Source of the DNA: Azolla caroliniana
Lineage: Eukaryota > Plantae > Polypodiophyta
Assembly (NCBI GenBank): GCA_043228905.1
Contig: JBHGNT010000013.1
Span: forward strand, 13,454,001 to 13,518,000
Length of the DNA: 64,000 nucleotides
Reading direction: 5' to 3'
The notes below the pieces were generated by a model, which searched no databases, was not told the DNA's origin, and saw nothing but the letters and a program-made list of their open reading frames with translations. Shown one piece after another: positions 1-64,000 of this stretch; the stretch's first letter is position 1; each line of letters begins with the position of its first letter. A program made the translations under genes and the position numbers.

Positions 1-684
1 AGCGAACAGTTGTGGTTCACCATAAATTAAACTGCTCACCCATCCAGAAAGCAACAAGGCAAATGCAAATGAGAGATATACGATATTTTTTTAAGAGATT
101 CTTGAATTACATCAAGCGAAAAACTATACTAGTGTTATTTATTGAAGAAATATCCTACTGTAGATGACTTAGGCAATGGCAGGGGAGAGCGTGAAGAAAG
201 CGAACGCTTCAAAAAATTATGTGCTACAACTATATCAAATATACTCCCACATCAATCAACTGAAATTGGGAAAGTTTTGACAGTTCTAGTGAAATAATCT
301 GGCATTTGCAGCTGATTCATTGTTATTTTGCACTTCTCTACATGAAATGCAACTTGAAGATATCAGTAATCCTTGAAATTTTATAATGATAATAAAACTA
401 TGGCTAAAAGTCCTATTAGTCTGGATATTCCATTAAAGAGAATGAGAATTGAGTATTTACTAATCTTACCTAAGTTAAACTGCAGTATTTTGTAATGCAA
501 ATGAGAATTACGCATTGCTGGAATAAGAGATTCTGCCAAAAAGCCAGAGAAAGGTGCAAACCCTTATGAACATGGGTGCATGACGTGAAAACTTGTGGAT
601 ACCTTGTCAAAGAGGCAAGAGCCGAGGCCTTGAGGTTCTGAGGGTAAACCTTGGCATCATTTGTTGATCTTCCATCACTTACTC

Positions 685-890
685 CTCTCAATCCATGAAA
701 ACCTAGAACTCTTTGAAGTTTTTTTAGCAATTAGAAAATTAAATTTACTCCATAGCAATCAATGATTATATATATAATATTAACATAATAATTCCCATAA
801 CTCTCAATCCATAAAATCCTAGAACTCTTTAAAGTTACTTTAGCAATTAGAAAATTAAATTTACTCCATAGTAATCAATAACTATATATA
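685..890. repeat. Tandem duplication, period ~116 bp, 2 copies
   Basis: ctctcaatccat...ctagaactcttt...tagcaattagaaaattaaatttactccatag occurs at 685 and again at 801. Confidence 0.85.
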
Positions 891-1662
891 AACATACTAA
901 TTGCCGACAACTTTGTGTATAACAAAACAGTAGGTTTCCAGCTATCTAGAGAGATGGTCAAAAACGTCATAGTAAATAAGCAGAGCCCATGCATAAGCTG
1001 CAGAGGTGGGGCAAATCATATTGTATATATTGTGCATGAAATATTCTTTAAGCAAAAACGTTCAGAAGAGTCATTGGACAGCATACTAGGAATATATGCA
1101 AAAGCTTTTTCCTCAATAATGGTACTACTAGTGAAGAGGCCTCATGAGGACATGATTATTCAAGGTTCGGAGACAGGTCCTATGAAGCATTGAATAAAAG
1201 AGCATGCACATTAGTTTACATTTACTATTTGGCATTTCATCACAATCAGTGATTTTGGGCAGCTATTCCTGCATCCACTCTACAGATTTCACCACCACAT
1301 CATTAGTTTCAAATCCAATCACTCCTTCCAAATCATTATACACAATTGACTCCATTGACAAATCATTTTCCAGGTTAAATGAACAAGTTATCTAATAGGT
1401 ACATTCCTATTTCATAGAAAATCAAGACCTATTATGCATCATTGTGGAATTCCAGTAATTAGAAAAAACAGAAGGGATTTGGTGAAGAATACATCTTAGA
1501 CATTTATGAATATTGGTAACCTCCGCATTTGAGAGATCTATAGACATCAAAAGATGCCTAACCCATTTTAAGAGCTCCATTATTAGGCTTCACAACATTT
1601 AAAGGCAGATGAATGTTCAGGCACATCAAGATCTATGCCTTGTGAATTCTCTTTAAAATCTT

Positions 1663-4650
1663 TCAATTGTCTCCCATTACTGATGCTTTACATACAGGGC
1701 ACTGATTCTTTTGTACTAGCCATTGCTTGATGCATGCTAAGTGATGACTATGTCCACATTGCAGCACCCCAAGTTCAACAGTCTCCTCAAATTCTTCCTA
1801 AACAAAGTTTTACTAACAGGGTTAAAAAAGTTGCAGATTGAATAACAAATCATTTAAAACCACGGTTAATTATCTGGTAGTGTATACTTTTTGCCAATAA
1901 CCTAGGTTAGCTATTGATCAAGGATACATTCAACAATCCGTTTGCCAATAGTCAACTGCACAATGGAAGTTGATCAGTTTTATCTACCTGGCATATGGTG
2001 CATTTGATCGCAATATCTTCAGGAGAATAGCTAATGCCGGTATCTGGTGGGACATAGAGAACTGTTTGCACACATTTCATAATCGATTCCTCACTCAAAC
2101 CTGTGTTGACATTTCCTATTCGCTCTTCAAGGGCTAAAAGTTCCTGGTAGTCAAGCCATTCGAGAATACTAAGCCTACATGTTTGCTTTTTAAAGGAAAT
2201 GGTTCTTTGCAGAGATCCTATACCTCATATGACATGTTGTCTATGTCTATCCGCATGTCTCTATGTCTATCATGCAGACGAACTCCACCAAGAAGTATCG
2301 TGGCTTCAAGCATAAGTATTTGCTGTAAATACAGCCATTACAGAAAGTTCATGGTTATTAAGTAATATATGAAATAAAACAGGATGGATGCTAGGATTGC
2401 CCAAATCAATTACCTCATAGGATAGTTCTTCATCCATCTCTATATCCTGCAATGCTGACAAAATCTGTCCCAGAATACCACAAAGAGAAAATGTTATTAA
2501 ACCAGAACATGCAGAAAATATCATTCTATGTGGTTACTTAAGCAGGATTCCACAGCAATTTCAATTTCTATGACTGAGTACCTCTGCAAACAATTCATGG
2601 AAGCAGTCAATTCTATGTAAAAGATAGGTCAAAAAAAGGAATGGAAAACCATCCAATACATAGTGCAATGAAACTACTAAATCAATAGCCCAACTAACGA
2701 CCATCATCCAATCCAAAACAGTGAAAGGAGGATTACCTCAGAGAGACTGTCTGCTGTTAGGAGTTGGTGCACCTCATCATTGGGCATGGAAGACCCAAAA
2801 GCCATGGTCTCTAATCCAGAAGAATCATGTCCATTGGTTTCTTCATTTGGTGATGGTGTAGATCGAAGGACCTGTGGATTGTAGGAATCATGGATGGCAC
2901 GGCGAGGAGGAAGTAAATTGCTAGACTCAGGAAACACTTCAAAAACAGATTGTCGAGATGGCCTTGCTGGAGGAGGAGGCCCTGAGAAAGATGGCCGAGT
3001 ATATTGTAACTCGTGCATTCTGGATGTATTAGAACTAGTTGATGATGAGGTAAGTCCATTTCTGTTTGGATTTCTGATGCCCTCTCTGGATGGATCATGT
3101 TGATTTCCATATATGTTCCTCCTCAAACCCCGCTGGTTTGATAATTGATTTGATAAATTCTCACTAAATGCAGGAATTGGTTCAAGAAAAGCATTGTTGA
3201 ACCTAGGCAAAGATTCAAACCTGTAATCATTCCTGAAGAACCTATCATTATTTCCTCCACTATAGTTTGTTGCCAGTGGCCTGTTAGCTGCAGGTGGAAC
3301 TGGATTTGTATTAATCATATCCATCCTCATATCAACTGAAACCGGATTTCTATGATATCTTGTCTCCATCTGGAGAAAAGGGGCAGATACTCTCACTCCT
3401 AGGGATGGATCAAACTCAGTACCAAGGAAATGCTGCTCTTGAGATTGGTTATTCATCATATTCGGTGTTTGTTCGAAGTTTAAGGATCTGCTATTTTCTG
3501 AATGCCCTTGACCCAAACAGATACCTCTGGATGCTTCCACTTCCTCAGTAAGACCTAACAACCTTGAATCCTTCCTTGGACAGAGATGATCACCTCCACC
3601 AACCACTACACTTGAAGTGGAAGGCACGGCATCCAATGCAGAAGAGCATGCGAGATTATTCAGAGATGAAGCAGATACAGATGGCAAGACATCTGATGCA
3701 GACGTACACATCATGTTACTTAAAGCACGATGGCTCGATCCAGTGACATTACCCTTATTCCTTTGCCTCAAATCAGTTGGTCCGACTCTGTGACTATTGA
3801 ACGAAGTTTTCTTTTTACCTATCTGATCACCAACTGCTGTGGAGTTGGATTGTCCGAGGAATTTCGAATTATTTACGGTGCTGCGGGTTTTTGGAAAGGA
3901 TAGCCTTTTCTCATGAGAGATTAGACTGGTTTCCCCTGGGAAGACCTCACCATTCTGTCGGTATCTTTTATCCAAACTTAAAGGAGCTGTAATATCATCA
4001 ATATGAGGTGCCTTAGACGAAGAGCCTTTGCGTAGGAATTTATGTGACATACTACTGGATGCAGCATCATATGGCATGGATTGATCAGAAATCAAAGCTT
4101 TATTTGCCATACGATGGGACCTTGTTGTTGATGGTGGTGTCGAATGGATTCCCCAATTCAACTTACATGAATCTTTACCTGCTTTATATCTCCTAGAATC
4201 TTTGTCAATAATTCGTCTGTTCATTTCACTGGAAACACATGGTTGCGTCAAAGCATCAGAATTTTGGTTGTTCACATCAGAATTAAGAGTTCCTCCAATA
4301 TCTGCATCATGTTCAGATCCTGATTCATCAGAACTCCCTACTAGATGCAACCTTTCACTAAGTATTGGTGACGAGAAAGAATCTGTATTCCCAGTAGAGG
4401 CATCAGAACAATGTGCACAACTATTCAATGAGCTAGTACTTGCATACTCCTCCTTAGGGCTGATCCAGCGATAGACACAGGAAGGTGTGTTTCCAGAATG
4501 TCGGTGGCATGCAGAACTGAAGTTTGAATTTGTGTTACATTTTATGTTGTCATCACCAATGAGAGCCTTTGATCGAGAATGATTGATTCTCTTTTCATTG
4601 GACGTGTGGCTGCTTAATCTTTGAGGATAATGCATGTTTAGACCACTGAC
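1663..4650 (-). CDS. RING-H2 E3 ubiquitin ligase, CTL/MBR/RHG1A-like, ~770 aa, spliced
   Basis: GT-AG phase-0 exons at 4650-2737 (Ser/Asn-rich, ATG at 4635), 2446-2414 (DIEMDEELSYE), 2322-2224 (..DRHRDMRIDIDNMSYE), 2143-1988 (ELLALEERIGNVNTGLSEE..KCTICQ) and 1797-1663 (EEFEE..LQCGHSHHLACIKQWLVQKNQCPVCK..stop). It has the YEELL motif and a C3H2C3 RING. The true start codon and 5' UTR exons are uncertain. Confidence 0.93.
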
Positions 4651-5409
4651 CTATCAATAAAAAATAACTTTGTGATGATATTCCTACCCTTGAGAGTGTA
4701 TCTGATGAAGAAACAATGACGAGCTATCTGTGCATATGCAAAAGTTTGTTATTTGAGAAAGAATTAAGCATGTGAGATCAAGTGAATCAATTTAAACATG
4801 TGCTTACATAGAAAATGGTCACAATCAATTTAGAGAAAATCAGGCAAACTAAATATATAAGTACCTGTAACCTGACACTCTAGTTACGAGAATGAAAAGG
4901 TACATAATGAAATCAATCAAATAGCATACAGAACCATATGGTGATGATAGTTTCAACCAAGAGAATGTCCGTTGCAGATATCATGTGCATATGATTCCAC
5001 AGTTTGATCTTTGGAAACCTTGTTCAGACTATCTCGGGAAAATAAGGAATGATATAAAGGAATCGGCAGACAATGAGGCAGACAATGAGACGAAGAAGAA
5101 CATCTGATCTTTGCAGGAGAAGAAAACACAGAAACAGTAAATGTTGTAGATAAGAAAATCTGACCTGTGTAAGACTGAAGAAATCACAGAAACAGTGCGG
5201 ATATTATCAATGACGAAATGGCTGATCGTCTTATATGATGTGAAGATCACTCCATGATTTGATCTTCAGAAGTCCTGTAAACAGAAGCAATATGGCAATT
5301 CAGGTTCCGAACCTCTCCAGTATAGAAGGAATGGCCGTTCGAATAAATCAGTAAGCAAATATGGACAAGAGGATATTCCAATCGATGTAAGAGGGAAGAA
5401 AAGCTCGGG

Positions 5410-5412
<3 letters not shown>

Positions 5413-5442
<30 letters not shown>
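5413..5442. repeat. (GA)n microsatellite upstream of the E3 ligase CDS
   Basis: Perfect dinucleotide run. Confidence 0.95.
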
Positions 5443-5446
<4 letters not shown>

Positions 5447-5625
5447 AGTGAAAGGAGTTACTGTGAAAACAGAGAATACAAAGGAGAAAAGAATAGGAGG
5501 TGTGGCTCTGATTTTGGAAATGACGAGTCAAACGGAAGAGAAAGGAGGAAAATGACCTTTGAATTGTTCCAGGTCAACCATCTGACAGATCAGATCGACG
5601 GCCTAAGAGAACTTCTGATAAGATA

Positions 5626-6234
5626 CGAAAGCTTCATCACACCGTAGCCACAGGCTGTCGTTGAAAGCTAGGTCAACGAGCTCACAGATAGATTGCTTAA
5701 TAGTTCCGCTGATACAAGAAGAAGCTTCAAAACTCCGTATCTGCCGCCGCTATTAGCGGTTACTATCTTTCTGCAGGTATCTTGCTTTTTTATGATGCAG
5801 ATGAAGATCGTCTTCTCAGCAGGTCATCACATGGAATAAGCTTCAAAGTAACCATATTCTACAAAGTTCACCGAGGCTAAGGCTCTTTCTTCAAGTTCGA
5901 TGTTTGTTTCTGCTGAACGACAAGACCGTCTCATCAGCAGGTCAAGACATGTAAGAAGCTTGAAGCTGCCATAGCCGAAATTTGAATAGCCGACTTTCAA
6001 AGTTGTTGTGGCAACGAGCTTTCTAGCAAGTATAACATTATATTTCTGACGGCATAGTAGGGCGTCTTCAAACGGTTCTCACGTTCGTGGAAGAAGCTTC
6101 AAAAACTCCATAGCCAGATGTAGAGCAGCAACACTATTGTGATCAGCGCTATGATCTTTCGGCAACTACAATGATGATGCTGTTGGAGAAGGACAACGAC
6201 TCAAGAAGCAAAAGAAGCTTCAAAACGCCATAGC
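5626..6234 (-). promoter_or_regulatory. Array of six ~23-nt related sites (plus-strand consensus AAGAAGCTTCAAAACTCCATAGC) upstream of, or in the 5' leader of, the E3 ligase
   Basis: Copies at 5626-5648, 5719-5741, 5835-5858, 5953-5975, 6091-6114 and 6212-6234, separated by largely unrelated spacers. The repeat is directly visible, but its function is inferred. Confidence 0.6.
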
Positions 6235-6563
6235 TAGAAGCAGTCGAGCAGCAGACTGGTGGGGTTAAGGTTATGAATACATATGAAATATACCTGCAAA
6301 ACGTGGAACTTTCTTTTAGTTTCTGCAGGTGGAGAAGAAGAAGAAGATGGATGGATGGATGGATGGATGAATGGTTTCTCAGCAGGTCATGACGGCGCAC
6401 ATACAGTACTAATGAAGGAGAAGGTCCTGCTGTTAAGTAAAGAGCGCTATCTGATCTATACAGATTCTGACGGCTCTTTCTCTTTCTCTTTCTTTCTCTT
6501 TCTGCTGTGGCTGTGCAAAAGGCGTCTGTCTGCTGTTACGCTTTAGGTTTAGGAATGGGAGAC

Positions 6564-6745
6564 TAGCAATCTGCAACAGCTCGATTCGGTTCGGTTCGGT
6601 TTGAGATGATCAAAACCGAACCGGTTTGGAACCGAACCGTTTAAAATTTTTTAAAAAAACCTGACCTGCGAAACCGTTAAACCGAACCGAACCACGAAAC
6701 CGTTAAACCATAAAACTGTTAAAACCATGGTTTCGGTTTTCAACT
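6564..6745. mobile_element. hAT-type end with clustered AACCG/CGGTT subterminal repeats
   Basis: It begins TAGCAAT, like the TIR of the MITE at 23527, and is followed by many aaccg/cggtt motifs. No matching right end or TSD was found. Confidence 0.5.
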
Positions 6746-7779
6746 TAGGTCAAATTTTAATTTTTAAAATTCAAAATATTTCATCACCAAGACTTCTTTG
6801 GGATTTTCCACATGCCATCTCAATGCCATAGTTCTTGTGATAGAGTGGACATGTCCCACATGCCGTTATGCACAAGATCTATTATGACAATGAGCAAACA
6901 TATACTTGCATCCTCGTCTATTTGGTTTTTTAGAACAACAATTTTTATGGCAACGAAATGAGTTAGTTAACCCATCGGATAACGCCATAAAGAGCCAGTT
7001 AATTGCTTGCATACTCAATGTTACCACTCTTTAGGTTTTCACCGAAAACTTTGACATCCACCTTAATGAGATATAGGCTAAAGGTATGATGCATATTATA
7101 ATCTATTGGAAATTTGGAAGTATAGACAATGTAAGTGAAAACAATGTTTGTCTTTAGCAATACCTCCAATATTTATTATAGGAAGCAACATGTTGCTACT
7201 TCCCCTATGTTCGAGATCATTGTGCTAGACACATGTCACATTTGGTTTTAACTTAACAAGTTGTATTCAAAAAGCTAAACAAGTTTGTTGTCACTTCTCT
7301 TGTCGACTTTTCTCTTCTAATTTGTGATGTGGCATATCTTTATCCTTTTACATATAAAGTTGCATAGCCTTGGACGAGGTATGGGATACTTTCTCGTTTT
7401 GGGTTATGACTGCAAAACACATTGCACAAGAACGATGTCGTGTGTTTTGTGAGGTATTCATAGGCGTAAATAAGAATCGTATTATTGTTGAACAAAGAAT
7501 TCAAACTCTTCGTACCCTTGTTGTATGCTCATTTGAAATCATCTACACTTTCAATTTATACCAATTGGACAAAGTTGTACTTTCTAAATCCCTCAAAATG
7601 TGTGCTATTGGAAACAAAACATACGTCTAGTGTGTTGGTTTGCAATCATAGCTTTTGGCTTTTATGATGTACATATACATATACGTTATGCATGATCTTG
7701 ATTGTAAGATTGCAACACTCGCTAGCTAGAACCACATATGCTTTTAGAATGTGTTTGGTTAATGTCAACCACGAGAGTA

Positions 7780-8720
7780 GAGCCTATGTTTCCCCAAATA
7801 AGATAAATGTGGATGGATCCAATTAATAATGTTGTGATTATCATTAAATGGCATTCATTACGTTCCATTTTTTATGTGGGATAGAGTTCCTTCACTAGCA
7901 CTTGTGCTTTTAGCAAGTTCTCCACGAACTCCTTTTTTATGTGTATTGTCTTTTCTACATATTTTACTATTTGATTGATGTGCAACAACTGGCCGTGTAT
8001 ATAAAATATAGGTCAGCCATAGTGAGGTTTCATCAATACAAAACCATGGTTACAAACTTTTTAAGATTCTCGATATAGTTGCAATAACACATTGTCTCCA
8101 TTTTTTTTCATACTTTTATATAGTGTATGATGGAATGGATTAATGATCTTTGCCAAAGATATTTGATTGCATTTCAAAATAGTATACCTTTGCCACTTTG
8201 ATGTCATTAGTGTTGTGTTGCATCATACAAATGTTGTAAAGGGGTCTATTTATCATGACCATAAGGGGCAATATATCTAATGAATAAGCGCGAAGTTTTG
8301 TGACAACCCTTGTGTCACATGCTTTATTTAGAAAAGTCTTTAAAGAATTAGAATACTGCACTACCACAAACCATTACTTCTAGGTTATGTGTTACTCAAA
8401 TGAAGTAAATAGGACTCTCTCTCATTGATTGAAGGTTTAAGTAGTCATATTTAAGTTTAATTATGTATGTGCGCCCACAAAGTGACATGCACTCATATGC
8501 TAACACAAATAAAGGACATGTAGCAATAATACACACTTCAAAGCAAGGCTTATGCATCACAAATTCAACTATCAATAATGCAAGCATGTAAGATATGAAT
8601 GGATACACTAGAAAAGCTAGTTGTTTTGCACAAAGCATTATGATATGTTAACATTTTTTTTTGTATGCAATGATGTTTATGTTAGTCTCATAAACAATAA
8701 ATGTTGATCACTTCAAGATT
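7780..8720 (+). mobile_element. Highly degenerate DNA-transposase-like relic, possibly Sola-like
   Basis: Broken motifs occur in the expected order: FSK-ST (7909), DGMD* (8129), IQL..NNA (~8560) and FMLVS*TINVD (8676). There are many stops. Confidence 0.3.
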
Positions 8721-10094
8721 AAATTAGTGTTCGATTTTTTATACTTGAAAGTTGATACACACGGCACGAGTACTTATTTTATTAGGAAAGAAGCGCCTAC
8801 ATTTCAAAACTATATTATTGATACCATTCACATGTATTCCCCTTTTCTAAAAAGTGAGTGCTAGGAGGCTACACAATGGAAGTGTATGATTTTTCGCTAA
8901 CAATCATTGTTTATTATCGATATTGAGCCGTCTACCATGTTTTATGGAATAAGGTGTCACTATTCGAAGCATATAATAAGCGCTAAATGATTTCAGAGAC
9001 TATATATCATAAAAAAGTAAGTTAAAAGTAAATGCTTCCAGAAGCCATAGGGAGATGATGTTCTCGTGTGATATTTACATACCATACATGTATGGGACAT
9101 CCTATCTAGAAAAGAAAGCATATGTTTTATGACGAGCACATATTTCGGTGATGCATGAGGTTGGAGGGGAGGTATATGATATGATAATGATGTTTGGAGT
9201 TGTCTTAAGGCGACTTTGAAACATCGACTACCTACATGGTAAAAGAATGTAACCTAAACAATCAACATTTGGCAAGCGAGAGAAATAACTTTGCATGCAT
9301 ACATATGGGCTCTAGTCCTGCATAAATAATCCAATGATCCCCTGTTTTTGTAGATGTTAAGAAATCCAAGGAAAACATTTGGATTGCAATTAAGTTACAA
9401 CACACATATATCTTACAAGGGACGAACCATGTAACTCTTGCTTGACCTTTATAACATATATAATAGGTTGAGGGAAGGCATTGCTCCCCTAACGACATCC
9501 ACATGTGTGTGTGTGTGTGTGTGTGTTGTCCTCACTAAATAAAACAATACACACCCATGCACATCAGTATTTTATTTCGTAAAATACATAACATGTTTCC
9601 TATCATTGGCCTTTTTTTTTATCATTTTACAAATCTTTATTGACGAAATCAATCACCAATATTAATTGATATTTACATCAAATTACTAAATACTACAAAA
9701 TCAATCGATCAAAATTTTCTATGGATGGAATCAATCAACGAAAAGATTAATTAACATTAAGATAATATTCATAGATATTGATATTAGTAGCAGTTGAGTC
9801 TATGATAGTCACTTAGACTATCACTTAGAGCAGTTAAGATAATATTCATAGGTAGTCTAAGTGCTCTTATGTGGTTAAAGGTTGCACTTAAGTTTTAGAT
9901 AACATGACACTAGTTAAAATAGAAGATATGTAGCACTTCAAAGTTCATATAGCGCAAGCATTCAAGTGGTGATTGATGGGGTCTCATTGGGCTCAAGTAT
10001 CACCTTGATAAATCCAAACTCAACCATCTTTAGTGAACCCCCATTTTCTTGCATCTAATAAGAGGCTACCACATGAAAACATCAATCTTATTGA

Positions 10095-10315
10095 ATTGGT
10101 AATGTCGGTTCCTTTGTCTTTCCGAAAATGCCGACAGTTCTTCTGGAAGTGCCCCAATTTGCCGCAATAGAAGCAAGTGGGCCTCCCCCTTGACTTTGAC
10201 TGTGTCCCCGACTTTTCTTGGTTCTGGGGACTCCAATTCCTTTGTCTTCCGTGTTCCGATACGGTAAGGAGGGCTTTGGCATCGGAGATCACCTCCTTGT
10301 CTCTCCAAGACAATA
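10095..10315 (-). mobile_element. Copia gag fragment with zinc knuckle
   Basis: Translation QSKSRGRPTCFYCGKLGHFQKNCRHF contains CX2CX4HX4C. No flanking pol or LTR. Confidence 0.75.
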
Positions 10316-10869
10316 ATGAACATTGACACTGCCTTACTGGTAAAAAACTTCAATAGAAATCACAACAATGGAATGTTTACATATTTAAACAGGTAAGAAA
10401 TATACCACTTCAAACATCAAGAATACATTCTCACCCTTAAAGAGGGTGAGGAAATGTCAGGCATTACATCAATAGTAGCAAACATATTGACTACAATAAC
10501 CGCTAACAAGGTTGTTCTAAAACTAAATTGCTTGAAGATGGCAATTCCAAGATATTATATTACCTCTTTCTCACTTGATCTTTCCAAGTGGAACTCCTTA
10601 ACGATAATGGCCTTTCCACCAAGTTACATCTCATGACACCACCACCAAGTTCTATCTATATATGAGACAAATGAATGTTTAAAAATGTTCATAACTATTT
10701 ACGCACAAGCTTTTGCATCTACAAATCAAGAGATATAAATCAACCTTTTATCAAGGCATCATATTGCAGACAGTGAGAGATAGAACATCTACATTAATAA
10801 TCACTTAAATTCTTTATATTACAGAAATTCTTTTACATTTAACATACAATTGATAGTAGCATAAATTGA

Positions 10870-11604
10870 TCCATGCGTAATATTCGTGGTATTCTACATC
10901 CGCAATATTCACTATATTCGAGAATATAAAACGGCCCCAAGAATATTATAAAACCATTCGTTTAGATGTATACATACATACATACATACATATATGATAT
11001 ATACATATATGTGTATACAAACATATCACTCATATATGTATATACACAAATACATCAATAATTAATTAACTCACTAATATAATAATTAATTAGTTCACTA
11101 ATACATTAATTAATTTACTAATACATATCTTAATATATTCAAAAATATTAGTTATTAAGTTAATTAATTAATAATCAATTAATTAGGGCTTCTACTAAAC
11201 TTAGGGTTTCAGTGAGAGCCTAAGTTGAGGACGTAGGGTTTCAGTGAGAACAGGATGTAGGATTAGAATAGAGCATGAGAGGGAGTTGAGGACGCGGGCT
11301 CAAAAGAAAGTACTACTGTCTAAATTAGGTTTATGACAGAAATTAGGGTTTTCAGCCGAAACCCTAATTTTCTGGTCGAGAACAAGATGCAAAGGGAAGC
11401 GAGGGCGGACAGGGAGTAGGGTGAGGCTTCCTCGCTCGTTGCTCGTTGTTTGTTCACTCGCTCAGACGAAGAAAAACTGTTTTTTATTTTTTATTTAAAA
11501 AATTCAAAAAAAAAAAGAAAATGAATATATTTATATGTATTCGTATTCCTATTCGTATGGATTCGTGGGGTAGGCCCCACGAATGCGAATATTTCAATCT
11601 ATGG
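10870..11604. mobile_element. Non-autonomous DNA element (MITE-like) with AATATTCG-type ends and a terminal hairpin
   Basis: The left end (tccatgcgtaatattcg) and right end (cgaatatttcaatctatgga) are loosely inverted. A hairpin ttcgtgggg-tagg-ccccacgaa lies at ~11563-11584 and there are internal tagggttt motifs. No clear TSD. Confidence 0.45.
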
Positions 11605-12019
11605 ATGGTAGTAATGCTTCTTAGTATTGGCACAAACATGGAGACGAACATAAGATCAATGACTTCTTTTTTGGGTAAAAACAAACCTTTTGATCAAAAC
11701 TGAAAGAGCCCTTTGTATGCATTCACCACCAAGAAGTGTTGTTTCAGGCCGAAACAATTTTTTGCTTTTAACAATGCAAAAAACATAAACAAAAAAGAAT
11801 ATTTTGGGAAAACTAAATATATACGTTTAATATCTATACACATACATATATTTCACTAGCAAAGTAATTGTCTTTTCAACAAAAATTACTAGGAGTAAAA
11901 CTGTCAAATCAATGCATTCTCATAATATGTTTTTATGTTGTACCATGTAGTTATATATAAACATTAGAACTCACTAGTATTCTTCAAAATCTTTCTTGTA
12001 AAAATCAATAAACATTATC

Positions 12020-12705
12020 CCTTATCGGAAAATGACAAAAGTTGCTCCAAGTTTACAACTTGTATCCCATAACATGCAAAATCTACATTTGTTCAACGAG
12101 TTAACATGAGGTGCAACCAAAACTTTACCAATTTGAGACATCAATCCTGGTAGTAAATCCCAAAAGAATGAGTTGCTACAATCAACGGTCACCCAAATTG
12201 GACATTGTATTTTACTAAATGTTTATAATCCAGCATTGGAACCCATTCCATCACATTCACTAATCTTCTATAAAAAAAGATTGGTACCTTTGCCATCAAA
12301 GCCATACGGTGTTCTGATGATCGAAAAACTACATTATAGAAACCTCTTGGAACCACATACATATCCTCAACACAATTAAGCATTATGAATGAATTCAACC
12401 ACTGCTTAATCCATGATACCAAAGGAAGTTTGTTAGTGAAATACAAAATAACACCACGATCACAGAACCTGTCAAAAGTTGCTAACATAGAGTTGGTCTC
12501 CATCACCACCTCTACAACATCCTCCTCCACACAATCTTTAGCATCTTTCTCAATTTTTTCCATAAAATCAGAAAGCAAAGCCTTAACAAAATCACGACGA
12601 CTGTCAATATCATAATCATCTCCAATAACATCTTTCCCACCAAGAATAACATCATATGATATTTTCTCATGTTCTGTAGAATCAATACACTTTTGCCTCT
12701 CCCAC
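12020..12705 (-). mobile_element. L1-type LINE ORF1 (DUF4283-like) fragment
   Basis: ORF 12189-12743 reads RGFYNVVFRSSEHRMALMAKVPIFFYRRLVNVMEWVP, followed after a frameshift by CPIWV. This is the GF..V.F...P.....W.P...PVWV pattern of plant L1 ORF1. Confidence 0.65.
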
Positions 12706-12742
12706 CAATTTTTTGCTTTTAACAATGGCAAAAACATAAACA

Positions 12743-13335
12743 AAAAAGAATATTGTGTCTTATGCTATTATAATGTATGTATCTCTTATTGTGTGTTATG
12801 CTATTATAAGTACTTACCTTCCATTGCCCTTCAAATTTCGTGCAATACTACCCTCAATGAATGTGATGGGGGCCAACAACTTTGCAAAAGTATTTTCTCT
12901 TCGTGGCAACAGAACTCGTAGAGTTCCAATGCTCACTCTGCATTCACCACCAAAAAAAGAATATTGTGTCTTATGCTATTATAATGTATGTATGTTGTAT
13001 TGTGCCTTATACTATTATATAAGTACTTACCTTCCATCATTGCCCTTCAAATTTCTTGTATCCTTATTCTTGTTGTTGGTCACAATTACCCTTCGTGCAA
13101 TACTACTCTCTAGGAGTGTGATGGGGGCGTGTGATCTTGTCGTAGTACCATCTCTCCATGTGCTCACTCTGCATTCATCACCCAAAAAAGAATATTGTGT
13201 CTTATGCTATTATAATGTATGTATGTTTTATTGTGTCTTATGCTATTCTAAGTACTTACCTTCCATCGCCCTTCAAATTTCTTGTATCCTTATTCTTGTT
13301 GTCGGTCACAGCTACCCTTCGTGCAATACTACCCT
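12743..13335. repeat. Tandem repeat, ~210-230 bp, 3 copies
   Basis: aaaaaagaatattgtgtcttatgctatta...gtacttaccttccat...cccttcaaattt occurs at ~12743, ~12953 and ~13184. Confidence 0.9.
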
Positions 13336-13341
13336 TTGGTA

Positions 13342-13720
13342 GTATGAAGGGGGTATTGGAAGGTCGCTTCTACACTTCCCTTAACAACTCTTCTTTCTCG
13401 GATCTCGCGATGTCAATATGCTTTTGCATTACCTCTTTACTCTCGAGCTTCGCCATCTCTTTCCGAAGATCAGCCTCTTGCTCTTTCCGAACCTGCACTT
13501 ATGTCTGTAATGCTGCAATCTGAGCTTTGAGCCCGCGAATCTCTATAGCTTTCTCTTTGACATGGATTTGCAAAAACAAGTTATCATCCGAAAGGCGTTT
13601 ATTGAGCTCGGAGAACTTCTTCACATCTTGATCTAATGATATCATCTTGGCTTTATCTTCTTCAGACACCAAATCTGTTTTCAGGACCTTGGCCTCGAAT
13701 TCAATGAGATCCATGTCTGA
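13342..13720 (-). pseudogene. Isolated coiled-coil-coding exon-like fragment with internal stops
   Basis: An acceptor-like gctttagctcag precedes MDLIEFEAKVLK..KAQIAALQT*VQVRKEQEADLRKEMAKLESKE. The sequence is heptad-like and has no companion exons. Confidence 0.4.
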
Positions 13721-13974
13721 GCTAAAGCACAGAGAGACAAATTTAGTGATTTGTTATGGACTCATCAATCTCAACCTTCATGTTTTAAACTATCCAATTT
13801 TTAAAATCTATGTGGTATTTGGATATCTCCAGGTATTTCTATTTATGAGAAAACAATCATTTAATAAATAGAAATGTATATGGCGATGGAAATGCATGGT
13901 AAATTAACTTTGCATTTAATAAAAAGCTTTAATAAATATAAATAATTATGGCGACAAATATGCACTTAATAAAT

Positions 13975-14672
13975 AACTTTGCATTTCCAGTAAAAAAGAA
14001 GAGAACCATAGATTTCAACAGAAATGCATGGTAAATTAGCTCTAAATTACATATCACAAGATTTAAAATATTGCATAATGCCCCTTCTAAACGTTTCTTG
14101 CAGTCCGCCATTATCATCATCTAAGATTCAACTTAACACATTTTGTTGGGGATAAAACACAGATATTCCAGCAAGATACAGGATTCTAGCTCAGATTCAA
14201 GACAGGACACTCACATTGGAAGAAGAAAATGTTGGCATGAAGGAAGGGGATGCATAAGAAATAAGAAGAAATACTTCTGAAATAAAAAGAAACAATGTAT
14301 CTGAAAAAAGAAGAAAATGCCTCAGAAAATGAAGATGGATATGCATGCCATGGAAATTGAGGTCACAAAAAACTGCCTATTTTGGCATATATAGACAATG
14401 CAACTTCCAAGTGAGATACGATCATTTTTTAGCAGAAATCGGAAATATGATCCACCTGCCATGGAAGCTGAAGTGTAATCTTCCTGATAACACCTATGTT
14501 AGCTTTGCATTTCTAGTAAAAAAGAAGAGAACCATGGATTTCGACGAAAACGCATTGTAAATGAGCTCAAGATTACTTATAAGATGATTTACAATATTGG
14601 CTGATGCTCCTTCTATGTGTTTCTTGCAGTCCGCCATCATCATCTAAAATTCAGCTTAACACATTTTGCTGC
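13975..14672. repeat. ~523-bp tandem repeat array, left part
   Basis: The landmark aaagaagagaaccat occurs at ~13996 and ~14521. The array resumes in register after the copia TSD at 21119. Confidence 0.9.
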
Positions 14673-16204
14673 GTATATGTAAAGAATCAAGAGATGGATT
14701 CTTGTGAAGCGGAAGAGATATGAGTTATATGTGTGTGTATGAGAGAGAGAGTGAGAGTGAGAGAGACAAGGAATAAGACACAGAGAATACGCAAGGTAAG
14801 AGTATATTAACAAAGGAGAAAGACTCAACATCATACAAGGTAGGAGGAGGGTGCTTTATATAGTCACCCTCTCTCTTCATTAACTACAAGACTCATGGAG
14901 CATGGGGAATGTGAAAGCTCATAAGTTATGTGTCATAGAATATGATTCTATGACTCATACTAAATGCTAGAATACAAAGTGGTCACTTAATGGTGACTCT
15001 TGACCGTTGGAGTGTCTATTCACTCTCAAGGTGAGTTCACACACTAGACCAAGTTGAGCTTGATTCTCAACATGCCCCCTCAAGCTCAAGTCGGGTCGGT
15101 TTTAGACGGTATCCAAAATACGCTTCGACTCGCGTCGATTCACATTTATGCGGAGTTGTGGAATCCGTGCTCTAGCTTGTGTTGTGCGTAGTTATGAAGT
15201 CTGTGCTTCCACTTGCGTGCGTAGTTGCGAAGTCTGTGCTTCGGCTTGCATCTTTCTTCGCGGCTTTGCGCGGTAGATCGGCTCTTCGCGGTTTCTTTGC
15301 GTGGTTGCGGAATCTACGCGTTATTGCATAGTGTCTTCAGTACTCCCCCTCAAGCTTGGCAAGTCAGGGATCGTCAATCCGAGATCGGTCATGAATTGTC
15401 ATAGCTTGTCGGCTCCTAAGGCTTTAGTGAAGATGGCGGCTGTTTGAAGATTGGTGTTAATGTGTTGGATGAAGTGATAGTGCACTTCGATGAATGCGCT
15501 CTCGGATGAAGTGATAGTGCACTTCGATGTGCTTTGTCTGTGCGTGGAACACTGGGTTCCGAGCCAGATAGATACTGCTCATGTTGTCGCAGTAAAGGGA
15601 GGTCGGATCCTTGATGGGTATGCCCAGATCCTTCAAAATCCTCGTGAGCCATACGGCTTCACACGCTGTCGTGCCTTTCGGCTCCGGATCGTTGCGTGAG
15701 TCGGGTGGGAACCGCTGGGGTTTTGGACTAGGAGGAAGAGGAATAATTTAAGGCGATTTTAATTATGTATAGATTATTAGAAGCTTGTGAATCCCACAAG
15801 TATTACGTTAATCAATATTTATGTAAGAATATGAATTTAGATTGAAAGAGATAGGTTATATAAAACTTCGTGAATCCCACGATTATATTAATTGGTGTTT
15901 TTAGGAAATATATCCAATTTCCCAAATATTTTTCACACACAATTACATTGTGCTTCCCATCCTTATGTAGTGATGAGGAAGTCTTAGTAATCCATGCTTT
16001 TTCTCTAACTATAGACCCCATGCTTTTCCTATAGATAGACTATATGCTTTATCTAAAGTGATCATGCTTTTTCTAACTTGTGCGTTTTTTATCATGCACG
16101 CTAGATGTGTATGTGTAGCTTTTTCTTTTGTTATGCGTTTTTCTAATGTTTATCCTAGCGTGAATTTACCTTTCTATGTGGGACATCTATGCTTTAACAC
16201 TAAT

Positions 16205-16291
16205 GAAATGCTAGTGTAATGGTAAGACATTACATTATTAACATGGAGGTGCAAGGTTCGAATCTTGCCCTATGCATGTTCCATTTATTTT
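16205..16291 (+). promoter_or_regulatory. tRNA-like Pol III cassette (A box, B box, T-run) inside the LTR, with a second copy at ~18998-19085
   Basis: A box TAGTGTAATGG at 16212-16222 and B box GGTTCGAATCT at 16255-16265, at tRNA-like spacing. D-, anticodon- and T-arm-like stems are present, with TTTT about 20 nt downstream. Confidence 0.6.
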
Positions 16292-16366
16292 GCTATTTTC
16301 TTCTATTTCTTCATTTTTTATTGAATCTAATACTATATACGTTTTTCACGTAGTGTACAAAATACA

Positions 16367-18400
16367 CTACGACACTCGCCCCCTCCAAACCCGCACATCC
16401 TCCGGTATGTGCCGAAGTTGTTGGTGTTTGTTAGTCTCCTCCGTCCGGTCTCTACCCGATTGGTTTCGTTGCCGGCTCGTAGTACCCTCGACTTCTCTTG
16501 TTATGTTGACTTTGTCTCTCCATTTGGAGCACATCCATTCTTTCCACCCGAACCATTGTCGACATCCGATCCACCATAGTCTTCGTTCGCTTTTTGCATG
16601 GCCCGCTTGGTCCTTGTCATCCGCGGTAGTATCTTTTCTTGCCCTTTTTCTTTTCTTCATCAATCTCGACTTCTTTTCGGATTTTCGGTTTAGTCGGATT
16701 AGCTTACTTCCGATTCGGTCTCGTCGGATCGTCTTTCGTTTAGTTCGGCTTCCTTTCCGATTTGTATTCGGTCGATCCGGACTCGGTTGATCGGTTTTTA
16801 CCGATTCAGTGCTCTTTCGGGTCGGTTTCTTTTCTTTTCTTTTCGTCCGGATTTGCTTTCTTTTCTTCGTTTTCACCTGCCTTGTCCGGTTCGACTTTCG
16901 GCACTTCTTTCCGTTGTTCGCCACGTAGGTCCTCCGATATGTGCTCGTTGTTCGGTCCTCGTGTGGTTGTAATGCATGCTTCTTTTCTCGCCGTAGCGCG
17001 TGCTTCTTTATTCGCCATAACAAGCGTTTCTTTATTCGCCGTAGAGCGTGCTCTGTATTACGCGCTTCTCCCGTCGTAGACCCGACCTCCGCATTGTCGC
17101 ACTTTCTTTTAGATTGGAATTTCGGATGTATCATTTTCCATCCGAACCGACTTCCGACTTTACCTTCCTCGCCGCCATCTCCCGTCTCTCCGGTCTCACG
17201 TTGGTTCTCGGACACAACCGCCGAAGTCTCTAGATATTGTTGGCATGAATCCTCGGTATTACCTTCTTTCGTAGTTTCACCCTTAGCATTCTTCTCGGCT
17301 ATCTCTTCATCGTATTCGTCGGCTTCGACATTCGTTTTCTCTCCGCCACCTTCCGTCTCTTCGGTCTCACGTTGCCTTTCGATCGCAACCGCCGGAGTCT
17401 CTGGAATCAGTGGTGGGGAAGTCTCGATATGGCAATCCGCCATTGATTTGTCCATAGCCACCTCCGATTCGATTTCGTCTTTTGTGGCTACCTCCTTAAT
17501 CACATCCGCTTCACACTCTTTAACTGCATCAATTATGCAAACATCTATTATGCTTACCCCTTTTTGACCCGATGTCTCGGGCACTTGTATCCCGAAATTT
17601 CCTTCTACACTTGAATTATCGGCCTTATCCTTCGCCATCGTTCTTTCACAAGACGAGTGGGTGTCTTGTTCCACTCTTTCTCCCGTGGTACCATCATGTT
17701 GTATTTCGGCCTTCATATTGGCTTCATCGTTTTTCCTCAATCGACCATCCTTCATGGGCCATGTCGTTGTTGACGAGATTCTCAGCTTCCTTTCATCATG
17801 TCTTCGGCATACCCTTTCGACTTTGGCCCAATCTTCGGTAAGACCATTTGTACCTTCATCGTCTTCGAGTTCGATCCCGATGTCCATCCTTTCTTTTCGA
17901 TCGATCGATTTTACGAACATTAGGACTTTATCCTCTCCCACCAATCGTTGTTCTCGCTCCAAGAGTCGAGCAAAACGATGCTCGAACTCTAGGAACGCTT
18001 GCGTTGCACTTCGGTGAGTCTTCTCCGACGCCACCCATTCGTCGAATTCTCGTCGATCTCGTCCCGTCCATCTCTCATAGTCATATGCCTCCCGTAAAGC
18101 TTCTTCAAATGACCCCCATGTCGAGTTTTGTTGCCGTATCTTGTGGATTCTCTCTTGTAGCTCATCCGTGGCCACCCGATTGAAGGATGCCACTTGCAAT
18201 CCTTCCGGTATCCCACATCGTATCATCTCTGCCTTGTAGTCATGTAGATAGCGTGACAGATCGTTTCCGTTGAATTGTCCGTTTCGTTGTACGAGCCGCT
18301 TTACTACCGCCGTGATCTCCGACATCGCTCGTTGTTCTTGTAGCATCCGCTCGAACATCATCATCATCGTTATGCTCATTGCCTCTTGTTGATTCTCCAT
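16367..18400 (-). CDS. Gag-like protein with an acidic then Lys/Arg-rich low-complexity tail
   Basis: Uninterrupted ORF from just after the PBS into the 3' LTR. The N-terminus FNGNDLSRYLHDY..WGSFEEAL..EFEHRFARL..KVLMFVKSI resembles retrotransposon capsid gag. No PR, RT or INT motifs. Confidence 0.75.
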   Translation of the reverse strand: MENQQEAMSITMMMMFERMLQEQRAMSEITAVVKRLVQRNGQFNGNDLSRYLHDYKAEMIRCGIPEGLQVASFNRVATDELQERIHKIRQQNSTWGSFEEALREAYDYERWTGRDRREFDEWVASEKTHRSATQAFLEFEHRFARLLEREQRLVGEDKVLMFVKSIDRKERMDIGIELEDDEGTNGLTEDWAKVERVCRRHDERKLRISSTTTWPMKDGRLRKNDEANMKAEIQHDGTTGERVEQDTHSSCERTMAKDKADNSSVEGNFGIQVPETSGQKGVSIIDVCIIDAVKECEADVIKEVATKDEIESEVAMDKSMADCHIETSPPLIPETPAVAIERQRETEETEGGGEKTNVEADEYDEEIAEKNAKGETTKEGNTEDSCQQYLETSAVVSENQRETGETGDGGEEGKVGSRFGWKMIHPKFQSKRKCDNAEVGSTTGEARNTEHALRRIKKRLLWRIKKHALRREKKHALQPHEDRTTSTYRRTYVANNGKKCRKSNRTRQVKTKKRKQIRTKRKEKKPTRKSTESVKTDQPSPDRPNTNRKGSRTKRKTIRRDRIGSKLIRLNRKSEKKSRLMKKRKRARKDTTADDKDQAGHAKSERRLWWIGCRQWFGWKEWMCSKWRDKVNITREVEGTTSRQRNQSGRDRTEETNKHQQLRHIPEDVRVWRGRVS

Positions 18401-18416
18401 CTCCTTGCCACCCGCC

Positions 18417-18434
18417 TTCACGTCGGGTTCACCA
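18417..18434 (-). promoter_or_regulatory. Primer binding site for tRNA-Trp(CCA)
   Basis: The plus strand TTCACGTCGGGTTCACCA equals the 3' end of plant cytosolic tRNA-Trp plus CCA (recalled sequence). It lies 4 nt inside the 5' LTR boundary. Confidence 0.85.
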
Positions 18435-21123
18435 ACTGTGCCGTGCCTTTCGGCTCCGGATCGTTGCGTGAGTCGGGTGGGAACCGCTGGGGTTTTGGAC
18501 TAGGAAGAGGAGAGTTTTAAGGCTAATAAGAATATAAATATGTTGTAAGAAAGAGTTATAGCAAACTCGTGAATCCCACGAGTGTATTGTATTTGATTAA
18601 TCAATATGAATATAAGAATATAAATTTGGGTTGAAAGAGAATGATATAGAATCCTCGTGAATCCCACGAGTATAGTTTATTAATTGGTGTTTTTTAGGAA
18701 ATATATCCAATTTCCCAAATATTTTTCACACACAATTACATTGTGCTTCCCATCCTTATGTAGTGATGAGGAAGTCTTAGTAATCCATGCTTTTTCTCTA
18801 ACTATAGACCCCATGCTTTTCCTATAGATAGACTATATGCTTTATCTAAAGTGATCATGCTTTTTCTAACTTGTGCGTTTTTTATCATGCACGCTAGATG
18901 TGTATGTGTAGCTTTTTCTTTTGTTATGCGTTTTTCTAATGTTTATCCTAGCGTGAATTTACCTTTCTATGTGGGACATCTATGCTTTAACACCAATGAA
19001 ATGCTAGTGTAATGGTAAGACATTACATTATTAACATGGAGGTGCAAGGTTCGAATCTTGCCCTATGCATGTTCCATTTATTTTGCTATTTTCTTCTATT
19101 TCTTCATTTTTTATTGAATCTAATACTATATACGTTTTTCACGTAGTGTACAAAATACACTACGACAACGCAGCTACGACTGCACCCCTGTATTCTGCCT
19201 CTGTACTCGAAAGAGCGATGGTAGGTTGCTTCTTGCTACTCTAGGATATTGCTTCGCTGCCGAGGGAGAAAACAAATCCGGAGGTTGACCTTCTATCGGC
19301 TTTGTAGCCGGCCCAATCGGCGTTTGTGTACCCCTTGAGTCGTATTGGCATCGTGGTCTTGTAGAGGATGCCGCAATCCATTGTGCCGCAATCCATTGTG
19401 CCGCAATCCATTGTGCCGCAATCCATTGTGCCGCTCACGTATCGTAGAACTCGCTTAGCGCAATCCAAGTGAGTATCACACGGTGTTTGCATGAATTGGC
19501 TAAGGAGACCAACCGGATAACTGAGATCGGGTCGAGTGATCGTGAGGTAGATGAGACTCCCGATGAGTTGTCGATACTGAGTCGGTTCACACGCTTTGGT
19601 GCCGGAGTTCGCATCTAGTTTGAGATTGTGATCGAACGGAGTTGCTGCGGATTTGCACTCAGCCATTCCGAACTTGTATAACAAGTTGAGGATGTAGTGC
19701 CGTTGAGAGATCATGATTCTGGCCGGAGTCTGAATTACCTCGATGCCGAGGAAGTAGTGGAGCTCCTTCATGTCCGTCATCTCGAACTTGTAGGAAAGGA
19801 GGGATTTGACCTTATTGATTTCGACGAGGTGCTCACCTCCAATGACTAGGTCATCCACATATAAGATGATGACGATCGGACTTGCGGGAGGGAGTTGTCT
19901 GATTTTGACATACGGAAGCCGATTTGATGAAGATAATGCGTTATCTTCGAATACCAAGCACGCGATGCTTGCTTGAGGCCGTAGAGTGGCTTCTTGAGTC
20001 GGCATACAACTTTCGGATGGGTGCTCGAGTTGAAGCCGGGTGGTTGTATCATGTACACCTCCTCTTCTAATTCGCCTTGTAGAAAGGCGTTCTTGACGTC
20101 CATTTGATGGAGGTGCCACCCTTTCACCGCGGCAAGTGCAATTACAGTCCATACGGTCGTCATCTTTGCCACCGGGGCAAACGTCTCCTCGTAGTCAACT
20201 CCGTGCATTTGGGCGTAGCCTTTCGCTACGAGTCGCGCTTTGTAGCGGTTGACAGAACCGTTGATGTTGTGCTTCACTTTGTAAATCCATCTGCATCCGA
20301 TCGCCTTTTTGTGTGGTGAGGTGGGAACGAGATCCCATGTCTCGTTCTTGCGTAGTGCCTGCATCTCCTCGTTCATGGCTTCGATCCATCGCGGATCCTT
20401 GGCTGCTTTGGAAAAAGTTTCTGGCTTGCGTACTATCGCCACCTTCATCATAAAGGCGTAATGGTACGCCATATAATCGTTGTAGCCGAATCAGCTTACG
20501 GGGTTCTTTGCACGGGTGGAGCAACAGAGCTTTTCATTTGCAGAGATGAGGGCTTTCTTAGCTCCGATTGGTACATCCAAGCCGCCGAACTCACTGTCGA
20601 GTGAGTGAGTCGACTCATCGTCGTTGAAGCAATCGTCTGCGTATTCCGCCATTTTCGCCTTGCCTTTGTCCATCTTCGGGCTAGGCCATGATGTACTTTG
20701 ATCACTCAAAGGCTCGGATACCATGTAAAGAATCAAGAGATGGATTCTTGTGAAGCGGAAGAGATATGAGTTATGTGTGTGTATGAGAGAGAGAGAGAGT
20801 GTGTGTGAGACACAAGGAATAAGACACAGAGAGTACTTAAGGTAAGAGTATATTAACAAAGGAGAAAGACTCAACATCATACAAGGTGGGAGGAGGGTGC
20901 TTTATATAGTCAATCTCTCTCTTCATTAACTACAAGACTCATGGAGCATGGGGAATGTGAAAGCTCATAAGTTATGTGTCATAGAATATGATTCTATGAC
21001 TCATACTAAATGCTAGAATACAAAGTGGTCACTTAATGGTAATTCTTGACCTTTGGAGTGTCTATTCACTATCAAGGTGAGTTCACACACTAGACCAAGT
21101 TGAGCTTGATTCTCAATAGTATA

Positions 21124-23031
21124 AAAGACAAACATTTTTGAAAGATACAGGATTCTAGCTCAGATTCAAGAGAAGACACTAGCTCTGGTAGAAGAAAATG
21201 TTGGCATGAAGGAAGGGGATGCACAAGAAAGAAGAAGAAATACTTCTGAAATAAAAAGAAACAATGCATCTGAAGGAAGAAGAAAATACGTCAAAAAATG
21301 AAGATGGATATGCATTGCATGGAAATTGAGGTCACAAAAAACTACCTATTTCGACATGTATAGACAATGTAACTTGCATGTGAGATACGATCGGTTTCGA
21401 GCAGAAATCGGAATTATGATCCACCTGCCATGGAAGTTGAAGTGTAATCTTCCTCATAACACCTAGGTTAGCTTTGCATTTCTAGTAACAAAGAAGAGAA
21501 CCATGGATTTCGACGGAAACGAATGGTAAATGAGCTGTAAATTTCTTATAAGATGATTTATACTATTGGCTGGTGCTCCTTCTATGCGTTTCTTGCAATC
21601 CGCCATTATCATATGAAGTTCAGCTTAACATATTTTGCTTCGTATAAAACACAGACATTTCTGAAAGATGCAGGATTCTAGCTCAGATTCAAGAGAAGAC
21701 ACTCACCTTGGAATAAGAAAATTTTGGCATGAAGAAAGGGGATACACTCGAAAGAAGAAGAGATCCTTGTGAAATAAGAAGATACAATGTATCTGACAGA
21801 AGAAGAAAGTGGGTCAGAAAATCAAGATGGATATGAACGCCATGGAAATTGAGGTCACGAAAAGCTGCCTATTTTGGCATGTATATTCAATGCAACTTGC
21901 ATGTGAGATACGATTGGTTTCGAGGAGAAATCAGAATTATGATCCAGCTGCCATGGAAGCTGAAGTGTAATCTTCCTCGTAACACCTAGGTTAGCTTTGC
22001 ATTTCCAATAACAAAGAAGAGAACCATGGATTTCGATGGAAACTCATGGTAAATGAGCTCTAAATTACTTATAAGATTATTTATAATATTGGCCGATGGT
22101 CCTTCTATGCTTTTCTTGCAGTCTGCCATCATCATCTGAATTTCAGCTTAACACATTTTGCTGCATATAAAACACAGACATTTTTGAAAGATATAGAATT
22201 CTTGCTCATATTTAAGAGAAGACACTAGCATTGGCAGAAGAAAATGTTGGCATGAAGGAAGGGGATGCACAAGAAAGAAGAAGAAATACTTTTGAGATAA
22301 AAAAAAACAATGTATCTGAAAGAAGAAGAATATGCGTCAGAAAATGAAGACGGATATGCATTGCATGGAAATTGAGGTCACAAAAAACTGCCTATTTCGG
22401 CATATATAGACAATGCAACTTCCAAGTGAGATACGATCATTTTTTAGTAGAAATCGGAAATATGATCTACCTGCCATGGAACCTGAAGTGTAATCTTCCT
22501 CATAACACCTAGGTTAGCTTTGCATTTCCATTAAAAAAGAAGAGAACCATGTATTTCGACGGAAACTCATGGTAAATGAGCTCTAAATTACTTATAAGAT
22601 GATTTACAATATTGGCTGATGCTCCTTCTATGCGTTTCTTGTAGTCCGCCATCATCATCTGAATTTTAGCTTAACACATTTTGTTGCGTATAAAACACAA
22701 ACATTTCTGAAAGATACAAGATTGTAGCTCAGATTCAAGAGAAGACACTAGCATTGGCAGAAGAAAATGGTGGCATGAAGGAAGGGGATACACACGAAAG
22801 AAGAAGAGATCCTTGTGAAATAAGAAGATACAATGTATCTGACAGAAGAAGACAATGGGTAAGAAAATCAAGATTTATATGAACGCCATGGAAATTGAGG
22901 TCACGAAAAGATGCCTATTTCAGCATGTATAGACAATGGAACTTCCAAGTGAGATACGATCATTTTTTAGCAGAAATTGAAAATATGATCCACCTGGCAT
23001 TGAAGCTGAAGTGTAATCTTCCTCATAACAT
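21124..23031. repeat. ~523-bp tandem repeat array, right part (about 5 units including the left part)
   Basis: The landmark aaagaagagaaccatg recurs at ~21491, ~22013 and ~22537. Confidence 0.92.
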
Positions 23032-23526
23032 CACCATTAGTTTTAAGTGCAAGGTGAAAAAGGAATTGTGTTGTGCATTGCTAAGTGGTTTAGGTCATTA
23101 ATTAACTTAACACTTCGCAACGTTATTGGGACGAGCTTTTCAAAGCTATTGGGGAGTACAAAATGCTAGTAGAAAAAGAAACCCTTATTATTTTCCATAA
23201 AAGAAGCCCATTTTTAATGTGGTTTTATCTTCCCCCTCTTATTATTAGCACTTATTTAGGTTTTTTTTGTCTCTCACCTTTTTTTGCTAAATAAAAATGT
23301 GTTAAAATTTCATTATTTTTGGGGTATTTAACTTTGAAAAATACTGCTTGACAAAGTACCAGGCACTTATCAAGAAGTTAAGGGCTCTTAATTCCTAACA
23401 CATGTATCATCACTTATTCCCCAAATTCTACCGACCTTGCTTTTAAGATGATTTGACATCTTGAGTTTTGATGAATGTTCGAGTGAAATTTTTAGATGAA
23501 TTGAAAACTTCAAATGAGCTCACTAT

Positions 23527-23854
23527 TAGCAATGGGCACGGTTTGGGCTCAAACCAAACCGAACCGTTAAGCCATGGCTTAACGGTTTATTGGTTCAAAG
23601 ATAAATAAATCGTTTGGTTTGGTTTCGGTTCGGTTCGGTTTTGAATTTCACGGTTTAGCGGTTTCGACTTATGTGGTTTGGTTTAAAGGTTTAAAGGTTT
23701 GGTTTGGTTTTGATTTATGATAAACCAATTTGGTTTGGTTCTAAATCTTGCATAAACGGTTTGGTTTAAATGGCTTCATAAAATTTTTAATATAAATAAA
23801 TGGTTTGGTTTGGTTTCAAGGCCAAGAAACCGAACCGAACCGCGCCCATTGCTA
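23527..23854. mobile_element. hAT-family MITE
   Basis: TIRs TAGCAATGGGCACGGTT and AACCGCGCCCATTGCTA, a perfect 8-bp TSD CTCACTAT (23519-23526, 23855-23862) and internal ggttt/aaccg repeats. Confidence 0.95.
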
Positions 23855-24639
23855 CTCACTATGTATCTAGACGAGTCGAAAATATTTGAAGAGCTAAAAG
23901 TTTCAATTAACTGAGAGTTTTGGTGAGTGGAAAGATTTAGGCAAACTGATACTTTAGGGAAGGCTAAAATTTTATAGAATCCTTATGTATGGTGATGAGT
24001 ACACTTCATTGATCAAACATATTTCTTTATACCAAAAAACACTACTTCACATTAGTTAGCAAACAAAGTACATCAAATTTCAACCATATTCAGCAAAACT
24101 CACGCTTCTCCCCTCAAAACTAATCATAATCCCCACCCCCTCATTTACAACAAAAGTATCCCACCAACTCTTTTTACATGGTAACTTGTACCATAGTTCA
24201 TTGATCAAACTTTAACAACCTTCTAAGAAAACAAATGTAAAGTTCATTTTGCTTTCTTTATCAATTTAATGTAATAGTAAATAAAATTTAGGCTTTCAGT
24301 AATCACAAGAAGTTTGTTAGAATTTATATATAAAATCCACTAGACTTAACTTCACAAATCTAAACCCTTCCCTTCTCTTTTTATGGTGTTTTTTATTTCA
24401 CAATTATCCCATTTTGCACATACTTGCAATGTACACATGAGTTCCTAGAATTCCCCACAAACAAATGATGGATAATTATATAATGCTAGACTGTCTTTTT
24501 TTAGTAACATTTCTATTACTAGTGGGAAACCTCAAAGTGAGGTAAAAACCCACGAAGAATAAAGAGAAGTATACAAGTGTCAATTGGACACCAAAGAGCT
24601 TAGAAGCACTCAAATTAATGAGTGTAAATTTGTAGTGTT

Positions 24640-25545
24640 ATGTCTCTAAGTTGTAGACAATCAAACAAAGATTGCCTAAGGGATTGCTTAAAGAAGCTAA
24701 CTTCATGTAATTGGTTTCGTTCAAAGACCTTACTATTGCAGGCCGTCCACATGGTCTAGAGTGCCCAAAATCTTGTTCATTGGAGAAAATAGGCATTGTT
24801 GGATAGGATGCACAGAATTTGTCCAAATACTCAAAAGTGCTTCCCAAATCTTCAGTTAGGAACTCTATGAGATGGAAATTCACTTAGTCTTTGTACAAAT
24901 GTTGTAGTGAATGAGCAAGTCCATAATAAAAGTGGGACTATTTTTTATCGTCCACCACATCGTGCACAATGCAGTGAGGCTATCAATTACTTTTGAATAT
25001 TCGACCCAATTGGGGGTACACCCTATAGGCATCTCCATAGGAATACCCATTGCTTAAGTGGAACACCAGAGTTCCATAAGTCCATAAGCATGTTTTTCCA
25101 CCAGGACTATGTGTAGGTGCCATAATGCATTTGCATGTTCTTGAAATCACGGGGCCAGTTGTAACAACCTATACATTGAATTCTTGCCTCTCCATTGAAT
25201 GTGATGCAATATTTCCTTCCAATGCTTTAGAAGCTTTGAGCTAAACAGACATCATTTGATGTCCTCGGCAAACTTTCCAAACACTACATCCTAATGACTA
25301 GTATCCCATGAGCCAAATGACTTAGTTTTCAAATTATCAAACATATCTGATAGCATTCTTTGCCCAAGGCAATGTTTGTTCAACAAATTTTGGCAATAAA
25401 GTTGTTTTCCTAGCCAACATATGCAACTGCAAATTAAGAATATTTACTTCTTCACACAATTGTGGAGTGCATAACAATGAGGCTAGATTGTCACAAACTG
25501 TTAGAGTTGAGTAGAAAGGAAACAAGGAATGTGGCATAGGAGACA
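24640..25545 (-). mobile_element. Degenerate L1-type LINE ORF2 3' region (zf-RVT)
   Basis: Minus-strand translation gives CTPQLCEEVNILNLQLHMLARK and VPLKQWVFLWRCL*GVPPIG..HCARCG..LLWTCSF, the zf-RVT pattern, with stops. Confidence 0.65.
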
Positions 25546-25873
25546 ATATATTGAGAGAGAAAGAATAAATTATATTGTGATTCCGTAACTAATGTTGTTC
25601 ATATTATTGGGTTTAAGATGAACCACCATATTTATACAAGTTCATGACCACTACATGTGCATGTAGGCGCCAAAAGTTTCTAGATTCACAAAACTCTAAA
25701 TACACAAGTATCATAGAAGTATTTTGTCATAACTAGACGATATTGTTGGGATAAAAGTCCCACTCCACTCACCTTGTATTTCTAGTGTGAACACACAATT
25801 AACCTAACTATATAACTGGGTAACTGACCTTGTAATGATAGATCAATGGTTAATGTAAGACAATCTCTTTAAA

Positions 25874-25914
<41 letters not shown>

Positions 25915-27022
25915 GCAATTGTTTGTTTTTATATTCGGGAACCTTGTCACAGTGCATAACTCTACCCTACTTGCTACATGTATTGTTTGTTGGACTCATT
26001 GATAGGTCTTCAATCTTCCGCAACATCAACTTTATATCCAACATTTGGGTATCAGAGCAACTTGTAGTCCGACAACAACAATAACATCAACCTGAGAATA
26101 GAAAAACCGACTGAAGGAAAGGACTAGGTCAACAATCTCACTTCCTACAGAACATGGCTTCAACATCTGGCACGGGAGTGGAAATCCATTCAAATGCATC
26201 TGACTGAGAGCGTCTACTTCAACATGGCCAAAGAGGCATCAACATTTTCCTTGTGGGAGAAACTCTAGTCAGATTATGAAAAGAAATCGTCTTCATCAAA
26301 GCTTAATTGACCAGAAAATTATTCAATATGAATATGAGAGACAGATCCGATGACCTCCCACATCAACACCTTCAGGCAGGTGTTGTCTGAACTCTCCTCA
26401 CAAGGGATTAACTTCAAAGAAGAAGTTAAAGCCCTTGCTCTCCTTTCGAGCTTGTTGGCGACTCGCAAGTTGGGATGTATTTTGCATGACATTCACCAAC
26501 AACAATCCAAGTTTGAACCTGGATGAAACGATGAGACATGTTCTCAATGAGGATATTCGGCGAAAATCGATGGGTCTCATCATCGATGATTCAACAGAAG
26601 CGCACTACTCGACCAAGCCAGCCGGAAGAGCCGACCGAAGTCCAAACCGGCCAAGGAGGAGGAACGATCATCCACTGTCGAAGTCGAGAAATTGGAGGTT
26701 GAACCCCTTCTGCACACATTGCAGAAAGGCCGCCCACAACATTGCCAATTATTAGTCGATCAAGAAGAAGGAGAATGGATGGCGATTCGAGCGGAATTTA
26801 GGATCATCTGATTCAAACCATTCTCAAATCGGGAACCAAATCAATGTTGCCGAATCTCGGTCGGGAGAAGTCCTCTCACTTGAAGACTCGTCGACCGAAG
26901 AGATCGTATATAGTGCGCAAGACGGACGAATGTGGTTGGATTCCGGTGCCACATTTCACATGACCCAACATTGAATGCTTTTTGGACTATTCGGTCGAAG
27001 CTAACGACACAATGCGACTAGG

Positions 27023-27306
27023 TGTTGGCATAAAAGGCCGACTCCTTCCACCTTGTATCCTAGTGTGAACACTTCTTGAAGTTAGGGCTTGAGTATATAA
27101 TATCAACCCTAACATTGTAACGTTAAGTTTCTTGTATCTTGTGTCTTGGAGTGCAAGAGTTACAAAGAGAGAGAGAAATAACAGAGCTTCAAATTGTGTC
27201 GACGCCTTTGTTTCTTCTTTTGTCTTATATTCTGTGTTGTTTGTTGAGCATAATATGATAGGTCCTCATACACACTTCCACATATATGTTCACATACTTG
27301 TTCACA
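27023..27306 (+). mobile_element. Solo LTR 1 inside the copia
   Basis: TG..CA with a perfect TSD CTAGG. It shares caccttgtat..tagtgtgaacac with the host LTR. Confidence 0.88.
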
Positions 27307-27337
27307 CTAGGCAACGGGCAAGAGTGTATAATCTCAG

Positions 27338-27659
27338 TGTCAAATATGGGTTTCTAATGGACGTATTCACACCGTCCTATTTGGACATACTAGGTTTTAG
27401 GCCATTTATGTAAATCGTGGAAAGGACAATTGCCCTAAGTCAGTTGGTATATAAACTGAATCTTGTAACCTAGTTTTGGTTGTCGATAGTGTCATTCTTG
27501 TATTGTAACTTTTGGAATAAGACTGTTACATTGTGTGCCTCTCTTTCTCTCTCTTTCTCTCACTTTGTCTCTTTGATATTGCTTGAACTTGCAAACTCGG
27601 TGATCTTCTTCGCACAGATGTTGTTCTTGTTTCCGCAATGATGGTCTCAAACTCCAACA
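27338..27659. mobile_element. Solo LTR 2 inside the copia
   Basis: TG..CA with TSD CTCAG/CTCAC, a TATA-like tatataaa and a CT tract. Removing both solos restores RLGNGQECIISRIEEVPIQ. Confidence 0.85.
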
Positions 27660-30378
27660 CTCACGGATTGAAGAGGTCCCCATTCAATCGCCGAATGACA
27701 ATACGATCACCCTGCACCGAGTCTGGCACGTACCTGAGCTGAAGAGGAGCTTGGTCTCCATCGACATGCTAGCCAAAGCCGAGTATCAAACAACTCTAAG
27801 TGAGTCGTCATGGACGATCAACCGAGGGAATATGAAAATCGGTTGTAGATACAAGTACAACAACTTGTACCCGCTAATGGCGATCAGTCCAAGAGGGGTC
27901 GTGAACGTAGCCGATTTGTCCTAATCAAACTTATGGCATGGCTGGGTCAGCCATATGTCCCAAGCCGGACTAGACCGGCTAATGACGATCGGATACATCT
28001 CGAAACTCCAGACGAAGATGGACTTCTAGGAGCATTGTCGTTACGGGAAACAAAATCCGATGTTCGCACTTCCTCCACAATGAGACAGTACGACAACCCC
28101 TGGAACTGGTCCACACCAATATATGTGGGCCGATGCCTGAAAGACCACTAGGAGCACCCGGTGCTTCATCACATTTGTGGATGATTGTACTCACAAAGTT
28201 TGGGCCTATTCAATTAGGTCAAAAGACGAGGCGCTCGAGGTCATCACTTGGTGGCTAGCCAAAGTGGAGAATCGATCAGGATACAAAGTGAAGACACTCC
28301 GGTCCAACAATGGAGTTAAATACAACCAGTCCCGAAAATTCAAACAGTACCTATCCGAAAAGGAATCCGGCATTAGAGAACCGTTCCATACTCACCCATA
28401 CAGAACGACGTGGCGGAACGCATGAACCAGACAATCTAGGAGAGAGTGACAACAATCCTCCAACATTCCGAACTCAAACTGAAATTTTGGGCCGAGGCAC
28501 TGTAGATGGCCGTCTACTTGATAAATCTATCACCGTCGAGAGTAGTGTGGCTCGAAGTGCCACAAGCACTATGGTTTGGCAAACATCTGACTTATGATAG
28601 GCTCAATATATTCAGATGCAAAGCCTACGCCTTCATCCCTAGGGATAAGAGGACCAAGTTTGCACCCCATGCACTTAAGTACATATTTCTTGGCTATGGC
28701 ACAGACGGGGACTTTGGGCATCGGTTGTGGGATTCGGAGAAGTGATGTAGTCTTCAATGAAGACTCGGTACACTCCGACTGGACCTAGACAAAGAAAATT
28801 TGTAAAAAAGGTCTTATTCGACCTTCATAGATTAGTCATAGAAGGGCCGACCAACCGGTCCGAATCGGCAATTCAACAAATAGTTGAAATCGATCGAGCT
28901 AGCAACTCCTCTGCCGAATCCGAATTTGCAAGAGGTCCACTAGTCGAAATCTAAATCAATTTGACTAAGAGATTGACAAGGGCCAAACTGGCAAAGACAA
29001 CCGAAAGGGCCGAAGAGGGAAAATCAGCCAAAGCTGATAAAGCCAAAGGGAGATGGTCGGGAGGAGCTGAATTGTCCGACCAAACTAAAGCTAACAAGGG
29101 GCAGAGTCAAAATAGATAGAGTCAAATCGACCAAGATGCCCAAACATGCTAAGGTGTCAAAAATTCGGGTCAAATTGGCCAAGGCACCAACCCCTCTGTC
29201 AATCGATACCGAAGTAGGAGAGGATGATTGAACATCGTCGAAATCCTATTACAGGGGTGAGTCATCCACAAGGACTCATGAAGATGGTTCAACAAATGCC
29301 GATTGCACAACAGAACCAATCAAAGAATCCGAACCAACAAAATCGGCACCTAGGATATACAGACAAGTCCGAAGGATGACAGAGTTTTACCAATCGGGCC
29401 TTGACTACGTCAACTATGTGGATGCAGGTGAACCTAGCTCGTATGAGGAAACTTTAGCCGCATCGGACGCCGACACATGGCTACAAGCCATGCGATTTGA
29501 AATGGACTCGATTAAAGAGAACAAGATGTGGGAGCTAGTTGAACTACCAATCGGGTGGAAGTTGCTACCCTTCAAATGGTTCTTCAGATACAAATATGTA
29601 TAAGATTCTAAGAAGCCCAAATATAAGGCTCGGCCTTGTCGACAAAGGTTTCAAACAGGAACATGGGGCCAACTATGAAGAGATATTCTCGCCGGTAGTC
29701 AAAATGACCACCCTACGGCTCCTTCTTGAGGTTGTGGTGACAAAAGACCTAGAGCTTGAACAACTTGATGTCAAGAGAGCCTTCCTACACGAAGATCTAG
29801 ATGAAGACATCTATATGTCTCAACCGGCAGGCTTCATGACGATGGGGGAGCAAGGTCACCTCATCTGCAAGCTGAAGAAGAGCCTATATGGCCTCAAGCA
29901 AGGGCAAGGAATGTGGTATCAGAAGTTCGATACCTACATCTGATAGCTCGACTACAACCAGTTGGACCCCGACCCATGCATGTACATCCGACAACTGGCC
30001 AATGAGTCCCGGGTCTATCTAATCTTGTACGTCGACGACATGCTTATCACCGGTAGTGATAAATCAGAAATTGGAAACCTAAAGCAGAGTCTTCATGAGA
30101 AATTCTCAATGAAAGAACTCGGACAAGCTTAGCATATCTTGGGCATGAGGAGCGAGAAAATTTGGATCACAAAGACTTTGCAGCTCTCCCAGTCCGATTA
30201 CATTTGGAAGGTGCTTAAAAGGTTTAGCATGGAGAACACTAAACTGGCACCAACACCACTTCTGACGTTGCATCAACAAAAGAGGAGAGAAAGCTCATGA
30301 GCCGAATACCCTACACATAGGTTGTAGGAAGTCTCATGTACACAATGGTGGTGACCAACCTGACCTTGCATATGTCAT

Positions 30379-30919
30379 TGTCGTGACGTTTTTGCACCAC
30401 GATGAGAAAATAACCTCTACCAAATTATACGAACTGATTCAAATATTTGTAAATGGTCGTTTCGCGACAATTCGCCATAGGATGATAATAGCTAGTTGAA
30501 TCTACGATAAAACATAATATCGAGTAAAATATTTTGAAGCTAAATACCTATTATCAACACACTTATTATTATCACTATCAGCTATTTTAGCTATTAAAGC
30601 TATTACCCACTTTTTAAGCTAAATACTTATTCAAAGCACATTTTTATCAAGTATTTTAGCTATTAAAGCTATTACCCACTAATGTTGGTGCCTCTTATGC
30701 ATGGGTGACACTTGGCACTCATGCATCTACCTTCCTAATATACCATAGAATATTTTTAGAATATACTAACGACTAGAATATTCTGGAATGTACTATATGC
30801 TAGATTATATAATATTAAACCTTATACAAGTTCACATATAAATCAAGAGTTTCTATATGGTTTATCTAACACAACACTATGTATTGGGTGTGTTAGAGGT
30901 TTGATTCTAGAATGTGACA
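30379..30919. mobile_element. Solo LTR 3 replacing part of the copia RT-RNase H junction
   Basis: AT-rich insert with TGTCG..GTGACA termini between ..DLAYV and GGAISWG. No matching TSD. Confidence 0.7.
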
Positions 30920-32269
30920 GTCGGTGGCGCCATATCATGGGGATCGAAATTGCAAGAGTGCACAACCATGTCTACCACAGAGGCCGAGTACATTGCCGCA
31001 TCGGAAGCAACCAAGGAAACCATTTAGTTGCATTGATTGTCGACCGATTTCTCGGCTAAAAGCCAAATCGACCATTCAGCGCCAACCCTCTATTGCGACT
31101 CTTAGAGCGCAATACACCTCATCCGGAAACCGATATACCATGCTAAGATGAAGCTTATTGAGGTGAGGTACCATCATATTCGAGAGCTAGTCACTAACAA
31201 GAAGCTTAAAGTCCGAAAGGTGGATACCGAGGTGAATATCGCTGATAGCCTAACAAAGCCACTCCCAAATCAACGCTTCAACGCACTAAGAGGACATATG
31301 GGACTACAACAAGCGAGTGAGCGAGCAAAGAAGAGCCGAACAAGGAGTAGATGTTAAGTTGAAGAATGGCACATCCAGACAAGTCGAAAAGGCAAAGTCG
31401 AAGGAGCCAAACAACCTTAAGGTTGTAGATGCAGTTGAGTGTGAGGAGACCAAAAGGACAAGAGATGATAAGGGTCAAATGGAACTGAAAACTGATTGAC
31501 GATCCATCGGAGAGCACGAGAACCAACGCGCACGGAGAGTCGACGACCTAGAGACCAAAAGCAAAATCGATCACTATCCGATTCAAACATCAACCAACTC
31601 AGCAAATATCCAATTGCTAAAATCTACTTTACCTCTGCCGACTCGGCCACAACCGGTCAACTTGTAACACACATTACATTTTAAATTTAAGTTGTAATTT
31701 AAGCTTACGGGGGAGACAACCCCATATCATTGTATGTAGACAGAGTAGTCCTTCTACGAGGGAGTTTGTTGGGATAAAAGTCTCACTTTGCCCACCTTGT
31801 ATCTCTAGTGTGAACACACAGTTAACCTAACTATATAAGTCGGTAACTGACCTTGTAAAGACGAATCAGTGGTTAATGTAAGACAATCTCTTTGAGCTTA
31901 AACCTCTCTCTCTCTATGCAACTGTTTGTTTTTATCATTGTGAATCTTGTCACAGTGCATAACTCTACCTTGCTTGCTACTTGTATTATTTGCTGGACTC
32001 ACTGACAGGTCCTCAATATTCCGCAATATCAACTTTATATTCAACATATATGTGGAATGCATGGGCTATGACCCATTGGTTGTGATATGGGAGGTTGGAG
32101 ATTTGATTATGATCAAAATTCCAATGCAAATTGGTTCCATACAAGAATCCCCTTTTTGGAAAATATGATAGATTCATCAACTAAAGCTTGCATTACTAAT
32201 TGCCTCCGAGATGGAAGATGTGGGCCTATATTGTCCTTATTAGTTGCAGCCCTTGATAACCTCAAGGGA

Positions 32270-32845
32270 TGAGTAATAATAGAAAACAAGAATAGATAAG
32301 TGGGCATCCTCGACGAACAAATCTCATGAGAGAAATATCTGATGTAACTCCACCGTTGGGCATTACCCGTGACACCACATATTGACAAAATCACTACTGA
32401 TAAAGAATGAGTAATAATATAAAACAACAATGAGCTAAGTGGGCATATTTGATGAACATATCTCGCGAGGGCAATATCTAATGTAACTCCACGACTAAGC
32501 ATGTACTCAAGACACTACATTTTGTCCTAATAAGGATATGAGGCGAGACATACGTGGTCCAAAGCTCATTGTATGTATTACCGTGGAAACAAAGGATGAA
32601 TTAACACGATCATAAGTTCTCTCCAAACCATCTTGTCCTTACAATAATACGAGGCGAGACATACATGGTCCAAAGCCCATTGTATGCATTAATCCGAAAA
32701 CAAAGGATACATGATCATAAGTTCTCTCTAAATCATCTTGGCCTAATCAGAATATGAGGCGAGGCATATGTGGTCCAAAGCCCATTGTATGCATTAACCC
32801 GGAAACAAAGGACCAATTAACATCATCATAAGTTCTCTCCAAATC
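32270..32845. repeat. Two short tandem arrays (~138 bp x2 and ~110 bp x3)
   Basis: gagtaataata..gtgggcat..tgtaactccac occurs twice. gaggcgagacata..ggtccaaagc.cattgtatg..atcataagttctct occurs three times. Confidence 0.85.
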
Positions 32846-32978
32846 GAACTACAATATATTTCTACCTGAATTGAAACCATATTGGGGTGGGTGAAGTCTC
32901 TCTCCTTGTTTCTCAAGGATGACAAAACCATCATCATCATCATTTAGTACACATTCTAAAGAGAGATATGTCACAATC

Positions 32979-33140
32979 ATGGTCATGATCAATGTCAAGG
33001 TCAAGGTCAAGGTCATGGTCATGGTCATGATCAATTTCGTCCTCATCATAGTCAAGGTCAAGGTCATGGTCATGATCAATTTCGTCCTCATCATAGTCAA
33101 GGTCATGGTCATGGTCATGATTAATTTCATTCTCATCATA
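32979..33140. repeat. (GGTCAT/GGTCAA)n hexamer array with a higher-order unit of ~40-50 bp
   Basis: Hexamer runs are separated by atcaatttcgtcctcatcata. Confidence 0.9.
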
Positions 33141-33370
33141 CTTAGTGTGATCCACATGCTAAGCACTAGACTGAATAAATGCATATATATATACAAGAAT
33201 ACATATATGCTTATGTACATGTTCTCACACTTCCAATTGAAGTAGCATAAGTCTGTTCAAAAATTCAAAGCTAGAGTTATATGTAGTATATATTTTTCTA
33301 GTATTTTTGCTCTTTTCAAAATCTTCATCAGGGAAAACACAGTCACAGAGAGAGAGAGAGAGAGAGAGAG

Positions 33371-36298
33371 ATGAGGGCCATGGCCATAGACCTCGGTGTC
33401 TCCGCAGACCCTAGAAACAGCAACTCCTGTGCCCCATCACATCCAGACAGTCTCGTCCTCTCCCTTTCTCAGAGACCTGCGCAGAGCTTCGTAGAGAAAG
33501 AGAAGCAGAAGCAGAAAGAAATGGAGAAAGAGAAGGATAAGACGAAGTTGGAAGAGAACGAGGAGGATAAAGAGAAAGAGAAGAAGAATAAGAAGAAGAT
33601 TGCGATTTCTGGTTCGTGTATTAGCCTGCGCCAGAAACCATACCTTCGCTCTGATTCTAGTTCCTATTGGAATCCTGGAAGAATTAGAACGAAGAAGAAA
33701 AAGAAAGAACACAGCCATAAGATCCTATCTGTTCTTGAAGCCTTGCAATCTGGTCTCGACGTTCCTTCTGCCATGGAACCTTGGCAAGGTAAGCTTTCTC
33801 CTCGAGAAGAAGCCATTATTCTCAGTGAACAAAATGATGTGAACGTTGCCATGTATCTCTTTGATTGGTTCCGAAACCTTGAAAATCATATCCCTAATGT
33901 GTTCAGATACAATATCATGTTCAAAATCATTGGGAAGCACAGAAAATGGGATCTTTTAAATGATTTCTGGGAGAAAATGTCCGTGCAAGATAAAATTAGG
34001 CCAAGCAATGTTACATACAGCACCATTATCGATGCCTATACTAAATCTGGATTGAAAGAACAAGCTCTTAAATGGTTTGAAGGCATGTCTGAGGAGAAAA
34101 TTCAGCCAGATGAAGTAACTCTGAATACAGTGCTGAATCTGTATAAATGGTCTGGGAACTATTCAGAAGCTGAAACTTTTAGCAAGAAGTTTCTCTATGG
34201 AATAGACATGGAAGATGATAAATGCATCCGGCCACAGAAAGTAGATACATATAACACACTCATTGACTTATATGGAAAGGCAGGTAGCCTTGATAATGCT
34301 TCTCGTCTATTTGAAGACATGATATCATTTGGTCTCAAGCCTGATACTGTTTCTTTCAACACAATGATGCAAATATGTGGTAGCAATAATCGTCTTGCTG
34401 AAGCGGAAGCTTTATTTGAGAAAATGAAAGATAGTGGATGTGAACCTGATGTTGGTACTTACAATATACTGATTGCATTGTATGTGAAATCCTGCAACTT
34501 TCAATCAGCGCAAGAAACTCTTTTGAGCTTGAAGCAATCTCAGGTCTTACCAAATGCTGTCTCGTACAGGACTCTTTTTCTTGGTTATACCTCTAGTGGT
34601 TTGGTGATTGAAGCAGAAAACCTTGCTATGGAAATGGAAGAAGCTGGATTTCTTCTTAATGCAGCATTGCTTGTGCAGTTTATTCAAATGTATATACGAG
34701 CAGGAGATTATGTGAACGCTTCTCAGCAATTTAGTAGACTCAAAATGTGTGGAGACTTGACGAGTGATAACTTGTTCCCTTTGATTAATTCATATGCTGA
34801 ACGTGGATCATGGAAAAAAGCAGAACAGATTTTCCTTTCTTCCACAGAGCTAGGTGTGCAAAAAAGTAGCTTGTTTTATAATGTGATGATTAAGGCATAT
34901 GGCCTAGGTAAGAGGTATTGGAAAGCCTTTAGTTTGTTTGAAACCATGGAGTCTGAAGGGATTATAGCTGATGAGGCGACTTTTAACACAATGATACATG
35001 CTTCCGCAAAACGTGGTTCAGTAGGAAAAGCTGTTGCTTTACTTGCTGAAATGCATTACAGAGGATTCAAGCCTAGTGTTTCTAGTTATACATCTGTCCT
35101 TTCCACATTTTCTAAATTACGTCAGGTCAAAGAAGCTGAAAATGTATTTCAAGAAATGAACAGTGTCCATACACATGTAGATGAAGTGGCATACAATGCC
35201 ATGGTGAATGCTTATGCTGAGGCTGGTATGCTGAAAGAAGCAGAAGCTACTTTGTGTGCTATGGAGGTTGAAGGTCATACGACAAATAGCATTGCTTGTT
35301 GCATGATGATGAAACTTTATGGGAAACTTGACATGTTGGAGAAAGCTAAAGAAATGTTCAAGAAGGTTGAATGTATGCAAGTGCACCCAAATGTGCAAGC
35401 TTGGAATATTCTTCTTGATATTTATGGGAGGACTGGAATGATTGACACCGTGTGGGTTTCTTTTAAGAAAATGCAGAAAGGTGGTTATTTTGACAAAACT
35501 TCATGCAAGATCATTATACGTATATTGAAAAAAACAGGAAGGATCCAAGAAGCATTTTCTGTTGCAAGTACTATGAAAGAGTTGGGTTTGTTTTTTGGTG
35601 TTTCCTCTTTCAACGTGGTGATAGATCTGTATGCAAACAATGAGAAACATCAAGAAGCCCTTGCCATTTTTCAAGAAATGGTCAAGCAAGGATGCTGGCC
35701 TGATTTAAGAACTTACTTTTGTCTCAAGGATATCATAGAGAACTCAGGCCTATTAAAAGAGGCAGTGTGGAAATTGAAATTGGCTCGTAAGCAAAGAAGT
35801 AGTATACATTGTCTGATTGCTATGGCAAGTCTTTATTGTTTTGTTGGGATGCAAACAGAAGCTATGGAAACATGTTCTAGGATAAAAGAAAGTGGACTAG
35901 TGCTTGATATAATTGCCTATAATGCAATACTTAATGTTTATGGAACTAATGGACGGTTTGATGAAGCTGTGCGGATATTCCTTGAGTTGCAGAGAAATGG
36001 ACCAAATCCAAATGTTGTGACCTTCACTACAATGCTTTTATTGTATGGTAAAGCTGGATTGGTTGAAGGTGTGACAAGGTTGTTCAGCAGAATGAAACAA
36101 GTAGAATGCAGACCAGATGAAGCTTGCTTCAAAGCAGTTATTAACATATACAAACAAGCTGGAAGATTTGATCTAGCTAGCATGGTTACACATGAGATGC
36201 AATTTGTGCAGTTTTTAAAAGAAAGGAGTGATTCTCGATTAAGGGAGTCAGAAAGTGTGGAAGATGAAGAAGAGAGATTTGAGGAAGCAAAAAATTAG
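33371..36298 (+). CDS. P-class pentatricopeptide repeat protein, intronless, At3g23020/At1g73710-like
   Basis: 975-aa ORF with tandem 35-aa PPR motifs (YNTLIDLYGKAGSLDNASRLFEDMISFGLKPDTVS and similar). The N-terminal LSPREEAIILSEQ..FDWF..PNVFRYNIM is typical of that subfamily. There is no E/DYW domain, and (GA)n directly precedes the ATG. Confidence 0.95.
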   Translation: MRAMAIDLGVSADPRNSNSCAPSHPDSLVLSLSQRPAQSFVEKEKQKQKEMEKEKDKTKLEENEEDKEKEKKNKKKIAISGSCISLRQKPYLRSDSSSYWNPGRIRTKKKKKEHSHKILSVLEALQSGLDVPSAMEPWQGKLSPREEAIILSEQNDVNVAMYLFDWFRNLENHIPNVFRYNIMFKIIGKHRKWDLLNDFWEKMSVQDKIRPSNVTYSTIIDAYTKSGLKEQALKWFEGMSEEKIQPDEVTLNTVLNLYKWSGNYSEAETFSKKFLYGIDMEDDKCIRPQKVDTYNTLIDLYGKAGSLDNASRLFEDMISFGLKPDTVSFNTMMQICGSNNRLAEAEALFEKMKDSGCEPDVGTYNILIALYVKSCNFQSAQETLLSLKQSQVLPNAVSYRTLFLGYTSSGLVIEAENLAMEMEEAGFLLNAALLVQFIQMYIRAGDYVNASQQFSRLKMCGDLTSDNLFPLINSYAERGSWKKAEQIFLSSTELGVQKSSLFYNVMIKAYGLGKRYWKAFSLFETMESEGIIADEATFNTMIHASAKRGSVGKAVALLAEMHYRGFKPSVSSYTSVLSTFSKLRQVKEAENVFQEMNSVHTHVDEVAYNAMVNAYAEAGMLKEAEATLCAMEVEGHTTNSIACCMMMKLYGKLDMLEKAKEMFKKVECMQVHPNVQAWNILLDIYGRTGMIDTVWVSFKKMQKGGYFDKTSCKIIIRILKKTGRIQEAFSVASTMKELGLFFGVSSFNVVIDLYANNEKHQEALAIFQEMVKQGCWPDLRTYFCLKDIIENSGLLKEAVWKLKLARKQRSSIHCLIAMASLYCFVGMQTEAMETCSRIKESGLVLDIIAYNAILNVYGTNGRFDEAVRIFLELQRNGPNPNVVTFTTMLLLYGKAGLVEGVTRLFSRMKQVECRPDEACFKAVINIYKQAGRFDLASMVTHEMQFVQFLKERSDSRLRESESVEDEEERFEEAKN

Positions 36299-38646
36299 GG
36301 GATATGACCTTTATCTTATATGTAACGAGAATTTACACATTGCTGCAATATCGGCAACCATAAAAATGTCAAGTCTCTAGCACTGGTAAAGAATTGGGGC
36401 AAAGATGGGAATTCCATTTTCTTATGTCAACATAGTGTTCAGCATGTGAGAATATCTGTGAATCTTCTGAACAAAAAGACGTATTACTTCAAGCTCTACT
36501 ATTTGATTATGTTCTCGTAATGTTATGGAAAGATACTTTGTTCTAAACTGGAACCAGTGTGAGCAGTAAGCATCATAGTGGTATAAAAGAGCACTACAAG
36601 GAAACCAATACTTGAAAGGTCATTGCAGGAATCTTAATGAAGATTATTTTTATGCTGAGATCAAAAGACATTTTTTTTGGTTTATGTAACTAATGCTAAA
36701 GATAGCAAGTTGAAGTATGAGGGCATATTGAGCTTCGGTGCATACTTTCTACAACCTCAAAAAGTGACAATGAAGAAGGTTATCCAGTTATGAACTTGCA
36801 GTTGACAGTTTATGTTTGAGAGAACTCAAACTAAGGGACTTCTATACCACTCAAGGCATGCCGTTGAGAATAAAGATAAAATAACTGAAGCTGCAGAGAA
36901 ATGGTTAATCAGTGATAGTTGTCAGGCAAAGGAAGTTTCTATCAAATGATGCCTTCTAATCTATGGAGCTTTCCTTCCGAACATGAAAGTATAGCATTCT
37001 ACCCTTGCTTCCTGTATTCCTACAAACATCCATATGAGAGCATATCTCAGAGGTCTAAGTTTGTCTCAAAAATGCTTTGCATGAACATGCATAAGAAGTT
37101 GAAAGATTAAAATTTATTAGATATTAAAATATTCCAATGATTAAAATTAAAAGATATGGTGTGAGAATTGGCAGAAGTTTGATGATTAAATTTATCAGGA
37201 AGGTAATGCTTAGGAGGCAAGACCTATTTTGGTAAACTAACTATAACTAGCAAGGAATAATTGGATTAGCCTAGTAGATAACAACTAATCAATGTAACAT
37301 TGAGCTGTGACTTGGTGAAACTGCTGTGGAGAATTTTATGTTATCATGTTGTGACTTGTGAGATTAAATCACCAAAGCTGGGTATGCAAACACCACTGAT
37401 AGCAGAAAATTTACATTGTATGTGAGGGCAATTAATCAACGAATGTGAAGTGTGTCGTGCTACCAGCATCAAAATTCTCCTCAAGAAATTCGGTCTAAAA
37501 ATAAATTGAATGAGTGTAGTGTCCAGTTTAGAACAGATAAAAGAATAAACTGATTAGTAGTGTACTTTCGTTGTCTTGACAAAATTTGAAGTATGGAGCC
37601 TGAATATATCAATGACAAGTGCAAAAACTACGAGGGAAAAAAAGTCCCGTAATAATTTATCCACACTCTTGGGGTTCTATACAAATTATAAAATAATTGG
37701 AATTGCATTTATGTTCATAAGTAAGTTTAAGGTGTTTCAAACTGACTAACAGAGAATATATCCCTTTGATGTAGAAGAATGCAAATTATACTGAATTAAT
37801 TCTGCCTTTTTAGTGGCCTCCCTCAAAGCTGCCATGTTATAGGAAATGTCACTCACAACAGACTTCTGTTTGTTTTATTAAAATATGAAGCATTTAATCT
37901 CCTCTTCAAAGACAAGACAGCATGCAAATAGATCAGTTTTCTCTAGGTCTCCAACAAACACATCATTGATACCCTATAGGCACTATTTTGGATGTTTGCA
38001 TACCTAGCACTCGTGGCTTAATGTTGAGAAACACATGGTTTAGTTGAATTCCGAGTAAATAGACGTGAGAGATTTTCCCAAGTACATAGAAGTGAGATTT
38101 TCCCGCCCCATAATATGGATTCATGGGTAAATATTGGAGTGACTTTATAATATACTGCATGTGTTTGAACATCAAATTAGCTCCACATTTCAGATTCTTA
38201 ATTCTGCAAGCATATTTTTCAGAAATAAAACCCTTTCAGGATTCTCTTTATATGCTTTACGTAAGTTACAAATATACATCAGGAACCTACTAGAAAGTTC
38301 CATGAACAATGAATTTGCAGGAGGAATAGAATGAAGCCTATAAAATTGGAACCAAGCTGTGAATATGTAGCTTGTCAGGTGTAAAGGGTTGACAGAAGAC
38401 ATAACCCCAGGCATGGGGAAGAATCGAATTTACAAAAATAAAAACAAAGATGACTCATCTTTCTGTGTTGAATTGTTGGACTGCACTGTTGAGTTGAAAG
38501 AGCATTCCTTCAATCCATTTCTCAATTCTTCCCAAGTTGATATAAAAAATCCATGCCAAAATTTCTCAGACCTTATATAAACAAAACTACAAAATCTTTG
38601 AGCTCTTGCTTTATGTTTGATACCACCCTTCAACCTACGATCTGCT

Positions 38647-41600
38647 TCAGAATAAGAGGACAGTCATCCAGATGTGCAATATAACCCAGTACAGCATCAC
38701 ACTCAACCTTGCCTCTGGCCTTCGCATTAGAAGTCGTTCTCCAGAAACCCTTCAAAACACCAAGAAGCAGAAGAAAAACAAACAGATTAAGCCTCCAAAA
38801 TTCATAATTTCAATTCATTGGTTGAAGATAATTCAGCAAGCTAAAACAATGCTTACCAAAACCCATCTATCCGATCAACTAAAAAGCGTGCCCCACGAGG
38901 AATTAATCTTGATGCTGTGAGCGGCTTAAATATATGTCCTGCATAAACATACTCCAGTTAGAAGAATGATTGCAAAAAAGTTTGGATAATATAAGAACAA
39001 ACTGGATACCTTTGTCGTCATCAGTGGAATCTAATAAAGATCTGTCACTCTGCATATCCACGTCAACCACAAATTGATCTGATGCAGATACTTTCCGTCC
39101 ACGAGTTACAACAGCAGGTGATTGTACTATAAGCTTTGCTCTATTTCCCTGAAGCATATAAATAATGTTAAATTAAATATTGACACGTTGAACCACAGGA
39201 CATTGATCTATCAGATTCCCCTCTCATTTTGAACACTAGAAAACATGAAAAATATACCGTTTCATCAACTTGTGTTGAAGGTCTTGTCTTGTCAGGCATA
39301 ATCAAATCATCTCTTTCTTCCAATATCCTCTCATTTTCTTGAAGAGATGCCTGAAGGAATTTGACCTTTCCAGCCAAATCATTATGCCTCATCTGCATAT
39401 CTTGCAACAACGCATCCTTTCTAGCAAGTTCAATGCGTAGATCTTCTGATCCAACCTGCATTCTTGTGGCTAGTGTCCCAAGAAGCTCATTAATGCTATT
39501 AACATCAATTTGCGAATCTGATTCACTTGGCAATTCAACACCCTGATTATCCTTTCCAATGATCTCCTTTAATCGTTTGTGAATCTGTGACAGATTGGTC
39601 GACTTGTCATCCACAAGAATTTTCAAACTGGCTATCTCAGTTCTTTTCAACGCAATCTCATCTCTCAACTGCGAATTTTGTGCATCCCGACCCTCTAAGA
39701 GTAAATGTTGACCTTGAGCTTCCTCAATGAGCTTCTCAGCAAGTCTCTTAAAGTTATTGAAATTATTAACAGTTGCAGAGAACCTGCTTGAAGCCTTACT
39801 AAGAGAAGCCTCCAGATCTTGTTTTGATTTCTGAAGCTCCTCTACCTTGGCAGAGAGTTCAGCTACCTGTGTCTCTGCTTTGTTCAGGGCTCCTACAAGC
39901 TTTGATTCCTCTGCAAGATTCATTAAATGGTGGAATTGTAAGTTCAGAAAAAATATACTGCATTTTCTTTAAAACATAATGGCTTAATTCAGTTATACCC
40001 TGTTTTTTTATTGACAAGATATCCTGATGTGAATGTAGTTCTTCATACATCCTCTGTACATTCACTTCACAGGCTTCCAAAGATTTTTGTAGTTCGGCAA
40101 TCTTGAGCTTATCTTGATGTTGCAGTTCATCCATCCTACTGCAAATTAACTCTGCTTCAGTCAGCTGACTTCTGATTTCTTGATTTTGTTTCTTGATTTC
40201 ACCACTTTCTTCCACATATAGTGCGAGATCTTTGACAGCACAGTCCAATCGTCCCACTAAGCTAAGTGCAAGCTTCTCTAAATCAGTTGATGCAGTTGAT
40301 GCTACATCTGAATCGAGTATGTCGAACCTTGAATTGTTACTTGATTGTAGTTGGATTCGCCTTCTAACTCCTTCAAGCTCTACAATTGCAGTTTTGACTT
40401 GTTCTACAACAGTCTTCAACTGAACATCTAAATTGGCAATCTCTTTATCCTTCTGAAGCATCAAGGACTCCAATGATGTTGAAACGTCAGCATCCATCAC
40501 CTGATTCTTCATCTTTTGTGAAATTAAGTGAATTTCATTACATGCCCCCAATAGTAATTGTGACATAGCTACAGAATCCTGAGAAGCTGCTACTATGAAG
40601 TTACTTAAAAAACTGCCAAAACTCTGGAGATCAGACTCCATCATCTCACACAGTAATTTCATAGAGCTAGTGTCCACCCCGTGTTTCCAGTCTTTGTGAC
40701 TCACTAAAAGCTGCAACAAGACAAGCATAAAGGTGTAAAGTCAATAAAAAAGAGAGGGGGGTGGCTTACAGAGGGGAAAAAGATACCTCTGATTTCCACA
40801 TTGTAGGGTAGGAATCCTTCATAAAATGCTCATGAGCTATGAATGTAGCATTGGTTGTTTGGCCTTCCAAAGAAGAAAACTCTTCTGAAAGCCGTATTGC
40901 CAAAGCATTCCTCCCTTTCATGTCTTCTGCTAGCTTCAAGCACTCATTAGCAAGCATCTTCAGTAAAGAACCCTGGCAGTCTTTTAAAGAGTTCACTTTG
41001 GTATATAAATGAGGCAAATCTTTAAGCTGTTCTAGAGATTTTTCTTGCTCACGTCCAAGCTCCTCCAACTGAACTGATAATGCAGTGTTCTCTCTTTCCA
41101 ACTTCCCTATGGATTCTTTTGATTGGGTCAACTCGAACAGAAGAGAGTTTATATTTGCCATTGCATGTTCTAGGCGGAAGACAGTCTCTGCCTTGGCTGC
41201 CTCAACTTTCTTTTTGTCCTCAATCAGGATAGAAATGTTGTTTTCAGCAAGCTTCAACTCCTCGTTTAGAGAGTCCAACCTTTCCTGTGTTTCTTCTACC
41301 TCAAGGGCTAACAGCTCAACAGCCCTCTTTGATTTCTTGGCTTCTTGCTCACTGACTCCTATCTTCTTTTGGGCATCAACCACAGTCTGTGAAAGCCACT
41401 GTATCGTATGTCCAATGTCTGCTGAATGAGGAGCACCTGTCATGCTTAAATTCCCAACAACTTCAATAAACTTCTGCAATGCTCTATTACTCTCCTGCAA
41501 GGATCTCTCAATGTTGAGAGCCTGATCTTTGGAGGTTGACAATTCAGCTCCTAATAAATCCACTCTCTGTAATAGATGTTTGATGTTCTGTTCTGCCTTT

Positions 41601-44600
41601 TTCAAAGCCATATCTCCTGCTTCTCTCTCTTTAATAACTCTACTGAGCTCAGCAATTTTCTCTTCCAATGATTGCTTTAGAGCATCCCGTTGCTGAACAA
41701 CATTCTTGCCTTTCTTTATAGCCAGGCTCAACTTTTCCCGAACAGATGCAAGCTTTTCTTCTGATTGACTAGCTTCCATACTTGACTTTGCAATTTCGCT
41801 TCTCATTAACGAAAGTTTCTCAGACATTTCCTTCACCTGAGTTTGTGATTCATTAACTTCATTCTCAAGTGCTGATTTGATTACATGGAGTTCTTCAATT
41901 TGTCGGCACAAATTACTTTCACTTATAATCTTCAATGAAAGTGCTTCACCTAATTCATTTAACTCTGACTCTCTCTCTTTATCAACCAAACTTGAAGCCA
42001 ACAGTTTCTCAACTTCAGCTTTTGCATCTGCAATTTTCATAGCCAAATCCCTACAGTTATCACCAAGCAATTTCACTAGTTGTCCTATTGCTATACTCAT
42101 AGTGGGAGCAGAAAGTGTTCTTTTGATTTCCTCTGCCTGCAGAACATCGCCTAGCATGGTAGGGAAACTAACAATAAGAGTTTCTAGGTCTGTATGCTGC
42201 ACTGGAGATTGGATCTGTTCGTTTCTCTCCTGTTCTGTCTCATCTGGATAGGACCTTTCTGACACACCAATTTCAGAATGAACTTGAAGGGTTAGTCTTG
42301 ATGTGTTGTTGTATTTGGAAGTCACATCCTCCAAATCCATTACTGTCACTTTCAACTCCTTCTCCTTTGCCTCTAGCTCACAACTGATCATATCATTCTG
42401 CACCTGTAACTTATGAAGAGCATTATTCAGGGATTCAATTGTTGCTTTCAAGGTTTCCACTTCTTGTTGAAGAAGATTAGAGCGAGCATATGAATCAGAA
42501 ACCTCTTTGCCCAACCACTCAATTCTATCCTCTGCTTCTTTTGACCTCACTGTTGGAGGCATCTCGATCGCATCTAACACCTGCTCCCACTTTTGTATTA
42601 TAAGGTTCCTCTCAACCAAAGACTGCTCCAACATAGCAGACTGCTCTGCCATTCCCCTGTATTTTCGAAGTAGATCATCACACTTTCGGTTTAACTCTTC
42701 AATTTCCTGTGTCTGTAAATCTGGGTCTGTACCTGATGACTCATCTAGTCCCCTTACTTGGGGTTGACCTTCCCCTTCAAGCAGGAGGTTTCTTCGACTA
42801 TATGCTTCAATTAAAAAATCTACTTTCTCAAATATATCTTTAAGCAGTATCTCTTCTGGTAGATTTGAATCTTCCAAGATCTCCTCGATCTTCTGGAGTA
42901 TAGCATCCTTTTGCAAGAAAGATTCCCTTAAAGCATTTGCAGAATTTCTTATGTACGAAAGCTCTGATTCTAAAGCTTCTACACGGTCCACTGACTCTGC
43001 ATACAGTTTGACTTTGTTATAAGCTTCACTTAGGGCAGACTCTTTTAGCTGCAGCTCATGTTTATATGAGGATGTTATGGCATCTAACTCTGCAGTTTTC
43101 TCCGCTAGCAACTGCTTCAGGTTGTCTCTCTGCTGAAGAAGAGCTTTTCCTTTAGTTACTGCCATGCTCAACTTCTCTCTAACTCCAAGCAATTTTTCTT
43201 CCGCCTGTTGGACCTTCTGCTCACTTTCGTCATTTGTTCTATTAAGCTGACTTGTTAAGAGGCTTATCTGATCATGCAAACCAGATATTTCTATCTCCTT
43301 AGAGGCCATGAGGGTTTTCAGCTCATCAACCTCTTCATGGGCAGGAGATTCAGAGTCATTAACTTTTTGTAAAAGCAGCTTAATTTCTGCAGAATAAACT
43401 CCATATTGCTCTAACAAAGATCTGACTGCATGTTCCATATCAGCCATTGAATTGCAATCAATGTCTTCTACCTGGTCTGGACCCCCTAGAGTTTCTCTTA
43501 TTCTCTTTGACAGGTTACTAATCTGCAAGCACATCCTGGAATATTGTTCTTTCTGTTCAGCATACAGTGTCTGTGTGCTTTTAAGTTCACTTTCTAATGC
43601 AATCTTTTCGTCGGAAGTCTTGGTTGCCTCTGCCACTACGCTGTCAACCTGTTCTGAAAGCCTTTGAATATCGGTATCTTTTATTGATAATAAGTCCTCC
43701 AACTGTCCAATCTTGCTTTCTATGTGTGTCCTTCCCTCCAAGTTCTTCTGAAGATCTTCATATCTCTGAGACAGCTCAGTAAGCTGCTTCAAATACCCGT
43801 CTTTAATTTCTATTTGTTGGAAAGTTTCCTCCCTTGCATGTGTAAGTTCATTGCTTAAAAGTTCTAGTTGGCTATGCAAAAGAGTCAATTCCTCCTGCTC
43901 TGAGATGGTAAGTGCTTTCAAGCTATCCATTTCCAGAGCCCTTTGAGAAAGGAGTTTCAGTTCCACACAATTTGTTTCATATTTTTCTAATAAATAGCCA
44001 ATTCCAATCTCCAGGGCACCCATGGAATCGGTGCTAATGTCCTCTGAATCATATGCAGTATTAACAGCAGAACATATCCTCTCAGATAGAGTACTAGCTT
44101 GTAAGCACATCCGTAAAAGCTTCTGCTCCTGCTCCATGTATAAGCTCCTAATGTGTTCAAGATCAGCTTCCAGAACATCCTTTACTTTACTAGATTTTGC
44201 TGCCTCTGTCATTACCAGATCGTAACTTTCGGAAAGCTCCAAAAACTGATTAGAAAGTTTCTCCATATCTGTGTCTCTCACTGATAATAAATTTTCCAAC
44301 TGGCTAAGCCTGATTTCCATCTTCATCTTTTCCTCTTGATCCTTTTGCAGGGACTCATACTTCTGGGTTAGCGCATTCAACTCCTGTCTCACCTTGTTTT
44401 CTTTATTAGAGGTTTCCTCTAGATTCTTTTGTATATCCTCATAGTTCTGAGAGAGCTCAGCAAACTCCTGCCTTACTTTCATTTCTGATTTCATCTTCTC
44501 GTCTAGATTCCTTTGCAGGTCATAATAGTTCAAAGATAGCTCAGTTAACTCTGTAGTAACTCCCGCTAAATGAGCCTCTCTACTTGATAGTTCATCCTGC

Positions 44601-47600
44601 AGCTGTCTCATTGCGCTTTGCATTTGTCCCCTTTCTTCTACATTTTCTTGCAATGTGTCAATCCAGGTATCACAATCTTGTTGTAGAGTCTCAAGGCTAG
44701 CAGTGGACAGCACTGCCTCATGAGATACCCCACTAATTTTCTCTTCTGCCTCATGATAAACGAGATGGTGCAGACGCCCAACCACATGCATTAGAACTTT
44801 CAAAGTCACATCTGTCCCATCAGTTCCTTTTTCAGCTTCAGCATTGAATTCAACCTGAAGCCCTTCACTCTCAGATTCCTTCACATGAACTGGGGTATGA
44901 AACTCCCTTGTCAAACCTGTCATTTCTTCTACTGTGACCTAAATGACATAGTTAAAAACCACAACATATCAATATGCTTCATTAACAAACAATCATCAGC
45001 ATCTACAGGAATTAAAGTTATCAAAAAATACTGAAATTTAAACATTTATAATTAACTTAGTAATCAAGCTATTGTCATGCTTTCACAAACTTTTCACACA
45101 TCCAGCGCTTGTTGATGTGAGGAACTCATGAAATCCAGCCTTGAGATAGACCACATAAGATACTCTATTCTCAGGCTCAAGGCAATAAAGACAACTCTTA
45201 ATATGGATCCTGTGAATCGGATTCATCCTGAGTGCAACTCTGACTCTGACTCTCAATAATTATATCCATCTTAATCATCAGAATACATTCTGGTTGTTTG
45301 CCTATGGCTTGCATGGTAATCAGAAATTAGTTTTGAAAAATTATATCCATCCTAACCATCAGAATACACTCATTGTTTGGCTATGGTTTCAACTGTTTTG
45401 CGTGCATGACAAACAGAAATTAGTTCTGAAAAATCCTTAAAAGTTGCAGGCTTATGAATTACGTGAGTAGATCAATCTTATCTAATGGATGATAGAAAAT
45501 ATTTGATTGAGAAGATAATTTGGATACTCCACGTCAAGATCATACTACACCATGGACACTTAGATCGCTGATGTACAGGTCATAGATAAATACTTTTATG
45601 CAATGGGATAAGAAATAGCTGAATAAGTCTGAACATGATATATGAGCGCATGCTACATATAGACTATTGTCTTTATTAAGATGCATGTGCAACCTGAGAC
45701 TCAAATCATGTCAAATGCTGAGTATTACAAGCAAGAATCATGGCACCTTTTCTGGGAGTTAACATTAGTCCCTACTACCTCCATAAAGCAGCACTCAGGT
45801 CTCTGCATGTCTTGACAATGGGCATAATGCAGTAACCATCCATGAGTTTTTATATGCAATTGTTATCCTTTCAAGGATATTAAAGAAACATTTGTGGAAC
45901 GATTTAGGTTTATGTGCAATGGTGCGCAATGGCAGTCACACATGCTGATACATTGGACTATAACAGAGTCTCATGGAATGAATATCCAACCATGACTCGG
46001 TCATTTTCCTTTTAAATATAATATATAGAACTCCTCTTCTCTGCTTCATTGATAGAAAGTATTCTACAAGATGACACTATTCTGGTGAGAAATAAGATCA
46101 AAGGAAATAGTTACTGCACTTCTTTTCTATGCTTGAATGATACAAGGCACTTTAAAAAATGACACTGGTATTATTCTGAAATATCAAATATATTTTTACC
46201 TTGTTGTCCCCTTGAGTACACCAAGCACTTGAGAAACACAAAACCTGTGAATCACCTAAGCTTTTTTGGTCATCACCTTGATTCTTTGTTAAAGCCAGTA
46301 AAGATGATTCTGACGCACAAATTTCAGGGTCTAAGTTTCTCTCAGATAAGTTCATATCAACGGAAGGTGGGCCCTCAGAAGCTCTAGATTCCTGCTCATT
46401 TAGTGGATTCACCGTGGAGTTGTTTAGGTTCACATTTGCACTAAAATCACCATCTTCATTACTCAAACTAGCATTTGCTGACGTATCTTTTTGTCCCTCA
46501 AAGTAAATTTCTCTTGTTGAGTCGCTACTTGGAATCTGTGGCCTTGAATCGTCCATCCTGATTGTAGAAGATCCTGGGGAAGAAAACTGTATATTAATTT
46601 TCTCCTCAACGGCATCTTTTTTATCGGTGGCTATTTCATTCAACTCAGACTCAACAGAAGTTACAAATGTCTGGTCTCCATTCAAAACATCTTTTGAGGA
46701 ATTTGCATCTAAAGCATATCCTATTTCAGATGCCAACTCAACCCCGCCTGCAGAAGCAACCACTAAATCATTGACAATTTCCACCATTTCAAGTGCATGA
46801 GACTTCATATCAGGATCTATTTCTACTGAAACAGTATTGCAACTTGGAATTTCCTCTTGATTAATAGACCTTGTTTCCTGATTCAATAAGGTTACACTTT
46901 CCTCTCCTGTTTCAGCACTAGAATCTATCTCAGATGTTAGTTTCCTAACCTCCTCAACAACTATGGATCCAATACTTCCTATTGTCTGTTCAGACTGATA
47001 TTGCAATTCTTCAATTTGATTTACAGGTGCATCTTCGTCTAATGTGTATGTGCTCATATGGTTGGGTGCTGCTACATCAATTTTCACCAGCCTGGGCAGT
47101 ATCACTTCAGGAGTGTTATGTTCTCCTATGCTCACATTTGATCGTTTGTCCTCACAAGATTCCATACTGCCAGAGATATTGTTGACATTGGACTCCAAGG
47201 GGGAATCTACTAGCTCAGAATCCCCTGCAAATGCATTTTCAACCATTCCTAAAGCACCCCCATCCTGAATCAAATCAGCATTTTCAAATTCTTCTTTCTG
47301 GCTCAAAATTCCTGCATCATTGGTCAGTACATCAGTGTGTACAATTTGAACATTTTGTTTGATATGTATTGGATTGGTATGTTCCTTGAGTATTGTTTTT
47401 TGATCCAAAAGCCCTATGCCAGTGAAGTTGTTGAGAGTATCTTGTTCTAGGATTTGATCTGTATGTTTGTCTAAAATATAACCATCTGATGTCACACAGC
47501 TTTCCACGCATGTATTTTCATCACACCCTTTGGAAATAGCCTCAAAACCTGTTTCCAACTGGGCAGACCCTATTTCTGTCTGATCAACTGCTATGGTCGC

Positions 47601-49983
47601 CGGTTGCTGATCTTCACTCCCCGTTAGAATACCTAAGGATGATTGTTCATTCAACTCCATCTGGCTGTCATCAAAGTGCTGGCCTATTGTATCTGAAAAA
47701 GACATGCTTACTGTTGCTTCGCTTACACTGGCCTCCCCAGCAAAATGGGAGTGGAGAAATTTTGAATGATTGTCATCAAGTGTCTTGTTTGATTCCGCTT
47801 CAGGACCAGCAGAAGTCTGGATTACAACCTCGTCAGACTCAATCTGATGCGCTAATGTGCCTTCAACTCTTTGGACTAGCAGAATATCCTCAGCACATTT
47901 GGAAGAAGCAATGGCAACATTATTATCATTGATCTGTGAGTTCAAATCATTTACAAGATTCACAGGTATATTGATATCCGAATCAAACCCAGATTCTGGT
48001 GAATATTCATTGTGTACCACCATTGTGATCTCACCAAAGTCATCGTTATTATCGGGCTCTATGTTTGAAGATTTTTTCATCATTCCAATGTCAGAACCAA
48101 TTTCAGGATGTAACATGCCTTCCTCTTCGCACAGTTGTGGGTTTTCCTGGAACTTCTTGGAGGGAACCTGTCCATGATCATTGCCATCGATTTTTACATG
48201 TGGAGAATCAAAAATATTAAAAGAAACTCCAGAGCTCATTCCTTGTGGTAATGTATCGTTACATTGCTCTGAGCCTTGAGCATCATCTAGCCCCATGCTT
48301 GGAAGCTCTGCCGTACTTAAATCACTGTCAGGACTCATCACTGGCTCTAATACATCTTTACTGTGACCTTGATTGTGAGACATGCCAATCATATCACTGC
48401 CCAATGTTTCTTCCTCTTTGGATGCATGGATCACATCGTGGACTTGATTTGGAAGCACATTGATTGCATCAGCATCAAAATTCTTAGAGTTCATTCGGTC
48501 TTCCATTATCATATCTTCCTTCTTCTCTGCTATTTCTGAAGGATTATTGATACTTGTAGTTCCACACATCTGAAGTTCATTGGATTCAGCCTCAGTACGC
48601 TCAACTTCATTGCCTAACTCTAACCTGCCACTCTCACACAACACATTGGGCACTTCTTTTAATTTAGCCATGTTTGTGACGGCAGGAGATATTGAAACAA
48701 CACTATCCTGAGGGATTTCATCTGAATATGAAGAAATGCTAATGTCAAAGTCAGAAGTCAAACTTGTACTACAACCCTCTTGGTTCATTCTGTCAGGTGA
48801 TCTAACCTCATCATTTGCTGAAGTCTCTGTTACGGTATTCTGTACGGAACCAATTGAATCACAAACCTCTGAAGTGGTGTGCTGAATATTGAATTCTGAA
48901 GAATCCACCTGAGACACTTCAGATCTTTGTTCCATTTCAATCCGACATTCTTCAACTAGATGTAGGTCAATTATGATTTTATCATTTGCAAATTTAGCAT
49001 TCTCACTGGTTTGTGTTTTGGATTTTGGATTTTTTTCAATGCCAGCTTCTAAATCAATCCCAATATTTCCATGACTTCCATCATTTTCCACTTTGGGGCC
49101 TTTTGACGAACTCCCTTTACCTTTCTTTTGTCGAAACTGCTCTAGCTGCACAAAGAAGCAGCAATCACATCAAGATCAACCCATTAATCTCGCATACTGG
49201 GCAAGATTACATGCAAAGCTAGTGCCTTAAGAATCAGCAAGATCACCATTAAAATGCATATCTTCAAGGAGTTAGTAATAACAAGAGCAATCATACTTCC
49301 AGTGTCATTATCACCACCAATTGCATAAAAAATCTAGTTTCATGTGAGAAACATTTAATTTTTCTGGTTTAGTAAGAGCAAAGATTTTGAAACTGACATT
49401 TTTTCTTGCTTTATCCAGTAAATACAATATATATGTGCAGTTTTCATGAGACCCATCCTGATGCTTACATGACTATGAAAAATCCCCTCAATGAATCCTA
49501 ACTCATTTTCATCCAACAATAAGATCAGAAGTAAACCTATATTAAATACTATGACACGTAACATATCTCATCTACCCTGAGGCAAAAAACCTATCACATC
49601 TACCTTATGTTACATATCACATCCCAACTACCATAAAACAGATATGGTATCGTATCTACCGTGTTCTCTTGAATGAAATCCAACCCAAAAGATGATTATT
49701 TCACAGACACATGTCTCTTCACTGTGAAGAAGTGTCTCAATGAAATCCAGCTCAAAAGATTATGATTCACAAACACATCGTTTCCCGATCAAAAGATCAC
49801 AACCAGAACTATAGTAAACCACAGAATGCAATACCATATCCACATCTAACAATGGTCTCTTGACTATGAAAAAGTGCCTGACAGATGCACCATCCAGACC
49901 ATACATAATTGGAAAGGTTAAGAATCACAAACCCGTTTTTTGCCAGCAGCCAACATTCCATCTTTATGTTTGGCTTTGTCCAT
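38647..49983 (-). CDS. TNO1: TGN-localized SYP41-interacting protein 1-like tail-anchored coiled-coil golgin, ~2,930 aa
   Basis: Exons at 49983-49933 (MDKAKHKDGMLAAGKKR), 49145-46245 (alternative donor at 46200), 44938-40787, 40710-39999, 39910-39258, 39148-39010, 38938-38857 and 38749-38647, with consistent phases. Hallmarks are LAAGKKRLEQFRQKK, REKLSMAVTKGKALLQQRD and the C-terminal DDDKGHIFKPLTASRLIP..DRIDGFWVSGERLLMRRPEARL followed by a TM helix. Confidence 0.9.
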
Positions 49984-50732
49984 GACGATTCAATTTTCTT
50001 TCATCTGACTATTATAATATTAGCAACCTGAAAAATATCTTTGAATTGGATCGATTTGAGTGGAATTGGATCCAGAGTAAGGTCGCGGTAATCTTCTTCA
50101 ATCTGATCGGTAGTTCCTGATCCAAAATCTGCGTACAATGAAACGACCTTATTTCCTTTGCAGATCTGCGTGATTTTCCGGTAACAATGTGCACACAAAC
50201 ATGAGCAGAAAAATTATGCCGATGTGCTTAAAAGCGGGTAAGAAAACCCTGATATATGACAAAGAACTTATTGAGCACTGAGGGAGAAGAAGAAGAAGAA
50301 GAAGAAGAGGACAGCGAAGGAAAACAGGAACAGAAAAGATCAACGGAAGGCAGGATACCTGAGAGAGGGGGGAGGGGAAGGAAGCGAAACCCTAAATTTG
50401 TAGCAGAAACCAAGATACAGAGAAAGTGTTGAATTCTGCCACCGGCAGTGGCGAGCCTGATGAGGAAGGAAATAAACCAAAATAATAATAATAATTTCAG
50501 GAATTAAATGAATAATTGGGAGAGAGAGAGAGAGAGAGAGAGAATGCGCGAACACACAATCAATTCAATCAACCACTCGAATTCTGTTGCTAATTTATTT
50601 TTGCACATGAAAGCTCAAGAGAAAACAAGCATAAAAGCACCACAAAAGACCTCGCGGAAGGACTCCCATGAGAAAATGTGTCATTTGCAATGGGCGTGCG
50701 GTCAGCCGGCCAATCATAAGGTGTCAAAGGAA

Positions 50733-50790
50733 GGAGGAGCCGTAACTTGTAAGAGCCAGTGAGGAGCCGTAACTTGTAAGAGCCAGTGAG
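50733..50790. repeat. ~27-bp tandem duplication upstream of TNO1
   Basis: ggagccgtaacttgtaagagccagtga occurs twice. Confidence 0.85.
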
Positions 50791-52599
50791 TGAGGAGCCG
50801 GAGGAGCAGCACCCTAACATGCCACACGTTGGTCACCCCACCCCTACACAGACCTGCCCTGTCCAATGATCCCAATGTCTCCCACTTGTAGTGTCCCACC
50901 CACCCACCCACGCACGCATACACACGAGATTCTCGCATGGTCTCTCACTTCCAAGTTCCCCCCACCTTGCCTCGCGCACAAACGCCTCTTCTTGTACCTC
51001 GGCATAAGGTGTCGCACACTGAACATTTGATGCCACCACACTTGGCGAAAAAGTCGTTTGTTGCCACGTGTCGTGGCCCGCATGCTCCATCTTCATCCCA
51101 TAGGTGTGGCGGGGGAAAAAAAAAAGAGAGACTCGACAAGAACAAGTAGGAAGCCATTGTCTAAGAATCTTAACCTCCATCGTCACCATACCATCATAGC
51201 ACATGTAATCAATCATGTTGGGATCTATTTTAGAATAATCCACATGCTTCTTAAATAGACCTTCTCCGTTTTACTTGTAACGCTAAAAAGTTGTTAAAAA
51301 CAACATATACTTTATTATAAAAATAATTAGAACGAAGGGCCCTTGTTATTGGTTTGGAAAGAATAGTTCTATTATTTCATCCAAGGGAATTTTGATAATA
51401 AAGACATAACGAATAATGTGAAAATATGTTGAAGTGGTTTCGATAGAAGGGATTTTTTACATATGCATTGAGTATGGGTGACACTAGATGGTATATATGT
51501 ATTATGAATCAATATGATGCATGTTTGTTACAAGAACACATGTCAAAAAGGTAATTCTAGAAGAATGAACGGTTTTCTTGTGATTCGACAAAAACACACT
51601 CACATGCATCCTTTACCTTTATGATATAAATTAAGACTTAAATATGCGTGAGATGAGTTTTTTAACATGGACTTGTGAGGTCATATAGATCAACTCGAAG
51701 GATGTTATAACTATCATGAACGTATAATACCCTAGTGAGCCAAACACTAGGATACAATTTAAGGTAATGAAACTTATCATGATATGAACATAATAGCATA
51801 TACCCTTAAATAGATGTAATATGAGCGTAAAGCTTAACTATGCATTGCATATTCTATTAGATAGACAAAAGGGCTTCCGAGTAATAAAAAACAAGAATCT
51901 TAAGTCTTCTACCTCGTTAACTCATAATATAAGCAATTTGTGACAACTAACCAATCATGTTTTCTTTAGATTATTAATGGTGCTTTTCTTGTTAAATGCA
52001 CCCACATTAACCCTATGTTTTAACTTAAGCGCAATATTTCTCAAGTCCTTGTAAGTTCTATTATCATGTTGTAATAGGTATACAATCAGTCATAAGAGTG
52101 ATTGAAAATGTACTTTTGGAAAATAATAATACTAGAGAGGAATTGTAGGGATATGTAATTGAGACTAGTAGTTGAGAGTGCACAATGAAGTCAGTTATGG
52201 GGCACAATGTGAGTAAAGAACACACAAAAGAACAATTAATATAAGACTCCAAAAGAAGGCGTTCAAAGCACAACTTAAAACGACATTAGGTAGCTTAGTT
52301 TGGTTATTTAAACCTCAAATTTCATGAGCTTTCCATCAAGGTATTTTACCTCTAAGAATGTTGTGAATTAAAAGCCCAACATGTAAATGGTGGATAGTGT
52401 TGAAAATGTGAATTAGAAGTTTAAATTTCTTTGGCCAATAGAGCAACTTTGGTATTGAACATAGCATGAAAGAGATTTCAGAAGTTTCATACTCCTGCAG
52501 GGAGGCAAGTTTAAGTTGAGGGCATAAGGAATGATACGACAAAGTTACTAATTTTGTCCATTTCCAATTAGGACAAGCATTTGCAGAGCATTAAGAGTC

Positions 52600-53353
52600 A
52601 ATCTCTGATAGAAAGAGGAACATTACGACACATTCAACCATTGTTTCCAAGTAGGTAGACTCCAATAGAAAGAGGACCCTATGACAAAGAGGAAACCGGA
52701 GCAATAGAAAGAACGGGTTGAGTGAATGCTAGAATGGGGGCAATAATGAATGTGGTGGAAGGAACAATTGGAAGTTTGGCAATAGATGAGGTCATAAAGA
52801 TGGCGAGAGACCTCCAAATAGCCCAAGCAAGGAGGAATGATGGGGATCCTCAAGTTTGACAACATGCATTTGGTGGGAAGGTGCATGTACTATGAAAATC
52901 TGACCACTAAAGAAGAGAATGTGATGAGTTCCAAGAGGCCCTATGGAGAAATGTGGTTTACTTTATAGGAAATAGGGCCTGCTGATTGGAGGTTGGTTGC
53001 TTGGTGAAGCTCCATCATACAACTGCCAATGCTTGGCAAAGTGACTAGACACCCTTTTTATCGCAACTCGATTAGTTGCGAGCCCTTCTTCGTTCTCATG
53101 TAGGAGTCACATTTTCTCCCAATCTCTAGAATTCATTGCCTTGAATGAATAATAGGACTTTTCTCGTATCGATCACTGACCTATCAAGTGTCGAGAAACA
53201 ACCAAACCATTTCTCAAACTCTTGAAGTACTATGGTGGTTCTCTTCTTTGTAATATAATACCACAATTCCATGGAACCCTCTATTTCATAAACAATCATT
53301 CCACATCGAATTACAAATCTTGTTATGGATACTTTTAGGAGATTATCTCTCAT
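52600..53353. mobile_element. Degenerate gypsy gag fragments related to the nested gag-only element
   Basis: The minus ORF 53126-53353 (LQEFEKWFGCFSTLDRSVIDTRKVLLFIQ) aligns by eye with FLEFEHRFARLLEREQRLVGEDKVLMFVK. A plus-strand RECDEFQEALWRNVVYF fragment lies near 52915. Confidence 0.5.
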
Positions 53354-53624
53354 AAAAAAAAATGGATTTCCCAGTAACTACTCCCCCTACTTGAAATATT
53401 GATAAGAATATACAACATAAGAGCTTATTGTGATCCAAAGGCATAATCTTGTGTTGTAAAGACATGCGTTGCCAATTGGCATGGAATACAAGCCTTTCCA
53501 AGGCGTTAGGAGATAATCACCTCCCTAGTTGCGCAACACTTGTATTTCATGATAAGACAATTTTAGAGTTATTATAGCTCAAAAGAAAAGATGTTTTAAG
53601 AAAAAATTAATATAGCACTAATAA

Positions 53625-53698
53625 GCTTTCATAGCTCAGTTGGTTAGAGCACCCGTTTAGTAAGCGGGAGGTCTTGAGTTCGACTCTCAATGAAAGCA
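53625..53698 (+). tRNA. tRNA-Thr (anticodon AGT)
   Basis: GCTTTCA/TGAAAGC acceptor stem, D arm GCTC..GAGC, anticodon arm CCCGT-TTAGTAA-GCGGG and T arm TTGAG-TTCGACT-CTCAA. Confidence 0.97.
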
Positions 53699-53707
53699 AG
53701 TGAACCC

Positions 53708-54053
53708 ATCTTCTTGCCTCCAGTGCAGTCTTATATCTGCCGTTTCCCTTTACACATTTATCGTTCAGATCTAAACGCCCAATTTCTATCCCGAAGTCAT
53801 TTGGTTTTACTTCTGTTAGTTTGATCTCAGTCTCTTATGTTTTTGGTATTATTCAGTGTTCACAACGAGAATCCAGTCAGATCTTCTTGCCTCCAGTGCA
53901 GTCTCATATCTGCCGTTTCGCTTTACACATTTATCGTTCAGATCTAAACGCCCAATTTCTATCCCGAAGTCATTTGGGTTTACTTCTGTTACTTTGATCT
54001 CAGTCTCTTATGTTTTTGGTATTATTCAGTGTTCACAACGAGAATCCAGTCAG
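53708..54053. repeat. 173-bp tandem duplication immediately 3' of the tRNA
   Basis: 53708-53880 and 53881-54053 are nearly identical. Confidence 0.95.
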
Positions 54054-54865
54054 AAGAAGAAGAAACTTCCTAGCCTTGAATTGAATCTTTTACCTTTCAA
54101 ATAACTTGGGGTAATGACGATTATCATGATAAATTGTTATGATTTCATTATATGTACACCTATATTTCCCTACATATATACACATGTTGACCTTGTTTTG
54201 CTTCCTTGATATTCTCCACCCTTCTTTTCTTTGTATTGTTGTATGCTAAGCACTGCAATTGAGTTTCTATGTAAAATCTGTTCGATTGTTTGTGTGAAAA
54301 AGAGTATTCAGATTTTTTGGATTGTATATATACACGGGAGAATCACATTGTGGAATTCCTCAATAAGCTCAGATTTCACTATATTTGCGACAAGTTGTCT
54401 AGACTTATTATGTTGGCCAATTGAAAATTCAGTAATGTGATTCTTACAGTGATCTGATAGGAAAATATGGCTAAACTTTACAGCAGATCATATATTTAGA
54501 AATCTATAATTGATGGTAGTCTTGACAAACACATTCACCTCAAGCTGATGCTTCTCTATCATCGTATCACATATGTTTTGTAACACATATAGGCGTGCCT
54601 TTCGGCATATCGATCAGAGCACATAAAATGGTCAGCTTCTCACTATAGCACCACAATAGATCTCGTCCTCAATGTGATGATGCCAATCATTCATTCATAT
54701 TAAACTCTTTAGGCCTGTAGATTCTCTTGTAATCTCTTATTTGACAAAATTTCTTGCTTCAAAAGAAACATCTACACACACTTCCAATCTTTTAAAATAT
54801 AGTTCCTTTATATATATATATATATATCTTATATTCCATTAACCCTAACAAAACATTGTCACTCC

Positions 54866-56491
54866 CTACACAATGCTATGGGACATAGGAGGATACTGCA
54901 TCACTAGAAAATTGAAGGTGGTGGGACAACCTAGGGAGAGGCCTTTGGGAACAAAGGTGAAGACTAGGGACGACTCCGATGTGAGGTTGAGGGCACGAAT
55001 CCGTCCACCGACATGGAGCCTGAAGTCACTCGAATTCCTGCCTTCGCTAAATTGTGCTGCATTGTGGAAGGTGCCCACGAATTCCTCGCATCCGGAGGTT
55101 GTGTTCGTGGTGGCAGACGGAAGGTTCAAAAAGACATCTAGAATGGCGGGCATGCCCTCGGTCCATGTCAATCCGGCCACTATGAGGTTCTCCTCCTCTG
55201 CCCCTTGTGCCACCGCAGCCATGTCTCGCTTCACTGTGGCGGAGCACGGGGCGAGGATCCACTCCCCCGTCTTGCACAACTTGTCCGAGCTTCTTAATTC
55301 CGCCACTCCGTCGCTAAGCCTCACCGGCACTCCTTGGACCATCCATGGGACATCCACCTCCTCATACACATACCCTAAGTTCCTTGTGTCCAATGCATCC
55401 CTCACCTTCACTCTCACGAGCTCCGCGTCCTCGTTGTAGAATGCAAACTCGGCATCCAAATACTCGGCTTCGTCAATGTCCTCGTTCCCTTCCATGTCCT
55501 TCCAGAGCACCCACATCCGGTCTAGCTCCGCGTGGTGCGGATAGAACACCGGATCCCTAGCGGCCGCGTAAAGCGACCCCATGTCTTTCCCCCCGACCGT
55601 GTTCGCCGAACCCGACCACACATGCATCGAGTTGTGGGGGAACTCCTCCACTGTCCCATATAGGGTCCTGGGAGCCTCTCCATGCTTGAACGGATAACCG
55701 AAGAATCTATACTTGCTCTCGGCATCCCTAACAAGGGACCTGTACACGTATGCCGCGTTCTCGTGGAGTTGTTCCTCCGTGGACCGTGTTTCGGCATTGT
55801 AGGCGTAGTCGATGGCGACCACCGCGGGTGGCATGTGATCAGGATTCCTATAGTTATCCATGAGGACGGGGTATTGGGTGTACATCCATGGCATGGTGGA
55901 GCCATTGGGATGGTCATAGTTCCAGAAGGGGAGCGAGAAAGTGTCATCATCTAGGAGCTTGGCCAGGATCCTCTCGTGGAAGTAGAGGTACCATCTATGG
56001 AAGGGGAAGAAGAGCCAGTTCCCATGGACTTGGAAGAGGAGGTCGGTAGAGTTGTTTTGGTTATAGACTGTGTTGCAATAAGCACAATGGATGTTTGCTT
56101 GTTGGGCGAAGGAACGAGGGTCTTCGGGGGGTAGGTCCTTCATGAGGGAGTAAGCTCTAGCAAGTGTGTCTCCATAGGTGGCATTGGGAAGGTGGGCTGG
56201 CCTTCGGACCTTGAGGGTAGGATAAAGTGTTGGGTTGGGTGTGAAGAGGGGTAAGGGTGTTGTAGCTGGGGGAGGGGCACAACAATTCAAAATCTCGAGT
56301 TCTAATGCGGGGATGTCTGATGGGGCATTGCAACTAGTCATGTTTGGGGATAAGACTGTGCATTGTGCTCGCAATATGAGGTTAGAATTGTGAAGACCAT
56401 AATTAGTGTTATACATAAGAATGATGATGAAGGTGGTGGAGAAGGAGAAGCACATGGGTTTCTTCATTGTTGTAAAAATTGAACCCAACAT
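54866..56491 (-). CDS. PPO: Polyphenol oxidase (catechol oxidase), intronless, probably secretory-type
   Basis: CuA motif QQANIHCAYC..HGNWLFFPFHRWYLYFHERIL and CuB motif PHNSMHVW..AARDPVFYPHHAELDRMW. A DWL-like YLDAEFAFYNE..VRVKVRD..LGYVY and a C-terminal LDVFLN..EEFVGTF domain follow. The N-terminus is short and hydrophobic. Confidence 0.96.
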   Translation of the reverse strand: MLGSIFTTMKKPMCFSFSTTFIIILMYNTNYGLHNSNLILRAQCTVLSPNMTSCNAPSDIPALELEILNCCAPPPATTPLPLFTPNPTLYPTLKVRRPAHLPNATYGDTLARAYSLMKDLPPEDPRSFAQQANIHCAYCNTVYNQNNSTDLLFQVHGNWLFFPFHRWYLYFHERILAKLLDDDTFSLPFWNYDHPNGSTMPWMYTQYPVLMDNYRNPDHMPPAVVAIDYAYNAETRSTEEQLHENAAYVYRSLVRDAESKYRFFGYPFKHGEAPRTLYGTVEEFPHNSMHVWSGSANTVGGKDMGSLYAAARDPVFYPHHAELDRMWVLWKDMEGNEDIDEAEYLDAEFAFYNEDAELVRVKVRDALDTRNLGYVYEEVDVPWMVQGVPVRLSDGVAELRSSDKLCKTGEWILAPCSATVKRDMAAVAQGAEEENLIVAGLTWTEGMPAILDVFLNLPSATTNTTSGCEEFVGTFHNAAQFSEGRNSSDFRLHVGGRIRALNLTSESSLVFTFVPKGLSLGCPTTFNFLVMQYPPMSHSIV

Positions 56492-56549
56492 CCTTCTTTG
56501 TTATGGGTTTGTGCTTGCTTGTTATAAAGAGAATGAGATGCTGCTTATT

Positions 56550-56588
<39 letters not shown>

Positions 56589-58154
56589 AAGAGAGAGCAT
56601 GCTTGTCCTTGTAAATATATCGTGTGTGTCTTCACGCTCCACCAAAAATATTGAATTTATGACACACAATGCACATCAAAGTTTCCATGTCCTTTCTTTG
56701 CCTTTATTTTTTATTTTTTATTTCTTTTCCTTTCTTTGCCTTTATGAGTTTGGAAGTGAGAAAGTAGGGAAATATTTTAGGGTTGTGTTCTCTAATCTAA
56801 GATTAATCGACAAGTTTTGTTGAAACACAATTGCTCATTCTAAGTGGCAATTAACTGTAAGCACTCAATCATTTGGTCTCTTTTACTGAAATTAATGGTT
56901 TTAATTGGGTAGAATGTTATGTCGTTGTCGTTTTCTTTTCTTCTTTTTCCAAAAAATGTTGTCGTTCTCTTATGCACCTCCCCTTTTTCAATAAAACAAT
57001 AAAAGAATATTACTCTTAAATCCTAAAGTCTTCACTTCCCCATTATGATCATAAACTTATACAATGAACACACATACGCACACACATATAGGTAAACGTG
57101 TACACATATGTAACCGTATATTATACATACATACATACATATATATATATATTCAACTTACAAACAAGTACATATATACATACACGTAATACACTTATTG
57201 AGACATAAACTAGAATAAACATATAATATAGACACTTAATACATTATTTATACTCTCCCTTAGACAATAACGCACAATTACATGTATACCCTCATGTGAA
57301 TACCTATGAGTATATACAACCAAACACATTTTAACAAGCATATTCCAAAAACATGAGCACACATGTTCGAATCTTACGCGTCTAATGTAGATGTGTAAGA
57401 TTTGAACATATTCTAGTGCATATGTTCTAGAACGAGGTCACAGAAAGGGTGCCTACAAGTGAACCTACGATGGTCAAGATGGACAAGTTTAACCACATTC
57501 CATAACAAAATTCATCTTCGACATTGCCATCTTCCTGAGTTCAAGTTCCCAATATTGTCATTAAATTTTTCACACTCGCGTGTAATTTCACGATAATGGT
57601 ACATATCAGGCAAGTGTTGTGAATCTCTAAGAGCCACCACCCATCATTGTTGTGATACTTGGTAAGCATTGTTGGGATGATTTGAGGCACCGCATCAAGG
57701 ACTTGGTTAAGGTTGAATGTAGTTCGGTTGTGTAGGAAGTAGGGTGTTATTTGAATGTCTTCTGCCAAGGACGAGAACTCATTGGATGCTTCACCCTCAA
57801 ACTTAGTCCTCTTACACAATACTTTGGACCATAGAATGAACCATACGTATCATACGTGCATTCACATTCGAGAATGATTCAATCAAACGTGTACAGTAAA
57901 TCATCTCAAAGTTGGATTGGATTGACTAGGGTCTATTATATATTGATTCACTCTCAATCCCAATAAGTGGACTCTAATCCATTGTGAATCACTAACATAA
58001 GTATGGTTGCAATATTTACATTGTATCACATGCATACTTTTGGGATGCGAATCAAGACATCTCTATCATCCTCACTTTAGAACTTTACAAAAAAATGAGT
58101 ATGAACTATAGAGATTGAATCAAAATATGTCATTATAAATTATAATCAAACGTT

Positions 58155-58810
58155 CAAAAACTCATAAAACGTATATTCGAGAATATGAAGAAAACATGAC
58201 ATAGGCAGTAGTAGCATAACAACTTACCACTAGGGTGAGCTAATTTCTAATAACAAAGAAAGAAAAAAAGAAACGATCAAAAACTCATAAAACGTATATT
58301 TGAGAATATGAAGAAAACATGACATAGGTAGTAGTAGCATAACAACTTACCACTAGGGTGACCTAATTTCTAATAACAAAGAAAGAAAAAAAGAAAGAAA
58401 AAAAGAAAGAAAAAGGAACATGACACTATCATAAAATTTTGCCATGACATAGGCAATAGTAGCATAACAACTTACCACTCGGGTGAGCTAATTTCTAATA
58501 ACAAAGAAAGAAAGAAAAAGAAGAAAAAGGAACATGACACTAACATAAAATTTTGCCATGACACTAACAAGAGGATATGAGAAAGTTGGCAATTGAACCC
58601 AAGACACAAGTAATAATAGCACAATACCACTAGGTTGTGCTTAGTTCCAATAATAATAAAAAAAAAGAAAAAAACTATTATAACAGTAACATAAAATTTT
58701 GGTATGACATGGTACTAATGAGAGAGAGGAAGAGATGAGAAAATTGGGAATCGAACCCAAGACATAGACAACAATAGCATAACTCCTTACCACTAGGGTG
58801 AGCTAAATGG
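58155..58810. repeat. Degenerate tandem repeats of ~120-170 bp with tRNA/SINE-like heads on the minus strand
   Basis: catgacatagg.agtagtagcataacaacttaccactagggtgagctaa is repeated. The last unit reads tagctcaccctagtggtaagg..GGTTCGATTCC on the minus strand. Confidence 0.75.
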
Positions 58811-59119
58811 TAAAGACAATAAATGAAAAAAAAGAGCACTTATTTTTCCCATTTCAAACGTGTTCGTTTCCAAACATTTGAATGCTTGCACGAACACGAA
58901 TATTACGTTCTATGCAAGTTTGGACCATAGGAAATATTGGACAAAGAGGTTGGAGATATTGGTGCAAAGACCCTAAACTCCAATGTAAGGTTACAAGCTA
59001 AAATGTGTCATCTATTCCTTCTTCTCTACCCCTTAGGATGCTAAACACATGTCTACTTCAATGATGGTGGGTGAGAAACCATTCCCCCATATTGCATATC
59101 TTATCTGAGCTAGTTAATC

Positions 59120-59310
59120 CTTGGTTGGTAGTCCTTCCACCATCCATGTGGCATCCACTTCCTCACACATATAATACCTTAAGTTCATTGTATCCAAAGT
59201 GTCCCTCATATTCACTCTCATGAGCTCTACTTCCTCATTGTAGAATGCAAATTTGGCATCAAAATACTCATCGTCATGTCCCCATTCCCCTTTATATCCT
59301 TCCAAAGTGG
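59120..59310 (-). pseudogene. PPO gene relic (post-CuB/DWL region)
   Basis: LWKDIKGNGD, then after a frameshift DDEYFDAKFAFYNEEVELMRVNMRDTLDTMNLRYY..EEVDATWMVEG. This is collinear with the intact PPO. Confidence 0.88.
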
Positions 59311-59523
59311 TGGGAAACCGGTCCCTCCTGATAGGATCGGATGGATCGGGAAGGTATCCGGTGTGAACCAGAAGTAGGGACATGTTAGTAAACATGTTCT
59401 AATGCGCCCGTTGAGGCCATATTTGTAAATAGCCCTAAAGTTATATAAGTATAAATATAACTAGGGCAATATGAAGTTGGTGCGGTTGTAAGTTAGAACT
59501 TTATTTTGAGTCGTTACCATTGT

Positions 59524-59600
<77 letters not shown>
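59524..59600. repeat. (CA)n(GA)n compound microsatellite at the LINE 3' end
   Basis: Perfect dinucleotide runs. Confidence 0.95.
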
Positions 59601-59604
<4 letters not shown>

Positions 59605-60462
59605 ATTATCGTCTTCGGAGGTCAAATATGACCTATGAGATCAAAAATATTACATTTCACGTGATACGTGTGAAAGTGAGTAGTGACTCTCGATGTTCAA
59701 GAACTTTACCAATGAATGTTGTAATTGAGAGTGCACATTGTGGTTTTGAGAGGAATTCATGCAAGGATTGGGCTCGATCGAAGAGATGTGGAAAGCATGG
59801 TCGAATATGATCAAAGGCAGAGCATTGTATCAAAGTGTGATACTCAGACTTGCGAACTTGTTTAGGGAAAAGTGTGGATAGCCAACCACTCTCATCACTT
59901 GTGCCCCAACGCCTTGCCTCACATCGCAATGCATGTGAGCTAAGTCGCATGGACGCAATGGTTCGAATTGCAGATAACGGTATGGGCTCTAACATGTATT
60001 GACGTGTGCAATTTCCCCGTTTTGCAAAGAATATGGTTTTGTATTTAGGTGCAACATGTGTAGTATAATGTGTGAAGCGTGAGCCTCCACATTTGTCCCA
60101 TGTCATGATACATTGACATTGCAAAAAGGCCTCATTTATAGAGGAATCTAATGATGCATCATGAAGCAAATGTCTTGCATCCCATCTACAAAACCATTTT
60201 TCTATATCTTGCATCCAACCGGAACACAAAATTTAACTTTTATGCGACTTTTGGATATTTTTGCTTGCTTCCCACACAATTCTAGGAAGTCGATGTGAGG
60301 GACTTTTTTGAACCTTAAGCATGTATTCAACAACCCTTTCCATGGCCACGATCTCAATGGGAAGCGATCCCGTCTCAAGGAAGAGGATGTCATGATATGG
60401 CAAGACTCGAACCCATGACCTTATGTTATATGGGTCGAGCTCTTGAGCATTATACCATCTAT
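59601..60462 (-). mobile_element. Non-LTR retrotransposon ORF2 C-terminus, RTEX-like, interrupted by the chromovirus
   Basis: ETGSLPIE..RLPRIVW..GWMQDIEKWF..MRLSSHALRCEARRW..ESEYH-like TLIQCSAFDHIR, a C-terminal Cys/His domain pattern. Frameshifted. Confidence 0.75.
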
Positions 60463-63400
60463 TGTAATACATAGGATATTATTTTCATTTAAGTTTTATT
60501 ATAGGAAATTAATGTATATTCTAGATTTCTCTGGAACATTCTAGAAGCTTCAGGATTACTCCTGAGAACACTATAAAAGAAGGCACTAGGCATTATGTTG
60601 AACCAAATTGGTTCAACGCCAATCTTAAGCCTCTTAGCCACTTTGTACTTATCCTTCACATAATATATTAGTTGTTATCATCATCTCTCTCTCTCTCTCA
60701 TCCTCACTATCTCTCTCTCCTCTTCTCTCTTTCCCTCTCGGGAATCTTACGTAGTCCCGTCCTCTTAGTACTAATAGTACTTCTCTTCTTTAGTACTAAT
60801 TTTGTCTTTGCTTTAGTACTATTCCTGACAGTTTGAACCAATTTTTCCTCAAGCCTACTTGTCGTTCTCCCTCATCCTCCTACCCTTTTCCCTATACTAT
60901 GGCTACTGTTAGCGCCCAAGAATATCAATCCGTTTTCTCCGAGCTACAGTGCCTAAAAGAAAAATTTGTTGCCTTGGAACAAGAAAACCAACGGCTTATA
61001 GGGGATCTGCAACAAATCGCTCTAGAAAAACAACAAACGCAGCAACAACATGGGGAGTTAGCGTTACGGGTACAACAACTCGAAGCAACATTGCAACAAC
61101 AAGGATCGAGTCCCCAAGGATTTCATAAAGAGCTGAAGATTGGACTTCCGGTGAAATTTGATGGAACGCGATCGCAATTCCGGGGATTCCTTAATCAGGT
61201 ACGATTAGTCATCCAAATGCATCCTTCCCAATACCCCACTGATGCATCCCGAGTCAGCCTAATAGCGTTGCTTAGCGGCTCAGCCTTAGCATGGTTCACG
61301 CCGATTCTAGAAAAACAATCGCCCTTGCTTAATAACTTTGAAGATTTTATTAGTGAGTTTAAAGCCTGCTTTGGAGACACCAACAACATCAGGACGACGA
61401 TCAACAAGATCCGACGATTGCGTCAAGGAGATCGTCCAGCCTCTACCTACATGGAGGATTTCCGTCTACTTGCTTTAGATATCCCCTGGGATGATCAAGC
61501 GCTAATGGAGCAGTTTTGCTACGGCCTGCGAAACGATGTCAAAGATCTACTTCTAACATTCCCCAAAGAACCAAAGTCTCTTACGGAGGCAATTAGTCGA
61601 GCGGTCCGATGCGACAACCACCTTTTCGAATGACATTTGGAACGTCAATTACAGATACCATGCTCTAGGCCGGAGCTCACTTACGCCTCTGTCGTGGCTA
61701 AACCATTTGCACGAGACATACCTCAAGCAATGGAGACCGATACCATGCGTCGACGTGGCCTGTTATCGGAAGAAGAAAAGCAACGACGATGTGCAAATAG
61801 ATTATGTCTTTATTGTGGTGGACCAGGGCATATCACAATTAATTGTCCCCATAGGCCAAGAAGACAGGTAAATCAAATCGTAGCCTGTACTAAACCCGAG
61901 TCAATTCTTCCCTTAGGAGTGTTTGATAGTATTAATAGTACTAATAGAGTGTTTGTATTAATAGTAATAATAGCCCAAGTATCTCAAACAAATTTGAAAT
62001 CCTTAGTCAATTAGATGAAGAGTTAAATGATTGAGTCCAGCCAAAATAAGAGCCGTTTGGTTGGACAACCCTAGATATGTACAACCCATTAGTGGTTCCA
62101 TTCCGTCTAAGCAAGTTAGCAATGTGTTCCTAGCCCAAGTCATGGTTAGTACTAACACTTCTAGATTCCGGAGCTAATTCCTGTTTCATGGATCGAAATT
62201 TTGCCCAAGCTTCTCAGATATCCTTAAAAAAACTTCCTTGCCCCGCATCTGTAGTAGTCATTGATGGTCGTCCCATTGCTTCCGAGAATATTGTAGAAGA
62301 GTCAGAACCCATTTGAGTTGTCCTAGGTAGTTTTGTGTGTGTAGTAGCATTTAATATAATTAGTAGTCCAGAGCATCCCATTGTCCTGGGATTACCTTGG
62401 TTTGAATTACATAATCCAGACATAGATTGGAGAACAAGAGAAGTTCGACATCGACAACCCCAAGAATCTACTCATCAAGTTTCAACCATTTCACTACCTC
62501 AATTACATGAAGAAGGACACAAGGAGGTAATGTTCCTATTTGCAATATCAGTACATCCTTCCAACCCTATTAAAGAGGAATCCTTAGTACAACTTCTGGC
62601 AAAATATCATCCTTATGCCGATGTATTTGACAAGGTAAAAGCCGGTACTCTTCCTCATCATCGTCCCTATGATTGTCCCATCGATCTACAACCGGGAGCA
62701 GAGCCACCATGGGGACCAATTTACAACTTGTCCCCCACCGAGTTAGAAGTCCTTCAAGCCTACATAGAGGAGAACTTGGCAAGCGGGTTTATTCGTCATT
62801 CGAAATCTCCGGCCGGTGCACCCATCTTCTTTGTCAAGAAGAAAGATGGCTCACTTCGTCTCGTCGTTGATTACCGCGGCTTAAATAAAGTCACCATCTG
62901 GAATAGGTATGCACTTCCTCTTATATGAAGTCTTTTAGAGCGAGTTAATGGTTCCAAGTTTTTTACAAAAATCGATCTACGAGGAGCGTATAACCTCGTG
63001 CGGATCCGACCAGGAGATGAATGGAAGACCGCCTTTCGCACGCGGTATGGGCATTTCGAATATACTGTTATGCCGTTCGGTCTAACCAATGCACCCGCAG
63101 TCTTCCAACACATGGCAAATGATATATTTAGAGACCTCTTGGATATCTGTTTGATCATCTATTTGGATGATATCTTGATTTATTCGAGGACCCAGGAAGA
63201 GCACGATTCTCATGTACTATTAGTACTAAAACGACTCCGCGAGAATGGTCTTTATGCCAAGCTAGAAAAATGTAGCTTTGACTGCAAGCAAGTGGAATTT
63301 CTAGGCTACGTCATCTCCTCAAAGGGCATCTCCATGGACCCAGCTAAAGTCCAAACTGTGCTAGAGTGGCAAATTCCACGGTCGGTACGAGATGTACAAT

Positions 63401-64000
63401 GTTTTCTAGGTTTTGCTAACTTCTATCGCAAGTTTATACAGGATTACTCGAAGATTATTTTACCTCTCACACAACTTACGAAGAAGGGACTTGAACATTT
63501 CTTTGGTCCCATGAAGCGGACATGGCTTTTCGGCATCTTAAGAAAGCCTTTATGTTAGCTCCTATTCTAGCACATGGGGATACAAAGAAACCATTCATCA
63601 TGGAGGCTGACACATCGGATTTTGCCCTCGGTAGCATCCTTTCTCAACAAGGAGATAAAGAAGAGTTACATCCTAAGGCTTTCCATTCGCGCAAATTCGA
63701 TGCCGTGGAAATCAACTACGAAATACATGACAAGGAGTTATTAGCCATTGTGGATTCCTTTGTGCAATGGCGACATTTCTTAGAGGGCTCTCCACATCAG
63801 GTCATCGTCTTTCGTGATCACAAAAACCTAATGCTCGGGTGCTAAATCGACGGCCAGCTCAGTGGGCTCAATTCCTCACGCGTTTCGACTTCAAAATCAC
63901 ATATCGACCGGGGAAGCATCAATGAAAAGCAGATGCGCTATCATGACATTCATATCTTACACCTCGTCTTGGTGATCCAACGTTTGATAATCAAAAGCAA
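60463..64000 (+). mobile_element. Ty3/gypsy chromovirus (Tcn1/Tf1-sushi-like), degenerate, extending beyond the window
   Basis: 5' LTR at 60463-60830 (TG..CA, TATA at 60572). Gag reads PVKFDGTRSQFRGFLNQ..LLSGSALAWF with knuckle CLYCGGPGHITINC. Protease LLDSGA, RT ([23 protein letters not shown]) and RNase H (EADTSDFALG..YEIHDKELLAIV) follow. Internal stops are present. Confidence 0.95.

What the first reader, a model, noticed from the sequence alone, without database searches (positions are those of the whole stretch)
5626..6234. Six ~23-nt near-identical sites with unrelated spacers upstream of a RING E3 ligase: candidate multi-site small-RNA target array or serial mini-uORF leader
Seen: six copies of the mRNA-sense consensus GCTATGGAGTTTTGAAGCTTCTT, spaced about 93-138 nt apart. 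The spacers are mostly non-homologous, so this is not a simple tandem repeat. A weaker seventh copy (ATG GAG TGA) lies at ~5240-5258. The best-conserved half (TGAAGCTT) would pair with the 5' region of a guide like AAGAAGCUUCAAAACUCCAUA, which I do not recognise as a known miRNA. Each site also carries ATG or ACG in good context opening tiny ORFs (MAF*, MEFLKLLPRT*, MAASSFLHVLTC*, ACG-GAG-TTT-TGA). Established: PHO2/UBC24 has five miR399 sites in its 5' UTR, and minimal uORFs control NIP5;1. Inference: this may be an undescribed post-transcriptional control module on a ubiquitin ligase. A GA-rich stretch at ~6480-6500 and a possible donor at 5556 suggest the sites lie in the leader, but this is unproven.
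Basis: partly seen in the sequence, partly recalled or inferred. Interest (0 to 1): 0.78.

Follow-up and report, generated by a model that had tools for sequence, protein, structure and literature searches.

The report
Repeated sites in fern ligase leader
A fern ubiquitin-ligase gene carries six copies of a 20-base word in the spliced, untranslated leader of its mRNA; they likely serve as binding sites for a small RNA not yet identified, much as in the phosphate gene PHO2, though control by tiny upstream reading frames remains a close rival.

Summary
The repeats are real and lie in the mRNA. Spliced contigs join 5557 to at least 6320 to the start codon of a CTL-type RING-H2 ligase, using the donor at 5556.

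The claim of six near-identical sites is too strong. S1, S2 and S5 are 1-2 edits from the consensus, S3, S4 and S6 are 4-7, and the seventh (12 edits) is no copy. Two spacer pairs are homologous, so the array arose by tandem duplication. Even so, the word is kept far better than its spacers.

Related copies bring S1 and S2 to the exact consensus, AUG-GAG-UUU-UGA. They show no significant recent constraint, and one copy has S1 broken.

No guide RNA, hairpin locus or Rfam match was found; no genome or small-RNA reads were available.

Best reading: a PHO2-like small-RNA target array with an unknown guide (0.40). Rivals: serial three-codon uORFs (0.25), relaxed relic (0.15), protein-binding array (0.12), hairpin cluster (0.05). 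New variant of a known kind; interest 0.5.

The parts
5557..6320 (-). First (or first seen) exon of the 5' leader; holds all six sites; true 5' end not determined, beyond 6320
   Evidence: Contigs of X1, X2 and X15 cover it and splice from it; donor GT at 5556
6212..6234 (-). Site S1, 1 edit from consensus; AUG-GCG-UUU-UGA
   Evidence: X8 and X15 carry the consensus base at 6227; the second copy in X15 lacks 4 nt inside the site
6091..6114 (-). Site S2, consensus plus one extra U; 10-codon uORF in the window, 3-codon in related copies
   Evidence: X7, X8 and the X15 second copy all lack the extra base at 6101
5953..5975 (-). Site S3, 4 edits; UCA in place of UGA; 12-codon uORF
   Evidence: no change to the UCA is listed for X7 or X8
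5835..5858 (-). Site S4, 7 edits including one extra base
   Evidence: the second copy in X2 and X15 lacks the extra base at 5850
5719..5741 (-). Site S5, 2 edits; ACG-GAG-UUU-UGA
5626..5648 (-). Site S6, 7 edits; ACG start, GUG in X2 and X15
5875..5977 (.). Imperfect hairpin with S3 as one arm; the only unit that folds better than its shuffles
   Evidence: z -3.6 on plus, -3.1 on minus; two pair-breaking changes at 5877 and 5883 in the second copy
5571..6389 (-). Second recurring word TGACCTR, starting at 6389, 5944, 5826, 5675 and 5576
   Evidence: 5 found, 0.19 expected
5275..5556 (-). Leader intron 1, 282 nt, GT-AG
   Evidence: Joint in X1 and X2; ends read
5165..5274 (-).
   Evidence: Included in X1, X2 and X15; one X15 contig has a 26-nt loose end at 5555 that matches the next exon, so it skips this one
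4728..5164 (-). Leader intron 2, 437 nt, GT-AG
   Evidence: Joint in X1, X2 and X3
1663..4727 (-). Last 92 nt of leader and the coding region of a 779-aa CTL-type (YEELL) RING-H2 E3 ligase; coding exons 4635-2737, 2464-2414, 2322-2224, 2143-1988, 1797-1663
   Evidence: Open frame, GT-AG ends, YEELL consensus at residue 678, RING-H2 at the C-terminus; Pfam zf-RING_2; fern relatives.

Best explanation
The six words in the spliced leader of this fern RING-H2 ligase mRNA are likely binding sites for one small RNA not yet identified, which would repress the ligase by cleavage at the well-matched sites (S1, S2, S5) and by non-cleaving binding at the poorer ones. Shown: the sites lie in the leader on the sense strand, arose by tandem duplication, and kept the word while the spacers decayed. 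Inferred: selection acts on base pairing, and the guide is a 21-mer complementary to columns 1-20 of the word. Its first base would be unpaired and bases 2-9 would face the near-invariant UGAAGCUU block. Not shown: that the guide exists, where it is encoded, and what signal induces it. The array looks redundant, with single sites being lost in single lineages.
For: Location in the leader and spacing of 93-139 nt, like PHO2, whose five 20-21-nt sites lie 54-170 nt apart in one 5' UTR exon in bean (PMC3645745, passages). The conserved stretch is the length of a small RNA: 11 invariant columns lie within 20, against 3 in the other 135 columns. An evenly decaying six-copy repeat gives that with P=2e-5 at 45% identity between units and 6e-4 at 50%. 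S1, S2 and S5 are 87-91% alike, while the U1/U2 and U1/U5 spacers align no better than shuffles. Related copies carry the consensus base in S1 and the consensus length in S2. S5 keeps the whole word although it has ACG, and it shares ACG with its paralogue S6, so the loss of AUG is old; pairing explains this better than a reading frame does. All 3 changes seen in core columns between lineages are A>G or C>U on the mRNA strand, which G:U pairing would tolerate, given a G in the guide opposite the U/C column. PHO2 also mixes cleavable and uncleavable sites with uORFs (PMC5699049, passages).
Against: No guide was found. Five strings of the guide or site gave 0 papers in full text. None was seen in the supplements of three fern small-RNA papers, though these negatives are weak: one paper lists conserved candidates, and another gives no novel miRNA sequences as text. 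Rfam gave nothing at threshold. S3, S4 and S6 score 5-9.5 against a guide built from the consensus itself, whereas the bean PHO2 pairings score up to 5 with one exception at 6. The variable columns face guide positions 10-14, the cleavage region. Between lineages the sites are not significantly more conserved than the spacers: X7 3/47 against 21/189, X8 1/47 against 20/189 (p=0.051), X2 second copy 5/70 against 10/287, pooled p=0.51. S1 is broken in the X15 second copy. The two conserved blocks coincide with a strong-context AUG and an in-frame UGA, which a random guide would rarely contain. The simulation result weakens to P=0.05 if the units are really 60% alike.
Confidence: 0.4

Rival explanations
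1. Each word is a ribosome-sized element: a start codon in strong context, two free codons, UGA and a fixed 3' context. The leader would then be a series of three-codon uORFs that throttle scanning and reinitiation, or stall terminating ribosomes, in the manner of GCN4 (recalled) or NIP5;1.
For: The invariant blocks are the start with its +4 G and the stop with five bases after it; the variable columns 8-12 are the two codons between. The only 5 of 15 leader AUGs with purine at -3 and G at +4 are those of S1-S4 and the cassette-exon copy (the first four share one origin). Related copies restore the three-codon frame at S2 and S4. Two of the three substitutions in these codons of the good sites are synonymous (GAG>GAA in X7, UUU>UUC in the X2 second copy). 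S6 alternates between ACG and GUG. Arabidopsis uORFs usually lack a Kozak preference, and 2-10-codon uORFs repress strongly (PMC10896292, passages).
Against: In the window only S1 is an AUG-started three-codon frame. S2 and S4 are frameshifted, S5 and S6 start with ACG, and S3 has UCA, with no change to it listed for X7 or X8. S1 has lost its stop in the X15 second copy. A frame with free codons does not explain why S1, S2 and S5 share the middle six bases. AUG density in the leader (14.3 per kb) equals that of its introns (13.9 per kb).
Confidence: 0.25
2. The array is a relic: old tandem duplications whose word was once selected or locally homogenised and is now drifting, with little present function.
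For: Spacer homology between U3/U4 and U5/U6 and a shared second word. Substitution rates in sites and spacers between lineages are similar. Every lineage but X8 shows damage to at least one good site. S1/S2 homology extends weakly upstream (p=0.012, 1 of 30 flank tests).
Against: Even decay is rejected unless the units are 60% alike or more, and only 3 of 135 columns outside the 20-column core are invariant. The core columns changed at 1 of 26 positions in X7 and X8 together, against 30 of 189 in spacers (p=0.08).
Confidence: 0.15
3. The word is a two-part binding site, UAYGG-N5-UGAAGCUU, for an RNA-binding protein, or in DNA form for a transcription factor acting just downstream of the promoter.
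For: Two invariant blocks at a nearly fixed distance with a free middle, and a palindromic AAGCTT core. One- base changes of spacing are tolerated.
Against: The middle bases are identical in S2, S5 and the related-copy S1. The full heat-shock unit GAAnnTTC is present in only 3 of 6 copies (read from the sequence; motif recalled). The word occurs nowhere else in the 64 kb window.
Confidence: 0.12
4. The units are degenerate hairpins, a polycistronic MIRNA-like cluster in which the word is the mature small RNA, or structures that hide the AUGs.
For: S3 lies in a stem-loop with z -3.6 and -3.1. Units U1-U4 have partly complementary stretches at one aligned place. Own-spacer pairing gives p=0.013 for S3 and 0.067 for S2.
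Against: The other four sites give p=0.23-0.89. The whole exon folds at z -1.2. The partner arm of S2 lies in the fastest-changing stretch, and the S3 arm has two pair-breaking changes in the second copy.
Confidence: 0.05

Closest known systems
PHO2/UBC24 5' UTR with five miR399 sites (PMC3645745 and PMC5699049, passages; PMC11263492, passages)
   Same: Several 20-21-nt sites in one exon of a long, intron-containing 5' UTR, 50-170 nt apart, on a ubiquitin-pathway gene; good and poor sites mixed; uORFs in the same leader.
   Different: The gene is a CTL RING-H2 E3, not an E2. The word is not a miR399 site (recalled sequence; by eye). No guide is known. Three of six sites are far more degenerate. 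Each site itself spans a start and a stop codon, whereas the PHO2 uORFs precede the sites.
NIP5;1 AUG-stop and tiny uORFs of Arabidopsis (PMC11915504, abstract; PMC10896292, passages)
   Same: Very short uORFs in a leader, able to repress translation or trigger decay.
   Different: The sites have two codons between start and stop, are repeated six times as one sequence, and half have lost the AUG or the stop.
Yeast GCN4 serial short uORFs (recalled, not read)
   Same: A series of 2-3-codon uORFs in which the bases after the stop set the outcome.
   Different: GCN4 uORFs are not copies of one word; nothing here shows regulated reinitiation.
CTL family of RING-H2 ligases (PMC5764321, passages)
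   Same: YEELL motif, splice junction inside it, RING-H2 with 14 residues between ligands 2 and 3, introns in the 5' UTR.
   Different: The passages read mention 5' UTR introns in five CTL groups but no repeated leader element.

Membership tests
PHO2/miR399-type multi-site target leader | Sites lie in the spliced 5' UTR on the sense strand | tested here: met
   Spliced contigs in X1, X2 and X15; GT-AG on the minus strand
PHO2/miR399-type multi-site target leader | Several sites of about 21 nt in unrelated or decayed spacers | tested here: met
   Six sites; word kept better than spacers
PHO2/miR399-type multi-site target leader | All sites pair with one guide at a penalty of about 5 or less | tested here: not met
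   S1, S2, S5 score 0-4.5; S6 5-9; S3 and S4 7-9.5 against a guide inferred from the consensus
PHO2/miR399-type multi-site target leader | An expressed small RNA from a hairpin locus matches the sites | tested here: inconclusive
   No match in papers or supplements searched; no genome; nothing laid from X17
PHO2/miR399-type multi-site target leader | Cleavage opposite guide positions 10-11 | not testable with these tools
   No degradome or raw reads offered
PHO2/miR399-type multi-site target leader | Sites conserved in orthologous leaders above background | tested here: inconclusive
Minimum uORF (NIP5;1 type) | AUG directly followed by a stop codon | tested here: not met
   The sites have two codons between start and stop; one AUG-UGA lies in a spacer at 5832
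Tiny uORF (2-10 codons) | AUG-started frame of 2-10 codons in the leader | tested here: met
   S1 3 codons, S2 10 codons, cassette exon 2 codons; S3 (12) and S4 (21) are longer; S5 and S6 have no AUG
Tiny uORF (2-10 codons) | Ribosome footprints on the frame | not testable with these tools
   No Ribo-seq available
Polycistronic MIRNA cluster | Each repeat sits in a well-paired, conserved stem-loop | tested here: not met
   1 of 6 units; arms not conserved
CTL RING-H2 E3 ligases | 21-residue YEELL consensus upstream of the RING | tested here: met
   Match at residue 678 (consensus from PMC5764321)
CTL RING-H2 E3 ligases | RING-H2 with 14 residues between ligands 2 and 3, and a splice junction inside YEELL | tested here: met
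   Spacing 14; predicted junction 2224/2143 splits SYE|ELL

The most novel reading that the evidence does not exclude
A fern small RNA binds directly over serial three-codon uORFs, covering both start and stop codon of each. The silencing complex would then gate ribosome scanning site by site, possibly switching the ligase on by hiding the upstream AUGs rather than off by cleavage. That would be a coupled small-RNA and uORF switch; my searches found no description of one.
Probability: 0.1. Interest if true: 0.8.

Novelty: new variant of a known kind. Interest (0 to 1): 0.5.

Why it matters
PHO2 is the textbook plant case of a many-site small-RNA leader. A second, independently built array on a ubiquitin ligase in ferns would show that this design recurs, and it predicts the sequence of an unknown fern small RNA that one look at existing libraries could confirm. 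If the uORF reading is right instead, the repeats give natural variants of one ribosome-sized element (start changed, stop changed, frame shifted) for testing reinitiation rules in plants. If neither holds, it is a decaying leader repeat of little interest.

Tried and rejected
No genome is held for this window, so no search for a guide hairpin or for copy number was possible.

Exact-pattern scans gave one hit in metagenome contigs (L001, inside a prokaryote-like ORF), one in prokaryote genomes (L002, Draconibacterium) and none in viral contigs. I take both hits as chance at these database sizes; no cyanobacterial hit appeared.

Rfam found only a tRNA at 53625 at gathering threshold. The 7 matches in 5100-6600 all have E 0.86 or worse and lie far below their cut-offs.

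X17, a very small run, laid nothing; this is no evidence of absence. The lack of contig cover beyond 6320 is no evidence of the 5' end, because repeats there are skipped.

Protein-level selection on the plus strand: the copies read as a KKLQNSIA-like peptide, but third codon positions are invariant and the splice ends point to the minus strand, so I rejected it.

A possible acceptor near 6295 is read through unspliced in the contigs.

Conserved plant miRNAs (miR390, miR159/319, miR167, miR168, miR172, miR395, miR399) were compared by eye from recall only; none explains both invariant blocks.

Earlier findings of the scan: no look-alike stretch and nothing bearing on this locus. Literature searches returned nothing relevant.

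Full report
Gene and organism. The array lies upstream of a minus-strand gene whose five predicted coding exons give an open 779-residue frame with GT-AG introns. The C-terminus has a Pfam RING match, the 21-residue YEELL consensus, a splice junction inside it and a RING-H2 with 14 residues between ligands 2 and 3. It therefore meets the definition of the CTL ligases (PMC5764321, passages). The large first coding exon finds 5 relatives among 7991 scored candidates, at 30-35% identity; two are named from Adiantum. Their C-termini are 75-80% identical. The window is thus from a fern. No genome is held.

The sites are in the mRNA. Contigs of four runs were laid on 4300-6900. They skip 4728-5164 (X1, X2, X3) and 5275-5556 (X1, X2), with ends that read GT-AG on the minus strand, and most of both introns has no cover. 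Exonic cover runs from 5556 to about 6320 in X1, X2 and X15. The runs are only guessed to be RNA and contigs carry no strand, but the joints settle both points. The leader is at least 966 nt. One X15 contig skips the 110-nt middle exon.

What the repeats are. There are six copies, 1, 1, 4, 7, 2 and 7 edits from the consensus; the seventh is 12 edits away. Two blocks are nearly invariant, UAYGG (columns 3-7) and UGAAGCUU (columns 13-20; S3 has C at column 14), with five or six variable bases between. The alignment has 11 invariant columns within these 20 and 3 in the other 135. Spacers U3/U4 (z 8.3) and U5/U6 (z 5.6) are homologous and U1-U4 weakly so, and a second word recurs five times, so the origin is tandem duplication. 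Even decay does not explain the pattern. Simulated six-copy repeats without indels reach 11 invariant columns in 20 with P=2e-5 at 45% identity between units, 6e-4 at 50%, 0.01 at 55% and 0.05 at 60%. They would also show 10-23% invariant columns overall, against about 2% seen outside the core. Most spacer pairs align at or a few points above shuffle level.

Related copies. X2 and X15 hold a second version of the gene (allele, homeologue or paralogue; not resolved), and X7 and X8, from two other organisms, align at 87-90% over 5925-6270. All three lack the extra base in S2. X8 and X15 carry the consensus base in S1, and the second copy lacks the extra base in S4. The shared ancestor therefore likely had S1 and S2 at the exact consensus, reading AUG-GAG-UUU-UGA. 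Against this, the X15 second copy has four bases deleted inside S1, and substitutions are not significantly rarer in sites than in spacers: X7 3/47 against 21/189, X8 1/47 against 20/189 (p=0.051), X2 second copy 5/70 against 10/287, pooled 9/117 against 40/487 (p=0.51). Limits of this test: indels and S1 were left out. The X7 list is complete (24 of 24). For X8, 27 of 33 places were shown; I used the 21 up to 6160 and assumed the hidden ones lie further on. X15 (23 of 36 shown) was not used. Strong retention among paralogues with little constraint between lineages is a real tension. It fits a redundant array that loses single sites, or selection that has recently relaxed.

Small-RNA reading. 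The conserved span of 20 columns fits a 21-nt guide with its first base unpaired and bases 2-9 on the invariant block. Against such a guide S1, S2 and S5 score 0-4.5, S6 5-9, and S3 and S4 7-9.5; without gaps, only S1, S5 and S6 in the whole window reach 6 or less. The guide is built from the sites, so the good scores are circular. The architecture matches PHO2: five 20-21-nt sites in one 5' UTR exon of bean, with cleavage verified (PMC3645745, passages), and in Arabidopsis two uncleavable sites and three uORFs (PMC5699049, passages). The three core changes between lineages are all wobble-type on the mRNA strand, which is suggestive only.

No guide was found. Five strings gave 0 papers. In PMC5569507 (passages and supplement searches) the 11-base guide string, CUCCAUA and CUCCGUA are absent; I saw 34 of 37 places with the 7-base core and none was the guide. 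The tables I saw there list candidates of conserved miRNA families. PMC8386757 (passages, section 23, supplement part 1 of 10 and searches) reports novel fern miRNAs whose sequences are not in the text held; they may be in figures I could not see. PMC5426797 (supplement search only) had no match.

uORF reading. The invariant blocks are exactly a start codon with its +4 G and an in-frame UGA with five bases after it. The only 5 of 15 leader AUGs in strong context belong to S1-S4 and the cassette-exon copy. Tiny uORFs repress strongly in Arabidopsis and usually lack such context (PMC10896292, passages); NIP5;1 shows stalling at an AUG-stop (PMC11915504, abstract). But in the window only S1 has the intact three-codon form. 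S5 and S6 share an old ACG, S3 has UCA, and S5 kept the whole word without an AUG. I rank this second.

Hairpin reading. Only S3 folds better than shuffles, the exon as a whole does not (z -1.2), and the partner arms change freely between lineages. I reject it as the main function.

Verdict. The word was selected at some time, but what reads it is not known. Small-RNA target array 0.40, serial uORFs 0.25, relic 0.15, protein-binding array 0.12, hairpin cluster 0.05. It works like PHO2's leader in design but cannot be filed as a proven member, because three sites fail the pairing test and the guide is missing. New variant of a known kind; interest 0.5.

Noticed in passing
window 6585-6740 and 23680-23767: A short inverted-repeat element (15-nt perfect arms at 6588-6602 and 6679-6693) just upstream of the gene. 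Unrelated contigs match it at high depth in all four runs, so it is probably a high-copy MITE-like repeat; a similar word array lies at 23.7 kb.
   Followed up: no
window 5832-5827, minus strand: An AUG-UGA minimum uORF in the spacer just after S4.
   Followed up: no
window 5165-5274: Cassette leader exon, skipped in one X15 contig; it carries a 2-codon uORF in strong context, so splicing changes the uORF load.
   Followed up: partly
window 4300-6320: X2 and X15 each hold two versions of the gene, one like the window and one 87-97% alike, which suggests a hybrid, a polyploid or a recent paralogue.
   Followed up: partly
window 872-863 and 756-747, minus strand: A duplicated stretch about 115 nt apart, some 800-900 nt past the stop codon, begins with the first 9-10 bases of the leader word; probably chance.
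   Followed up: no
window 53625-54054: A tRNA gene directly followed by two copies of a 173-nt unit at 97% identity.
   Followed up: no
window 32977-33140 and 33302-36298: A repeat of TCATGG-like units that reads as His/Gly-rich in one frame, just upstream of a long PPR reading frame.
   Followed up: no
window 54866-56500 and 59114-59398, minus strand: A polyphenol oxidase gene in one open frame and a nearby fragment resembling its middle part.
   Followed up: no
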